Below, piece by piece: positions 1-64,000 of a stretch of DNA of 64,000 nucleotides. Where the stretch lies: contig OZ024740.1 of NCBI GenBank assembly GCA_964016885.1, positions 182,962,001 to 183,026,000 on the forward strand. Reading direction: 5' to 3'. Under the pieces are notes generated by a model that searched no databases, was not told the DNA's origin, and saw nothing but the letters and a program-made list of their open reading frames with translations. The position numbers were made by a program, and so were the translations under genes. Position 1 is the stretch's first letter; every line of letters begins with the position of its first letter. Source of the DNA: Eledone cirrhosa (Eukaryota).

Positions 1-1335
1 CTCACCCTCTTTTAACAAAAGCATTAAATTTTGCTAAAAAGTTTATTAATATTTCTGATATTGAAGGGAGTGTCATTTTGCATGCTAGAAATACATTACT
101 GTTTACTAATAATGATACTTGGGTAAAAAAATCTAACCCAGAGAACCCCTTCGATGTCTCAATGGGTTCTTTTGACAGTGCTGACGGGTGTGATTTAGTC
201 GGCCTATTCCTCCTCTACACACTTAAAGAGAAATTCCCTAACCATACCATTGGGCTTTATCATGACCATGGTCCAATACTTTCCGATACTACTATAGGCC
301 ATAATTTAGACAGATTCAGGAAAGACTTAATAAAAACCTTCGCTAGATTTAATCTTAAAATTACAATTGACACAAACCTTTCTAATGTTAATTTTCTAGA
401 TATAAACATAGATCTGCCTACTACTTCTTATAAACCGTACCATAAAACTAATGAAAATTTAAAATACATAAATAACGGCTCTTGCCATCCTCCTATAGTA
501 TTTAAAAATCTCATCCCTAATATTAGCTGTAGGTCTCCACCCTCTCTTCCTGAGAAACTATTTTCAATAAGGCAGCCCCCTACTATAATAAAGCCCTTCA
601 AAATAGTGGATCTAGTGAACTGATGAAGTACATACCTAACAATACTAACTCCTTTAAACATAATAATAGGAAAAGAAAAATAATCTGGTTCACACCCCTA
701 CTCTTTAGCAGTTAAAACTAATGTCGGCAAAAAATTCCTAGAGCTCTTAGATAAACATTGCCCTAGAACACATAGATACTATAAGATCTTCAATAGAAAC
801 TGTGTCAAAATCAGCTACTCCTGCGGTCCCTCTATTAAATCTTATATCCTTAATAAGAAAACACCCAGAAAATATCAAAATTGCTCCTGTAGAGTCAAAA
901 GTGAATACCCATTACAAGGTAAATGCAACACCAAAGCCATTGTATATGAGGCCAAAGTGACAACCACCAGCAATAACCTACCAGCCACCAGCGAACGATA
1001 TGTGGGTATGACACAAGACAAATTCAAAACGCATTATTACTCACATGTTGCATCTTTCCGACACCCTGAAAAAAAGATTTACAACAGCTCTGGCTAGCAG
1101 AATTTGGGATTTGAAGGACCAAGGTATCCAATATAAATTAGATTGGTCAATTTTGAACCAATCTAAAGAATACGCAAGAGGAACAAGAAGAGGCGCACTC
1201 TGCATAAGTTAAAAATATTGGATTTTACAGAACCTTAAATCACCAAAAACTTGTCTAAATGCAAAGACAGAAATTTTCCCCAGTTGCCCACACATGAAAT
1301 CACACTTGCTTTCCAGCTCATATAAACTTAACTCA
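1..1335 (+). mobile_element. Penelope-like retroelement (Naiad-like), decayed RT + GIY-YIG endonuclease, running off the window start
   Basis: ORF 78-623 has PLE RT motifs (FDVSMGSFDSADGCDLVG, degenerate YHDH for YRDD, VNFLDI, YKPYHK, SCHPP). Frameshifted continuation reads IIWFTP, KISYSC, CSCR..PLQGKC..IVYEAKV..YVGMT and ends ..CPHMKS. Confidence 0.85.
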
Positions 1336-1911
1336 CTTTCAGATACTTATCGTCCATAAACTCTTATTCTTCACTTTCCTTAACTTACCTTTTTTTATAG
1401 ACTTCTCATTCAGTTTTACTTATCTTCTATTTTTACTTTACATCCACAAGTGAACCTCGCCCCCTGTTATTTGATTCTTTAAATTTATATCTTAACAATT
1501 ATACATTATTTACATTTATTTTACTTCCCCTTTTTCTTTCACTACCAGACATCACATGTCACTTGTGTTTTTAACTCCAGATATTTTCCGTTGTCCCTCA
1601 ACCGCTTGTATGTATGTATACTTGCGTGTATTTTGTACCCTTTTATTCATACGGTTGTTTTTTTTTATATATGTATGCAAGCGTATGTGTGCATGTATGT
1701 GTATACGTGTTTGTATATGTATACGAACGCATTCGTATGTGTGTGTGTGTGCATGTGTGTGTGTGTGTGCGTGTACGTATATGTGTTTTCACATGTATAT
1801 ATATATGGTCGCGTGCGTGGGTGTGAATAGATGTGCATGTATGCATATATATGTGTATATGTATGTATATATGCGTGTATATGTATGTATGTATGCGTGT
1901 ATCTGTATGTA

Positions 1912-2154
1912 TCACTATAAAAGCTTCACGGCACAGGCATTGCTTTATATCTGGAGATCTCTCTGCACTTGTCGTCACATGGTACCATGGGCCCAGCACT
2001 ATGTGTCAATAATTGTCACAAGTGTAGTGTTTGTACCAGAGTTTTCATGTCGCAGGCTGGACTAAAAAGTCACACTCGTTCAGCGCATTGGTAGGGGTTC
2101 TCCTACATGGATATAAAGTAGTGGCCGTACTCGAAAACGAGTTGGCAGCCACCA
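1912..2154 (+). mobile_element. RTE-derived non-autonomous retroposon, 5'-truncated copy
   Basis: Near-identical to 18404-18657, 21601-22002 and 49542-50075(-). Includes a C2H2-like remnant (CSVCTRVF..LAGLKSH) and ends gttggcagccacca before a TA/TG tract. Confidence 0.75.
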
Positions 2155-2584
2155 TATGTATGTATGCGTGTATGTGTATGTATGCTTTTGTGCACGCGTT
2201 TTTGTCTGTATGTATATATATTTATATATATATGTATGTAGTAAGAGCTTGTTCGCGTAAATGCATGTTTTCTACTTTTTATTTATTTTTTCTTGTGTTA
2301 CTTTATATATTACAACCCCTCCCACTTACTTTCTCTTTGCCTTAATTTTTTTTTTATTCTTATCTTATATATTATTTCATTTATTTTCATATTTTATATT
2401 TGTATCGACCTCCGTCTGACACTGCGTTGACTTTATACACTCTCTTCCCTGTATGTATCACATACTTGTATGTGTTTGTGCGTGTGTGTATGTTTATACG
2501 CGTGCGTCTTTTCATCGTTGTATGTGTATATATTTCAGTCCTTAGTCCCTAAGTCTGTATGTATGCTAACTCCATTATCTTACA

Positions 2585-2587
<3 letters not shown>

Positions 2588-2623
<36 letters not shown>

Positions 2624-2646
2624 ACTCTCTCTCTCTCTCTCTCCCC

Positions 2647-2691
<45 letters not shown>
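2588..2691. repeat. (CT)n-(TA)n compound microsatellite
   Basis: Directly visible. It is one of many (TA)n/(TG)n/(CT)n tracts, e.g. 3607-3712, 9786-9843, 19141-19230 and 19762-19879. Confidence 0.95.
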
Positions 2692-2694
<3 letters not shown>

Positions 2695-2850
2695 CATAGA
2701 AGGAGCTTCTACAGGACTAGTACTGTTTCATTCCTGAATGAAACAGTACTAGTCCTGTAGAAGCTCCTTCTATAAAATAAAAAATTTTACTCTGCCATGT
2801 ACTGAGTACCTTACTTACTGTGGTTATCCCCGAGTCAACCCGGGACCTAC
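2692..2850 (+). mobile_element. PLE pLTR-like end with 5' fold-back palindrome (2696-2773)
   Basis: Perfect ~38-bp inverted arms around 2734/2735. The right arm carries GAAAC..GTC and is homologous to 50838-50970(-). Flanked by (TA)n. Confidence 0.65.
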
Positions 2851-2900
<50 letters not shown>

Positions 2901-3180
2901 GTATTTGTGGTCACACATACACTAATATGTTTGCCCTCATGTATGTACTTACGCACGCATTTTTTCACTATACACATGCAGTTGTACATACACACACATG
3001 TACATATGTACATATGTACATATGTATGTGCATATACACACATTTACACACATCCCCTTACTATATTTCTTTATTTTTATTTTTTATACATTTCTTGTAT
3101 TATTACTTTTATTTATATTTTTGCCCGTTAAACTATTAACCTTTCTTGAGGAGATTTTTCAAATATTTCACTCTGTTTTA

Positions 3181-3258
3181 AATTACTTTGTCTGACGAAC
3201 GAATGCGGACGTTTCTTGTATTCGTCTTATCCGGAAAACCTTTGGTAATGAGGTAATT
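3181..3258 (+). ncRNA. Type I hammerhead ribozyme, degenerate
   Basis: aattactttgt-CTGACGA-[acgaatgc..gtattcgt]-cttatccg-GAAA(A)-cc ttt gg-TA-atgaggtaatt. Stem I pairs with G-U wobbles, there is one extra A, and stem II is rearranged. Same family as 22260-22317. Confidence 0.6.
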
Positions 3259-3460
3259 ATATTGTATTGTGTATTATACATTAAATAATTATATATATAT
3301 ATATAAATATATATAATGATCATAGGTTTAACAAGGTTCATTGATTAATCAATGAATATATTTTTACAATAGATTAGATGCACTCAACTGTGAGGTTTTT
3401 TGGATTTTTTTATATTACTTCAAAATATTAATAAATATAACCATTCATGTGATCAAATAT

Positions 3461-3524
3461 ATTTTATTATATATGTTTCAGAGGTACTGAGATGTTTCCT
3501 CAGTACGTCCTCATCAGATTAAAT
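3461..3524 (-). ncRNA. Minimal type I hammerhead ribozyme
   Basis: Minus strand reads atttaat-CTGATGA-GGACGTACTGAG gaaacat CTCAGTACCTCT-GAAA-catata-TA-ataaaat. Stem II is 11/12 paired. Lies in a segment flanked by (TA)n. Confidence 0.75.
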
Positions 3525-3604
3525 AAATTGATGTCTGACATACCTCAACTGTGCTGATGGTTCAATTTCAGTTCTGACTGCCTATATTTATTAATATTTT
3601 GAAG

Positions 3605-3689
<85 letters not shown>

Positions 3690-3711
3690 TATATATATAT
3701 ATATATATATA

Positions 3712-4379
3712 TAGCTAACACGCTAACAAGATGATAGCTAACAAGCTTGAAACTAGTACATCGTTCCTGTGTCAGTGTTGAACAAAAAGGTGACGTGGTT
3801 GCCTTAACACCGTGCGGCATAAATTCAGGCTGTTCAGTTTGTTTACAAACGAACAAAGCGGACGCTATAATAAGCGTCCGCTAAACTGATGCGTACATAT
3901 ATGTATGTGTACCTGTACGTATATATATATATATATATATATATATGCATGCGACTGTACGTCTGTATACATATATGTATGTACGTATACATACATACTT
4001 ACATTTAAGTAAGTGCCGTACTAAGAGTGAGAAATGAAACTTCGTTTTCATTTTATTACAACTCATCGTTTTCGGTGCGCCTGACCGATTTAACTCACTC
4101 GATATGCAAATTAGGCTGCTCAGCCGTCAATTTTCATAAGGAAAGTATATATTTTCGAACGTTAAACTATCTGGCAGATGGGTATACGGTGTTGATGATA
4201 GCTAACAAGCTTGAAACTAGTACATCGTTCCTGTGTCAGTGTTGAACAAAAAGGTGACGTGGTTGCCTTAACACCATGCGGCATAAATTCAGGCTGTTCA
4301 GTTTGTTTACAAACGAACAAAGCGGGCGCTATAATAAGCGTCCGCTAAACTGATGCGTACATATATGTATGTGTACCTG

Positions 4380-4455
<76 letters not shown>

Positions 4456-4567
4456 TGCTACTGTACCTCTGTATTCATATATGTATGTACGTATACATAC
4501 ATACTTACATTTAAGTAAGTGCCGTACTAAGAGTGAGAAATGAAACTTCGTTTTCATTTTATTACAA

Positions 4568-4569
<2 letters not shown>
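3712..4569 (+). mobile_element. Tandem array A (~1.8 x 464 bp) of HHR-containing unit, retrozyme-like
   Basis: Direct repeat with GAAACTAGTA at 3749 and 4213. Internal (TA)n, no real ORF, flanked by (TA)n. Confidence 0.8.
4186..4228 (+). ncRNA. Minimal type I hammerhead ribozyme with C3-to-U core mutation
   Basis: acggtg-TTGATGA-t agct aaca agct t-GAAA-ctag-TA-catcgt. A 5'-truncated copy lies at 3730-3764. Confidence 0.75.
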
Positions 4570-4626
<57 letters not shown>

Positions 4627-5089
4627 GTGTGTGTATAAATATATATATAACTGTTTGTTAAATGAGAAATTTCATTGAAATAGAGGAATCTCTACATATT
4701 TTCTCTGAAAGGAATCTAAATATTAGCATTGTCAAAGCCTCATAAATATACAACATGTGTGGCACCAAGGTGTATGATTTAAATCATTTTTGGAAAATTG
4801 ATGGCATATTTGTAAATTGCTTTACTGTTTGCAATTAACTTTAACAGCCTTCACTAAAAATCATTGAACATATTCCCACTTTAGACAATATTTCATTATC
4901 TTATTTGATGGAGATATAAATTTCAAGCATCCAGAATTCATGTTACTTAGTAACACTAAATTATGGGAAGCACTAAATTATAATCCCCGTTTACTCTACC
5001 ATTTACATATTTCTATTGAACATGGTGGTAAAAATGTGTTTCTTGTATATTGGAGGCTGTACAGATTTTAAGTGACTTGTACTATCAAA

Positions 5090-5345
5090 TATACATACCT
5101 TAGTGGCTAGACCATTGGGCTTGCAATTATGAGGTTGTGTATTAAATTCCAGGTGATATGTTGTGTGCTTAAGCAAGGTGCGTTATTTTATGTTGCTCTA
5201 GATCACTCAGCAGTAGAAATGAGTTATAACATCACTTGTGCCAAGCTGTATTGGCCATTGCATTTCCATTGGATAATATCGGTGACATGGAGAAGGGAGA
5301 TAGATATACATGGCCAACTGCTAGTTTTCCAGAAACAACCTTGCC
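5090..5345 (+). mobile_element. tRNA-derived SINE, diverged
   Basis: tagtggctagacc.. head and ..tttatgttgctctag..actcagcagtagaaatgag body, similar to 50119-50260. Related reverse copies lie near 38100-38290 and 56800-57050. Confidence 0.55.
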
Positions 5346-5659
5346 CAGACTCGTGGAGAAATTTCTAGGTGCAAATCTGACTGTCATTCATGACCGATGG
5401 ATGTCTTTACACCTTAGTGCGATTGTTCAGTGTTCAGATGCTGCATGCTGCATCTACTACAGTGAATTCCAAATTGAACACAATGTTTCTTCAATCAGAG
5501 AGCTATGAGAAAAAAGGCTGGATTAATCTTCTGAAATGTTACATGTGAGAGATTAGCACATCATCCAGGAGAATACAAGTCTCTTCTCTCTATGTAACAT
5601 TTATAATCCAGAGTTATGATCAACCCTATGAACATATATATATGTTCATAGAAGAAATT

Positions 5660-5890
5660 CAGCAAGCATGCTTCAATGGATGTGCAATGTCAATGTGCGT
5701 GAACAACCAAGCATGGATGAGTTGAGAGAGAAACTGTGTATAAGAGAATAAACTGTTTTAGTTATGGTCATGGGATGTGCATGGAGGATGACCACTTGGT
5801 GAAGAAGTGCCAAGTAATCCCAGTGGAAAGAAGACATATGACTGGAATGGATGAAAGCTGACCTCAGATCGCTGAAGCTCACAGAAAGTG
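5660..5890 (+). mobile_element. RTE LINE C-terminal fragment
   Basis: Translates ASMLQWMCNVNVREQPSMDELREKL, matching 13860-14130. Confidence 0.7.
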
Positions 5891-8283
5891 TACAATAATG
5901 TTATATCTCTATACATACAACTGTGTAACCGAGACAGCATGATTGTCCATATAAATATACAGAAATTTAATAAGTAGGCATATAGACATGCCAGAAAATA
6001 CAAATTTTTCTGTAAATTGAAAAGATGAAAACCACCTTTAATCAATTAATACACAAATACACACTTACATACATATACATCATCATCATCGTTTAAAATC
6101 CATTCTCCCTGCTAGCAATGGTGAGCCATATTATCACAGACTGGCCAATATTCAGGGAGAACTTGTGACTTCTAGGTCTGGGGGTACATCATATGAAACT
6201 ACACTCTAAGGTGTGCATTTTATTATGGTACCAACATTAAAGAAGTTGTTACGTTTTAGCATAGCTGAAGGGTTTTCAAGATCCTTTTTTTGACAGATTT
6301 TCTTCAGTGGGGTGTTCTTTGTATCACCAATCACTTCACAGAGTGCAGGAGGGGATCATTTATTATGTAGATCACCAAACCTAGGTAAGGGGGTGATATG
6401 TTTATGAAACAGCTGAATAGTCCTCTCAACCCTTTTGGTTGGTAATTTTTTGATGACTGGATGCTCTCCCTATCACCAATTACTTTACAGAGTAACCTGG
6501 GGGTGTTTATAATGTAGTTCACCAGTTCACCAACACTAGCCTTCTCAGTAATATAGATTTCCAGTGTTCACTAATGCCAACCACTTTACAGGGTGTACTG
6601 AGTTCTTTTTTGTCATGGTGTCAGCACAACCACAGCATCCTTCCCCACTGTTGATTAGGTCTCCTGGGTGACAAAAGCAGACAATAAATTTTAGAGAGCC
6701 TCACTTTCAGCTGAGGGAATCAAATTTACATGTGCTTTTAGTGCTTACTTTTCCAGTGCATCTGTTGCATATAAAATATTTCTGTAAACCTGCTTGGAAT
6801 CCTATCACATCTCTTGTGTGTCCATAGATAACACTGAGTGCACCTTCTGGAGTTTCTGCCCACCACTTTCAAACATATTGAACAAAGCTACTTTCCTGAT
6901 GCTATCAGCCTCTTCTCATCTTTCCTAAGTTTACTTTTATGCATTTTTATTCTAGGATCCCTCTGTGTGTGTGTGTGTGTACAAATGAATGTAAATACAC
7001 ATATACAAAAAATATCTATATGACAAAATTACTCCATCTGAAAATTCACTTAATAAATCAGAAGAATTTTGAGATAAAACAATGACGGGTCAGAATTTCT
7101 TCAGCCAGACTGAAGCAAGTTCTTTATATATTTCTAGGTGGGAATTAACACACGTATTTTGACCATATTTGGTCTTTGAAAGCAAGAGCTCAAATAATAT
7201 CAGTAACTTATTGATTGATCACTTGCTCTTATTGTAAGCTGCAACAGTCAGGTTCCTGTGGGAAATAACTTTGTAAGGAACTTGCAGTTTTCAAGGTAAT
7301 GAGTCTTACCAAAAACCAAATATACTTTTTACAGAAATTATGGCTTCAGTTTATTTAATGAGGGGGAATAGGAAATAGAACAAAATGGCCAAAAACAAAG
7401 AAACAAAAAAAAAAAATAATGCAATTAATTTAAGAGTCTAGGCGAAATAAAATCATAGCTACTACAGTAAATCTAAATTCACAGCAAGGTTTAACTATTT
7501 TATGTCAGCAAACAAATTGATCCATTTTAATAGAAAACATCAACTTGAAAGCAGTGGTGGTGAAGAGGAAAATGAGGAGAAAAAAAGGTAAAAACAGAAA
7601 TATGCAATACTTAGTTTTTAGATATTAAAACAGTTGTGTCATATAATGTACTAGTGTAAATAACTGTATAATGTGCTGTCAAAGAGTACTTTATTGAAAG
7701 ATTTTTGCTTGTTTTTGTATGTATTCTGTTTTATGGTTATTTTCATTTTTTATGTTCAATCATGCATCAACAGCTTGCTAGAAGAGGATAAAAGGGAGAA
7801 AAGAATATTTTCGAAAATGTTATATGTATGTAGCCACTTTTTCTGTTATGTAGTCTCTCTCTCTCATACACTACCCAACAGAAATATTACTGAAATTGTT
7901 AGAAGCTACCCAAAAGGAAGCCATTCACAATACACACCTTCTGCAACTAATTTCTACACAACATTACATTATATATATATGAGAGAGGGGGGGGGGGAGA
8001 AAGAGAGAGAGAGGTATTTGTTGTTACTATTGTTGTAGAGCCTCAGAACAATGACCCTGATCAAGCAGAACTATAATCAAAGGCATACAATGACCTTTTA
8101 TTTATTCACACATAATGTACCCTGAATTACATTATCGAATGTCACTCTTTTAAAACGATAGAATGTGGTTTGAGAGAGATTTGGCTTCTATTTCTAGCAG
8201 GCCAGATAACCAACTAGAGACTTCCTAACTGGGAAGCAGAGCAATACAATTCCTTTGTGGTATCACATAAACAGATGGCTAGA

Positions 8284-8468
8284 TTAACCCTTTAGCATTT
8301 ACATTATATTTACTATTGTATTTTTTCAGTAAAGGCTTTATCTCACATAATTATCTCATATAATATTGAATCTACAAGATTTTGATATCATATATTTTGA
8401 GAACAATACCCTAACGTCAGAATGGGTAGCCAGATTTAACAGAAAAGGGTTTAAATGTTAATGGATTA
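8284..8468. mobile_element. piggyBac-like MITE
   Basis: TTAA-ccctttagcattta ... taaatgttaatgga-TTAA. A related copy in opposite orientation lies at ~31693-31908. Confidence 0.55.
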
Positions 8469-8726
8469 AGTAGTTTTAAGACCCTAAGTACTTAAACAAA
8501 TGTAATGCCCCACCTCCCTCCACCTCTCCTAATATATAAAGTCTGCAAAAAAAAAAATAGCTTTGGAATGACAAATACTGAATAAAATTGCTTACATGAA
8601 AAAGAGAAAGATATCTAGAATAAATTTTTGTTTATGCTAATTTATATATATATAATAGGTGAATTCCTGACATAAAGCATCTGTATATATGCAGAGTGGT
8701 TAACAGAGACTGCAACAATGTGTGTG

Positions 8727-9095
8727 TCATCATCATCATCATCATCATCACTGTTTTATGTTCGTTCTTCCATGCTAGCATGGGTTAGACGGGTTGTCCT
8801 GTTGTGGGCAGTGTCTTGTCGTCTGACCATGCCTTGCTCATACAGGAACTGATTTTGGCTTGATTTCTACAGCTGGATGCCCTTCCTAACACCAACCTCA
8901 TTTACAGTGAGTGCTGGGTGCTTTTTCTGTGGCGCCTACACGTCCACTTTACAGTGTGGGTTGGGTGCTTTTTTGCTGTGGCACCTCCACGACCACCTTG
9001 CAGTGGGAGGGTGTGGAGGCATATTGTCTATATGCTTCAGCTTGTACCCATGGGAGGTTGGGTACTCTGTATTACTGTGTGACGCCAGAGGTCAT
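8727..9095 (-). mobile_element. 5'-truncated RTE 3' end with (ATG)n tail
   Basis: Matches 15228-15590, the 3' UTR of the RTE at 15228-16250, and 60978-61290(+). Confidence 0.75.
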
Positions 9096-9782
9096 GTGTG
9101 TATATATACACTGACATGTAAACATGCCAGAAAATATGAATTTTCCTGTCTACTGAAAAAAATGATAAACACATTTAATTTTTAGACCAAGTTGAGTCCA
9201 CATCAAAAGCTGTGTGTATCAACTAAACAGCTACAAAGAAATACACGACCGAACTAGATCAAAAAGGTGATTATCATTGTTTTCAATTGACGGGAAAATT
9301 CTTATTTTCTATCATGTTTACATGTCTTCATATTAAAAATCTCTTTATCTACCTTTTGTCACACTCTATATATAGAGATATCCATCTAGGACGGGTAAAA
9401 TTTGATAGCACTTCTTTCCTCTGACAATTTGTTACTTAGATAAGCTTTCTGAAGATGTGTGATAAATAATTAAATATTGCATATGATTGAACAATATATA
9501 TTGTAGTCAGACTATTATAACAGATACAGAAACATATATTAAACCAATAAATTTGTACTCTCCTTTCTCACTAAAGTCTATATATTTTTCTTGGTGCAAA
9601 ACTTGCTTATATTTATATACATATATATATATAAATATATATATATATGTATGATAGATAGATAGATAATTAGAAAGAGCCAGGACCCAAACACTTTCTC
9701 CTATAGTCACACTCTACTACCCCTAGTATTGTGTATTCTGCTGAATAATGGTCCTACTAGTTTTATGCTGGTTAAATCCTTC

Positions 9783-9845
<63 letters not shown>

Positions 9846-9940
9846 TTGTCATAGAAATAACTCAAAATATGACAACCTGTCTAATAATGCAAACATGGAA
9901 AATAGTTGTAAAACAGTGATAAGGATACACATTCACACAG

Positions 9941-9983
<43 letters not shown>

Positions 9984-10116
9984 TGTATGGGTGCAAGAAA
10001 AATTGCATCTATAGGTGGTATGCCAGGTGAGCACTCGATGCTCACGCAGAGCATAGTATAATACTATAAGAATAAACAAACAAAGAGTCAATGTTGTATC
10101 ATATCATATTTAATAA

Positions 10117-10202
10117 CATATTATATATGTTTCACTATCGATCAACTCAAGGAACGACCTATCATTGAACCTGACTCTGGAATTGAAAGATCATCAGATA
10201 TG
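10117..10202 (-). ncRNA. Type I hammerhead ribozyme with long stem II, in a (TA)n-flanked element (~9982-10430)
   Basis: Minus strand reads CATAT-CTGATGA-[tcaattc..gagttga]-GAAA-catata-TA-ATATG, with a perfect 5-bp stem I. A perfect hairpin gatctcgtctc/gagacgagatc lies at 10215-10237. Confidence 0.65.
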
Positions 10203-10427
10203 CTTCTGTATGCGATCTCGTCTCCGAGACGAGATCACATATGGACACACGAGCAGAAGGACGTGTGTTTTTTCCTGCTGACTGCATATCACTAAATAGG
10301 ATTTCATCTGAGGATACCGTTCTCATAACAACAACAAATGCATAAAAGACCTCCCAATTGCATGGAGAACCATGGAAATAATTATGATGATTAAACGATT
10401 TATGTAACATCAACATTATTATTTTTG

Positions 10428-10464
<37 letters not shown>

Positions 10465-11929
10465 AAGGAGAATATTTGATACAAAGCATTGTGAGATATG
10501 TAATGAATGACTGTACCAGCTTTCTGAAACTTATCAATGCAGTAGAAATATATAAAGGGCAAAGGATGACAAATAAATCAAAAAGAAACTTGGGCGACAT
10601 TAGGTAAAAAGACACTGATCATTTGTTCTTTGTTTTGAAGAGTTTCTGTCTTACATTTGAAAAGAGAGTAACAGCCTTTAAATATCATGTTGAAATAACT
10701 TGGGTTTAATATTACTTTGTTTTGTTTTATTTGTCATCCTCAGCCCTTTATATATTTCTACCATATTGTACTGGCATTCTGAAACTTATCATTGATTTAT
10801 TACATTATCTATCCCTCTCTCTCTCTATATATATATATACATATAATCTTTTTTATTTGTTTTTGGACCGCTTTTTAAGGACTTTGATTCAGCTGCGCTA
10901 TGTGTCCATGGTAAATTCGACAATGGAAAATCCCCTTGATGTCCTAAGCATGTTCTTATGTTGCCTCATGGTTAATCTAGCTTTGTATAAAGATTATAGA
11001 TGTCACAAAATTTACCACTGAACACTTGTATTTCAAGTGAAGTGAATGATTGAATTTCTTTTACCTAGCGCTGTTCATCTTTTCTTTCTTTAGCTACCCC
11101 TCATCCCATTCCTTTTTATAGTTGCTATTGTTATTAAACTATTTAATCTAACTGCCTTTCCTTTCATTCTCAGTTGTTGATCTGCTGCAGACATTTGCAG
11201 TTTGTCTTTGCATAAACTACATTTAACGAGACTGATATCAAAACAACTTAGAGACGAAAACATCTATAACATTATTCTACTTGTCATGAAATGTTTGAAT
11301 GTTACACTTTCATCAATCTTAGCTATGAAACAAAATCAAAGATGCAGTGAAAAATCTTTCACAAAATGAAGCAATATTATCAAGCTCAATAAAATACCAA
11401 GATATTTGGATGAAAACAATTGAAAGCATATTGATATTCTAGATTATTAATTTTTGAGTGTTTATAAAATTCCAATATGGATTTGCAAAGGTTTCAACAA
11501 GATTTAAAGGAGAGCTTTTACACAATTGCTCAATCTGTAAGAAATATAACACAAATCTCTTTCAAACTAGGCACCACTGGGGCTCAAAAGAAAGAGGCTT
11601 GCAAATGTTACTAGGAAAGGAAATTAATTGAAATCAAAAGAAATTATACTTAGTAAAGGCTATAACACACCATCAGAGGTGATGGGGTGTAAATAAATGT
11701 ATATACATACACAAACACAAGAATATTGTTTTTGCATATTTTCCAAAGGGCGGAGAATTTTGACTCCCATTTGGTGTGCGTTCACATAGACATACATACT
11801 ATATGTACATACACACACACACAAGCATACATATATATATATATATGTACATATATTTTATAAGTGTGTGTGTTTCTGTGTGAATGATTATATATATATA
11901 TATATATATGTGTGTGTATGTATATATAC

Positions 11930-14227
11930 GTTAGTCGTTAGTGGTATATCAGTAAGCAAGAGATGGAATGAGACATACAGGAAGGTGTGGAGAAGAAAGG
12001 TCTGGAAGCTAAAAGACCTTTCACTAAAATACAAATTTAGGAAAGCCCTTCAAGATGTGTATGACGAAAAAGAAGACAATTTAGAATCATATGACATAGA
12101 TAATAACAGGAATTTCTTACGTGACAACTTACTACAGGCTACTGATTAAACTTATGGCTGGAGCAGAGCTCCAAGCAGACAGAGAGTGACCTGGTGGTGG
12201 AACAGCACAGTAGGGACAAAAGACTAGCATGGAAGGCTTGGAAAAAGCGTGGGAGTAGAGAAGGATATACAGCCGCTAAGAGAGAAGCTAGAATGTCAGG
12301 TGTACTTAGCACGCAGGGAGGCTGAGAGTAGGAGGTTTGCCAATGTTCTACGACGGTAAGATCAGAAGCGTGCGGTGTTCCACATTGCAAGGCAGTGTGT
12401 CAATGCAAATCAGCATGTTGCTGGAGATAAATGTGTCCGGAGTGATGCCGGTGTACTTAGTATCACGAATGATCAGAAAAAGGAGGCCTGGAAATGTCAT
12501 TTTGAGAGACTCATGAATGTGGAGAACGAATGGGAGAGAGAGAAATTACCCTCAGTAGATCCGATAGAGGGACCAGCTATTGAGATTTACAAATATAGGG
12601 TCCAAGAGACGATTAAGGAAATGAAAAATGGTAAGGCTGCTGGACCGTCGGGGATAGTTGCTGATATGCTGAAGGCATCAGGGGATGTAGGCACTAAACT
12701 GGTTGCACGCATCATCAATCAGGCTATATATGGTGGTGTCATACCCAAAGACTGGTGCAGCAGTATTCTCATAAATTGCTACAAAGGTAAAGGGGATGCT
12801 CTAGACAGGAGCAATTATAGGGGTATAAAACTAATGGATCAGGTTATGAAAGTGGCAGAAAGGATATTAGCACAACTAATTAGAGAAAGGGTCAAACTAG
12901 ATGAGATGCAGTTTGGTGAGACAATTACAAGAGAGGTTCTTAGAGAAAAATAAGCCACTATACTTAGCCTTTGTTGACCTAGAGAAGGCCTTTGATAAGG
13001 TACCGATCTGTCATCTGGTGGTCCCTAAGGAAACTAGGTGTTGAGGAATGGCTTGTGAGGACAGTGAAAAGTTTGTACAGAGGTGCTGTCAGTAAAGTCA
13101 GGATAGGAATGGAGTTTAGTGAGGAATTCCAGATACAAGTAGGAGTACATCAAGGTTCGGTCCTCAGCCCGCTCTTCTTCATTATAGTCCTCCAAGCCAT
13201 AACAGAGGAGTTTAAGACTGGCTGTCCATGGGAACTTCTCTATGCTGACGATCTGGTTCTTATAGCAGAATCAGTAGAGGAGCTAGAGAATAAATTCTGG
13301 CTATGGAAACAGCAGTTGGAATCAAGAGGACTGAGAGTGAACCTAGCTAAGAGAAAAATGTTGATGAGTAGAAAAGAGGACAAAACTCTGATTCCTTCAG
13401 GGATATGGCGATGTTTGATATGCAGAAAAGGAACTAGCATAAATTCTATAAACTGCACACAATGCAGATCATGGGTACACAAGAGATGTAGTGGAATAGC
13501 AGGCAAACTAACAGGTAGGGAGAAATACGTATGCAGTAGATGTACAGGGAAATTAGACAGTAGAAGTCGCATTGATAGACACATTTTTACAAATGCAGGC
13601 GGGTGCTATAGAAGTGGTGGATAGCTTCCGGCACCTAGGAGATCAGATTAGCATGAGAGGGGGTGTTCCAAAGCCATAGTATCTAGAATAAGGACGGGGT
13701 TGGAAGAAGTTTAGGGAGTTGCTTCCTCTGCTGATGAAGAAGGGTTTCTCCCTGCCTACGAAAGGCCGGTTATATGATGCCTGTGTGAGGAGCGCGATGC
13801 TGCATGGTAGTGAGACATGGGCAGCAACTGCAGAGGATATGCAATGGCTGGAGAGAAATGAGGCAAGCATGCTCCGTTGGATGTGCAATGTCAATATGCG
13901 TGAATGACCCAGCATGGATGTGTTGAGAGAGAAACTCTCTTTGAGAGGGATAGAATGTAGTGTGCGAGAGAAGATACTGAGGTGGTATGGACATATGATG
14001 CGCATGGTTGATGACCGATGGGTGACGAAGTGCCAGGAAATGTCAGTTGAAGGAAGACATGGTAGAGGTAGACCACAGAAAACATGTGCGGAGGTGGTGA
14101 GAACAGACCACAGATCGCTGAAGCTCATGGTGGAGATGACGAAGGACCGTGATGTGTGGAGAGATGCTGTGCCACCCTTGCAAGCAGGGAAAAGTGGACA
14201 TAAAATGATGGTGATGATGATGATGAT
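11930..14227 (+). mobile_element. RTE-clade LINE, 5'-truncated, decayed RT
   Basis: KAAGPSGI, KGKGD..NYRGIKL, AFVDLEKAFD, GVHQGSVLSP, LYADDL, a Cys-rich CxxC..HKRC..CxxC insert, MLHGSETW and LRWYGH. Has stops/frameshifts and an (ATG)n tail. Confidence 0.92.
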
Positions 14228-14247
14228 ATATTTATATATATATATAT

Positions 14248-15218
14248 CAGAGCCATCCTTAGCATTCTCGTGTAGCACCCATCCACCATCTGAGTGAGTT
14301 TCTTGGTCAGTGTTGAAGTCTCAGACCCGTACAGTAGCACAGACTCCACTGCAGCAATGAAGAGATGGATCTTCAGGCCTTTACGAATGTCCGACTTCCA
14401 CGCTGATCACAAACTGTGGCACGTCACCCAGGTTTTGCTCTTCCTCTCGACCACATCAACTTTTGTATTCCCAATCTTTGTTCCCAGATACAGGAAATCC
14501 TCAACCAATTCTAGCTGCATCCCACCTACATTAGTAATCTTCTCTGGCTTCTTAATATTCTCTACCATATACTTCATCTTAATCTTATTCATTCTCTGCC
14601 CCACACACATCAACACAGTTTCCACCTCCTGCATCAACTCCTCTGCCTTCTTCACTGTGTTTGTCACAAGAACTATGTCGTCAGCAACTTCAGCATCTGA
14701 TATATTTTTTGCCTTAACTCTCCTGCTCTGAACCAGTGTTACAGTAAAGCAAGAGTCCTGGTGTTTCTCCAGTGCAAGGCGCATACAATAGTCCACCGCG
14801 ATGATAAAAAGGTACGGAGCCAATGTATCTCCCTGGAGCCTCCAGCCAGTATCTCATAGAACTCGTGATCCCATCAGGTGTAATGACTTGGGCTTTGGTG
14901 TTGGTGTAAAGCAGTGATATCAGGTCCACTATCTTCTTGGGGATTCCATAAGCCTGTAAGATCTTCATTAGGCAGTGACGGTCCACAGAATCAAAGTATA
15001 CACTGAGGATGAAGAACTCAGATCTGTACGGGAGTCTCCCAACGTCAGCTCGAAAGTAGCACAGAGGAGAGTGAGGTTAGTTGGACATGCTCACCGACAT
15101 CCAGAGTTGACATTACGCCTCAGTGCTCCTGTGGGAGTCCCTGCATGGTAGCAATGTTGAGGGACAGAGACCGTTGGAGAGAACTCGTCCATGGATCTCG
15201 GGAATTTTACCCGCCCTA
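14248..15218. mobile_element. RTE-clade LINE with 5' inversion (14248-~14995 on minus, ~15000-15218 on plus)
   Basis: Minus strand: YGIPKK, APYLFII, ADDIVL, DFLYLG, VLLYGSET..RMLRMAL. Plus strand continues with DLYGS, RRVRLVGHAHRHPEL, RDRDRWRE*. (TA)n on both sides. Confidence 0.8.
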
Positions 15219-15227
15219 GATATATAT

Positions 15228-16243
15228 ATCATCATCATCATCACCGTTTTACGTCCGTTCTTCCATCTAGTATGGGTTAGACGGGTTGTCCTGTTGTGGG
15301 CAGTGCCAGGTCGGGTGACCTTGTCTTGCTCATATGGAAACTGATTTTGGCTTGATTTTTACTGCTGGATGCCCTTCCTAACACCAATCTCATTTACAGT
15401 GAGTGCTGGGTGCTTTTTTACGGTGGCGCATACACGACCACTTTACAGTGTGAGCTGGGTGCTCTTTTGTCATGACACCTCTACGACCACTTTGCAGTGG
15501 GTGGGGGCATATTGTCTATATGCATCAGCTTCGGCTTGTATCCATGGGAAGTTGAGCCTATTGTACTGCGTGACACCAGATGTCACGGTCCTGTGTCATC
15601 GCCTTTGAGAGGTGCAATTGGGTAAGGACAGCTCTTATCACTTCATCCCAGGTCTTCTTGGGTCTCCCCACTCTAAGGCTTCCATCGACTTTTACTGCCC
15701 TGCACCTTTTTATGCAGCTGTCATCCTTCATATGCATCACATGTCCATACCAACGCAACCTCTCTCCTGCACACAGCATTTGATTCATTTTATGCTCAGT
15801 CTCCCTCTCAATTAGTATATGCTTTGCTGTTCATGTATTACGCATCCATCGGAGCATGCAAACTTCGTTTCTTTCTAAACTACGCAAGTCTACTACACAG
15901 CACACCCAGGTCTCACTACCATGTAACATTTCTGTTCATATGCATGCATCATACAATCTGCCTTTCATTTTGAGGGAAAAGCCTTTTGCAGCTAGCAGTG
16001 ACCGTAGTTCCCTGAACTTTTTCCATCCCATTCTTACCCTGTTTACTGTACTTTCAGCAGACCCACTTCCGCTGCTAATTTGGTCACCTAGGTAGTAAAA
16101 GCTGTCTACTGTTTCTACAGAGTACTCTCAGAGTTTGGTAGTGCTTGTTTCCTGTGGCGGTTTGCTGCTTTCTGTCCCAGTGCAGTTGCTACATGTAAAG
16201 CCTACATTCTTAACTAAGCTTCCTCAGATACCATTACATCTCT

Positions 16244-16250
<7 letters not shown>
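15228..16250 (-). mobile_element. RTE-clade LINE 3' fragment with 3' UTR and (ATG)n tail
   Basis: Minus strand HKRCNGI, SFYYLGD, GWKKFREL, MLHGSETW, RLRWYGHVM, GRPKKTW. Confidence 0.88.
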
Positions 16251-16283
<33 letters not shown>

Positions 16284-16608
16284 ATTGGTGTTGGATGCAT
16301 AAAGCGTCCGTATGCGGTAGGCCGTATGAGCACTTGATGCTCTCATAGAGCAGAGTATGATATCACAGAAAAAGAGGGAATCAGTGTTGCGACGAATGGA
16401 ATTTATTGACATATTACAATCGTTTCTCTGGCGACCAGCTCGAGGCACAATCGATGTGATGATCGAACCTGACTCTGAAAATCGCAAGGTCCCCAGAGTC
16501 ATGTTCGATCATCACATCGATCGTGCCTCGAGCTGGTCGCGAGAGAAACGATTGTAATATGTCCAATAAATTCCATTCGTCGCAACACTGATTCTGTTTT
16601 TTCTGTGG

Positions 16609-16612
<4 letters not shown>
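16284..16612. mobile_element. Fold-back (inverted-repeat) pLTR fragment, ~117-bp arms
   Basis: Arms 16361-16477 and 16494-16612. Homologous to 9985-10180 (gaacctgactctg; gagcac..gatgctc..agagca). Flanked by (TA)n. Confidence 0.75.
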
Positions 16613-16639
<27 letters not shown>

Positions 16640-16865
16640 AGTGGAGGCTTAGTAAAATCGAATCTTTGACTGTGGACAAGCAAAGTCGACCTACAATATG
16701 AATGAGTTAGCAAAGCACTCAATAAGGGTAGGTCCTTAGAGTAATAACATACGTTTAAATAGCTTGACAGATTGAACCTTGTGGTAGGCAAAACATAACA
16801 CACAATACCAAAGTAATGAAAAAACTAACAGGTTGAAAGATACACCTGGACAAATCAAACGTTAT

Positions 16866-16970
16866 ACGTTTAAAGTGTTTCTATGAATCCGAAATCAAAT
16901 ATCCGACTTACGTAACAGGCACGTTCGTGGTATTCCATGATCGAATAGAGGACTCATTTCATCAACAAGG
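16866..16970 (-). ncRNA. Degenerate hammerhead-like motif
   Basis: TTGATGA-a ATGAGTCC..GGATTCAT a-GAAA. Stem II base pairs, but stems I and III are poor. Confidence 0.3.
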
Positions 16971-16989
16971 ATTTCGTTCTGCCCAAGTA

Positions 16990-18300
16990 AAAATCGTCGT
17001 GGATGTAAGGCTTAAAGAGCAGAGAAGTTCAAGGTGGTTGAGTCATCGTAGGAATGTCAATCCAGTTACAGAGCAGATGTGATTTCAGGTGAGGACAACA
17101 TCTGAAGATCTTGGTCTTGGAGTTCAGGCAAGTTGAAGTGGCTTTCAAATTTTGTAGAATTCGAAATTTTTTACTTACTGCCTCTTTTAAACCTTATCAT
17201 AAACCTAACGAAAATCTAAGATATATGCACAAAGAGTCTTGCCATCCCCCTATAGTTTAAAAAAATGTATTCCCAATATTAGCCGTAGGATTTCTACCTT
17301 ATCTTCGTTTCTAGACATTTTTAACAAAGTCACCTCTTATTATAATAAAGCCCTTAATAACAGCTGCTTTACAGAACATATTAAATATTTACCTACTCCT
17401 CCCCATAAAACTAATCAGGAAAAGGAAAATTATTTGGTTTACACCCCCTTCTCTCTAACTGTCAAAACTAATGTAGAAAGGAAATTCCTTGACATGTTAG
17501 ACAAACATTTTGCCCCTAATCATAGATATTTTAAGATATTTAATAGAAATGTAGTTAAAATCAGTTACTCTTGCTGCCCATCAATGAAGTCTAAAATCAC
17601 CAATTCTAATCGTACGAGAATAAATCCAGGATGCAGATGCAGGAATCCGGATGAATGCCCATTACAGGGCAAATGTAATACCAGATCCGTTGTATATGAG
17701 GTCAAAGTGACACATTTGATTAACAACCAGCCAGCCAGGAGTGAACGATATGTTGGCATGACTCAGGACACGTTCAAAAGCAGGTTTTATGCTCATCTCG
17801 CTTCTTTTAAACACTCTGATAAAAGAACAGCAACGGCTCTCGCAAATAAGGTGTGGGAATTCAAAGATAAAAACATCCCGTACTCTATCGATTGGTCTAT
17901 TTTAGACCATTCGAAGGAATACCAAAGGGGCACAAAGAATTATTCTTTGTATACCACTGAAAAATTTAGAATTCTACAAAATTTGAAAGCCACTTCAACT
18001 TTCCTGAACTCCAAGACCGAGTTCTTCAGATGTTGTCCTCACCTGAAATCAAATCTGCTCTGTAACTGGATTGACATTCTTACGATGACTCAACCACCTT
18101 GAACTTTTTCTCTGCTCTTTACGCCTTACATCCACTACGATTTTTATTACTCTCTGAACTCACTTTCTGTACCCTTATATTCTTTTTCTCCCTTATCTCC
18201 CCTTATATTCAAACTTTTCCCTGTTATTTATTTTCTTTATTCCCCTTACTTTCTACCTTACCGTTTACATACCGACCTTTTTTATTTATAGGTATTTATT
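16990..18300 (+). mobile_element. Penelope-like retroelement (Naiad-like), 5'-truncated, with upstream inverted copy of its 3' end
   Basis: ORF 17239-18102 has the RT thumb and GIY-YIG (CRCRNPDECPLQGKC..VVYEVKV..YVGMT..FKSRF..H..CCPH). 16990-17175(-) duplicates ~17960-18148. Confidence 0.88.
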
Positions 18301-18403
18301 TCTGTGTGTATGTATGTATTCTGTATATGTGTATATATGTATATATATATGTATCTATATATGTGTATATACTTATATATATGTGTATGTATATGTATGT
18401 GCA

Positions 18404-18654
18404 GTGCCTTTGCTCACTATAAAAGCTTCATGGCACAGGCATTGCTTTATATCTGGAGATCTCTCTGCACTTGTCGTCACATGGTACCATGGGCCCAGCA
18501 CTATGTGTCAATAATTATCACAAGTGTAGTGTTTGTACCAAAGTTTTCAAGTCGCTGGCTGGACTAAAAAGTCACACTCGTTCAGCGCATCGGTAGGGGG
18601 TTCTCTTACATGGATATAAAGTAGTGGCCGTACTCGGAAACGAGTTGGCAGCCA

Positions 18655-18657
<3 letters not shown>
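18404..18657 (+). mobile_element. RTE-derived non-autonomous retroposon, 5'-truncated copy
   Basis: Same family as 1912-2154. Encodes CSVCTKVFKSLAGLKSHTRSAHR*. Confidence 0.75.
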
Positions 18658-18716
<59 letters not shown>

Positions 18717-18858
18717 CATTTTATTATCGTGGTAATGTAACTTTTTGTATATATGTGTGTGTGTATATTAGTGTTTGTGTGTATATATATATATATATTT
18801 ATATATATATAATAGCCGTCGAAACGGCTTGAGCTCTACCATCGGGGTCATACGTTTT

Positions 18859-18905
<47 letters not shown>

Positions 18906-19132
18906 ATGGTGTGTGTGTATGTTTATATGTGTACGTATATGCATAATTACATACAGAGTGATTTAGTGTTTATTTTCATTTATTATTTGCTCCAGGATAT
19001 TATTGAGTGCTCTAAATCTGGTATAAACATTTATACATTTATCTATTTATTTATTTATTATTTGTCGTATTCCCAACTATTTGTTACCCCTTCCACCTTT
19101 TCATTTATATATATATATAATATTTATGTATT

Positions 19133-19235
<103 letters not shown>

Positions 19236-19279
19236 AAGTTAAATAAAAGTCAAATGATTAAAATTTAGCTTCGTTTATT

Positions 19280-19334
19280 ACTGCTATATATATTTCAGTG
19301 ACAGCCATCTTTGGCTGTGACCTCTTCAGGCAGT
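19280..19334 (-). ncRNA. Minimal type I hammerhead ribozyme (left-arm copy)
   Basis: Reverse complement of 19563-19617. Confidence 0.85.
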
Positions 19335-19562
19335 TTGAATTAGTATGGTATAGACAAGTACATATGTTGTTTAGGTGTATAATATTTCAATACTCTGATA
19401 TGCCCACTTCCTTGTTGGGTTGTTATTTCAATGAGGAACTGAAGTCATATGACTCCAGTTCCTCATTGAAATAACAACCCAACAAGAAAGTGGGCATATC
19501 AGAGTATTGAAATATTATACACCTAAACAACATATGTACTTGTCTATACCATACTAATTCAA

Positions 19563-19617
19563 ACTGCCTGAAGAGGTCACAGCCAAAGATGGCTGTCACT
19601 GAAATATATATAGCAGT
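19563..19617 (+). ncRNA. Minimal type I hammerhead ribozyme (right-arm copy)
   Basis: ACTGC-CTGAAGA-ggtcACAGCCA aaga TGGCTGTcact-GAAA-tatata-TA-GCAGT. Intact core with a palindromic stem III loop. Confidence 0.85.
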
Positions 19618-19758
19618 AATAAACGAAGGTAAATTTTAATCATTTGACTTTTATTTAACTTTATTTTATACTACTCCGGAGTAACCAAACCAACCTGCGC
19701 ACACTGTCGAGTGCTCCAGCCTGCATACTGGGTGTTGGTATACAACCAACATAAACTC

Positions 19759-19879
<121 letters not shown>

Positions 19880-19923
19880 GTAAGTATGTATGTATACGTA
19901 CATACATATATGTATACAGTAGC

Positions 19924-19980
<57 letters not shown>

Positions 19981-20161
19981 CTTACATTTAAGTAAGTGCC
20001 GTACTAAGAGTGAGAAATGAAATTTCGTTTCATTCTATTCCATTTATCGTCTTCGGTGCACCTGGCCGACTGAACTCACTCGATATGCAAATTAGGAGAG
20101 TATATACTTTCATAAGGAGAGTATATACTTTCGAACGTTCAACCATCTGGTAGAAAGGTAT

Positions 20162-20204
20162 ACGGTGCTGACGATAGCTAACAAGCTTGAAACTAGTACA
20201 TCGT
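20162..20204 (+). ncRNA. Minimal type I hammerhead ribozyme, intact
   Basis: acggtg-CTGACGA-t agct aaca agct t-GAAA-ctag-TA-catcgt. Predicted cleavage after 20198. Confidence 0.9.
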
Positions 20205-20354
20205 TCCTGTGTCAGTGTTGAACAAAAAGGTGACGTGGTTGCCTGAACACTGTACGGCGTAAATCAGGCTGTCGTTTGTTTACAAACGAACAAAGCGAAC
20301 ATTATAATAAATGTTCGGTAAACTGATACGTACATATATATATATGTGTGCCTG

Positions 20355-20397
<43 letters not shown>

Positions 20398-20630
20398 GCT
20401 ACTGTACGTCTGTATACATATCTGTATGTGCGTATACATACATACTTACATTTAAGTAAATGCCGTACTAAGAGTGAGAAATGAAATTTCGTTTCATTCT
20501 ATTCCATTTATCGTTTTCGGTGCGCCTGGCCGACTGAACTCACTCGATATGCAAATAAGGCTGCTCAGCCGTTAATTTTCATAAGGAAAGTATATACTTT
20601 CGAACGTTCAACCATCTGGCAGAAAGGTAT

Positions 20631-20673
20631 ACGGTGCTGACGATAGTTAACAAGCTTGAAACTAGTACATCGT
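20631..20673 (+). ncRNA. Minimal type I hammerhead ribozyme, intact
   Basis: As above, with a U-G wobble in stem II (agtt/agct). Predicted cleavage after 20667. Confidence 0.88.
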
Positions 20674-20821
20674 TCCTGTGTCAGTGTTGAACAAAAAGGT
20701 GACGTGGTTGCCTGAACACTGTACGGCGTAAAGCAGGCTGTCCGTTTGTTTACAAACGAAACAAAGTGAACATTAAATAAATGTTCGGTAAACTGATACG
20801 TACATATATATATATGTATGC

Positions 20822-20925
<104 letters not shown>

Positions 20926-21053
20926 GCTACTGTACGTCTGTATACATATATGTATGTACGCATACATACATACTTACATTTAAGTAAGTGCCGTACTAAG
21001 AGTGAGAAATGAAATTTTGTTTCATTCTATTCCATATATATATATATATATAT

Positions 21054-21250
21054 ATAGGAACCAGTAAGACCCCGACAGCTGATCTCAAGCCGTTTCGACG
21101 GCTAATTCTGGAGTCCAGAATTAGCCGTCGAAACGGCTTGAGCTCAGCTGTCGGGGTCTTACTGGTTCCTATTACACACTCTACTACCCCAAGTATTGAG
21201 TACTTTGGTGCGTTATGGTCCACCCGGTTCCTTACCACATTTCCTTCGTT
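21054..21250 (+). mobile_element. pLTR-like end with fold-back palindrome (21054-21172)
   Basis: 59-bp arms around 21113. Partial relatives at 18812-18862 and 9700-9786. Flanked by (TA)n. Confidence 0.65.
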
Positions 21251-21600
21251 ATATATATATATATATATATAAATATGTATATGTGTGTGTGTATGTATAT
21301 ATTTATATTTATGTATGTGTATATGTATGTATTGCTTACCACGTGCGTTTGTTTATTTATTTTTATTTGTGTCCTTTCTTGTATCGCTGTCAACTTAATA
21401 ATAAGTTTTATTTTCTTAATTCTTATTTTTTATATTTTTATTTGTATGTGACGGCCTATTGCATTATATGGTTGTTCATTGTTTTTTTATTTTTTCTTAT
21501 AATTAATTGTGTGTGTGCGTATGTAGGTGTATATATATCTATATATGTGTCTGCGTATGTATGTGTGTATATATGTGTGTATGTTTGTATATTATGGAAA

Positions 21601-22002
21601 GATGACCCCTTAACCTTTGTCAAGGCAGAATTCTAGGAGAAGGAAAACTCTGATATAACACCTACAACCCTGATGGTATCCAATGATGTTGACTTGTTCT
21701 TCTTTTTGGTAAATATCATATTGGTTAAGAGAGTGGGACTGGCTTTGTGTACTGCCTTTGCTCACTATAAAAGGTTCACGGCACAGGCATTGCTTTATAT
21801 CTGGAGATCTTTTTGCACTTGTCGTCACATGGTACCATGGGGCCAGCACTATGTGTCAGTAATTGTCACAATTGTAGTCTTTGTACCAGAGTTTTCAAGT
21901 CGCTGGCTGGACTAAAAAGTCACTTGTTCAGCACATCGGTAGGGGTTCTCCTACTTGGATATAAAGTAGTGGCCGTACTCGAAAACGAGTTGGCAGCCAC
22001 CA
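21601..22002 (+). mobile_element. RTE-derived non-autonomous retroposon
   Basis: Longer copy of the 1912-2154 family, containing ctaggagaaggaaaactctga. Confidence 0.78.
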
Positions 22003-22259
22003 TGTATGTATACATATATATATATATATATGTATATATATATGTGTGTTTGTGTTTGTGTATTTATGTGTATATATGTGTGTGTACATATATATATATA
22101 CGTATATGTGTGTATGTATATGTGTGTGTGTGTGTGCATGTGTTTTTATCTACTTTTATATTTATTCTTTTTCCTTTCCTTCTTCCTTCTCTAGCCTCAC
22201 TTTCATATATATTATATTTTTGTTTTAAAATCCACTGTCAATAAATACACCAGGATTTG

Positions 22260-22317
22260 TTCATTCTGATGACTGAAAGCAAATTTGTTTGCTTTCAAGA
22301 AACCACTGGTAAATGAA
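22260..22317 (+). ncRNA. Type I hammerhead ribozyme
   Basis: TTCATT-CTGATGA-c TGAAAGCAAA tttg TTTGCTTTCA a-GAAA-CC act GG-TA-AATGAA. All three stems pair. Confidence 0.9.
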
Positions 22318-22687
22318 ATAATTATCTTATGTTGTTTATAACATAACTATATATATATATATATAGACAATCAAGGAAAACAGTGCTTCATCTGTTGGGA
22401 GAGAGCTTATTCAGTTTAAAGAAAGCTTCATACACACAATATATACATACTACCAATGGTTTAGGGGGTCCAGTTCTGGCCACCACTGTATAATGGAGGA
22501 GGCACTTTTAATCTGGCCCTTCGTTCAGGCACATGGACGAAAATATATCTATATAGGTGATGGTGGTGGTAGTAGCAAGATAATGATTAGTTCTAGTCAC
22601 AATCCCTAGGGAAAATTAACTGGAGACAGAATTCTAGTTCTGGCCTAAAACAACATATATACATATAATTGTGCAAATACATACACG

Positions 22688-22723
<36 letters not shown>

Positions 22724-22994
22724 CAGAGAGAGAGTAAGTGTGTGTGTGTGAGAGAGAGAGAGAGAGTGAGTGTGTGATAGTTAGAATCTGATTGCTGTTA
22801 TTTTTGCAGAGTTTTATTTCACAAGACACTTTTTCTTCCTTTGATTGTTTTATAGGAACAGGTAAGATATTTTTCATCATTTGTATCTGTATGGCTATTT
22901 TACTACTATACATTCATTTTCCAAAGAATTTTCATTAACCTTGAAGAGGCTGAATTTTTTAATGATTTGCTTCCCTTGACACTGTATTATGTAT

Positions 22995-23175
22995 TTGGCA
23001 GTATTGGTAGAGGGTCGGACGCCATGCTTTCCAGCATAGTTACGTCCCTTTACGATCTGAGTTCAAATCCCGCCGAGGTTGACTTTGCCTTTCATCCTTA
23101 CGGGGTCGATAAAATAAAGTACCAGTAATGCACTGGATAATTGCTGGCCTTGTGCCTAAAGTAGAAACAATTATG
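22995..23175 (+). mobile_element. tRNA-derived SINE with Meta-like central domain
   Basis: A-box-like tggcagtattggtag, B-box gagttcaaatccc, and gcctttcatccttacggggtcgataaaataaagtaccag. Confidence 0.75.
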
Positions 23176-23918
23176 TATTAAGGGGAGATAACTCTACTGG
23201 TGACTTCTGTCGCCCACAGCACCAACAGGATTAATTGCTATCATTTATGTGCAATGAATTGGTTATACTTCTACAATACACAATATATTTTGACAATTTT
23301 GAGGTTGAGAACCACTGGTAGTTAAAATTGTTAAAAAAAAGCTAAATTTGTCTCAGATCTCACCATAAAAGGAAGGAAATATACACTAGATAATATAACT
23401 ATAGATATGCTGGGTGACTAAAAGCTAGGATGGTCACAGCTGTAACATCATCAATCATAGGTTTGCTAGATCAGGACTGAACCAAAACTAAACAACTTTT
23501 ATAAATCTGAGGTATTTTAAAGTGGAGACAGATTTGTTAGATTCAGAGTAAACCTTCTGGAAATATTTGTAGAAGAAATTTTAAAGATAAATAAATAACT
23601 AAATGTTAGTATGTTAGTTAGTTAAAGTCTGTTCCAAGTCACATAAGGCCAGTGCTTATTTCTTCAAGTTAGGCAAATGTGAGTACAAGACTCTCCCTGG
23701 TTAGGAAGCCATTCTCTCACCATGTACACTCTAAGAAACAAATGGTAATGGAGAAATTGTTATTGTTGTTTAGCTATAATTTATCTCTGAGTTGACCTAT
23801 GATCAAAGGCATTCAACCTTGTTCATGATGGTAGCATTTGAAACATGATAGATTTGGCTGTTATTTCTAGCTGATCTGACAAACATTTATTCGTTGCCTA
23901 GCTTATTTTATACTGTAG

Positions 23919-24122
23919 AACTTGTCTGTAGAAGTATTGATGTTATATAACAGAGTTAACAAGAAATTTCTAGAGAATAACCATGAAAACAGAATTGACC
24001 TTTTCAGTTCAGCTCAGTTCATATTTGAATTTAAAAAGCACACTTATAGTGTTAATGCTGACATTGAATGTAATATAGCTCGAAACTACTATACTTTCTT
24101 GAGAAAACAACTAATGGCTCAA
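23919..24122 (+). CDS. Candidate internal exon of unidentified host gene
   Basis: ttttatactgtAG | 68 open codons (NLSVEVLMLYNRVNKKF..LRKQLMAQ) | GTgatt, phase 0/0. No recognisable domain. Confidence 0.35.
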
Positions 24123-25129
24123 GTGATTTAAAGACATTTTCTATTTTCTTTTAACCTTTTAAACTATTAGCAATATATATATCCATTGTAGTTTAAATTT
24201 CAAATTCTGTTTTACTAAGAAATATCAAAATATCCTTATCTATAAATGTATATAAATGGCAATAGATAATAAGCTAACATATAAATCTGTAAAAATATTT
24301 ATTTCAAAAGATATTTTAATTAATGTCTGATAAGTCTCAGAATGTTGGTACAAGGTGGTAGAAATATATAAAGGGCAAAGAATGACAAACAAAACAATGT
24401 TTTATCCAGTACATTTCATATTTGAAAAGAGGGTAATATCCATAGAATATCATGTCGAAATTTGTTTTAAGGCCCCAATCAGTCACTAATGACCATGGTG
24501 TTGTACCTAAAAAGTTTCCCTCCGAGGCAGTCACCAATGCATATCAGTCTCCCCTTTCCACACCACAAATGTTGTCCAAGGGAAAGGCAATGGCTGATGG
24601 AGCTTGGCACCAATGATGTTGCAACTCATTTCTACAGCTGAATGAACTGGAGTGTCTTACCAGTCTTTTGAAACTCATCAGTCATTTACTACATATCTCA
24701 CAATGCTTACTTTATATTTTAATTATTTTTACTACTGTTTCAAGGAAGAAAGGATAATAGTCATGATGTTTTTCAAGGCATCCATGACTAGAGTGAGGGA
24801 GAGAGAGAAGAAGCTAGCCTCAGATTGTAGACCCAGCCTAATTATTAACAACAGGGTACACTCCAATAAAGACACCCAAGGGGCATGTGGTGGCGCTAAA
24901 CTAAGGAAGAGATTAAAATTGATACAAGAAGACAAATATTGGAAAACAGCTTACTGCTGTTTGGTTCAGGGTCACATATTAAGGAGAGGAAGGAGAAGGA
25001 GGAGGAGAATAAGTGGTTATCCCTACTGAATTTAAATTAAAGGTTGTTTTGTTTTTTTTTCTTCAAGGGGTATCTGTGAAGGAAATGAAGAGACAATTGT
25101 GATAAACAGCAATTAGGTGGGGCTGAACT

Positions 25130-25510
25130 AAAGGGATGGCAAAAGGCTCAACGGCATGACCATCTTCCCATTCCACTGTGAAAAACTCTTCGTCTGGGAT
25201 GCCACATGAAGTGACACATTCTCTAGCAACAACCTGGAGCAGTCTGTCACTAAACCAGGCTCTGCAGCAATTTAGGCTGAGGAGGGTAAACTCTCTAAAT
25301 ATTGGTTGCTTTCTGATAGGTTTGTGGTCGAGCCTGTAGCTGTGGAGACTTCTGGTGTCCTTGACCCTTGGGACACTACCCTACTCACCACCATTGGTAC
25401 AGAGTTGGCTACCCACAGGTGTGAGCCTTGCTAGCTGGAATGGCTTTTCCAGTGCATCTTTTTCACCAGCCTCTGGGGAAACGCCTTCCCTATTCTGTCT
25501 GCCAGGCCAG
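25130..25510 (+). mobile_element. CRE-clade non-LTR retrotransposon, RLE endonuclease remnant
   Basis: GMTIFPFH..VWDAT..KLSKY..DRFVVEPVAVETSGVL..GNAF. Homologous to 43940-44290. Confidence 0.7.
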
Positions 25511-27647
25511 CTAGTCTGCTTGGGCTGTGGGGCTGCCAACACAAGGATCCCCATTTGCTCAAAATAGTGAGAGATGGAAAGAGCAGGAGAGATGGAGGCA
25601 GTGGTAGTAGGAGTTTGGTTCCTTTGTGTTCGGAGATGGTCTATATGTATATGTTTCATGTACACACACTCACAATGAGGCAATTTAATTTTATATTTAA
25701 TAGATGGTATTATAGATATAGTTAATCAAAGCCAAAAGCAAACTGACTAATGACTGGGACTGATTTCAATTTACATACCCCACCCCCTCCAAAATGTACT
25801 AAATCAAATCTAGGTTATATAAGAAGAAACTTGCTAGAGAGTAACTAACTCTTCTCTATGGTGTTCACCACAAAACATATTAAAAAATTGAATTTTTAAA
25901 AATTTTAAATTAAATTTGTTATGATAGATGAGTGGAAATAGTCATTTATGAAGTCATAACTCAAAATAATTGATCACATATGAATATTTAAAATATAAAA
26001 TGATTTCTTGATTTGCAAGAATTCTGAGTGGAAGAACATTTCCAGACAAACTGATGATCGTCATCATCTTTTTAACCCTTTCAAATCATTTTGAAACTAA
26101 CCAAGACTTTAGGATGTTTAGTAATGTAACAAACTTTCTCATTATTAAGTTGGTATTTACAGCAGTGGATTCGCAGTACCCATAGATCGTTGGACAACAT
26201 GCTTTGCAGCATATAGTTATGTCTATTTATGTAGTGAGGTCAAATTTCAAGGAGTTTAGATATGCCGTTCATCCTAGCAGGGTCAATAAAATAAAGTACC
26301 AGTAATGCACTGAGCTCCATTTAATTGACTTTCTTCTTCCCTAAAATTATTGGTCTTGTGCCTAAATTAGAAACCATTATTAAGCTGGTGTTTGAAGCCT
26401 AACAATTGTTCTTACATAAAATTATGATGGAAGATTTTTTTAGATAAATATAAACACTGTAAAACAAACAATTTTGTATCATAAAACTAGTGGTAGATTG
26501 GAGCAGATTGGTATCAAAAGAGTTAAAGTAATTTATCCAAAATATAATATATTTGTATTTTACAAAACCGTTAGAGAATTAGTATTTATTTATGGTCCTT
26601 TATATTTTGATTTCAAATACTGCTGGGTTTGACTTTGCCTTTCCTCTTTTCAGTTTCATTAAAATAAATTATCAGTCAATATGTTTCCTTTTCCCAATGT
26701 TTTGACATTGTGTTTACGTATAAATATCAATATGATTCTATGGCAGGGGAAGTTCTTTTCCCCCTGGACCACATCCTTACTTTCTGCTATTGAAGCAGTG
26801 TTGGCTACCCACATGTGCAAGCGCCACAAGGTAGAGGAGTTCCAACACATCTCCCTTGCTGTCCTCCAAGGCAATGTCTTCTCCAACCTGTTGAGCCGGA
26901 CTCTGAGGCGAACTCTACCTTAAGTTTTATTTGTGGTGGTCGCACATGGAATTGATTTACTTCCATAAGTATGAGTACATTGATTTTGTTAATTTTAATC
27001 ATGTCTTTTACATCTCAACACCTGTGTACCAGACATGTACTGGTAAATTTTAGTTTAGTTTGTGAAGAACAGGCTCAGATATAACATAACTGAATAAGAT
27101 GTTTCTACCAAAAACTGTGTTACGTTTCAATTTAGATAGAAAACCTCTAAAATGGATGGCTTCATGTCATAAAACGAAATGCAGTTTGGAACAGATTAGT
27201 ATCTAAAGGGTTAAACAAAGAAATTGAATACAAATTTCAATTTACTTTTAGAATAAGGCTATGTTTCATCAATAATAGAAGAAAAAATGTTTAGAAAACA
27301 TAGGTTAAGGAGTGATGTGCTGAATGGCATTAATTGCATTACGAGTTGAAATTTTACTGAGGTTGAATTTCCCTCTCATAATTTATGGGTCAATATTGTA
27401 AGTAGAAGTAAAATATTAGAAATGATATAATCGATTGTTTCACCGCCAACATGCAAAACTAAAAATGTGTGTCCTTGCGATTACATTAGAATAATAATTA
27501 TTATTATTGATGCTGGCATAGAAAAGCAGAAGCAATATAATAATAAGAATGACAAAAATACTTTGAAGCATTTAGTTATTCCCCTTTAATGCCTAGTTCC
27601 AAAGCCTGTAAAGGTCATCTTTACTTTTCATCCCTGTAGGCTCAATA

Positions 27648-27830
27648 ATAATTGTTTCTACTTTAGGCACAAGGCCAGAAAATTACCCAGTGCATTACTG
27701 GTACTTTATTTTATCGACCCCGTAAGGATGAAAGGCAAAGTGAACCTCGGCGGGATTTGAACTCAGATCGTAAAGGGACGTAACTATGCTGGAAAGCATG
27801 GCGTCCGACCCTCTACCGATATACCAGTAA
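27648..27830 (-). mobile_element. Meta-like SINE
   Basis: Near-identical reverse copy of 22995-23175. Confidence 0.75.
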
Positions 27831-29415
27831 CATACAAGGGTTGATTTGATTAATTGTGATCTCACTCTGATATATTTGATAATCATACAGCATGATTATC
27901 AAACATAGGAAATTGTTTGATATCCTACATGGTGTTCTACAATATTTCATTATATAGATTCTTCCCAGCACTACGATGACCACTACTGGTCTTCTTAGAG
28001 TTTGAAAAATATTTAGTGATTATTAAATATCTCAATGTCTGAGTTGAAGCGTTCTCAATAAAACTATATATAATTGTTCGGACTATTAACCTAATCTTCA
28101 CAGTGAAAGATTTTTCAATATTCATATCTATACAGTAGTTGTAGTAGCATAGATGTAAACATTAAAAAATGTCTTTCATCCTTAAAGATGTGGTTAAATA
28201 GTCCGAAAAATTATAAACTTAGTGAGTGATTTTTCTTTTTCATATTCTGGCATATTAAATAAATAAAATAGCCTACAAATATAAACTGATTAGTTGTAGA
28301 CATGACTGAGTCGTTAATAATTAATTTCAAAATCATGAGGTTCTTGGTTCAATCACAGTGTATTACATGTTGAGCAAGTGTATTGACCTCAGCCTTGCTA
28401 ATGAAATTTGTATAGATAGAAACTATGTGGAAGCTTGTTAAGTGGATTCTATCTGTAATTGAAATACCCAACTTTGTCACATATTGTATCACATTGATTT
28501 AGCTCAAGACTTATGTTAAAGATGCATGCATCTGTGTAATACTCAGCCAGTTGGGCAATAATTTAACTGACACACAGGTGATTGAACAACTGAATGCTCA
28601 TCACCAAAATTGAGAGAAAATCCATCATAAACAAAATACTATAGAAAGTCACCACTGAAAACCAGAACATCATATAGATATTCAATGGCAAGTCAGCCTG
28701 AAGAAACCCATTCCACTTAAAGCATATAAATACTTCTGGTTTTTACCATATGAGACCTGAGCCCATGTGTCTAACTTTACCCTCCACTTGGATTCCAGGG
28801 CAAAAGTATAAATAGTTGCATACGCAGCACATGAGTAATGATTGCAGGCAAACTAATGGATAGAATCAGCTCAAAGTGGTGTAAATGCATCTACCCACCC
28901 TTCGTCTAGATTTATATAATCACCACCACCTCTATCAGTATCAGCTGTGCGAGGGCCACACCAAATTTTTTCATCTGAATCGCTACTTTTCTCACCACTT
29001 TCACTAGTAGCAGTCTGAATAACTCTTGCTGTCAGTGTAATGTTGAAATTCTTGCTACCCTTCATCCATAGAATAAATATCATCAATAATTTCCTTAACT
29101 GTCAAGAGTCTAGACCGTGCTTGTTTACCAGAAGTGATGGGTTCATCACACATTCATTTCATCACAAAAAAATCACTTTTTCTTTTATTAAAAACACAAG
29201 TAAACAACAAATATAGGGGTCACAATTATGAGTCATAAACACCTATATTAAAAAATGCAATGTGATCAGTTGTCTATTTTTAGTATTTTATCTTCTTTTT
29301 CTACTGCTTTAACAGGAATCTGGTAGAGATTAAGTTTTGACTGTTATCACGAAAGTGAGAATATGGTGTGATAAGGTTAAACTCTGAATTGCAACAAAAT
29401 ATTCAATATTTTTAG

Positions 29416-29483
29416 AATGCATGCAACAAGTTCTTGTCGAGTGGTTTGTAGTTTACTGTCAAATGGGCTTGATACTTTGAGAG
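29416..29483 (+). CDS. Candidate exon of unidentified host gene
   Basis: atatttttAG|..|GTaggt. Open frame MHATSSCRVVCSLLSNGLDTLR. Confidence 0.3.
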
Positions 29484-30107
29484 GTAGGTAGGTATTATGG
29501 CCAAGGATATATACAATTTTGCGATGTTAAAAGGATGTGAACAGAGAACTTCTTAGATTGTTGTATGCTATCCTATTGAATTACATAGAAGTATGTAGGT
29601 CTGTAGATGTGTGTAGATTTCATATCATGAAAAAATAAATAAGCCTGTGAGACAATAGATGTGATTAAGTGATATTTTGATGTCTTTCTAGAATTGTAAA
29701 TATATGAGAATTATTATGTAAATCATTGTAGATTAATATGTAGGAGCCTGCCTCTCTTAGACTCTAAGTGCTGTCATTTATTGAAGGAATATTACATTTT
29801 ACATTTCTATCAATTGAGAGATTTTTCAATAGTGAATTTGGTATATTTTGTCCAAAAACTATATTAATCCAATAAAAGCCTTTCAGGAAAATGGCATATA
29901 ATTCCTTTATATATCATGTAATTTTTTATTCTTACTATTATTATTTGTACTTAAGTTTTCTAAGATAAATTTTAGGATTTATTTTATTTCATATTATAAA
30001 ATTTAATATTTTGAATCTGATTGACAATTCTATATTTTCAATGATATTTCCATCAAAAATCATTAAAATTATTGAAATATGATTTCTTATTCTTATTATA
30101 TTTTCAG

Positions 30108-30174
30108 TTTCTCATTCAAGAATATTTGGTGCATTTGTCTTTCTTTGAATATTCTTTCTGCCACGTTATTTCAA
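30108..30174 (+). CDS. Candidate exon of unidentified host gene
   Basis: tattttcAG|FLIQEYLVHLSFFEYSFCHVIS|GTatgc. Confidence 0.3.
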
Positions 30175-30459
30175 GTATGCAAATGAGAGAGTGACCTTTC
30201 AACAAAGTAATTCTTTACAACTACCTCAATCACCAATATAATTTGGTGTTTTGCTGAATTATAGGAAATGTTGCTGTCAATTTCACATATAATTTCAAAT
30301 AAACTTGTTGTTATAATATTCCATTGTTATTTTAAAATGTTGTTCTTTCCAAACGGAAATAAGAAATATACTTATTTACATAACTATTCATCCTAAGACA
30401 CTTTCTTAAAACAAAGTTTAATCAAATTCTAATTTAAAAAAAAAAAAATCATTATTAGT

Positions 30460-30678
30460 AGTGGTGGACTGGCAGAAATGTTACTGCATCGGACATCATG
30501 TTATATGGAATTTTTTCTGGCCATTTTCTTTCTGAGTTCAAATCCCGCTAACGTTAACTTTGCCTTTCGTCCTTTCGGAGTCAATAAAATAAAGTACAAG
30601 TAATGCACTGGTGTCAATTTAATCAACTTTCCTCTCCCCAAAATTGTTGGTTTTGTGCCTACATCAGAAACTATTATT
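30460..30678 (+). mobile_element. Meta-like SINE
   Basis: tggcagaa..gagttcaaatccc..gcctttcgtcctttcggagtcaataaaataaagtac. Further diverged copies at ~26160-26380, 32500-32690, 33720-33920, 34950-35165, 36330-36482(-) and 46050-46195(-). Confidence 0.7.
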
Positions 30679-32879
30679 AACAGCAGCAGCATTATTTCTG
30701 TAAACTGGAGACAATATTGTATAAGTCTCTACATAAACATTTTATCTGCTAGAAATAATAGCTAAAGCTCCATCAAATCATAGCCTTTTATGTAATTACA
30801 AGAAAAGGTTTATGTCACTTTTCTTCTTCTTCTCCCACTTATTCCTGGAAGAGTCATGGGGAAGAATCTTCAAACAAGCCTTCCAGCAGGTCCTGTCAGA
30901 CGCAACCATCTCAAATTGATCCCGCAGAATCCCCAAGCAAGACCAACTGAGCCCATACATATTATACAACCATATTGCTTGAGGTCTATCCCTGGGTTTT
31001 CTGCTGGTTAGTTTTGCTCATAAAATGTGTCCAACGATTTTTTCCTAGAACATTCTAGCCACATGTCCGTGTTAACGGAGCTGTGATCTCCCAATTTGGA
31101 TGGAAAAAGATGGGATGGTCACAGTTGGATTGTCTTTGATCATGGGTATGCACAATTATTTTACATTTCTTCAGCCAGGTACCAATCAGATCATACTGGT
31201 GTAGATTATGCCAACTACACACTCTCCAAATATATTACTGCGTGCAAATGTTTAGATACAATGCCAGAACTTTTGTAGGATGGCTATAATTGATTAAATC
31301 AATATCAATTCTTGGCCAGAACATTATTTCATCGATGCCCAAAGAATGAAGGACAAAATTGACCTTGGTCAGAAAGTAAAAAGTCATAAGTGGCTGAGTA
31401 TTACACAGACATGGATATCCATAATGTAATTATGAAGTCAAATCAATATGACACAATTTATGGCAAGGCTGGAGCCTTAAATTACATGTAGAATATATTC
31501 AACAGGCTTCACCTCAGATTCTGTCTACCTACTTTCAATCACAAAACTTGGGCCAATGCCATATCACGGGAAAAGAAGCTCAAGATTCACACAATTGTAT
31601 CAAATCTGGGACCTCTTGATCAAGAAACAAACTTGTTCACCTCTCAGCCATGCCAACACTAAAAATTCTGACATTTAGTGTCATGAATGTTATTACCCCT
31701 TTAGCATTTAAACCGGCCATATCTAGTCAGAATTATCTCACCTCTTTCTGTCCAAATTGGCTGTAATCAGCCACTTATATTGATGTTAAGATATTATTCT
31801 CAAAATAGATAATATGAAAATCTCATAGATTCGGTATTATGTGAGATAAAGCTTTTAACCTGAAAATATAATAGTAAATATAGAGTAATGTAAATGTTAA
31901 AAGGTTAATCTTCTTTCACTGAAGATGTCATATTTCATAACACTAGCTAATTGCCTTCTTAAGTTAAATGTATTCCTTAACTGCAACTATGCTCAGTATG
32001 ATATAAACAAATGACATTTTTCTTTCTGCTGTAACAACAAGATTTTACTTGAAAAAAAATGTGTCAGTCAACTATTTTTCAAAGCATAGTACCTAAAAAT
32101 ACACATCTGATTTTATGGCATATCAGCAGTTTTTTTTTTTCCTTTTAATTTTCTACTTGGTTTTAACAAATCCATCTGCTTAAATCATTACAGAAAATTA
32201 AATACTTCTGTTTATTTTTAGTGTATTTTTTTCTAGTTATGTAGTTGTGATTAATAGGTTTCCTAGTTGTATTTGTGTCTTTACGTAGTTAAGATGGGTT
32301 GTCTGTGTTTCTAAGCTTCACCTGCTCTTAGTCTCTCTGTTATTCTATTCAAAGTAAACTTAATTAACATCACATCTTCTCAGAAAAACTATGGCAATCT
32401 TACCCTGACTAATTGCTTATTGTATTTCTTCATGCCCTTTTACTCATTCAGATTTTATCAGTAGCACAACTAGCACATTGCTTTTATTATAAGGGCAGTA
32501 GATTCACAGTAAAGCATCGGACAAAATGCTCTGTTGTATTTTGTTGTGGCTCATTAAGTTTTGAGTTCAAATCTCACGAAGGTCAACTTTGCTAAACATC
32601 ATTTCAGGGTCTATAAAATAAAATACCAGTAAATACTTGACTTTCACCTTCCACCATATTGTTGCTCTTGTGTGAATGATAGAAATAATTATTATCAGTT
32701 TAATCTCTGCCCTCTCTGTTCAAATTCCTGCTGAAATCAATATCAGAGATGAATTATGAGAAAATTTACAAATCCTAGTATTATCAATTTCTGGTACATC
32801 TATCCTGATTGGTAAAATGTCAACATCCAGTTCTACCAACTGCACATAGGGTCTTTATATTCCTTATCTGCCATAGTGT

Positions 32880-33540
32880 TTTTAGTTTACTATCTAGCTC
32901 AAATTCACATAGCCTGGGGTCAACAAGGAAACAGAGGCACCTGTTCGTTAACCTTAGATCATTACAGCAGTATGTGGTAGCCATTACCAAAACCATGGTC
33001 TCCCAAATGCACTCGCTATCTCTTATTTTTGATGACAAGACATGCATTTTTGGTTGGAACAGATCAAGTAGTGTAGCAATGGTGATTTGGAAAGGTCTGG
33101 GCACAGAAATAAGAACAGATGGTAGATCTGTGATCCTATTTGTGAGTAGTAGTAAAGGTGATGGGGGAGCCTTCAGACATGTGACTGTGAAGGCCTCAGC
33201 GGAAGCAGAGTGCCAGACGATTTTAGATGCTTGAAACATCTCATTCATTAGTATTAGTGAGTGAATGGAAAGGCATTTTGATGCATGCATGGATTGTGTG
33301 GGTGGAACCTATCAGAGAGGGGGCATGCAATGCCTTGCAAGGTGTTGCTTTGATTTTCCATTCATGCCACTGTGTACTTGAAAAAACCCCAGTGACTCAC
33401 CTAGGTTATATTTAGATAGAATTTTTATTAGATTAGCAGTCAGAAATAAGGTAAGTCCTCTGCAACATTTGATAGTTGGCTACAGAGTTCATAGAATTGT
33501 GATTTGTACAATCCTTTAGAACAGATCATCAGAGGGGAAG
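32880..33540 (+). mobile_element. L1/Tx1-like LINE, APE endonuclease remnant
   Basis: N..SLGS..KQRHL..LRS..VVAITKT, DGRSVILFV, SLVLVSEWKGIL (GDWNAIL-like), then LDR- and TDH-like motifs. Heavily decayed. Confidence 0.55.
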
Positions 33541-34369
33541 CCATTTACAGGGAAGACATGGAAATATTTCAGGAAACATGTGCTGATTTAATATTCTTAT
33601 TTATGAAATGTTTGTTAGTACAACTGACATCATTATTTCTAAATTAAGTAAAAACTTGTTATTAGGATGATGTAGGGTGCCAGACATCACCAGGATAAAT
33701 GCACAATATTTAATTAAGGTATGAGGTAGTTGATTTGCAGAATCTTTGGAGCATTGGGCAAAATGTCATATGATATTAGTTTCAGCTGTTGATGATCTGA
33801 GATCAAACACTGCTGAACTCAACTTTTATCATTTTGAAGTCAATGAAATAGAATATTAGTCTATTACTGCAGTTGATAAATCAACTCTTCATTTTTTTAC
33901 AAATTTCAGGCCTTGTGTCTATATTAATTTCAATATTTAATTAGGTTGACTTCAAAACCACACCAGGGTCAGCTTCTCCTCATTATTCCTCTAAGGGCAT
34001 TAGAATAATTACCAATATTGTACTAGATTTGATTTAATTAGCCACCCTCCTTCCCTATTAATTTGTTACCTTTAACACAAGTAAGAAATCATTATCAAGT
34101 ACTGTCTTATTGTTAAATTTTGATCTTTGAATTTTCTTATGAAACAGTCAAAGTAATAACATCAATAAGTTCCCCCTAAGGGCTTCTTTCAAATCAAATC
34201 TGACCTTATAGAGTAAAAACGGATATTCCACGAAGAGATATGAAGAAGCCATTGGGAGTGAAACTAATTCACTTATTTAAAACCCCATGAGCTATGTAAT
34301 CAGTCAGTTATCGGTCAATTTTATTGTACTAAAATACATTCTTTAACTGTCATTATATTTGTATGTTTA

Positions 34370-34622
34370 GGGCGGTGAATTGGCAGTATCGGTAGAGGGT
34401 TGGATTATGCTTTCCAGCATAGTTACGTCCCTTTACTATCTGAGTTCAATTAACTTTGCCTTTCATCCTTACGGGGTCGATAAAATAAAGTACCAGTAAT
34501 GTACTGGAATATTTGCTGGCCTTGTGCCAAAAACTAGAAACAATTATATTTGTATGTTTATATAGTACCAGTAATACACTGGTATAATTGCTGGCCTTGT
34601 GCCAAATGTAGAAACAATTATA
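34370..34622 (+). mobile_element. Meta-like SINE with duplicated 3' end
   Basis: ggcggtgaattggcagtatcggtag.. The gtaccagtaat..agaaacaatta tail is repeated. Confidence 0.72.
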
Positions 34623-36711
34623 TTTGTATGTTTATTGTGATCAATACCCAATGATTATTAAGTTTTATCTCTTCATTTTAGTGTGCAATAATTGTGGAAT
34701 TAGCAATTATGTTTACTTAATGTACCCAAATTTATCCTCTACGTCAAGTGAAATTATATCGTATATACATATAATTGCTTTTTGTGAGTATCTCTTTAAA
34801 TATCACCATCCTTCCTAGTTAATAACTCAAATAGAATTAATCGGTTCAAACATATGCACATGGACACACATTTTCTGATCAGGCGTGAGCTGCAGTTGAT
34901 CATATCAACTTCAGTATTTAATTGGTACCATTATATATCAACCCTAAGATTGGTGATTGGCAGTATCAGTAGAGCATCAAGCAATATGCATTGCACCATA
35001 TAGTTACAGCTCTTTACGTTCTGAGTTCAAATCCTGTCATGTTTAACTTTGCCTTTCATCCCTACGGGTTTGATCAAATAGACTACTAGTAACACAGTGG
35101 AATCACTTTCATCAATTTTCCTCTCCCAAACACTGTTGGCCTTTTTTATAAATCAGAAACTATTATATATCAAATCTAAAAGCATGAAATCCAAAGTTAA
35201 ACTCACTGGGATTTGAACTCACAGCAAAGAACCAGAAAATATGCAGGGAACCACTTCATCTGACGCTTTAAAAATTCTGCCTATATCCTTCCCCCACTCC
35301 TTTTTTTACTAGTACTTTATCTACTCTGAAGGGACAACGTGGTCTTTTCTCTTGAACACTATATTTATTTCGTCTTATACCCACTTTTTTTCTCCATCCA
35401 TTTGTGCTTCCCTATTCATGTACACTAATTTTATATTTCGAGTGGAACATACTTTCTCACATCCTCTACATTCTAAGCCCATTTCTCACCATTATGTAAA
35501 ATCCTACTACATACACAAGAATCATATAATCCACCTTTTGCTCATAGAAAGAACCTCTTTGTGATCAGCAGAAATAAAAGTACCTTTAATTTTCTACATT
35601 CTATTTTTAATCTGGTTATGATATTTTCTGTACACCATCTTCCATTACTACTAATATAATTAAACATGTTTTATTAATAAAATTCAGAAAAATAATAAAC
35701 AAATCTATTTCAAATAGCAACAACACTGCAGATATTTAAAAATGGAAAATGAAAGCAAGGGCTTTAGGCTTTAGGGTCACAGAAGAATGAGAGGAGGAAG
35801 AGGGAGGGTGATGGGATATAAGTCTAGAGCATGGAGGTGTTGGGGTTGCACCCTGTGGACAAGACCGCAAAAGCATTTCCGCAGACAATGGCTAGCGACA
35901 ACCGCTGCAACAGTTACCCTACCTTGTCGGGCTCCTACCTCATGCAGGCTGCTGATGTTCTGATCTTGTGGAGGAGCTCAGCAGTACAGGGTTCAAATAT
36001 GCCTGAAGTCGCAATGACAACTGGTGAAGTTGGTACTTAACTGCTGCTCCTTGTAATAAATATTTGTTGGGCTTCTCTATTAGCCATGTAGCTTTTACAT
36101 TATTTTCATCTCAGCATGCTTGCTGTACTTAGTATATTCTTTCTTTTAATCCTGTAACTCCCAAGCGAATCACAGAGGCACTGTATTGACATAGGGTGTT
36201 TCTAGGGCATTTTAAAACCTGGCAGAGCCCATCTCCTCTCCAGGTCTGAATAGAGTAAATGTCTTCCAGAGAAGGATAGAGATTGAGAGAATGGAAGTGA
36301 GAAAGAAATATGGATGAAGAATCAACCGCAGTACTAGACTGGTACGTTTATTTATCAACCTGAAATGGATGAAAGGCAATGTTCATCTTGGTGGAATTTG
36401 AACTCAGAGAGTAGAAAGTCAAAATGAATACTGCAAAGCATTCTATCCAAAGTTTTAACGGCTCTGCTAATTTGCCACCACTTACCAAATAAGAAATGTA
36501 AATCCTCAGTTGCTGTTGGTACTTTCCACTATAATATATATTAACTACAAAATAATCATAAAACTGAAACAATAAGTGGAATATGTTTGATCATTGATAT
36601 AACTTAGCTTTAATGTTTACCAGAAATATATGGTGAGAATGTTAGTTCCCCAGTTATTGATCCAAATGTGGTAACTTCAGAATTAGAAAATGGAATTATT
36701 ACTAATAACAG

Positions 36712-36795
36712 ATATTGATTGAGAAAGCAATGCTGAAGAAGCAAGAGTATCAATTCTATTTGTTGGAAAGAGAAGGAATTAAAGAGGAATATTAT
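36712..36795 (+). CDS. Candidate exon of unidentified host gene
   Basis: actaataacAG|ILIEKAMLKKQEYQFYLLEREGIKEEYY|GTatga, 84 nt, phase 0/0. Confidence 0.3.
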
Positions 36796-39700
36796 GTATG
36801 ACCAGTTATAAACTGCAGCTGCTTCACATTATTTATATATATATCATACTGGGAGTGTAGGAGGTGACAGCTAGTGCCATCTATTAAAGAGAATATTAAA
36901 ACTAATAGGTTTTAACAGATAATCATTGCACAGCGGTATTACACATTTCTTGGAAACATCAGTCTTTACTTTGCTGTAAAAGATCTCTTGAATGGCTTAG
37001 CTTTATAAAGAATACACATACCAACTGACTGTTGAATGTAACAAAATTGTACTGGCATGGTTTTCTCAATTACTCTAAACCCATACCAACTGAGGAATAT
37101 CTATGTGCTGACTCAATCTACTAAAACTAGCAGCAAATTCTCCATATTAAATTGTTCAAACATAGGCACAAGATTTTCTAAAGACTGTGCTGTCTTTAGA
37201 AAGGTAAAATGAGCCTGAAAATATTAAATTGGGATTGTTATGACTCCATCGGGCTTCTACTTCTTTAATATACCCCCATTTCTTCATGTATTGAGTAACA
37301 GAGTAGGAAAGGGATCGGGTTGGCCTATATCTAACCCTCCGGTATCTCTAAATATCTACATTTATCACCATCAACTCCATCATTCCTATTAACACTAGAC
37401 TCTCCCATGCCATTACATCCTTGTTGCTATCCTGTTATGGAGCTTATGCTGCTTCCCTTATTAACTGCACTATTGAACTCCCCAGCAAACAATTCCTCTG
37501 CTTTCTCCTCCACATTTAAATCATACTCTCTCATCTTTCTGCTCTTGGCCATCACCAGCTTAATCTCATTTGCTTTAAAAGTTTGGACAGTGAATGATGT
37601 TGAGAGTTCCTCTTAGATCTGCAGTGCACTCGACAACCACATTAGTGTTGGTGTCATGATGAATACACTCAATACATTCTGTAACATGTTTGACATTCAA
37701 ATCAAACAGAAACAATATAAGGAAGAGAAGACGCTAGTTTTGTCAAATACATAAAACCCTCTTTAGTGCTGTTACCATGACAAAATGCACCCAGTGCACT
37801 CTTAAAAGCATTTGACAAATGTCTGGCAACTCATTAGTCTTGCCATGAATATAGCCTTGTCATTGCTGATACCATTATAAAATATACCTAGTACACTCAG
37901 TAAAGTGGTTGACGATGGATCGTTGACAACATAGTAGAAAGAACTGTTTAGTCCATGTGCTGTGAAAAAATACACAGAACACAGACTGTAAAGTGCTTGA
38001 TGATTGAAAGTTGAAAACATGAAACGTCTGCTTTGAGCCCAGAGGTTCATTAGGCTGGTGTTTATCCCGGTTTCTGTGGTATGAAGTTATTGAGGGTACA
38101 GGATGCCAGTCCATCACAGGGTTAAAACCCCAGCTATTGCAGATACTCATTTTCAGCTGAGTATACTGAAGCAACATGAAATGAAGGGTTTTGCACAAAA
38201 ACAAAACACACAATCCACTCCAGAAATCAAACTCACAAAATTATAATCATAAGTCCAAAATCCTTACCACTAGGCCACTTGCCTCCCTGTTGACAACATT
38301 GGGTAGTAGAAATTCTTTAGTTTTATTAAGACACAACAATCTTTCTAGTGCATGTGAGAAAATGCACCCAACAGACACTGAAGTGCTTGCTGTTAGGAAG
38401 GATATCTGGCTGTTGAAACTATGCCAACATTTGGAACATACTAGCATGACCCATCTTAGAACAGTATCTCTGAATTGAGTCTGACTCAGACAATGAGAAC
38501 CCCTTGAACCCATGCCAGCATAGAAACCAGAAATAAAATTATAATGATGTAAATATACAAAATATATTTTCAATTTTGCTGAATGTTCTTACAAATTTTA
38601 TAAGAATATATATCTAGAAGGCAAATTTCAAGCATAAATATAATTTCTTTTGAATCAAGAAAAATGATGAATAAGAGTAGAAAGTCAATACATTACATAT
38701 TTAAAGAAAGGATATTGACATTTCGAGCAGTTTGTCCTTTATCAAGATATATAAACGGAGGAGAGGCAGGGGAAATATATAGAAGCAAAATGGAGGTTTG
38801 TTTGTATATTTATGAAAGAAGTAGCAGAGTGCATAATTGCAGAATAGAATTGGGTGAAAGTAAGTAGTTTCCAGAAGAAAAGTGTAAAAATTATGGGTAG
38901 GATAAAGGGCAATATTGGGTATGTGCAGAAAGAATTATGGTAGGGTTCTGTATGAATGTGGGGGAGAGAGAGGGGAGGTAGATGGGTAGAAAAAGAAGAT
39001 GGTAAGAATGGAGGAGGTTATGAGGAAGAGAAGGGTAATAGAGGGGGAGATAAAGAGGGGTTTTGCCCTAGCATGGCTGTAGTATAATGATTTAAACCAG
39101 TAAAGAGGAAAATGAGCAACTGTCTACACAAAACAGAAACACTTGGGTCCATGCTATTTTACTGGTTTTAATACTTGAGCTACAGTTGTACAGGAGCAAT
39201 ACCCTTACAGGTTTAGTTTATCATATTAATCCCAGTACTTATTTCAGTTTGCTACTTATTCTGTTGATCTCTATTTGTTGAAGTAATAAGTTGCAGGACA
39301 TAAAGCGACACAATATATAAATAACACCAGGTTATTTATTTACCAGTGTAAATACACAGTCACACAGATATTCAAATATGTATATATCAGAACAAAAAAT
39401 ACAAAACATATTTTCAATTTTCCTGGTTTTTATACTTTTATCTTATCAGGAAATATATCCAGAAGGCAAATTCCGACCAAAACAGAGAAAACAAAAGTAC
39501 AACAATAGAAGGCAATCTGGCCATAGAAACCAAGCCAAAATAGAGATCTGTATAAGCAAGACGTGGTCACCTGCATTGACTTGTTTCATAACATGACAAC
39601 CCATCTAACCCATGCAAACATGGAAAGATGGAGGTTAAACGATGATGATGGTATATAAGCAGAAATATATATATTATAACATACTGACACATACCAAACC

Positions 39701-39983
39701 CAGTTTATATGAATATTGGATTTTGTATAAAAAATACTTTACACAAACATTACTTACTGCATCAACATTAAGAATAAGAATTTAATATTGTAATACATCA
39801 GATATCATGCATATGCCTACATTAGATTTAATATGATCATTATGGTTGTTTGAATAGTACCAGGGAAGATGTTTCCTCATATTGCTAATGTTTTACATTA
39901 TTTTACACATACTTATTTTTCAGCTATTCTTTTGATATTCTGTTTATAAAAGATACTAAAAGAGAAATTTTAAGTAACATGAC

Positions 39984-40230
39984 AAACATACTTTCATGGA
40001 GAATGTTCAAGATGAGTTAGAGGAGGAAATTATGTTTGACTGTTGTAAAATTAATATGTTTTGGTTTTTAACATATTAAGCTACAATGAAACCTGCTCTG
40101 ATCTAAACATACTTTCATGGAGTATGCCGAACAAGCAATGTTTGTTGAGGAAAATTTGCTTGTCTGTTGTAATATTAATCAGTTTTGGATTTTAAAAAAT
40201 TAATCTACAATGAAACCTGATTTGATCTAA
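39984..40230. repeat. Diverged tandem duplication, 2 x ~123 bp
   Basis: aaacatactttcatggag..ctacaatgaaacctg..tgatctaa occurs twice. Confidence 0.75.
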
Positions 40231-42036
40231 GAATAAATTACATTTTTCTGTCTGTGGATATTCTGAGTGTTGGGCCACCGATAAGGAAGTTGTTGTCCTT
40301 GTTGGCTGCTTGTCTCATTAAGATGTCAGGTGATGCTCATGAGAGTACTTGGCTGTTGCAGCACCTCAACCTTGCTGTCACCCATGTTAATACATTGAAT
40401 GTTTTTGGATAGTCTGACAAATTTTTATGAGCAACACCAGAATTCCTTGTAGCATGTAACAGAAGGTTGTCCAACTGCTTTGCCTAAAATAGTTATAATC
40501 AGAAACAATAAAAGCTGAAGAACCAACAGAATTTTGCTTTCATAAAACATTTGAAATTTTATAATTTAATAAGCTAAAATGTTTCATGCCTTTCTTGAAC
40601 TATTTTGTAATAACTAGTTAAAAATTTAAAATTCTAAAATATAAAACATCAAAAATGGATTATACACTATCCAACTATGCAAAGTAATGAAAATATTACA
40701 ATAATAATAATAATAATGACATTCATCAAATATCCCCAAAGTGGAAGTAAATGTAATTGTTTAATTTTGATAAGGTAAAAAACAACAAAGGATTATCTCT
40801 AAATGGTTTCCATAATTAACATTACAAACAAATTGCAAGTGTTGAATAGTGGGTTGGAAGAGTAATCATTAACAGCTGGGCTCAAGTAATTACCTATCAA
40901 TAACATAATATAACTTGCTGTTATAATGACTTGAAATAAATTCCAGGGATAAGTTGCTTAGAATGATTTTCACTTTGACAAGAATCTACTGCTGTGCAAT
41001 CCAGTGTCTGTGAAAAGTTTTGGTTATGGTGATTGTGATTGCTTTGGTAGCAGCAGTTTTCCTTCTTAAATATTTGTCTACAATTAGTAACTCAAAGAAT
41101 TCACTATTAGAATCAGTTTCCTGTTCATAAAAGGGGGCTATTAATATTAATGGCTAACTTGACAGTCATCAACACCATCAGTATCATCATCACCGTCAGT
41201 AAGTACTATTAACACCATCAACAACACCAACACACAATGATACACCTGACACAACCTATTTCACTAGCAGAAACTAGTTTCTAATATCCTGTCCGTCTGC
41301 TTGTTTCGAACGGTTACATTAGTATTATAACTACACATATAGTTAGTTTGCTGATGCCCTACAATCACCACCAGTAACAAGCATTACATGAAGAACAACC
41401 ATTCTCTTGATTAATGTGTCCCATTCATTTTAGAATCAAAATATTCATTGTTACATATAACAGTAATTATTCATATAATTCATCATAATTATTTGGCTCA
41501 TCATATTGCCTCTGTTAAATATCTGGCATTTTCTTTCTCTCTCTCTCTCACACACAGCCGCACGCACACATATATATATATAACCACCAAACTTCAATGA
41601 ATATATATATATATATATCAAATCCTTACAATATTTCTTCTAACTTCCTTTCAAAGACAACTTAATAATAAAGGTTAACTGTCACCTGCTGATTATATAA
41701 ACATACACAAACGTATGCACCCACATGCACATACAAATACTTGTAAAGATGCAAATGATGAGACACATATGTCTAAATGTATAAATTTCTATACATATTA
41801 ATTTATACAATATTATTATACAATATTACAATATTATGTACATTATACAATCATATATATATTCAGTCATATGTTAGTTTGCTAACACCACCATGACAGA
41901 TATACTTTCACATGTGTACACACACAAACATATAAAACCTTAAAAGAATGAATATATTCTGATAACACACCCATATATAATCTATATTCACACACACACA
42001 CACACATATATACACACACATACGTACACATACATC

Positions 42037-42113
<77 letters not shown>

Positions 42114-42609
42114 ATAAATGAGTTTAAGTTATTTATGATTCCCAAGTTGAAATTGAAGAGCAGCCATTCTTATTATCTATAAAAGTAAGTGTGAACAGCA
42201 AGAGACAAAATTCAGTGAATTTTAAGAACACATTTCAGTTTTATATACAATTCTCACAGACAAAGATTTCTTCTTTCCTTTAGAACCAATTTATTGGATT
42301 CTGAAGATATTTATATCCTACCATTTGTTCAAGAGCAATTTTGTATTTCACCAGATAAAAAGCTTCTCTGTGAAAATGAGTGGTGTTAGCTGAAATCAGA
42401 CTTCATATACATAATGAGTTGATGGATAACAAATGCACATATAAAATTAGATAAAGGGAACAATACATAGGAACAATATTTATCATTCAAGTGACATTTT
42501 AGATTGCTTGTAAAACTTTTACACAACATAACTATTTTTGTGCATTATATAGCTAGTTTAGAAAGTACATATTTGATAGCTATCTCAACTTTTATTCCAT
42601 TATTTACTG

Positions 42610-42805
42610 CAGTGTTTCTCAAAGTGGGTTCTGCAAAAACATTCTGGAGTTCTGTGAGATAAGGTGTCTTTTAATATAATTTAACGAAAATCCATTATAT
42701 ACATTTAAAAAAAAATTAATGAATAGATTCTCTCTCTAAAGCAATTTATATTTTATTTGATATCTTACTAAAATTAGGGTAAGTTTGAGGATCACAAACC
42801 ACTGA
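42610..42805. mobile_element. hAT-like MITE
   Basis: Ends cagtgtttctcaaa ... aaaccactg. A similar end, ttgagaaccactg, lies at ~23305. Confidence 0.45.
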
Positions 42806-43481
42806 AATTTTTTTCTGCAAACATATTTGTTTATAAAATTAAACATGATTAATTTAATGACAAAATCATTATTGTTTTCTTAATTATTTTGTCCTTTTAC
42901 TTGTTCCAGTCATTGAATTGCAGTTATGCTAGGACACCTGCTTCAATGGTTTTAAATTATATATTAACCTCAACACATTTTAATAGTATTCATCCTATAA
43001 ATTGTGGATGGGTGAAAGAGAAAGTTAACCTGAATGTATGTAAAGCCATACAACTGGAAAATAATTGGACTTAACTAAATGGGACAAAAATGTGCACATT
43101 TTTCTTTTTATATATAAACTTTCACATAAACTTCATCTACCAATTTACATACATTGTTTGTTGTTTTACCTGAAGCTTTGCTGCTCCCATATCTTAGAGA
43201 AAGCTACTGCTATACATACAAACATATGAGAACATCTTCAAACGTCATAAGTCTGATTACCAAACATTCTCTTGTGCCCAACATGCTACACTCACTAGTT
43301 TACAGATGTGTTGCATTGTTTTCTAGTTTTTCCGTTGACTTTTCCTACATATAATATGATTGCCTCAACACCCATAAACTAACAAGCAATATACAACTAC
43401 CAACTCCTAACTCACACACATACCTCTCCTTCTCTTCCTCATACTCTTCCTACAGTATTTAATCACATTCCATTCTATCAA

Positions 43482-43795
43482 TCCAGGGCCTTCTCACTTC
43501 TGTTGGAAGAACTGCTCCCAAATTGACCCCCATCGCTTTCTGTTTGGTGCTAGTCATGTTAGGGGTGTAGCTGTACTGACGATATTTGGCCAATTGTAGG
43601 TTGGTGAGGATAGCCGTTGACTTTGAGGAGTTAATCTACCCTTTTTACAGCCCCTGTTTTTGTGCTGCTGGTGTTCCACTTACCCTCTTCACTGGACCAG
43701 GGTCTGGTGGGAGAGTTCATATAGTCACCTATTACTCGACCAGGTTGTACCAGGTTGCATGGTACCTGTAGCAGGAAGAAACCTGACCTGACCAG
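43482..43795 (-). mobile_element. RTE 5'-UTR-like repeat
   Basis: Homologous to 53565-53915 and to the 5' part of 49542-50075. Confidence 0.55.
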
Positions 43796-43939
43796 AATAT
43801 GCACATTAATATATTATAAACACTCCATAGATGTTCACATAGTGAAATGTTTTGAAAACTTTTTATTTGGCATTCTACTAAATTTTATAGTATTAAAATG
43901 TGTTGCATCTGTATACTAACTTTGGCAAGTCACATGACA

Positions 43940-44290
43940 ATCGCAAAAGACCAGATGATATGACCATCTTCCCATTCCATGGTGGTAAACCCCTCATCTG
44001 GGATGCCACTTGCAGCAACACTTTCTCCAGCTGCACGTCGGACTGAAAAGGCCAAACTCTCCAAATACTGGTCACTCTCCGACAGGTTCGTGGTCGTGCC
44101 CTTGGCAGTGGAGACTTCTGGTGTCCTTGGCTCCAGGGCTACCTTCCTATTCACCACCATAGGTGCTGAGCTGGCCAGCCACAGGTGTGAGCCTCACGAG
44201 TTGGAATGGCTCTTCCAGCGCATCACCCTTACCATCCTCCAGGGAAACGCCTTCTCCATTCTGTCTGCTGGGGCTCTGAGGAGGCCAGCA
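43940..44290 (+). mobile_element. CRE-clade non-LTR retrotransposon, RLE endonuclease remnant
   Basis: RPD.MTIFPFHGGKPLIWDATC..KLSKY..DRFVVVPLAVETSGVLG..WLFQRITLTILQGNAFSIL. A shorter piece lies at ~26800-26905. Confidence 0.8.
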
Positions 44291-45058
44291 CGTGGTACCC
44301 CATTTGCTCTCCATATAGATTAAGTCATATAACCTCTATTTTTCTTTTATTTACTCTTTTACTACACTACCATCAGAAGATTAAGCTAATAAGTTTGGGA
44401 ATCATATTGAAGAATTATTTATTTACAATATGCCTACAATTTTTGTGGTTATAACCCCAATATTATCCTTTATGGAGTAAGGCTTAGTATATTTTGTTTT
44501 GTTTTAATTTTTTGTTGGTTCTATTTTAAATCAATTGACAAGATCCCAGACATCATTTGCTTATCAAGTGGGGTGGAACTCATCAAATCAGATCAAAGGA
44601 AACAATGTTTCCTTAGATCTTTCCATTGCTGGTACTAACTACCAGTACTATTTACCAGTCACAACTCCAGCCAGAAGTATATTATTAACATGCTATAAAT
44701 ATTAAATATGCTTGTTAAATATGTTATGGGAATATTTTACTTCATTTCACTACTAAACATATTTTGGTTAAATTTAGCAAAATCAAAACTAAAAGCAGAA
44801 ATAAAATATCACATTCCCAATGACAGACAAGTGATTGCACTTTCTTTCTCTGTTCTAGAACCTGATACATGTCATATCAAATGAATTATTGCTGAATGAA
44901 TTGCAGATAGTAATAATTATTTTCTTTTTCTATATCTAATGCAATATTATCAAAGAAATTATTGAACATGATGAAATTCCTCCAAACAGCTGGTCAATAC
45001 AGTTATTAATATATTTTCTTTTTTTTATCTATAATCAATTCCTCCTCCCACTATACAG

Positions 45059-45223
45059 AAAGGATCAAATATTGATATATCTGAATTTCATAAAGACTCT
45101 TCAGACACCACAGAAGCCATTGAATTCACCAGAACTGCATGGAGTTTGGAATTATCGAATATTGAAATTAAAGAATGTTCACAGACCACCAGCCCAAAGA
45201 TACAATTACTAAAAACATCCTGT
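45059..45223 (+). CDS. Candidate internal exon of unidentified host gene
   Basis: Pyrimidine tract + cAG | 55 open codons (KGSNIDISEF..LLKTSC) | GTAAGT, phase 0/0. Confidence 0.4.
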
Positions 45224-45669
45224 GTAAGTGTGCTTTTTTTTAACCCTCTTTTTGGTGATGCCTGTGGTTACTCCCATAGCAACAGACCTCAATATGCCAA
45301 ATGAAAAATAAAAATACAAAATAAAGGAATACTCGATAAATTTAATTATCTAATTTATCATGATTATCATTTTACATCCTCATTTTCATGCTCTTATGGG
45401 TTGGACTAATTGCCAAATACAGTTTTTAAAACTGGTGCTATGATAACAAAGCCATAAGACTGTTTTATTAAATTGATACATCATATGGCATCTTGGAGAA
45501 GTGTCATCTACTATTACCATATTTAATAGAGTTGACTAATCACAGAATAAATATACTGTGAAAGTTTAATATAGCCAGTTTTCTTTCAACAGATAAATTG
45601 AAGCTGACTGTATGAAACATTTATGTTTAGGCGTGTGTGACTAACCCCTATCTCAAACAATTATTTCAG

Positions 45670-45816
45670 AACAATTTAGACCTATGTATAATATTCAAAC
45701 ACTTTTCTCTAAAGATCATGTTGTTAGTCATCTTAGTAGTGACATTAATGGGAGCAGCAAGCATAAATAATAATGAATTAAAAATAGTTGGTGTGGAAGT
45801 GCACAATCTTTCTTGA
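45670..45816 (+). CDS. Candidate terminal exon of unidentified host gene
   Basis: Branch-like ACTAAC at ~45640, tttcAG acceptor, phase-0 frame with hydrophobic IMLLVILVVTLMGAASI to TGA. AATAAA at ~45958. Confidence 0.33.
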   Translation, partial: NNLDLCIIFKHFSLKIMLLVILVVTLMGAASINNNELKIVGVEVHNLS

Positions 45817-46206
45817 TTTCTCATACTTAATATGCGAGAAAAAAAGACTGTCACCATGTATTAAGTGACATCTTTTTGTTAATACGGCTGATCAACTTCT
45901 ACACATATCTTCCACAATATTGATTCTGCACTTTTATATTAACTTCCAAGGTTTGTAAATAAAAGTTGACATTTATCGACACAAGAAACACATAAGAATA
46001 GTAATAAAATCTCTCAACATAAATCAATTTTGTTTCAAAATTACTAATAATAATTGCTTCTAGCATTGATACAAGGCCAGCAATTTGGTTGAAAAGGAAA
46101 GTTGATTATATCAACCACAGTACTTAACTGGTACTTTATCAACACCAGCAGGATAAGAGAAAAAGTTGACCATAGCGAGATTTGAATTTAGACAATAATG
46201 CATGAA

Positions 46207-46240
<34 letters not shown>

Positions 46241-46241
46241 T

Positions 46242-48046
46242 TAGGGTGACTCTTTATCACCGCTTTTATTCAGCATCGCACTTATACCATTAAGTAAAAT
46301 GCTCAATGAAAAAAAACATGGATATAAAGTCTATGACAAAACCATTAATCACTTGTTCTACATGGATGACCTGAAGCTATTTGCAAAAAATGATGAACAA
46401 TTGCAAGGGTTATTATCCACTGTAAAGCAGTTCAGTGATGACATTAAAATGGAGTTTGGACTAGATAAGTGCACCAAAGGAACGTTCCCCAGAGGAAAGC
46501 TGCTGAAAAGTTCAGACATTAATCTTGATCGGGGGAATGTGATAAGAGAACTTGATCAAGAGGAAACTTATAAATATCTAGGTGTTTGTGAAGGAGACGG
46601 AATCAAGCACTTGACAATGAGGGAAAGGATAAAGAAGGAATGTTACCGCAGAGTAAGAGCAATCTTAAGAATGGAATTGAATGCAAGGAATAGGATCGAT
46701 GCCAGAAACACACTCCAATACCAGTAGTAACCTACAGTTACAATGTCATCAACTGGTCAAGCACAGAGATCCGTAGGCTCGATACAAAAATTAGAAAGTG
46801 CTTAACCATGCACAGAATGCATCACCCTAAGGCAGATACAGATAGAATATATCTCCCTAGGAAAGAAGGAGGACGTGGGTTAATCCATTTAGATATTGCG
46901 TTGAAAACTGCAACAATTGGATTATCTATATATCTAAAGGAATCGCATGATTGAATGATCAAACACGTTTTGAAACACGAAAGTATCAAAAGATCATACT
47001 CCATTACAAATGATGCACAAAGATACAGTAATGGACTACACATTTCAAAAGTTCCATTTACTGCTGAAATGAAAAACACAGAAAAAGCAAAGCAGGTAAA
47101 AGTAACTGCAAAGAAAGAACTGCTACAGAAACTGGCTAAGAAATGGCAAGAAAAGCCTCTGTATGGAAAATACCCAGAAATAGCTAACAATCCTGATGTT
47201 GACAAAACTTTAACCTATCAGTGGTTGGCATCCTATGGACTGAAATCGGAGACTGAAGGACTGATTATATCAGCACAAGATCAGTGTCTGCCAACAAAAA
47301 ATTGGCAAGCCAACATAATAAAAATTGGATGCAACCCATTGTGCTGTGTATGTAAAAAACAACTAGAGACCATTGATCATATAATTTCAATGTGCAGTCC
47401 TATAGCTGTAACCGAATATCTAAACAGGCATGACAAAGCTGCACAATACATACATTGGATAATGTGTAAGCATTTTGACCTGCCCCATCAAAAGAATTGG
47501 TGGGAGCATCAACCACCTCCCATACTTGAAAAATATCACATCTCAATCTTGTGGAACTTTAGCATCCAAACAGACCGAAAAATAGATGCAAATAGACCTG
47601 ATATAATACTGAAGGACTTTAAAAAGAGGGTATGCCTGCTAATTGATATGTCTGTTCCAATAGACAAGAATGTATCTATAAAAACATTTGAAATATTGAG
47701 ATAGTACCTGGAGATAGAAATTGGAAAAATGTGGAAATTGAGAACTAAAACAATACCAGTGGTTGTAGGTGCTCTAGGAATGATACCTAAGGGTCTAATG
47801 ATTACTTATTGCAAATCCCAGGAAACCCGTGTATAGGAGAAATACAAAAGAGAGTACTAATGGGAACTGCCAATATACTAAGGAAGATTCTGTCAATATA
47901 AGTACATCACAAGTCTAAACACCTAAAGATGCATGTGTGTGTATGTATGTTCTTTCTTGAACATGGCGGACCTTGTTGTCTCTTGAGATCACTGGTTGTG
48001 ACTTGGTGATAACTCGTATGAACATAAAGCAAGATAAATGCAACTG
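46242..48046 (+). mobile_element. R4/Dong-clade non-LTR retrotransposon (RT + CCHC + RLE), 5'-truncated, decayed
   Basis: GDSLSP, HLFYMDDLKL, FGLDKC, YKYLG, PRKEGGRGL, AQDQ, CxxC..HIISMC, RHD, NRPDI, VVGALG. Flanked by (TAA)n, the known Dong target. Confidence 0.92.
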
Positions 48047-48070
48047 TAATAATAATAATAATAATAATAA

Positions 48071-48429
48071 GATCGTGCCTGATTGTAGATGTAGCCTGCC
48101 CATTTGACACAAGAGTGCAAGAAAAGGAGAGCGAGAAAATTAACCGATACCAGGACTTAAAGTGGGAGTTAAAAAGGATTTGGAACTGCCATGAAATCAA
48201 GGTCATCCTGATTGTCATAAGCGCACTAGGTACTATCTCAAAGAGTTTCCAAGGATGGTTAAAGAAGATTAGTCCAGTCTCACTTTTTGGAACACTTCAA
48301 AAGGCATGCTTGCCGGAAATAGCTAGAACCCTCCGATACGTCCTGAATATCTGAGGCTGCAGGTAGCGGCTTGATATTCATTTCAACACTTTCCAGTTAA
48401 ATAACATCAATGACTGAGACTCAAAGAAC
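48071..48429 (+). mobile_element. Second R4/Dong-family 3' fragment
   Basis: CLIVDVACPFD..EKINRYQDLKWELKRIW..ALGTI..LQKACL. (TAA)n on both sides. Confidence 0.85.
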
Positions 48430-48499
48430 AATAATAATAATAATAATAATAATTCTTTCTAACATTGGCACACTGTCGTGTGCTATCATATAACACTTT

Positions 48500-49250
48500 A
48501 GCATGAGAAATGACTTCGAAGAAGATCGTTGTTTAAAGTGCCTTGAGAAAAATAGGCTGTCATACAAAGTGCTTATTATCCCCAAAGTATGAGGATGAAC
48601 ATGTTGAAGTGATGTTACCACCTCCAACCACATTGCTATTGCAGCCATCATGTAGTGTTTGAATGTGACATACACATGCCTTACCTTTGCAAGGGTTTTA
48701 TGCTGAATTTGATGTTAACCCAGATTACACCATCATAGATTTATGAAACAGTGAACCAACTTAATTGCAACTGCAAATGAGCTTATTGTTGTGACTGCTA
48801 ATGCTCTAAATCTGAAGATTTTCAATGTCCCATGGAACACATTATGAAGTGAGGCAGACAACAACTTCCAGGATTATCCTACATTAGATAGAGATGAAAA
48901 GGGAGTTTTGGTGTTTGCCAAGGTCATTGATCAGGGACGCTTCCCTGATGTAATCAATGAAGACATTCAACAACACACCAGAAATCTTCAAGAAAACCTT
49001 ACTGAATAAACCATGAAGAACTGCTGAAATCATCCACAGAAAAAGATGAAACTAAAGAAGCAATGGCTCATTCCTCAGTGTAGACACTGAAGAAATCCCT
49101 GCCGGCCTTTCACCCAAGTTAAAACAAATTTTTCATATCAGCCATATGATCTCAGTTGCCCAAGATGACACAACTTCCAATAACTATGATCTTTATCAAG
49201 AAATCCACAATTACCAACCCTCATTCCACTTTTAAATCTTCCCAGGTATC
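48500..49250 (+). mobile_element. pogo/Tigger DNA transposase remnant
   Basis: YKVLII, VEVMLPPPTTLLLQP (FLPPNTTSLLQP-like), FPDVINEDIQ..ENLTE. Heavily decayed. Confidence 0.55.
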
Positions 49251-49466
49251 AAGTTTCAGGGAATCTGACTCCTTCAAATCATTGTTATACATAGACATGT
49301 TTTCATATAACACAAGGGTGGAATAGGGAGCAAATTGGGCATGTAAAAGAAATGGGTACCAACTGTACTACAATGACTTCTGTTTTGTCAATTTACTGCC
49401 AATAACACATATATATATATATGTGTATATAAAGATGGACGTTAAACGATGATGATGATGATGATG

Positions 49467-49502
<36 letters not shown>

Positions 49503-49541
49503 ATGTATATATATATATGTATATATATATATATACATACA

Positions 49542-50075
49542 TGGTGGCTGCCAACTCGTTTTCGAGTACGGCCACTACTTTATATCCATGTAGGAGAACC
49601 CCTACTGATGCGCTGAACGAGTGTGACTTTTTAGTCCAGCCAGCTACTTGAAAACTCTGGTACAAACACTACACTTGTGATAATTATTGATACATAGTGC
49701 TGGGCCCATGGTACCATGTGACGACAAGTGCAGAGAGATCTCCAGATATAAAGCAATGCATGTGCTGTGAAGCTTTTATAGTGAGCAAAGGCACTTCACA
49801 AAGCCAGTCCCACTCTCTTAACCAAGATGATATTTAACAAAAAGAAGAAGAAGTCAACATCATTGGATAGCATCAGGGTTGCAGGTGTTATATCAGAGTT
49901 TTCCTTCTCCTAGAATTCTGCCTTGACAAAGGCTAAGGGGTCATCTCTCCCGGTGATTTTGGATGGCCATTGACTCTTAAGAGCTCCTTTGCCCTTTGAC
50001 AGGTTTTGTTTTTAGTCCTGCAGGATGTCGAAAGTGACCCTCCTCACCAAGAAACCTTGGTGGGATGGCCAGTTT
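49542..50075 (-). mobile_element. RTE-derived bipartite non-autonomous retroposon, longest copy
   Basis: RTE 5'-UTR-like half joined to the C2H2-encoding 3' end. Lies between TA-rich tracts. Confidence 0.8.
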
Positions 50076-50118
50076 ATACATACATACATAAAATACATAC
50101 ATACATATATATATATGA

Positions 50119-50457
50119 AGGCACATGGCTTAGTGGTTAGAGCATTGGCTTTGCAATCGAAAGGTTGTGAGTTCAATTCTCAGACCGGGTGATGTGTTGT
50201 TTCCTTGAGCAAGACACTTTATTTCACATTGCTCCAGTTTACTCAGCTGTAGAAATGAGATGATAGGGACTGGGGTCCCTATCATTCCACTGCAAAGTGG
50301 TCGTGGAGGTGCCACGGCAACAAAGCACCCAGCACTCACTGTAAATGAGGTTGGTGTTAGGAAGGGCATCCAGCTGTAGAAATCAAGCCACAATCAGTTC
50401 CCGTCCCACCCTTGCAAGCAGGGAAAAGTGGACGTAAAATGATGATGATGATGATGA

Positions 50458-50496
<39 letters not shown>

Positions 50497-50830
50497 GGAG
50501 GCACTTGACTTAGTGGTTAAAGAATTGGCCTTGCAATCAAAAGGTTGTGAGTTCAATTCTCAGACCGGGTGATGTCTTGTTTCCTTGAGCAAGACGCTTT
50601 ATTTCACATTGCTCCAGTTTACTCAGCTGTAGAAATGAGATTATAGCAACTGGGGTCCATATCATTTCACTGCAAAGTGGCTGTGGAGGTGCCACGGCTA
50701 AAAAGCACCCAGTACTCACTGTAAATGAGGTTGGTGTTAGGAAGGGCATCCAGCTGTAGAAATCAAGCCAGAATCAGTTCCTGTCCCACCCTTGCAAGCA
50801 GGGAAAAGCAGACGTAAAATGATGATGATA
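50119..50830 (+). mobile_element. Two tandem tRNA-derived SINEs with RTE 3' tails
   Basis: Units start at ~50119 and ~50498: A box tggcttagtgg, B box gagttcaattc, ccttgagcaagac body, then a tail matching RTE 3' ends plus (ATG)n. Confidence 0.85.
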
Positions 50831-50837
50831 TATATAT

Positions 50838-50970
50838 AAGTTAAGTTATTCCGGGTTGAATCGGAGGTAACCACAGTAAGTAAGGTACACAATACATAGC
50901 AGAGTATAAAAGTTTTAATATAGATGAGATTCTACCGGACTAGAACTGTTTCATTCTTTAGAAATCATCA
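50838..50970 (-). mobile_element. pLTR-like end with 5'-truncated hammerhead
   Basis: Minus strand (TA)n-TGATGA-tttc taaa gaat-GAAA-cagttctag-TC-cggtag. Homologous to 2736-2848. Confidence 0.6.
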
Positions 50971-53564
50971 TATATATATATGGTTTCTCCTCACCCTGAG
51001 CGGGTACATCTTTTGCCTTTTACTATAGATATGTTTATATATATATATTCATCAACACTGTACAATGTCCACATTCATGGAACAATTGTTAAAAAGATAG
51101 TTTCTGTTGATACCTTTGCCATTAACTACAGGCTGGAACAATTCAGTTTCCTGATATTCATATGGTTCAGCTGTCGCTGGGTGTAAATATATTTAACAAT
51201 TTAAAATGAACCTCTCACATTTGTTAACCTCATCTTAAGTAATAATTTTAGGTAAACCACTTTAGGTTTGGAAACACATAGCTTCCTCTAACCCTATTTA
51301 TGAAACATGTAACTTGTTTTTCTTTATATTTACACCTACTTGATATCTGCTGAGATTCCACTTTGGTAACATTATCTCAAATCTATTTTAATGGATGTTC
51401 GTTTAAACAAATTGAGATTTAATGATTTGTAATTTGATTGATGCTTCGTAAGGAAGTTGAGGGTTTTGTTAGTTTGCCTTTAATAAAATCCAGAAAAATA
51501 ATGGTTCTATTATTGTGTTTTCTAATCTAAAATACTGATTATAAATCAGAAAATCCTTTTTATAATGGATTTGAATATCTTGCTATGCATTGTTATTTAG
51601 CATATTTTTCCCATGTAATTAAATGTAAATGATTTAATACAAATTTAGTTGTGTTGTGAATATAATTTATCAAAAGAGAACAACATTAATGAATATATAT
51701 CGTAAGAAAACAGAGACCTAGACTTGGTAAAAAGATGTAACTTTTAGTTTCCACAAATTCAGACTGGTGTAACTGGAAAATAATCATGTTCGCCAGTCAT
51801 GTATTAGAGATACAAAGCCATTGTGAAAATTATGAAACTTTGATCTAAGTGTTGTAAAACAAACCTATTCAAATTTTCTTTGGAGACGTGGAAAGTATTT
51901 TTTTAAAAATGCAATTTAGTCAAGAAAAAACAAAACCAAAATAATATATTAATTGCTTGTTTTAGATGAAAATCAAAGAATATTGAAATATTATCCCTGC
52001 TATTCATACTCTATTGTCTCAAGCTTGCTAAAAAAATGACTATAATGTTTAATTTCGTTTTTGTTAAACAAAATCGCTTCTAAGCAATTGGTCTTTGTGT
52101 TTTCTATGGCTGTTTGAATTAATCTTTACTGAAGTCATATGTCACCTTTTAATGAATTCCCCAAATTTTGACATCATTGTTTTCTCTGAAAAATATTATA
52201 TCAGTTAATCTTCTTTTATATTTTATTTCCATGCTAGTTAAAGACTGTTTGAACTTAACATAAACTATAGTTCGTTATCGCTTGTTCAAAGTTTCTCTCA
52301 ATAGCAAGATGAAAACAAATTCAATAGGCTTTGTTATTGTACTGGTTGTTTTGAAAGGTAAAAAGTGAAGTTATACATTACAATATTTTTAATATTGTCG
52401 AAGATTTAAATGGCAATTAATGAACAATTCATTTCTTCTGATATCTACTCAGTGTGTGTCTCTTGTTAAGCTCAATTCATTAAAGTAATGAATTAATCAA
52501 TCGAAATTTTAAAAGATCATAGTATTTAAAATGTAAGCTACTCTTATAATAAAAGCATATTGCATAACAGTAAATCCACTCCCCATATTTAATTGCACAC
52601 TTATAAATGAGCCAAGGCATTAAAAATAGAGTTTAATGGAAGTTCCACGATTATAGCAGGATAAAGATGAGATAAGAAACTGTTATATCACGCAAGAATT
52701 AAAATGTTTAATTGTCTATCATATCACTACACAGCTTATAGAATTATTTCTAAAAATTCTCCAATCTCATAAAACAGATATGATTTTCTCATTGCTTATG
52801 GGCATCCTTAGTAATAATGTCAGGAATAAATCTTGTATTGAGTAGTCAGAGAGAAGAATAGTGAAGTGACAGCTAAAATATTTGCTCGAAGCAATTCACT
52901 TGTTCCCAAACAGAGAAATGTATTCAAAAGGATAATAGTAGGCAAAGAATATGATGATTCAGAAAACTGTTGAGATTGATTTCTTTTTTATTTATTCACT
53001 CTTTTCTTTTCATTCATTTACCACCAAAATATATTGAGAGATCAGTTGGAGCCAATAAAGTGGTTTTATGTAATTGCTTGATTTTCAAGACATAACAGTC
53101 AAATCTTCTCCAAATTATACCTTACCACTTTAACCTTTTAAAACACAACCCCTGCTACTGTGGTATCCCAAACCTTGGATGTCTACATGAAAATAAGTGA
53201 AAACAGTTATGCACCTCATTTAAACCTAAAAATATGATTAGTAATATATAAACTTAACAGAAATTACAGCGATGGCTTACCAAAGACCTTAAGCTAAAAC
53301 AACAATGTATGCATATATGCATAGTCCTGTCACTCCTGATTGAGTCATAGGGGTGCTCTAGTGTCGTTCCTAAGACATTTTAAGTTGAAAAACAACTAAG
53401 CTTATTTTCTACTGCTTTACATTTGTTTTCCTTATGCTTGGATGTGCAAGATAATTTTTATTTCAGAAAGTGATTCTACAGTTTCAAGCCACTAAGAAGG
53501 AACCTCTACATAGCCACACAATCAGGTAGAAATAACAATCAAATTGCCCTCATATCCAATCCAA

Positions 53565-53915
53565 CCCAGGACCTTTACATTCCTGTTGGAAGAACCCTTC
53601 CCTGTTTGACCTCCAACACTTTCTGTTTGGTTTTGGTCATGTCAGTGGGTGTAGCCTTACTCACCACGCTTGGCCAATTGCAGGTTGGTGAGGTTAGTTA
53701 ATCCATAGTTGTGGTAGTTGGCCATTGAATCTGAGGAGTTCATCATCTGCCATTTTAACAGCTCTTATTTTCTGTGCTGCTGGGAATCCACTTTCTCTCC
53801 TCACCAGATCTTGGTTTTGTGTGGGAGCCAGTTTACTCCCCAACCACTTGACCATGAACCAGATTATATTAGGTTTACATGGTACCAATAGCAGCCAGAA
53901 GCATGACCTGATCAT
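53565..53915 (-). mobile_element. RTE 5'-UTR-like repeat
   Basis: Homologous to 43482-43795. Confidence 0.55.
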
Positions 53916-55050
53916 TTCACATTGTACTATTTCATAGGGAAGTTCATATATGATAATGTAATCTTAAATATGCTATGTCTGAATAATGACCTGAAAGCAC
54001 CCTTGGTTCTATGATACCAAATTGTGTTCATACATATGTTAAAACCTTCCAACATCATTTCATCTAAGAACGTTTTGTTAAGTTGTGTTTCACAAACCAA
54101 ATTCATAATTAAAAAAAGTTAGTTATTTTACTAAATACTTCGAAATGTACTACTAATTCTAAAATTAACTGAAACATACAGGCCATGTATTATAATAGGA
54201 ATATAGTAAGAAAAGGGATAACAATGAAGGAGTATGCAGAACTTTTGATTCTATCAATATCTGGTAAATTGAAGCAAGAGGAGTTAAGTGCCTTGCTCAA
54301 TGACTCAGTACTGTAGTTGAAACGAACGACTATGTATGTCAATATTTTGATGTCTTGTATCTCATCCAAAATACTTTATCACCTTTTAATGCCCCTTACC
54401 ATATGGAGCTGCATGAGTTTGAAATTCCTCTTCACCTCTAAACTCTCTGGTTAGGTTGTATGTAGTAAAGTTTTGGAATGCTTGTAATTAGGAACAAGTA
54501 CATCATTTATGTATCTAGAACACCCACCCAACTATTTAAATAGGCTTATTCTCTTTAACTTCCTTAACTCTACCACTTAGTCAAACTCACAGGGAGATAT
54601 ATATAAATACACCCGGAGTGAACTACAGTTCCTGGTCATTGGTAAGCCTTTGATCTGCCTGGAAACACTATCTGTTAATGTAATGAATTATTTATTATAA
54701 ACTGGACCACCCATTCGAGTTCATCCCCTGTCTAATTAGTGTACTCTGTGAAACATATTCTAGCCATGAAGCACCTGTCATTTCTAAAGGAAACATACTT
54801 AAGCTTATTTCCGAAAACCAGGTCTATTATTCCACCTACCCATTTCTCAACCAACTCCAATTCCTAACAAGTGTATAGGATGAAGAAGTCCTACACGTGC
54901 ATTGTTTTTATTATGCTTATTCTGCTCAAAATTCATCACTAGTTTATGTTTCTCCTCATATTCATTTCACTATGTGCAAGAACCACATCACACATACCTT
55001 TTAATTACTTCCTTAACACACTTAACCAAAATGAGAAATGAGAAAATGAA

Positions 55051-55089
<39 letters not shown>

Positions 55090-55399
55090 GGCTACAGTCT
55101 TATGTATAACGATTAAAAAAAATGAAAGTGAGGCAGAGAAAAGGAAGGAAGAAGATGAGAGTAATATAGGTATCACATGGTGTAAAGTCTATTTTTACAC
55201 AGATGTTAGAAAGGCTTGTGTGGCTAAGAATATACCAAACATGAATAGAAAAGGTGGAGTGAACAGGACAAATACAACGGACAAAAACAAACAGTCCTTT
55301 CTCATCAGGCAACCTGATAGCAAATCACTATAGTTTCAGTACATTAAGATAAATAACATTCTGTCCAGTGCCCATTGACACACAACACGACAAGAAGAC

Positions 55400-55502
55400 A
55401 TCTACCTTTTATCTAATAATATATGCTGTATTCTATTGTAAATTTTATGTGTATATATATATACACTAGAACACAGCATATATTACCGGATATAAGGTAG
55501 AT
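55400..55502. repeat. Imperfect inverted repeat (~35-bp arms), MITE-like
   Basis: atctaccttttatc..taatatatgctgt..tcta / tagaacacagcatatatta..gatataaggtagat. Confidence 0.55.
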
Positions 55503-58500
55503 TAATTACAGTATTTTATTTAAAAGCCTTTGTTGTGAAAAGTGTGAGCACTTTTAACATAAAAAACATAAGTTATTACCTTTATGCATTTTATATATAT
55601 TAGTCTGCTCATCAGAATATAATTGTTCCAATAGTTGTGGCTACAGGGGTAACTTACTAAAGCATTGCTATATATGTAAAGCAGGATGTAGTATATAACT
55701 GAACTTGTCAGAATCAATTGGGAAGCTATCATCTCATAAGGAGACAATATCTATGTAAAGCAGAAAGGTAATCTCCTGTGTTTTTCTCTGTACAGAGGAA
55801 TATTTCAAAGTATTTACACTTCATTATTTTCACAGCAAAAGTAGAAACAATTATTTTCACAGTTCTAGTGTAAATATATAATTAAAAAACTGATGTTATA
55901 TCAACATTAAATTTACCTTAAATCTGTGCACGTGCGCACACACACACACACATGTACGCACACGTGCACACACACACACACATACATGTATGCAAGGAAA
56001 TTTGTTATTTGCACCAACTATACTCCGTAACCGAAATAAGCTGAAGCAGCAACATATCCATTTTTGTCAACATAATTGAGGCTTTATAAGGTTTACACAT
56101 TAAATGAAACCAACCATTTAATCTTCTTTTTTAATGCTGAACAATTCAATTGCAAATAAAAATTGAATTTGGAAGTTTGATTTCCAACATTTGTGAAGAT
56201 TTGATTAATTGCTAAAATATGTTTGTTATTAAGATGTATAAGTTATGTTAAGGATTCAAAATTTAAGACCAAGTAAAAAAAAAAGCTATTTCCATATCAG
56301 TATATGATCATGGTTTCACCTTTATATTTGTCTCAGTCCAACAAACATATCCAATCTGACATCCCTCAAAAAGGTTTACTAAACTCTGTTCTAAATAGCT
56401 GCACTAAAATTTCAAAATCAAAATGGAAAATTTTAATCAAGGTTAATTTTATTATTCTATCTACTGATAAAGGTTAAAAATCTGTATTTTCCTTTCTGAT
56501 AAACGAAAATTGAAGATCATACCCTTTGATATCAACTCAACTAAATTTGCTCATGTTTCCATGATACAAAACTGCTAATTTTATGTGGGAGCCTTTCTTG
56601 TGTTGTGTTCTAAACACCTGCATAATAATGAAATAGTTGTTTTAAACAATTCCCTTAAAATTATTGATTGTTTTCCAAGTTAATTAAACCATAATCATTG
56701 TAAAAAAGGGTAATAGCCTCTCTTTGGTTACTAATTACCATGGGATATGCAAGTAGAAAGTTATCCTCCAAGGCCCAAGTCTGAGCAAGGTTGTTTGTGG
56801 ATGACCAGCAGTCAGTCATCCATGAATACCTATCACTATGTTCCATGCAATCAATGTTGTCCAAGGGAAAAGCAATGGCCAATACAGCTAGGCACCAGTG
56901 ACATCATAACTCATTTCTATAGCTGGGTGAACTGCCGCAATGTGAAAGTGTCTTGGTCAAGGAAACAACTCATTGCTCGGTCAGGGAATCAAACTCACAA
57001 TTTCATGCTTGTGAATCCAATTCTCCAACCTCCAGGCCACACTCCTTTACTGTATGCATTGTAATTCATTGGAAATATAATAACAAAATGGTTAAGTAAC
57101 TGTGAAGATATTACTCAAGGTTAATTTTATAATGATGTCTATCAGTAAAGGTTAACAATCTACTATTTCTATACAACTATATTACAATTACAAATCAAAA
57201 TTAAAAGTTAAGCAACAGTGAAGTTGTAAATAAAGGTTAATTTCATAATTCTGTCTATTGATAAATGTTAAAAAATTACATTTTCTAGATAACTGTATTA
57301 AAACTTCAGAACTAAAACTGGGGATTAAGTAACAGAGTTAGGCATATGTGCTAAAACATTCAGATTAACAAAACCTCAAATAAATAAACTATTAAAACTG
57401 AAGTTGTTGAGTCCATTCATGCTATACAAACGTCACAACCTGAAGGCAATTTTTCATTTTATTTTCTTAATGGAATGAAGATTGTATTCAAAAATGTTAT
57501 TGCAGCATTTTGGCAAAAATATATCTTAAGTGTTAATGAGGTTGGCTGTTTTATCTGTAGTGAGTTATATATATATTGATTAAAAAATAATAATAATAGA
57601 ATAATAAAAAATACAGATAGATAGAGGTTAGCTTATTATTTGGCCAAGAGCATTATATAACTAGAACTTTACTCCTAATGAACTGTTGGACTGTTTATTT
57701 TTATGAAGCTCATTAGCACAGGTTGATTCTAAAAGCTAGGTTATCGAAAAGGAATATACAGACAAATTATTAAAAATACAAGGTAAATAGAAAAATATAT
57801 TTAGTCATTGTATAAAGCATTATTTTGTCTTCATCATAACAAGCAAATTTAAACTTTACATATGCATGTGCATGTGGGTGGGTGCTGTATGTGTGTGTGA
57901 GTAAATGTATTCAGATTTAGATAAATCTTGTTTATATAAGAACTACATCATGAAAGAATCATTTTAACCATTTAAGAACACTCAAAAACAAATTCATAAT
58001 TTGTTTATTTCTTAATTATGCAATCAATTATGAAGTGTCAAAAAGTTTTGCTATTCTGTTCCTTGTTACTGAAATGAAGCCAGTGTAAGTGACTAGGTTG
58101 CAGAAATGTAACAAATACATATACTTGTATGTTTGGGGGGAATAGGTCTCATATTCTAATAAGACATTTCATTTAAAATATGTTTTTGAGTGTTTTTAAA
58201 TGCCTCAAGTTGTGAACATAGCTCTTCTACAATGTAATTGTTTCAGTTTCAACACTTTCTCAGGTTCCATATGAGTGCAGCTCTTGAAACTTGTTTATAT
58301 ATACTTAACAAATATATTGAAAAGTTGTTACATAAAACTCCATTTAATAACTTTCCTGTAACATGCTACCATAAAAAAGGTATGTGAAGCCAATAATCAT
58401 GAAAATGATAATGTATATTTATGGATGATTTTAAAAATCAAAAACAAATAATTAGAAAAGTCCAAAATATTTGTATATTCTAACAATAACTCATGGCAAG

Positions 58501-58563
58501 AATCATAAAGCAAGAATTAATGTACCCAACATTGGTTCATTGACTAAAAAATAATTTTTCTTC

Positions 58564-58592
58564 TCATAGAACAGTGAAATTGTTGTTGATAT
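58564..58592 (-). CDS. Candidate short alternative terminal exon (xINNNFTVL*)
   Basis: Strong acceptor tgttttctctttcAG at 58593-58594, phase 1, stop TGA. Confidence 0.4.
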
Positions 58593-58811
58593 CTGAAAGA
58601 GAAAACAAACAGAAATGTACTAATTATATCCATCCTGACCTTTTATATATAAAATATGACATTGCCTTCTAAGATTTACACAAATAATGTTTATTTACAG
58701 AAAACGTTAAATAAAGCAATAAGGAAATGAAGAATAGCATAAAAAAAAAACAAAAAAAAAAACAGAAAAGAAATAAAATGAAAGAAGGGGAACGGGGAAG
58801 AGCAAGATAAT

Positions 58812-59044
58812 CTACACCCCAGTCTGAGTGGTATTTCTCAGCTGCTGCATCATGCAGACAAAGTGGTGAAGACATTGCCATGGAGAAGGGTTAGTGACAC
58901 CTGCTGCAACAGCCACTCTGCCATATAGGGCTGCCTCCTTAGGTAGGCTGCCATTTTTGCAATTTTCCAAAGGAAAACGGCAGTTCAGAGACCTAGGACA
59001 CCTGATGTCTTCTGAGTCGTATGAAGAGGATTTAGCTGTGCTTT
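58812..59044 (-). CDS. Candidate terminal exon of unidentified host gene (..QQLRNTTQTGV*)
   Basis: Acceptor tctgtttttttAG, phase 1, ~77 open codons. Locally GC-richer, non-repetitive island. Confidence 0.55.
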
Positions 59045-59559
59045 CTAAAAAAACAGATAACTTCACCTGGACAGAAGATAACACCAATAAAGCATGAATT
59101 TTATATAATATCATTTATATATTCTATTTGTGCCATTGTATGAAGGAAATTAATGTTTAAACTAAATAGTATTTACATGTTAGCCTCGCATTCTGCATCT
59201 GTACTAAAATGAAGTGACTAAAGCTCACACAAACTGACACTGTTATAGAATTATAGAAATAAAAGACTAACAACAAATTGTTCTCCTATTCTTGCATTAT
59301 CCATTTGTCTTATTTCATATCATAGATGCACACACGTAAAAAGAAAATGAGCTAAAAGAAACATTATTGGGTCGATTGACCTGATAGAAAAACAGTCATT
59401 TTAAAAGTGTTTTGTATCACAGAATCAGGGCTATTTCAGGTGATTTAGAATCAAAAGTGTTAATAAGTTCACTTCAGAGTAAAAATTTAAATTCTTCTTT
59501 AACAGTGATGCTAGATCAACATCAAAGAATGGAGCACAGACTTTTTACAAGGTAGCAGA

Positions 59560-59800
59560 AAGTGTTAGAATGAAGCCCTAAATGAAGAAGGGATGCATTC
59601 TGGCCTTAGCTAGAGGGACCTGTTTGAAAATAAATTGCAGTCCCCATCTCATGCTGTAAAAACTGATGACAGGCCTGTGACTTGTTCTGGGAGGCCTGGG
59701 ATGGATGCAGAGACATCACATATCCCAAGACACCAAATAGGCTTTGAAAGGAAGCAAATCATAAACATTGGTACGTGGAACATTCCAAATCTTACAGGTA
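59560..59800 (+). mobile_element. RTE LINE 5' fragment (start of APE endonuclease)
   Basis: INIGTWNIPNL resembles the IGTWNVRTL endonuclease motif. Confidence 0.5.
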
Positions 59801-60475
59801 TGACAGGAATTAGTGAAGAAAGCCAGATGCTACTGGCTAGATATAGTTGGGTTTTTTTCAACAAAGTTCCATGGCTCTTGAACTGTAGATTTAGATGGAG
59901 GATGGAAACTCCACTATTCAGTTGTCACATCAAAAATGACTACACAGGTGGTAGAGCGAATATATTTTTCTGAAAAATTAAATATCATCATTTTACATCA
60001 GCTTTTCCATGTCAGCATTGAAAAATGGAAGAAATATAATCATGATGATGATGAGTTTATTCTGGTAAATAGTCTGCATTTTCTTTGTGGTAAAATTGAA
60101 GTTAAATTCACATAGACATAAATTCATAGCAGCAACCACATGTTGAGTCATTGTGCACTCTCAATGATTAAATAATTCAGAGGAGGTAAGAATGTAATGT
60201 CTAGGTTCATATGTGTGTATCTATTCATATACGTATATATGTGTTGGCATTCTGATTACATGGGGGTACCTTTTAAAAGTTTGGAAAAGAGCTTTTTTAT
60301 TTTACATTTTTCATTGATATGTGAGTGGGTTATTATGATAATTGGTAGGAAGTCTGAGAAAAGTTGGGAAACTATATAAATATATACACACATTTATTAA
60401 ATTAATATGCCTTAATTCTCTCCATTTCAAACACCAGCATTAGCAAACACACGTGTGTGTGTGTGTATATATATT

Positions 60476-60519
<44 letters not shown>

Positions 60520-60871
60520 AAGCCAGAACAGCTGGTCTTTGTTTGGTGCAGTGTTTAGTGCATAACTATAGCTTACATATAACAAATATATTGTAGTCTT
60601 GAGACATAAAATCAAAGGATATTATCAGAGTGTGAAAATAGTGTTCAGTAACTGTAACATAACATTATTGTACTTGAATGTTAACTGGACAGCATCAATT
60701 TGTTTTCTGCTTGTCATATGCTTTTTTTATTCTTTATTCATTCCCTCTTTGTTTGCATATTTTTTCCATCAAAATAATATACAAGTGTATAAATGTATTC
60801 TTTGAAGAAAGGAACGTTTGCACATTAATAAATGAATGGCATTCACATTTAGCTGAATATATGTTTGCTTC

Positions 60872-60913
<42 letters not shown>

Positions 60914-60977
60914 TACATATATACTCATATATATACATATAAACATATATATATACATATATACATATATATATAAC

Positions 60978-61290
60978 AAGCTGAAGCTGAAGCATATAGA
61001 CAATATGCCCCCAAACCCTCCCACTGTAAAGTGGTCATGGAGGTGTCATAAGAAAAAAGCACCCAGCCCACACTATAAAGTGGTTGTGTAGGCACCACGG
61101 AAAAAAGCACCCACCACTCACTGTAAATGAGGTTGGTGTTAAGAAGGGCATCCAGCTGTAGAAATCAAGCCAAAATCAGTTCTCGTATTAGCAAGATAAG
61201 TTCACCCAACCTGACATTTCCCACAACAGGACAACCCATCTAACCCATGCTACTGTGGAAGAAAGGACGTAAAACGGTGATGATGATGAT
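60978..61290 (+). mobile_element. 5'-truncated RTE 3' UTR with (ATG)n tail
   Basis: Reverse complement of 15228-15540 and 8727-9045. Confidence 0.78.
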
Positions 61291-61375
61291 ACACACACAC
61301 ATATACATATGTGCATACATACACACACACATACATATATATACACATACATACACACATATATATATACAAATA

Positions 61376-61880
61376 TGATGGCTGCAACTCAATTTTGAGT
61401 AATGCTATCGCTTGATACATAAGCATGAACATCACGGGTATGGCTTTTTCATCCTGCTAGGAACTTGCCTATGGCCAGCAACACCATGCATCTAAAAAAT
61501 GTCACATCAAGCGATGCCTGTGTTTGGAACGTTTTTAAATGCGGAAAGGCTTTGCATAGGGCCAATCCCACTTTTTGAACATCGAATCGATTTGCCCAAA
61601 AGGAAAAATTGGTTTACAGCATTGGATGCAAACAAAGTCTCAGGTTATATATCAGAGTGGCCTTCTCCTAGAAGAGTAGAAGTCGCTTGCAGCACAAAAA
61701 GAAAAATATCTTGGATAGCCATTTACTCTGCTGCGTACCTCTCTCTTTGTTTTTCATTCCGCAGGGTGTTCAAAATCACCCTCTACAAAAAAAGGCTTGG
61801 TGGGTTTCTGACAAGCCAACCATGCACAGGTTATATTAGGTTACATGTTACCAGTAGCACTGAAGAGCAACCTGACATGT
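61376..61880 (-). mobile_element. Related RTE-derived bipartite retroposon (second subfamily)
   Basis: Shares ttctaggagaagg..actctgatata, agtggga.tggc and the 3' end tactc.aaa..gagttg.cagcca.ca with 49542-50075. Confidence 0.6.
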
Positions 61881-62179
61881 TTGTATACATAGATATATAG
61901 ATACATATATGTATATATATACACACACACATACATACATATAACAAACAAATATTTTATCGCACTGTGGCTGAATACAATAAATGTAATCCGAGTTTTT
62001 CGAATATTAATATTTGTTTCATTTACAAATTCATTTACACCTACTGTTTGGTTGGTTTTCGCTTCTGTATCTTTTATATCAGTTAATTTAATTTATTCGG
62101 TCCTCAATGTTACCATTGACTGACCAACGGTCAAAAATACAGATATAATATAGACACAAACACATATATATAGTCTAAC

Positions 62180-62220
62180 AAAGTTCTTTCGTTGCACATC
62201 TGCAACATTGTCAGTGGTGC
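62180..62220 (-). ncRNA. Degenerate hammerhead-like motif downstream of the PLE ORF
   Basis: CTGACAA-t GTTGCA gatg TGCAAC-GAAA. The core is mutated and stems I and III are poor, but the position fits a PLE pLTR. Confidence 0.35.
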
Positions 62221-62450
62221 TATTATGTTTCCTCCTATTGTATTGTATGCCTACACCATCTTTATTTAATCCGTTTATTTATTTATTTTTGTCTTCTTCT
62301 CTGCGCATGAGTTTGCGTGTGTGGATAGTGTTGACGTGTGTTCACGTTTGGGTGACTGTGTTTGGTTATTGTATTCTATCTTAGTTTACTAGTAGGTGTT
62401 TATGTGTTTGTTGTTACTGTGCTTGTGTATGTATTTATTTATTTATTTAT

Positions 62451-64000
62451 TTATACTTCTCTTAGGTCAGTATTGTTTGTTTGGGTGTTGTTGTTATTCC
62501 ACTCATTTTTTCTGTTTAGCTTTGCGCTTCTAAGTTCTATTTCGCTGGCCTCTCTGATTTGCCTATCTGCTGGGTCATTTCTATGTTTAGATATTATTCT
62601 AATTTCTATGTTGTCTATGTTACCGTCGTGTTGTCTGGCGTGTTCGTATAGTACTGAACCGTTTTTTCGTCCTTTTAGTTCCCCCCAGTATTGGTCTATC
62701 CTTTCACCTATGCTACGAGCTGTCTCGTCTATGTATATTGTTGTCATATTTCTGCAAGTACCCTCTGTACATCTTATGCTATAGACTACGTTTCTAGTTT
62801 TACAGTTTATCCGGGGGTTTACTTTACATATAATACATTTCCTATTAGTACAGTGGGTTTTCTTAAAAGGGTAGATTTTGCTGATTAGAGATTTTATGGT
62901 GGTTCCTGGCTTTTCTACCACCTTAATCTTTAAGTGGGTATATCTCAGGGTCTTTCTACACTGGTTAGCTAATTTCCCTCCAGGGTTAGCGTCAACGAAC
63001 ATGACACTCTGGTATCTCTGGTTGTCGTACCATGAGGTGGCTTTCCCTATCATATGTCTAGTCCCATCTAAGCTATTCCATGATTTGCTCCTGTATAATG
63101 GGAAAATTCCTTTCATGTCCAGTTCTATGAGGGTCTTATACTTATCCGTGGCTCCTTCGTATACTCTGATTCTGTCCCTTTGGTTGTAGCCAGAGAACTG
63201 CATGCGGTTGATGAAGCGTTGGATGTGTCTTTCCATTTCTAGGTAGTCTATTGTTAGGGTGTTTGGAAGGGTAATCGATAGTTACAGTTATACTCTGGTG
63301 TATGGAATTAGCTATCTTCTGAATGCTTTCCATTGTGCTACATTCTAAATCATACTTGTTAGTACTCTCTTGTGGGGATGTCCTTATTGCTATATTGATG
63401 TCATCTACGTAACGAGAGTACATGATGAGGTCTATAGAGCTCTCATCAAGGAGAACTTTGAGTCTCCTTTCCCACCATACCATAAAAAGGTTGGCAACGT
63501 CACCAGCTATGCTGATGCCAATGGCTGCCCCTCATTTTGGGTGTAGATATTCTCGTTGAATTTGAATATGTGGCCCTTTAGGGTAGTTTTAATACTAGCC
63601 CCTATTGCATGTGCGACCATTTTTCTTACCTGATCATTATTTTGGGGGTCCGTATGGCTTTGGTCCACCCAATCCACCTTCCCATGGGAGTCCTTTTAGC
63701 CATTGAGGTTATGGTGGGGGTTCTACCTTTTATGGGTCTACTGGGGCAGAAACGTCTAAGGTCGTGGCTGTCTCGGTAGTCAGTGTCGTAGGTAAGTCTA
63801 AGTAGGAGGCCCATTTCGTCTGTGTCGACGTCGCAGAACTCCACCTCACTCTCAATGATCATCTCCACACATTTTTTCACTGCAAAATCAATATTGATGG
63901 ATGGGTATAGTGACACCACGTCCATACTTCCTATTATGCAGTTGGATAGGTTTTTGTGTTTGTAGCACTCACTGATTCTGCTGAGCAGGTCCTCTCTACT
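62451..64000 (-). mobile_element. Penelope-like retroelement (non-Naiad clade), decayed RT + GIY-YIG, running off the window end
   Basis: MDVVSLYPSI, FKFNENIYTQ..AIG, RYVDDI, DYPS, RMQFSGY, CIIC..C..VVYSIRC..YIDETARS..ER. Frameshifts and an apparent internal deletion near 63240. Confidence 0.88.

What the first reader, a model, noticed from the sequence alone, without database searches (positions are those of the whole stretch)
3712..4569. Both retrozyme-like arrays stop at the same point in the unit but start at different points
Seen: array A ends ..gaaatgaaacttcgttttcattttattacaacc|(TA)n at 4569 and array B ends ..gaaatgaaattttgtttcattctattcca|(TA)n at 21034. Both ends fall just after the same small hairpin, about 340-365 nt past the cleavage site. 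The 5' ends differ: A is truncated inside the HHR, while B has a short inversion at 19880-19928. Inference: site-specific RT priming on a circular or multimeric RNA at (TA)n targets, running more than one unit. This argues against satellite-type unequal crossover.
Basis: partly seen in the sequence, partly recalled or inferred. Interest (0 to 1): 0.75.

Follow-up and report, generated by a model that had tools for sequence, protein, structure and literature searches.

The report
Twin-primed Penelope-type hammerhead retrozyme arrays
Both arrays are copies of a very abundant 465-base non-coding repeat with a hammerhead-ribozyme motif whose insertions end at one of two fixed points, one on each side when an insertion has two arms, so they were likely pasted into TA repeats by a Penelope-type retrotransposon enzyme that would start copying the RNA at both points and often run on for more than one unit.

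Summary
The unit (464-469 nt, type I hammerhead motif) has at least 15,130 copies. Of 79 arms chosen by the ribozyme motif alone, 73 end at one of two fixed points: S1 (42; both window arrays) or S2, about 57 nt upstream (31), nearly always in (TA)n. Inner 5' ends are scattered. All 68 head-to-head inserts with both ends callable pair S1 with S2; array B's 'inversion' is its S2 arm. This is the known Penelope-like element (PLE) 'tail', which in vitro work ties to two internal reverse-transcriptase start sites. Coding PLEs in this genome show the same two ends. Arms are often not nested (17 of 42), often exceed one unit (50 of 67 inserts), usually share one haplotype, and cross the cleavage site without pile-up. 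That favours two primings on a monomer-repeating template, possibly a circle. Circularity, cleavage, expression and the driver enzyme were not shown. Verdict: new member of the animal non-LTR retrozymes / non-autonomous PLEs. Earlier scan notes report the same twin-arm-plus-tail layout for other hammerhead families in this genome.

The parts
3607..3713 (.). (TA)n target, left of array A
   Evidence: sequence
3714..3729 (+). 16-nt stutter of hammerhead stem II sequence at A's 5' junction
   Evidence: sequence
3730..4569 (+). Array A: single arm of about 1.7 units, 5'-truncated inside the hammerhead, ending at fixed site S1
4187..4227 (+). Type I hammerhead motif of A; core C3 is mutated to T in this copy; predicted cleavage 4222|4223
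   Evidence: this variant has only 15 exact matches genome-wide
4512..4569 (+).
4570..4615 (.). (TA)n target, right of array A
19864..19879 (.). (TA)n target, left of insert B (after a (TC)n run)
19880..19928 (-). Short inverted arm of insert B; its outer end is fixed site S2 (unit position about 245)
19929..19975 (.). (TA)n spacer where the two arms of B meet head to head
19976..21034 (+). Long arm of insert B, about 2.2 units, ending at S1
20163..20203 (+). Type I hammerhead motif, core intact; predicted cleavage 20198|20199
20632..20672 (+). Type I hammerhead motif, core intact, one G-U in stem II; predicted cleavage 20667|20668
21035..21056 (.). (TA)n target, right of insert B

Best explanation
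The arrays are copies of a protein-free 465-nt hammerhead repeat whose inserts end at two fixed points 57 nt apart, and they were likely inserted by a Penelope-like reverse transcriptase/GIY-YIG endonuclease supplied in trans. Shown: fixed ends S1 and S2, (TA)n flanks, scattered inner ends, strict S1+S2 pairing in head-to-head inserts, arms longer than one unit, one haplotype per insert in most cases. Inferred: the enzyme, probably a dimer, cuts both strands of a (TA)n tract; one DNA end primes cDNA at S1 and the other at S2 inside the RNA; each cDNA runs a variable distance through the cleavage junction and on into further units; the two cDNA ends then join head to head through short microhomology, or one cDNA joins the far flank and gives a single arm such as array A. 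The template is most likely a monomer read repeatedly (a ligated circle after hammerhead cleavage, or a monomer re-entered by precise jumps); a fresh homogeneous multimer is the alternative.
For: Ends: 42 S1 + 31 S2 of 79 arms anchored on the first 100 hammerhead 25-mers of contig 1 (22 of the 79 curated by eye). TA flank 52 of 57. Genome-wide 6,239 against 7 forward matches and 934 for one exact S2 variant. Pairing: 68 of 68 callable two-armed inserts are S1+S2, none same-type; 18 more had an uncallable end. Two primings: 17 of 42 inserts with a resolved junction have arms that each hold sequence the other lacks; arm lengths uncorrelated (rho 0.00); either arm can be the longer. More than one unit: 50 of 67 inserts, both arms in 18. 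Same template: arm-to-arm distance median 1.7% against 5.9% to other inserts in 44 inserts; 10 sample-private variants shared across both arms; 13 of 22 multi-unit arrays have no variant shared by a subset of units; array-specific interrupted TA spacers repeat in every unit of young arrays. No pile-up of 5' ends at the cleavage site: 12 against 12 at a control position. Enzymes exist: RT + GIY-YIG frames, and three coding families plus two other hammerhead families also show a short and a long end 39-100 nt apart. Literature: PMC11167929 shows a PLE protein cutting and extending both strands at AT-rich DNA, starting at two internal sites that delimit the tail, and predicts a dimer.
Against: No coding PLE sharing sequence with the unit was found in 80 coding loci or upstream of 20 further tail matches, so the driver is unidentified. 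The partner arm is the closest or tied sequence in only 25 of 44 inserts, and several are 5-10% apart. Nine of 22 arrays show variants shared by subsets of units, two young ones in non-adjacent patterns a pure monomer circle would not give. Of five inserts whose second arm is from another family, two are short+short rather than complementary. Rfam hammerhead models do not match, and cleavage was not tested. Target-site duplications cannot be read in (TA)n.
Confidence: 0.82

Rival explanations
1. Same PLE-driven twin priming, but the template is an uncleaved linear multimer transcript (or two transcripts of one donor array); no circle is involved.
For: PMC11167929 found hammerhead cleavage dispensable in vitro and unprocessed RNA the main substrate. 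No stop at the cleavage site fits an uncleaved RNA equally well. Subset-shared variants in 9 of 22 arrays.
Against: Subfamilies differ by up to about 20%, yet most arrays are homogeneous down to the interruption pattern of the fast-mutating TA spacer. No case of a multi-unit variant pattern kept in register across both arms was seen: in the 14-unit insert one cross-arm pair shares 6 derived bases while its neighbours share 0, which looks like later conversion.
Confidence: 0.35
2. One priming only; the inverted arm arises when the first cDNA (or an antisense RNA) folds back and is copied, and the endonuclease trims it, leaving the tail on one side.
For: Proposed for PLE inverted repeats (self-priming in PMC3846280; endonuclease-mediated resolution in PMC8557442). 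Explains the shared haplotype. 25 of 42 resolved inserts are nested and so compatible.
Against: 17 of 42 are not nested either way; rescue needs extra asymmetric deletion at the fold. Single-armed inserts end at S1 or at S2. Foreign second arms occur. Both sites are start sites in vitro for another PLE (PMC11167929).
Confidence: 0.12
3. Satellite-type DNA expansion by unequal crossover or slippage, with ends set by recombination in TA runs.
For: Unit contains a TA spacer; some long arrays show later conversion or duplication. The 2026 preprint cites this as the usual model for satellite growth.
Against: Ends are not in the internal TA spacer but at two fixed unique-sequence points; thousands of dispersed sites; inverted arms with strict S1+S2 pairing; old arrays are star-like.
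Confidence: 0.03
4. A and B are parts of one segmental duplication.
For: A 350-nt repeat lies 1.2-1.5 kb left of both arrays.
Against: That repeat is dispersed (11 hits in 9 of 121 stretches; also right of B); immediate flanks and right flanks are unrelated; units differ by about 10% and belong to different subfamilies.
Confidence: 0.01

Closest known systems
Metazoan non-LTR retrozymes (Cervera and de la Pena 2020, PMC7229834; Li, Clavereau and Pollet 2026, bioRxiv 10.64898/2026.07.22.740005)
   Same: Non-coding tandem repeats, one type I hammerhead per unit, low GC, dimers to multimers, many thousands of copies, PLEs present in the genome and proposed as the mobilising partner.
   Different: Those papers, in the parts read, do not map insertion ends. 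Here the ends, target and twin-arm geometry are measured. Circular RNA and self-cleavage, shown for coral, mussel and axolotl, are untested here. No sequence match to a coding PLE's pseudo-LTR was found, unlike 21 Xenopus cases.
Endonuclease-bearing Penelope-like elements (PMC11167929, PMC8557442, PMC3846280)
   Same: 5' truncation, partial tandems, inverted head-to-head copy, tail on one end only, two internal start sites, AT-rich or (TA)n targets, hammerhead with a short palindromic helix III.
   Different: No open reading frame; tail about 57 nt against the 30-40 nt usually quoted (39-100 nt across families of this genome); described as 'optional' or 'often at one end' in print, but strictly one long and one short end in 68 of 68 here; both arms can be multi-unit concatemers.
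LINE-1 twin priming
   Same: Both target ends prime cDNA, giving an inverted 5' part joined by microhomology.
   Different: In LINE-1 the second primer lands at a variable site next to where the first cDNA stops. Here the second site is fixed, the arms overlap in sequence, and the S1 arm's inner end abuts S2 in only 1 of 67 inserts.

Membership tests
Non-LTR retrozyme | Tandem non-coding repeats with one type I hammerhead per unit | tested here: met
   core intact in 66 of 79 sampled units (7 of the rest are the C3 variant that selected for); stems I and II keep pairing; an older subfamily changes both sides of one stem I pair (by eye). No Rfam hammerhead match.
Non-LTR retrozyme | Dispersed, high copy number, no LTRs or coding capacity | tested here: met
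   15,130 exact 25-mers, plus an older subfamily the 25-mer misses; no PLE protein match over the arrays.
Non-LTR retrozyme | Self-cleavage of the transcript | not testable with these tools
   Motif only; helix III is minimal and palindromic, the type reported to need a dimer (PMC4209133).
Non-LTR retrozyme | Expressed as monomeric linear and circular RNA | not testable with these tools
   No RNA run was listed; only contigs of unrecorded kind were laid.
PLE-mobilised non-autonomous element | Two fixed 3' ends delimiting a tail, present on one end of an inverted insert | tested here: met
   73 of 79 arms; 68 of 68 two-armed inserts.
PLE-mobilised non-autonomous element | Variable 5' truncation, partial tandems, inverted 5' copy | tested here: met
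   106 inner starts spread over the unit, 9 in the S1/S2 windows.
PLE-mobilised non-autonomous element | AT-rich or (TA)n target | tested here: met
   52 of 57 against 6-13% background.
PLE-mobilised non-autonomous element | Sequence shared with the pseudo-LTR of an identified coding PLE | tested here: inconclusive
   None in 80 coding loci from about eight families out of more than 10,000 candidates; three inserts carry the 3' end of a coding family as second arm.
Autonomous PLE | ORF with RT and GIY-YIG endonuclease | tested here: not met
   The unit has no such frame; such frames lie elsewhere in the genome.

The most novel reading that the evidence does not exclude
A dimeric PLE enzyme binds one circular 465-nt RNA, primes both ends of a cut (TA)n tract at two fixed sites, and both subunits roll round the circle, so that each insert is a pair of back-to-back concatemers of a single monomer. 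These arrays would then be the first genomic footprint of twin rolling-circle reverse transcription, explaining both the one-sided PLE tail and how animal retrozyme 'satellites' are born at full length.
Probability: 0.35. Interest if true: 0.75.

Novelty: new member of a known kind. Interest (0 to 1): 0.47.

Why it matters
How animal hammerhead repeats spread, and why PLE insertions carry inverted copies with a tail on one side, are both open questions; the link between retrozymes and PLEs has rested on co-occurrence and sequence similarity. This family gives mechanistic counts: two fixed starts, strict pairing, non-nested arms and multi-unit read-through. It names a short defined RNA with two predicted start sites, a defined target and candidate enzymes with intact frames, so the published in vitro PLE assay could test circle against multimer directly. 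The kind of element and the tail signature are known, and the scan has already noted the same layout in other families here.

Tried and rejected
Rfam: no hammerhead match at gathering score or at E up to 10. Search for the coding parent: GIY-YIG search and 50 loci, a Hydra-like RT search and 30 loci, 20 loci with a variant tail (all were an older non-coding subfamily); none joined an ORF to the unit. Twelve longer stretches of the Hydra-like family were fetched but not analysed. Expression: no RNA holder listed; contigs of three runs were laid and show only that the repeat is present, also in a run labelled as a second organism. Linear self-cleaved monomer as the main template without re-entry: no excess of 5' ends at the cleavage site. 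LINE-1-style abutting arms: 1 of 67. Register-preserving copying of a mixed multimer into both arms: not seen. Covariation: RNAalifold on 12 tail regions gave no pair changed on both sides; a long-range pair (unit 56-259) switches C-G to U-A in 16 of 79 units, one inherited event; my register for the hairpin at unit 100-122 was wrong, so those rows are uninformative. The automatic end-caller failed on 22 of 79 arms (indels, nested insertions); these were read by eye: 10 S1, 6 S2, 6 other. Reverse-strand counts are inflated by overlapping matches, so only forward counts are used. A sequence look-up of earlier notes found nothing for this unit. A tail hairpin common to all families (suggested by note e1-9869566) was looked for only by eye and by BLAST and not seen.

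Full report
Observation. The window holds two arrays of one repeat unit, 464 nt in A and 469 nt in B. Each unit has a type I hammerhead motif with a 5-bp stem I, a 4-bp stem II and a minimal palindromic helix III; predicted cleavage falls at 3758|3759, 4222|4223, 20198|20199 and 20667|20668. Rfam does not recognise it, so the assignment rests on the core motif, kept pairing in 79 sampled units and the description of such motifs in PMC4209133 (passages seen). A ends at 4568-4569 and B at 21034, both just after the same hairpin and both in (TA)n. A starts inside the hammerhead after a 16-nt stutter; B has an inverted piece at 19880-19928. The arrays are 89-92% alike, while units within A are 98.6-100% and within B 96-98% alike; flanks share only a dispersed repeat.

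Genome-wide ends. An exact 25-mer across the cleavage site occurs 15,130 times in the 3.0-Gb genome; an older subfamily is missed by it. I fetched all of the first 100 matches on contig 1 (61 stretches), a set chosen without regard to ends, and followed each arm to its 3' end. The two windows cover 10% of the unit. TA repeats follow 52 of the 57 script-called ends, against 6% of window positions and 13% of nearby DNA. Genome-wide, hairpin-then-TA has 6,239 forward matches and a control position 7; one exact S2 variant has 934. Inner 5' starts are spread: 9 of 106 fall in the two windows, and about 24 lie unresolved in the TA spacer. S2 lies in the loop of a predicted hairpin and S1 in the single-stranded stretch after the next one; both carry a few U/A bases that match a TA primer.

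Two arms. Many inserts are head to head, with 3' ends pointing outward. In all 68 with both ends callable (30 in the unbiased set, 37 in loci from other searches, and window insert B) one end is S1 and the other S2; 18 more had one or both ends uncallable. So B's inversion is its S2 arm, and A is a single S1 arm. Among 67 measured inserts, arm lengths are uncorrelated, either arm may be longer, 50 have an arm above one unit and 18 have both. In 17 of 42 with a resolved junction each arm holds sequence the other lacks, which a simple fold-back copy cannot give; the S1 arm abuts S2 in only 1 of 67. Many junctions overlap by a few bases.

Template. Arms of one insert differ by a median 1.7% against 5.9% to other inserts (44 inserts); the partner is the closest or tied sequence in 25 of 44, and 10 variants private to an insert in this sample are shared by both arms. 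Of 22 multi-unit arrays 13 have no variant shared by a subset of units, and young arrays repeat one array-specific interrupted TA spacer in every unit. 5' ends do not pile up at the cleavage site (12 against 12 at a control site). This points to a monomer read repeatedly, such as a circle. Against that, 9 of 22 arrays do show subset-shared variants, two young ones in non-adjacent patterns, and one old array has a cross-arm pair sharing 6 derived bases while neighbours share none, so conversion, local duplication or mixed templates also occur. Circularity is inferred, not shown. A mutated hammerhead core, as in array A, has only 15 scattered matches, so dead cores do not seem to amplify.

Driver. 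The genome has over 10,000 GIY-YIG candidates, long RT-endonuclease frames and a young family with an 821-residue open frame and 40 identical RT matches. Three coding families and two other hammerhead families each show a short and a long end, 39 to about 100 nt apart. None shares sequence with this unit. Five inserts seen by inspection have a foreign second arm, three from coding Neptune-like families and two from the family at window 21057-21251; three are long+short and two short+short. The driver is therefore not identified.

Mechanism. Most likely a PLE protein in trans cuts both strands of (TA)n; the two ends prime at S1 and S2; each cDNA runs a variable number of units; the cDNAs join head to head or one joins the flank. 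Ends, pairing, target, lengths and haplotypes are shown; enzyme, dimer, cleavage and circle are inferred.

What is known. PMC11167929 (abstract, main text and part of methods read) shows a purified PLE protein cutting and extending both strands at AT-rich DNA, starting at two internal sites that delimit the genomic tail, with a predicted dimer and hammerhead cleavage dispensable. PMC8557442 and PMC3846280 (passages) describe inverted copies, a one-sided tail and (TA)n targets, and offer self-priming or endonuclease resolution as causes. PMC7229834 (passages and discussion) defines animal retrozymes, shows circles in three species and proposes tandem cDNA from circles by PLE enzymes. The 2026 preprint (parts 1-3 of 5) links retrozymes to PLE pseudo-LTRs by similarity. 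PMC13282606 (passages) was read as background and mentions no ribozymes. Five searches turned up no paper mapping retrozyme insertion ends or reporting strict pairing; the library is incomplete. Earlier, unreviewed scan notes describe the same twin-arm-plus-tail layout for other families in this genome; none matched this unit by sequence.

Verdict. A real, well-supported feature and a new member of a known kind. The added value is the quantitative geometry, which favours two primings on a monomer-repeating template and sets up a direct test.

Noticed in passing
window 21057-21251: Head-to-head foldback of another abundant family, in (TA)n right after array B; short end on one arm, 80-nt tail on the other. 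The same two ends recur in many loci; another copy near window 18817.
   Followed up: partly
window 19231-19762: Near-perfect foldback with a different type I hammerhead motif in both arms and a tail of about 95 nt on the right arm, in (TA)n/(TC)n just left of insert B. Three PLE-type inserts thus sit in one microsatellite cluster.
   Followed up: partly
window 3477-3517 (-) and 3192-3236 (+): Two further hammerhead-like motifs left of array A, each near TA runs.
   Followed up: no
window 9-691, 879-1293, 17111-18042: Decayed fragments of Hydra-like PLE coding sequence, 30-44% identical to the young 821-residue family.
   Followed up: no
window 1828-2183, 18324-18686, 21762-22086: Three copies (87% alike) of a dispersed 350-nt repeat that often follows TA/TG microsatellite.
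   Followed up: partly
L211, L213, L226, L234 and related loci: Very young Hydra-like PLE family with intact 821-residue frames, its own hammerhead and inverted tailed copies; over 43,000 first-look candidates. A likely active element.
   Followed up: partly
L030:606, L053:1254, L158, L057, L178: Chimeric two-armed inserts: one arm from this retrozyme, the other the 3' end of a coding PLE or of another hammerhead family; the foreign arm has the short end in all five.
   Followed up: partly
L020-L023 / L193 and L014-L015 / L191: Young long arrays (11-12 and 7 or more units) whose few variants are shared by non-adjacent units, suggesting unit shuffling during or after insertion.
   Followed up: partly
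L182-L189: Recurrent arm junction joining unit positions 7 and 67 through a 4-nt complementary match, in either arm assignment; enriched by the search pattern that found them.
   Followed up: no
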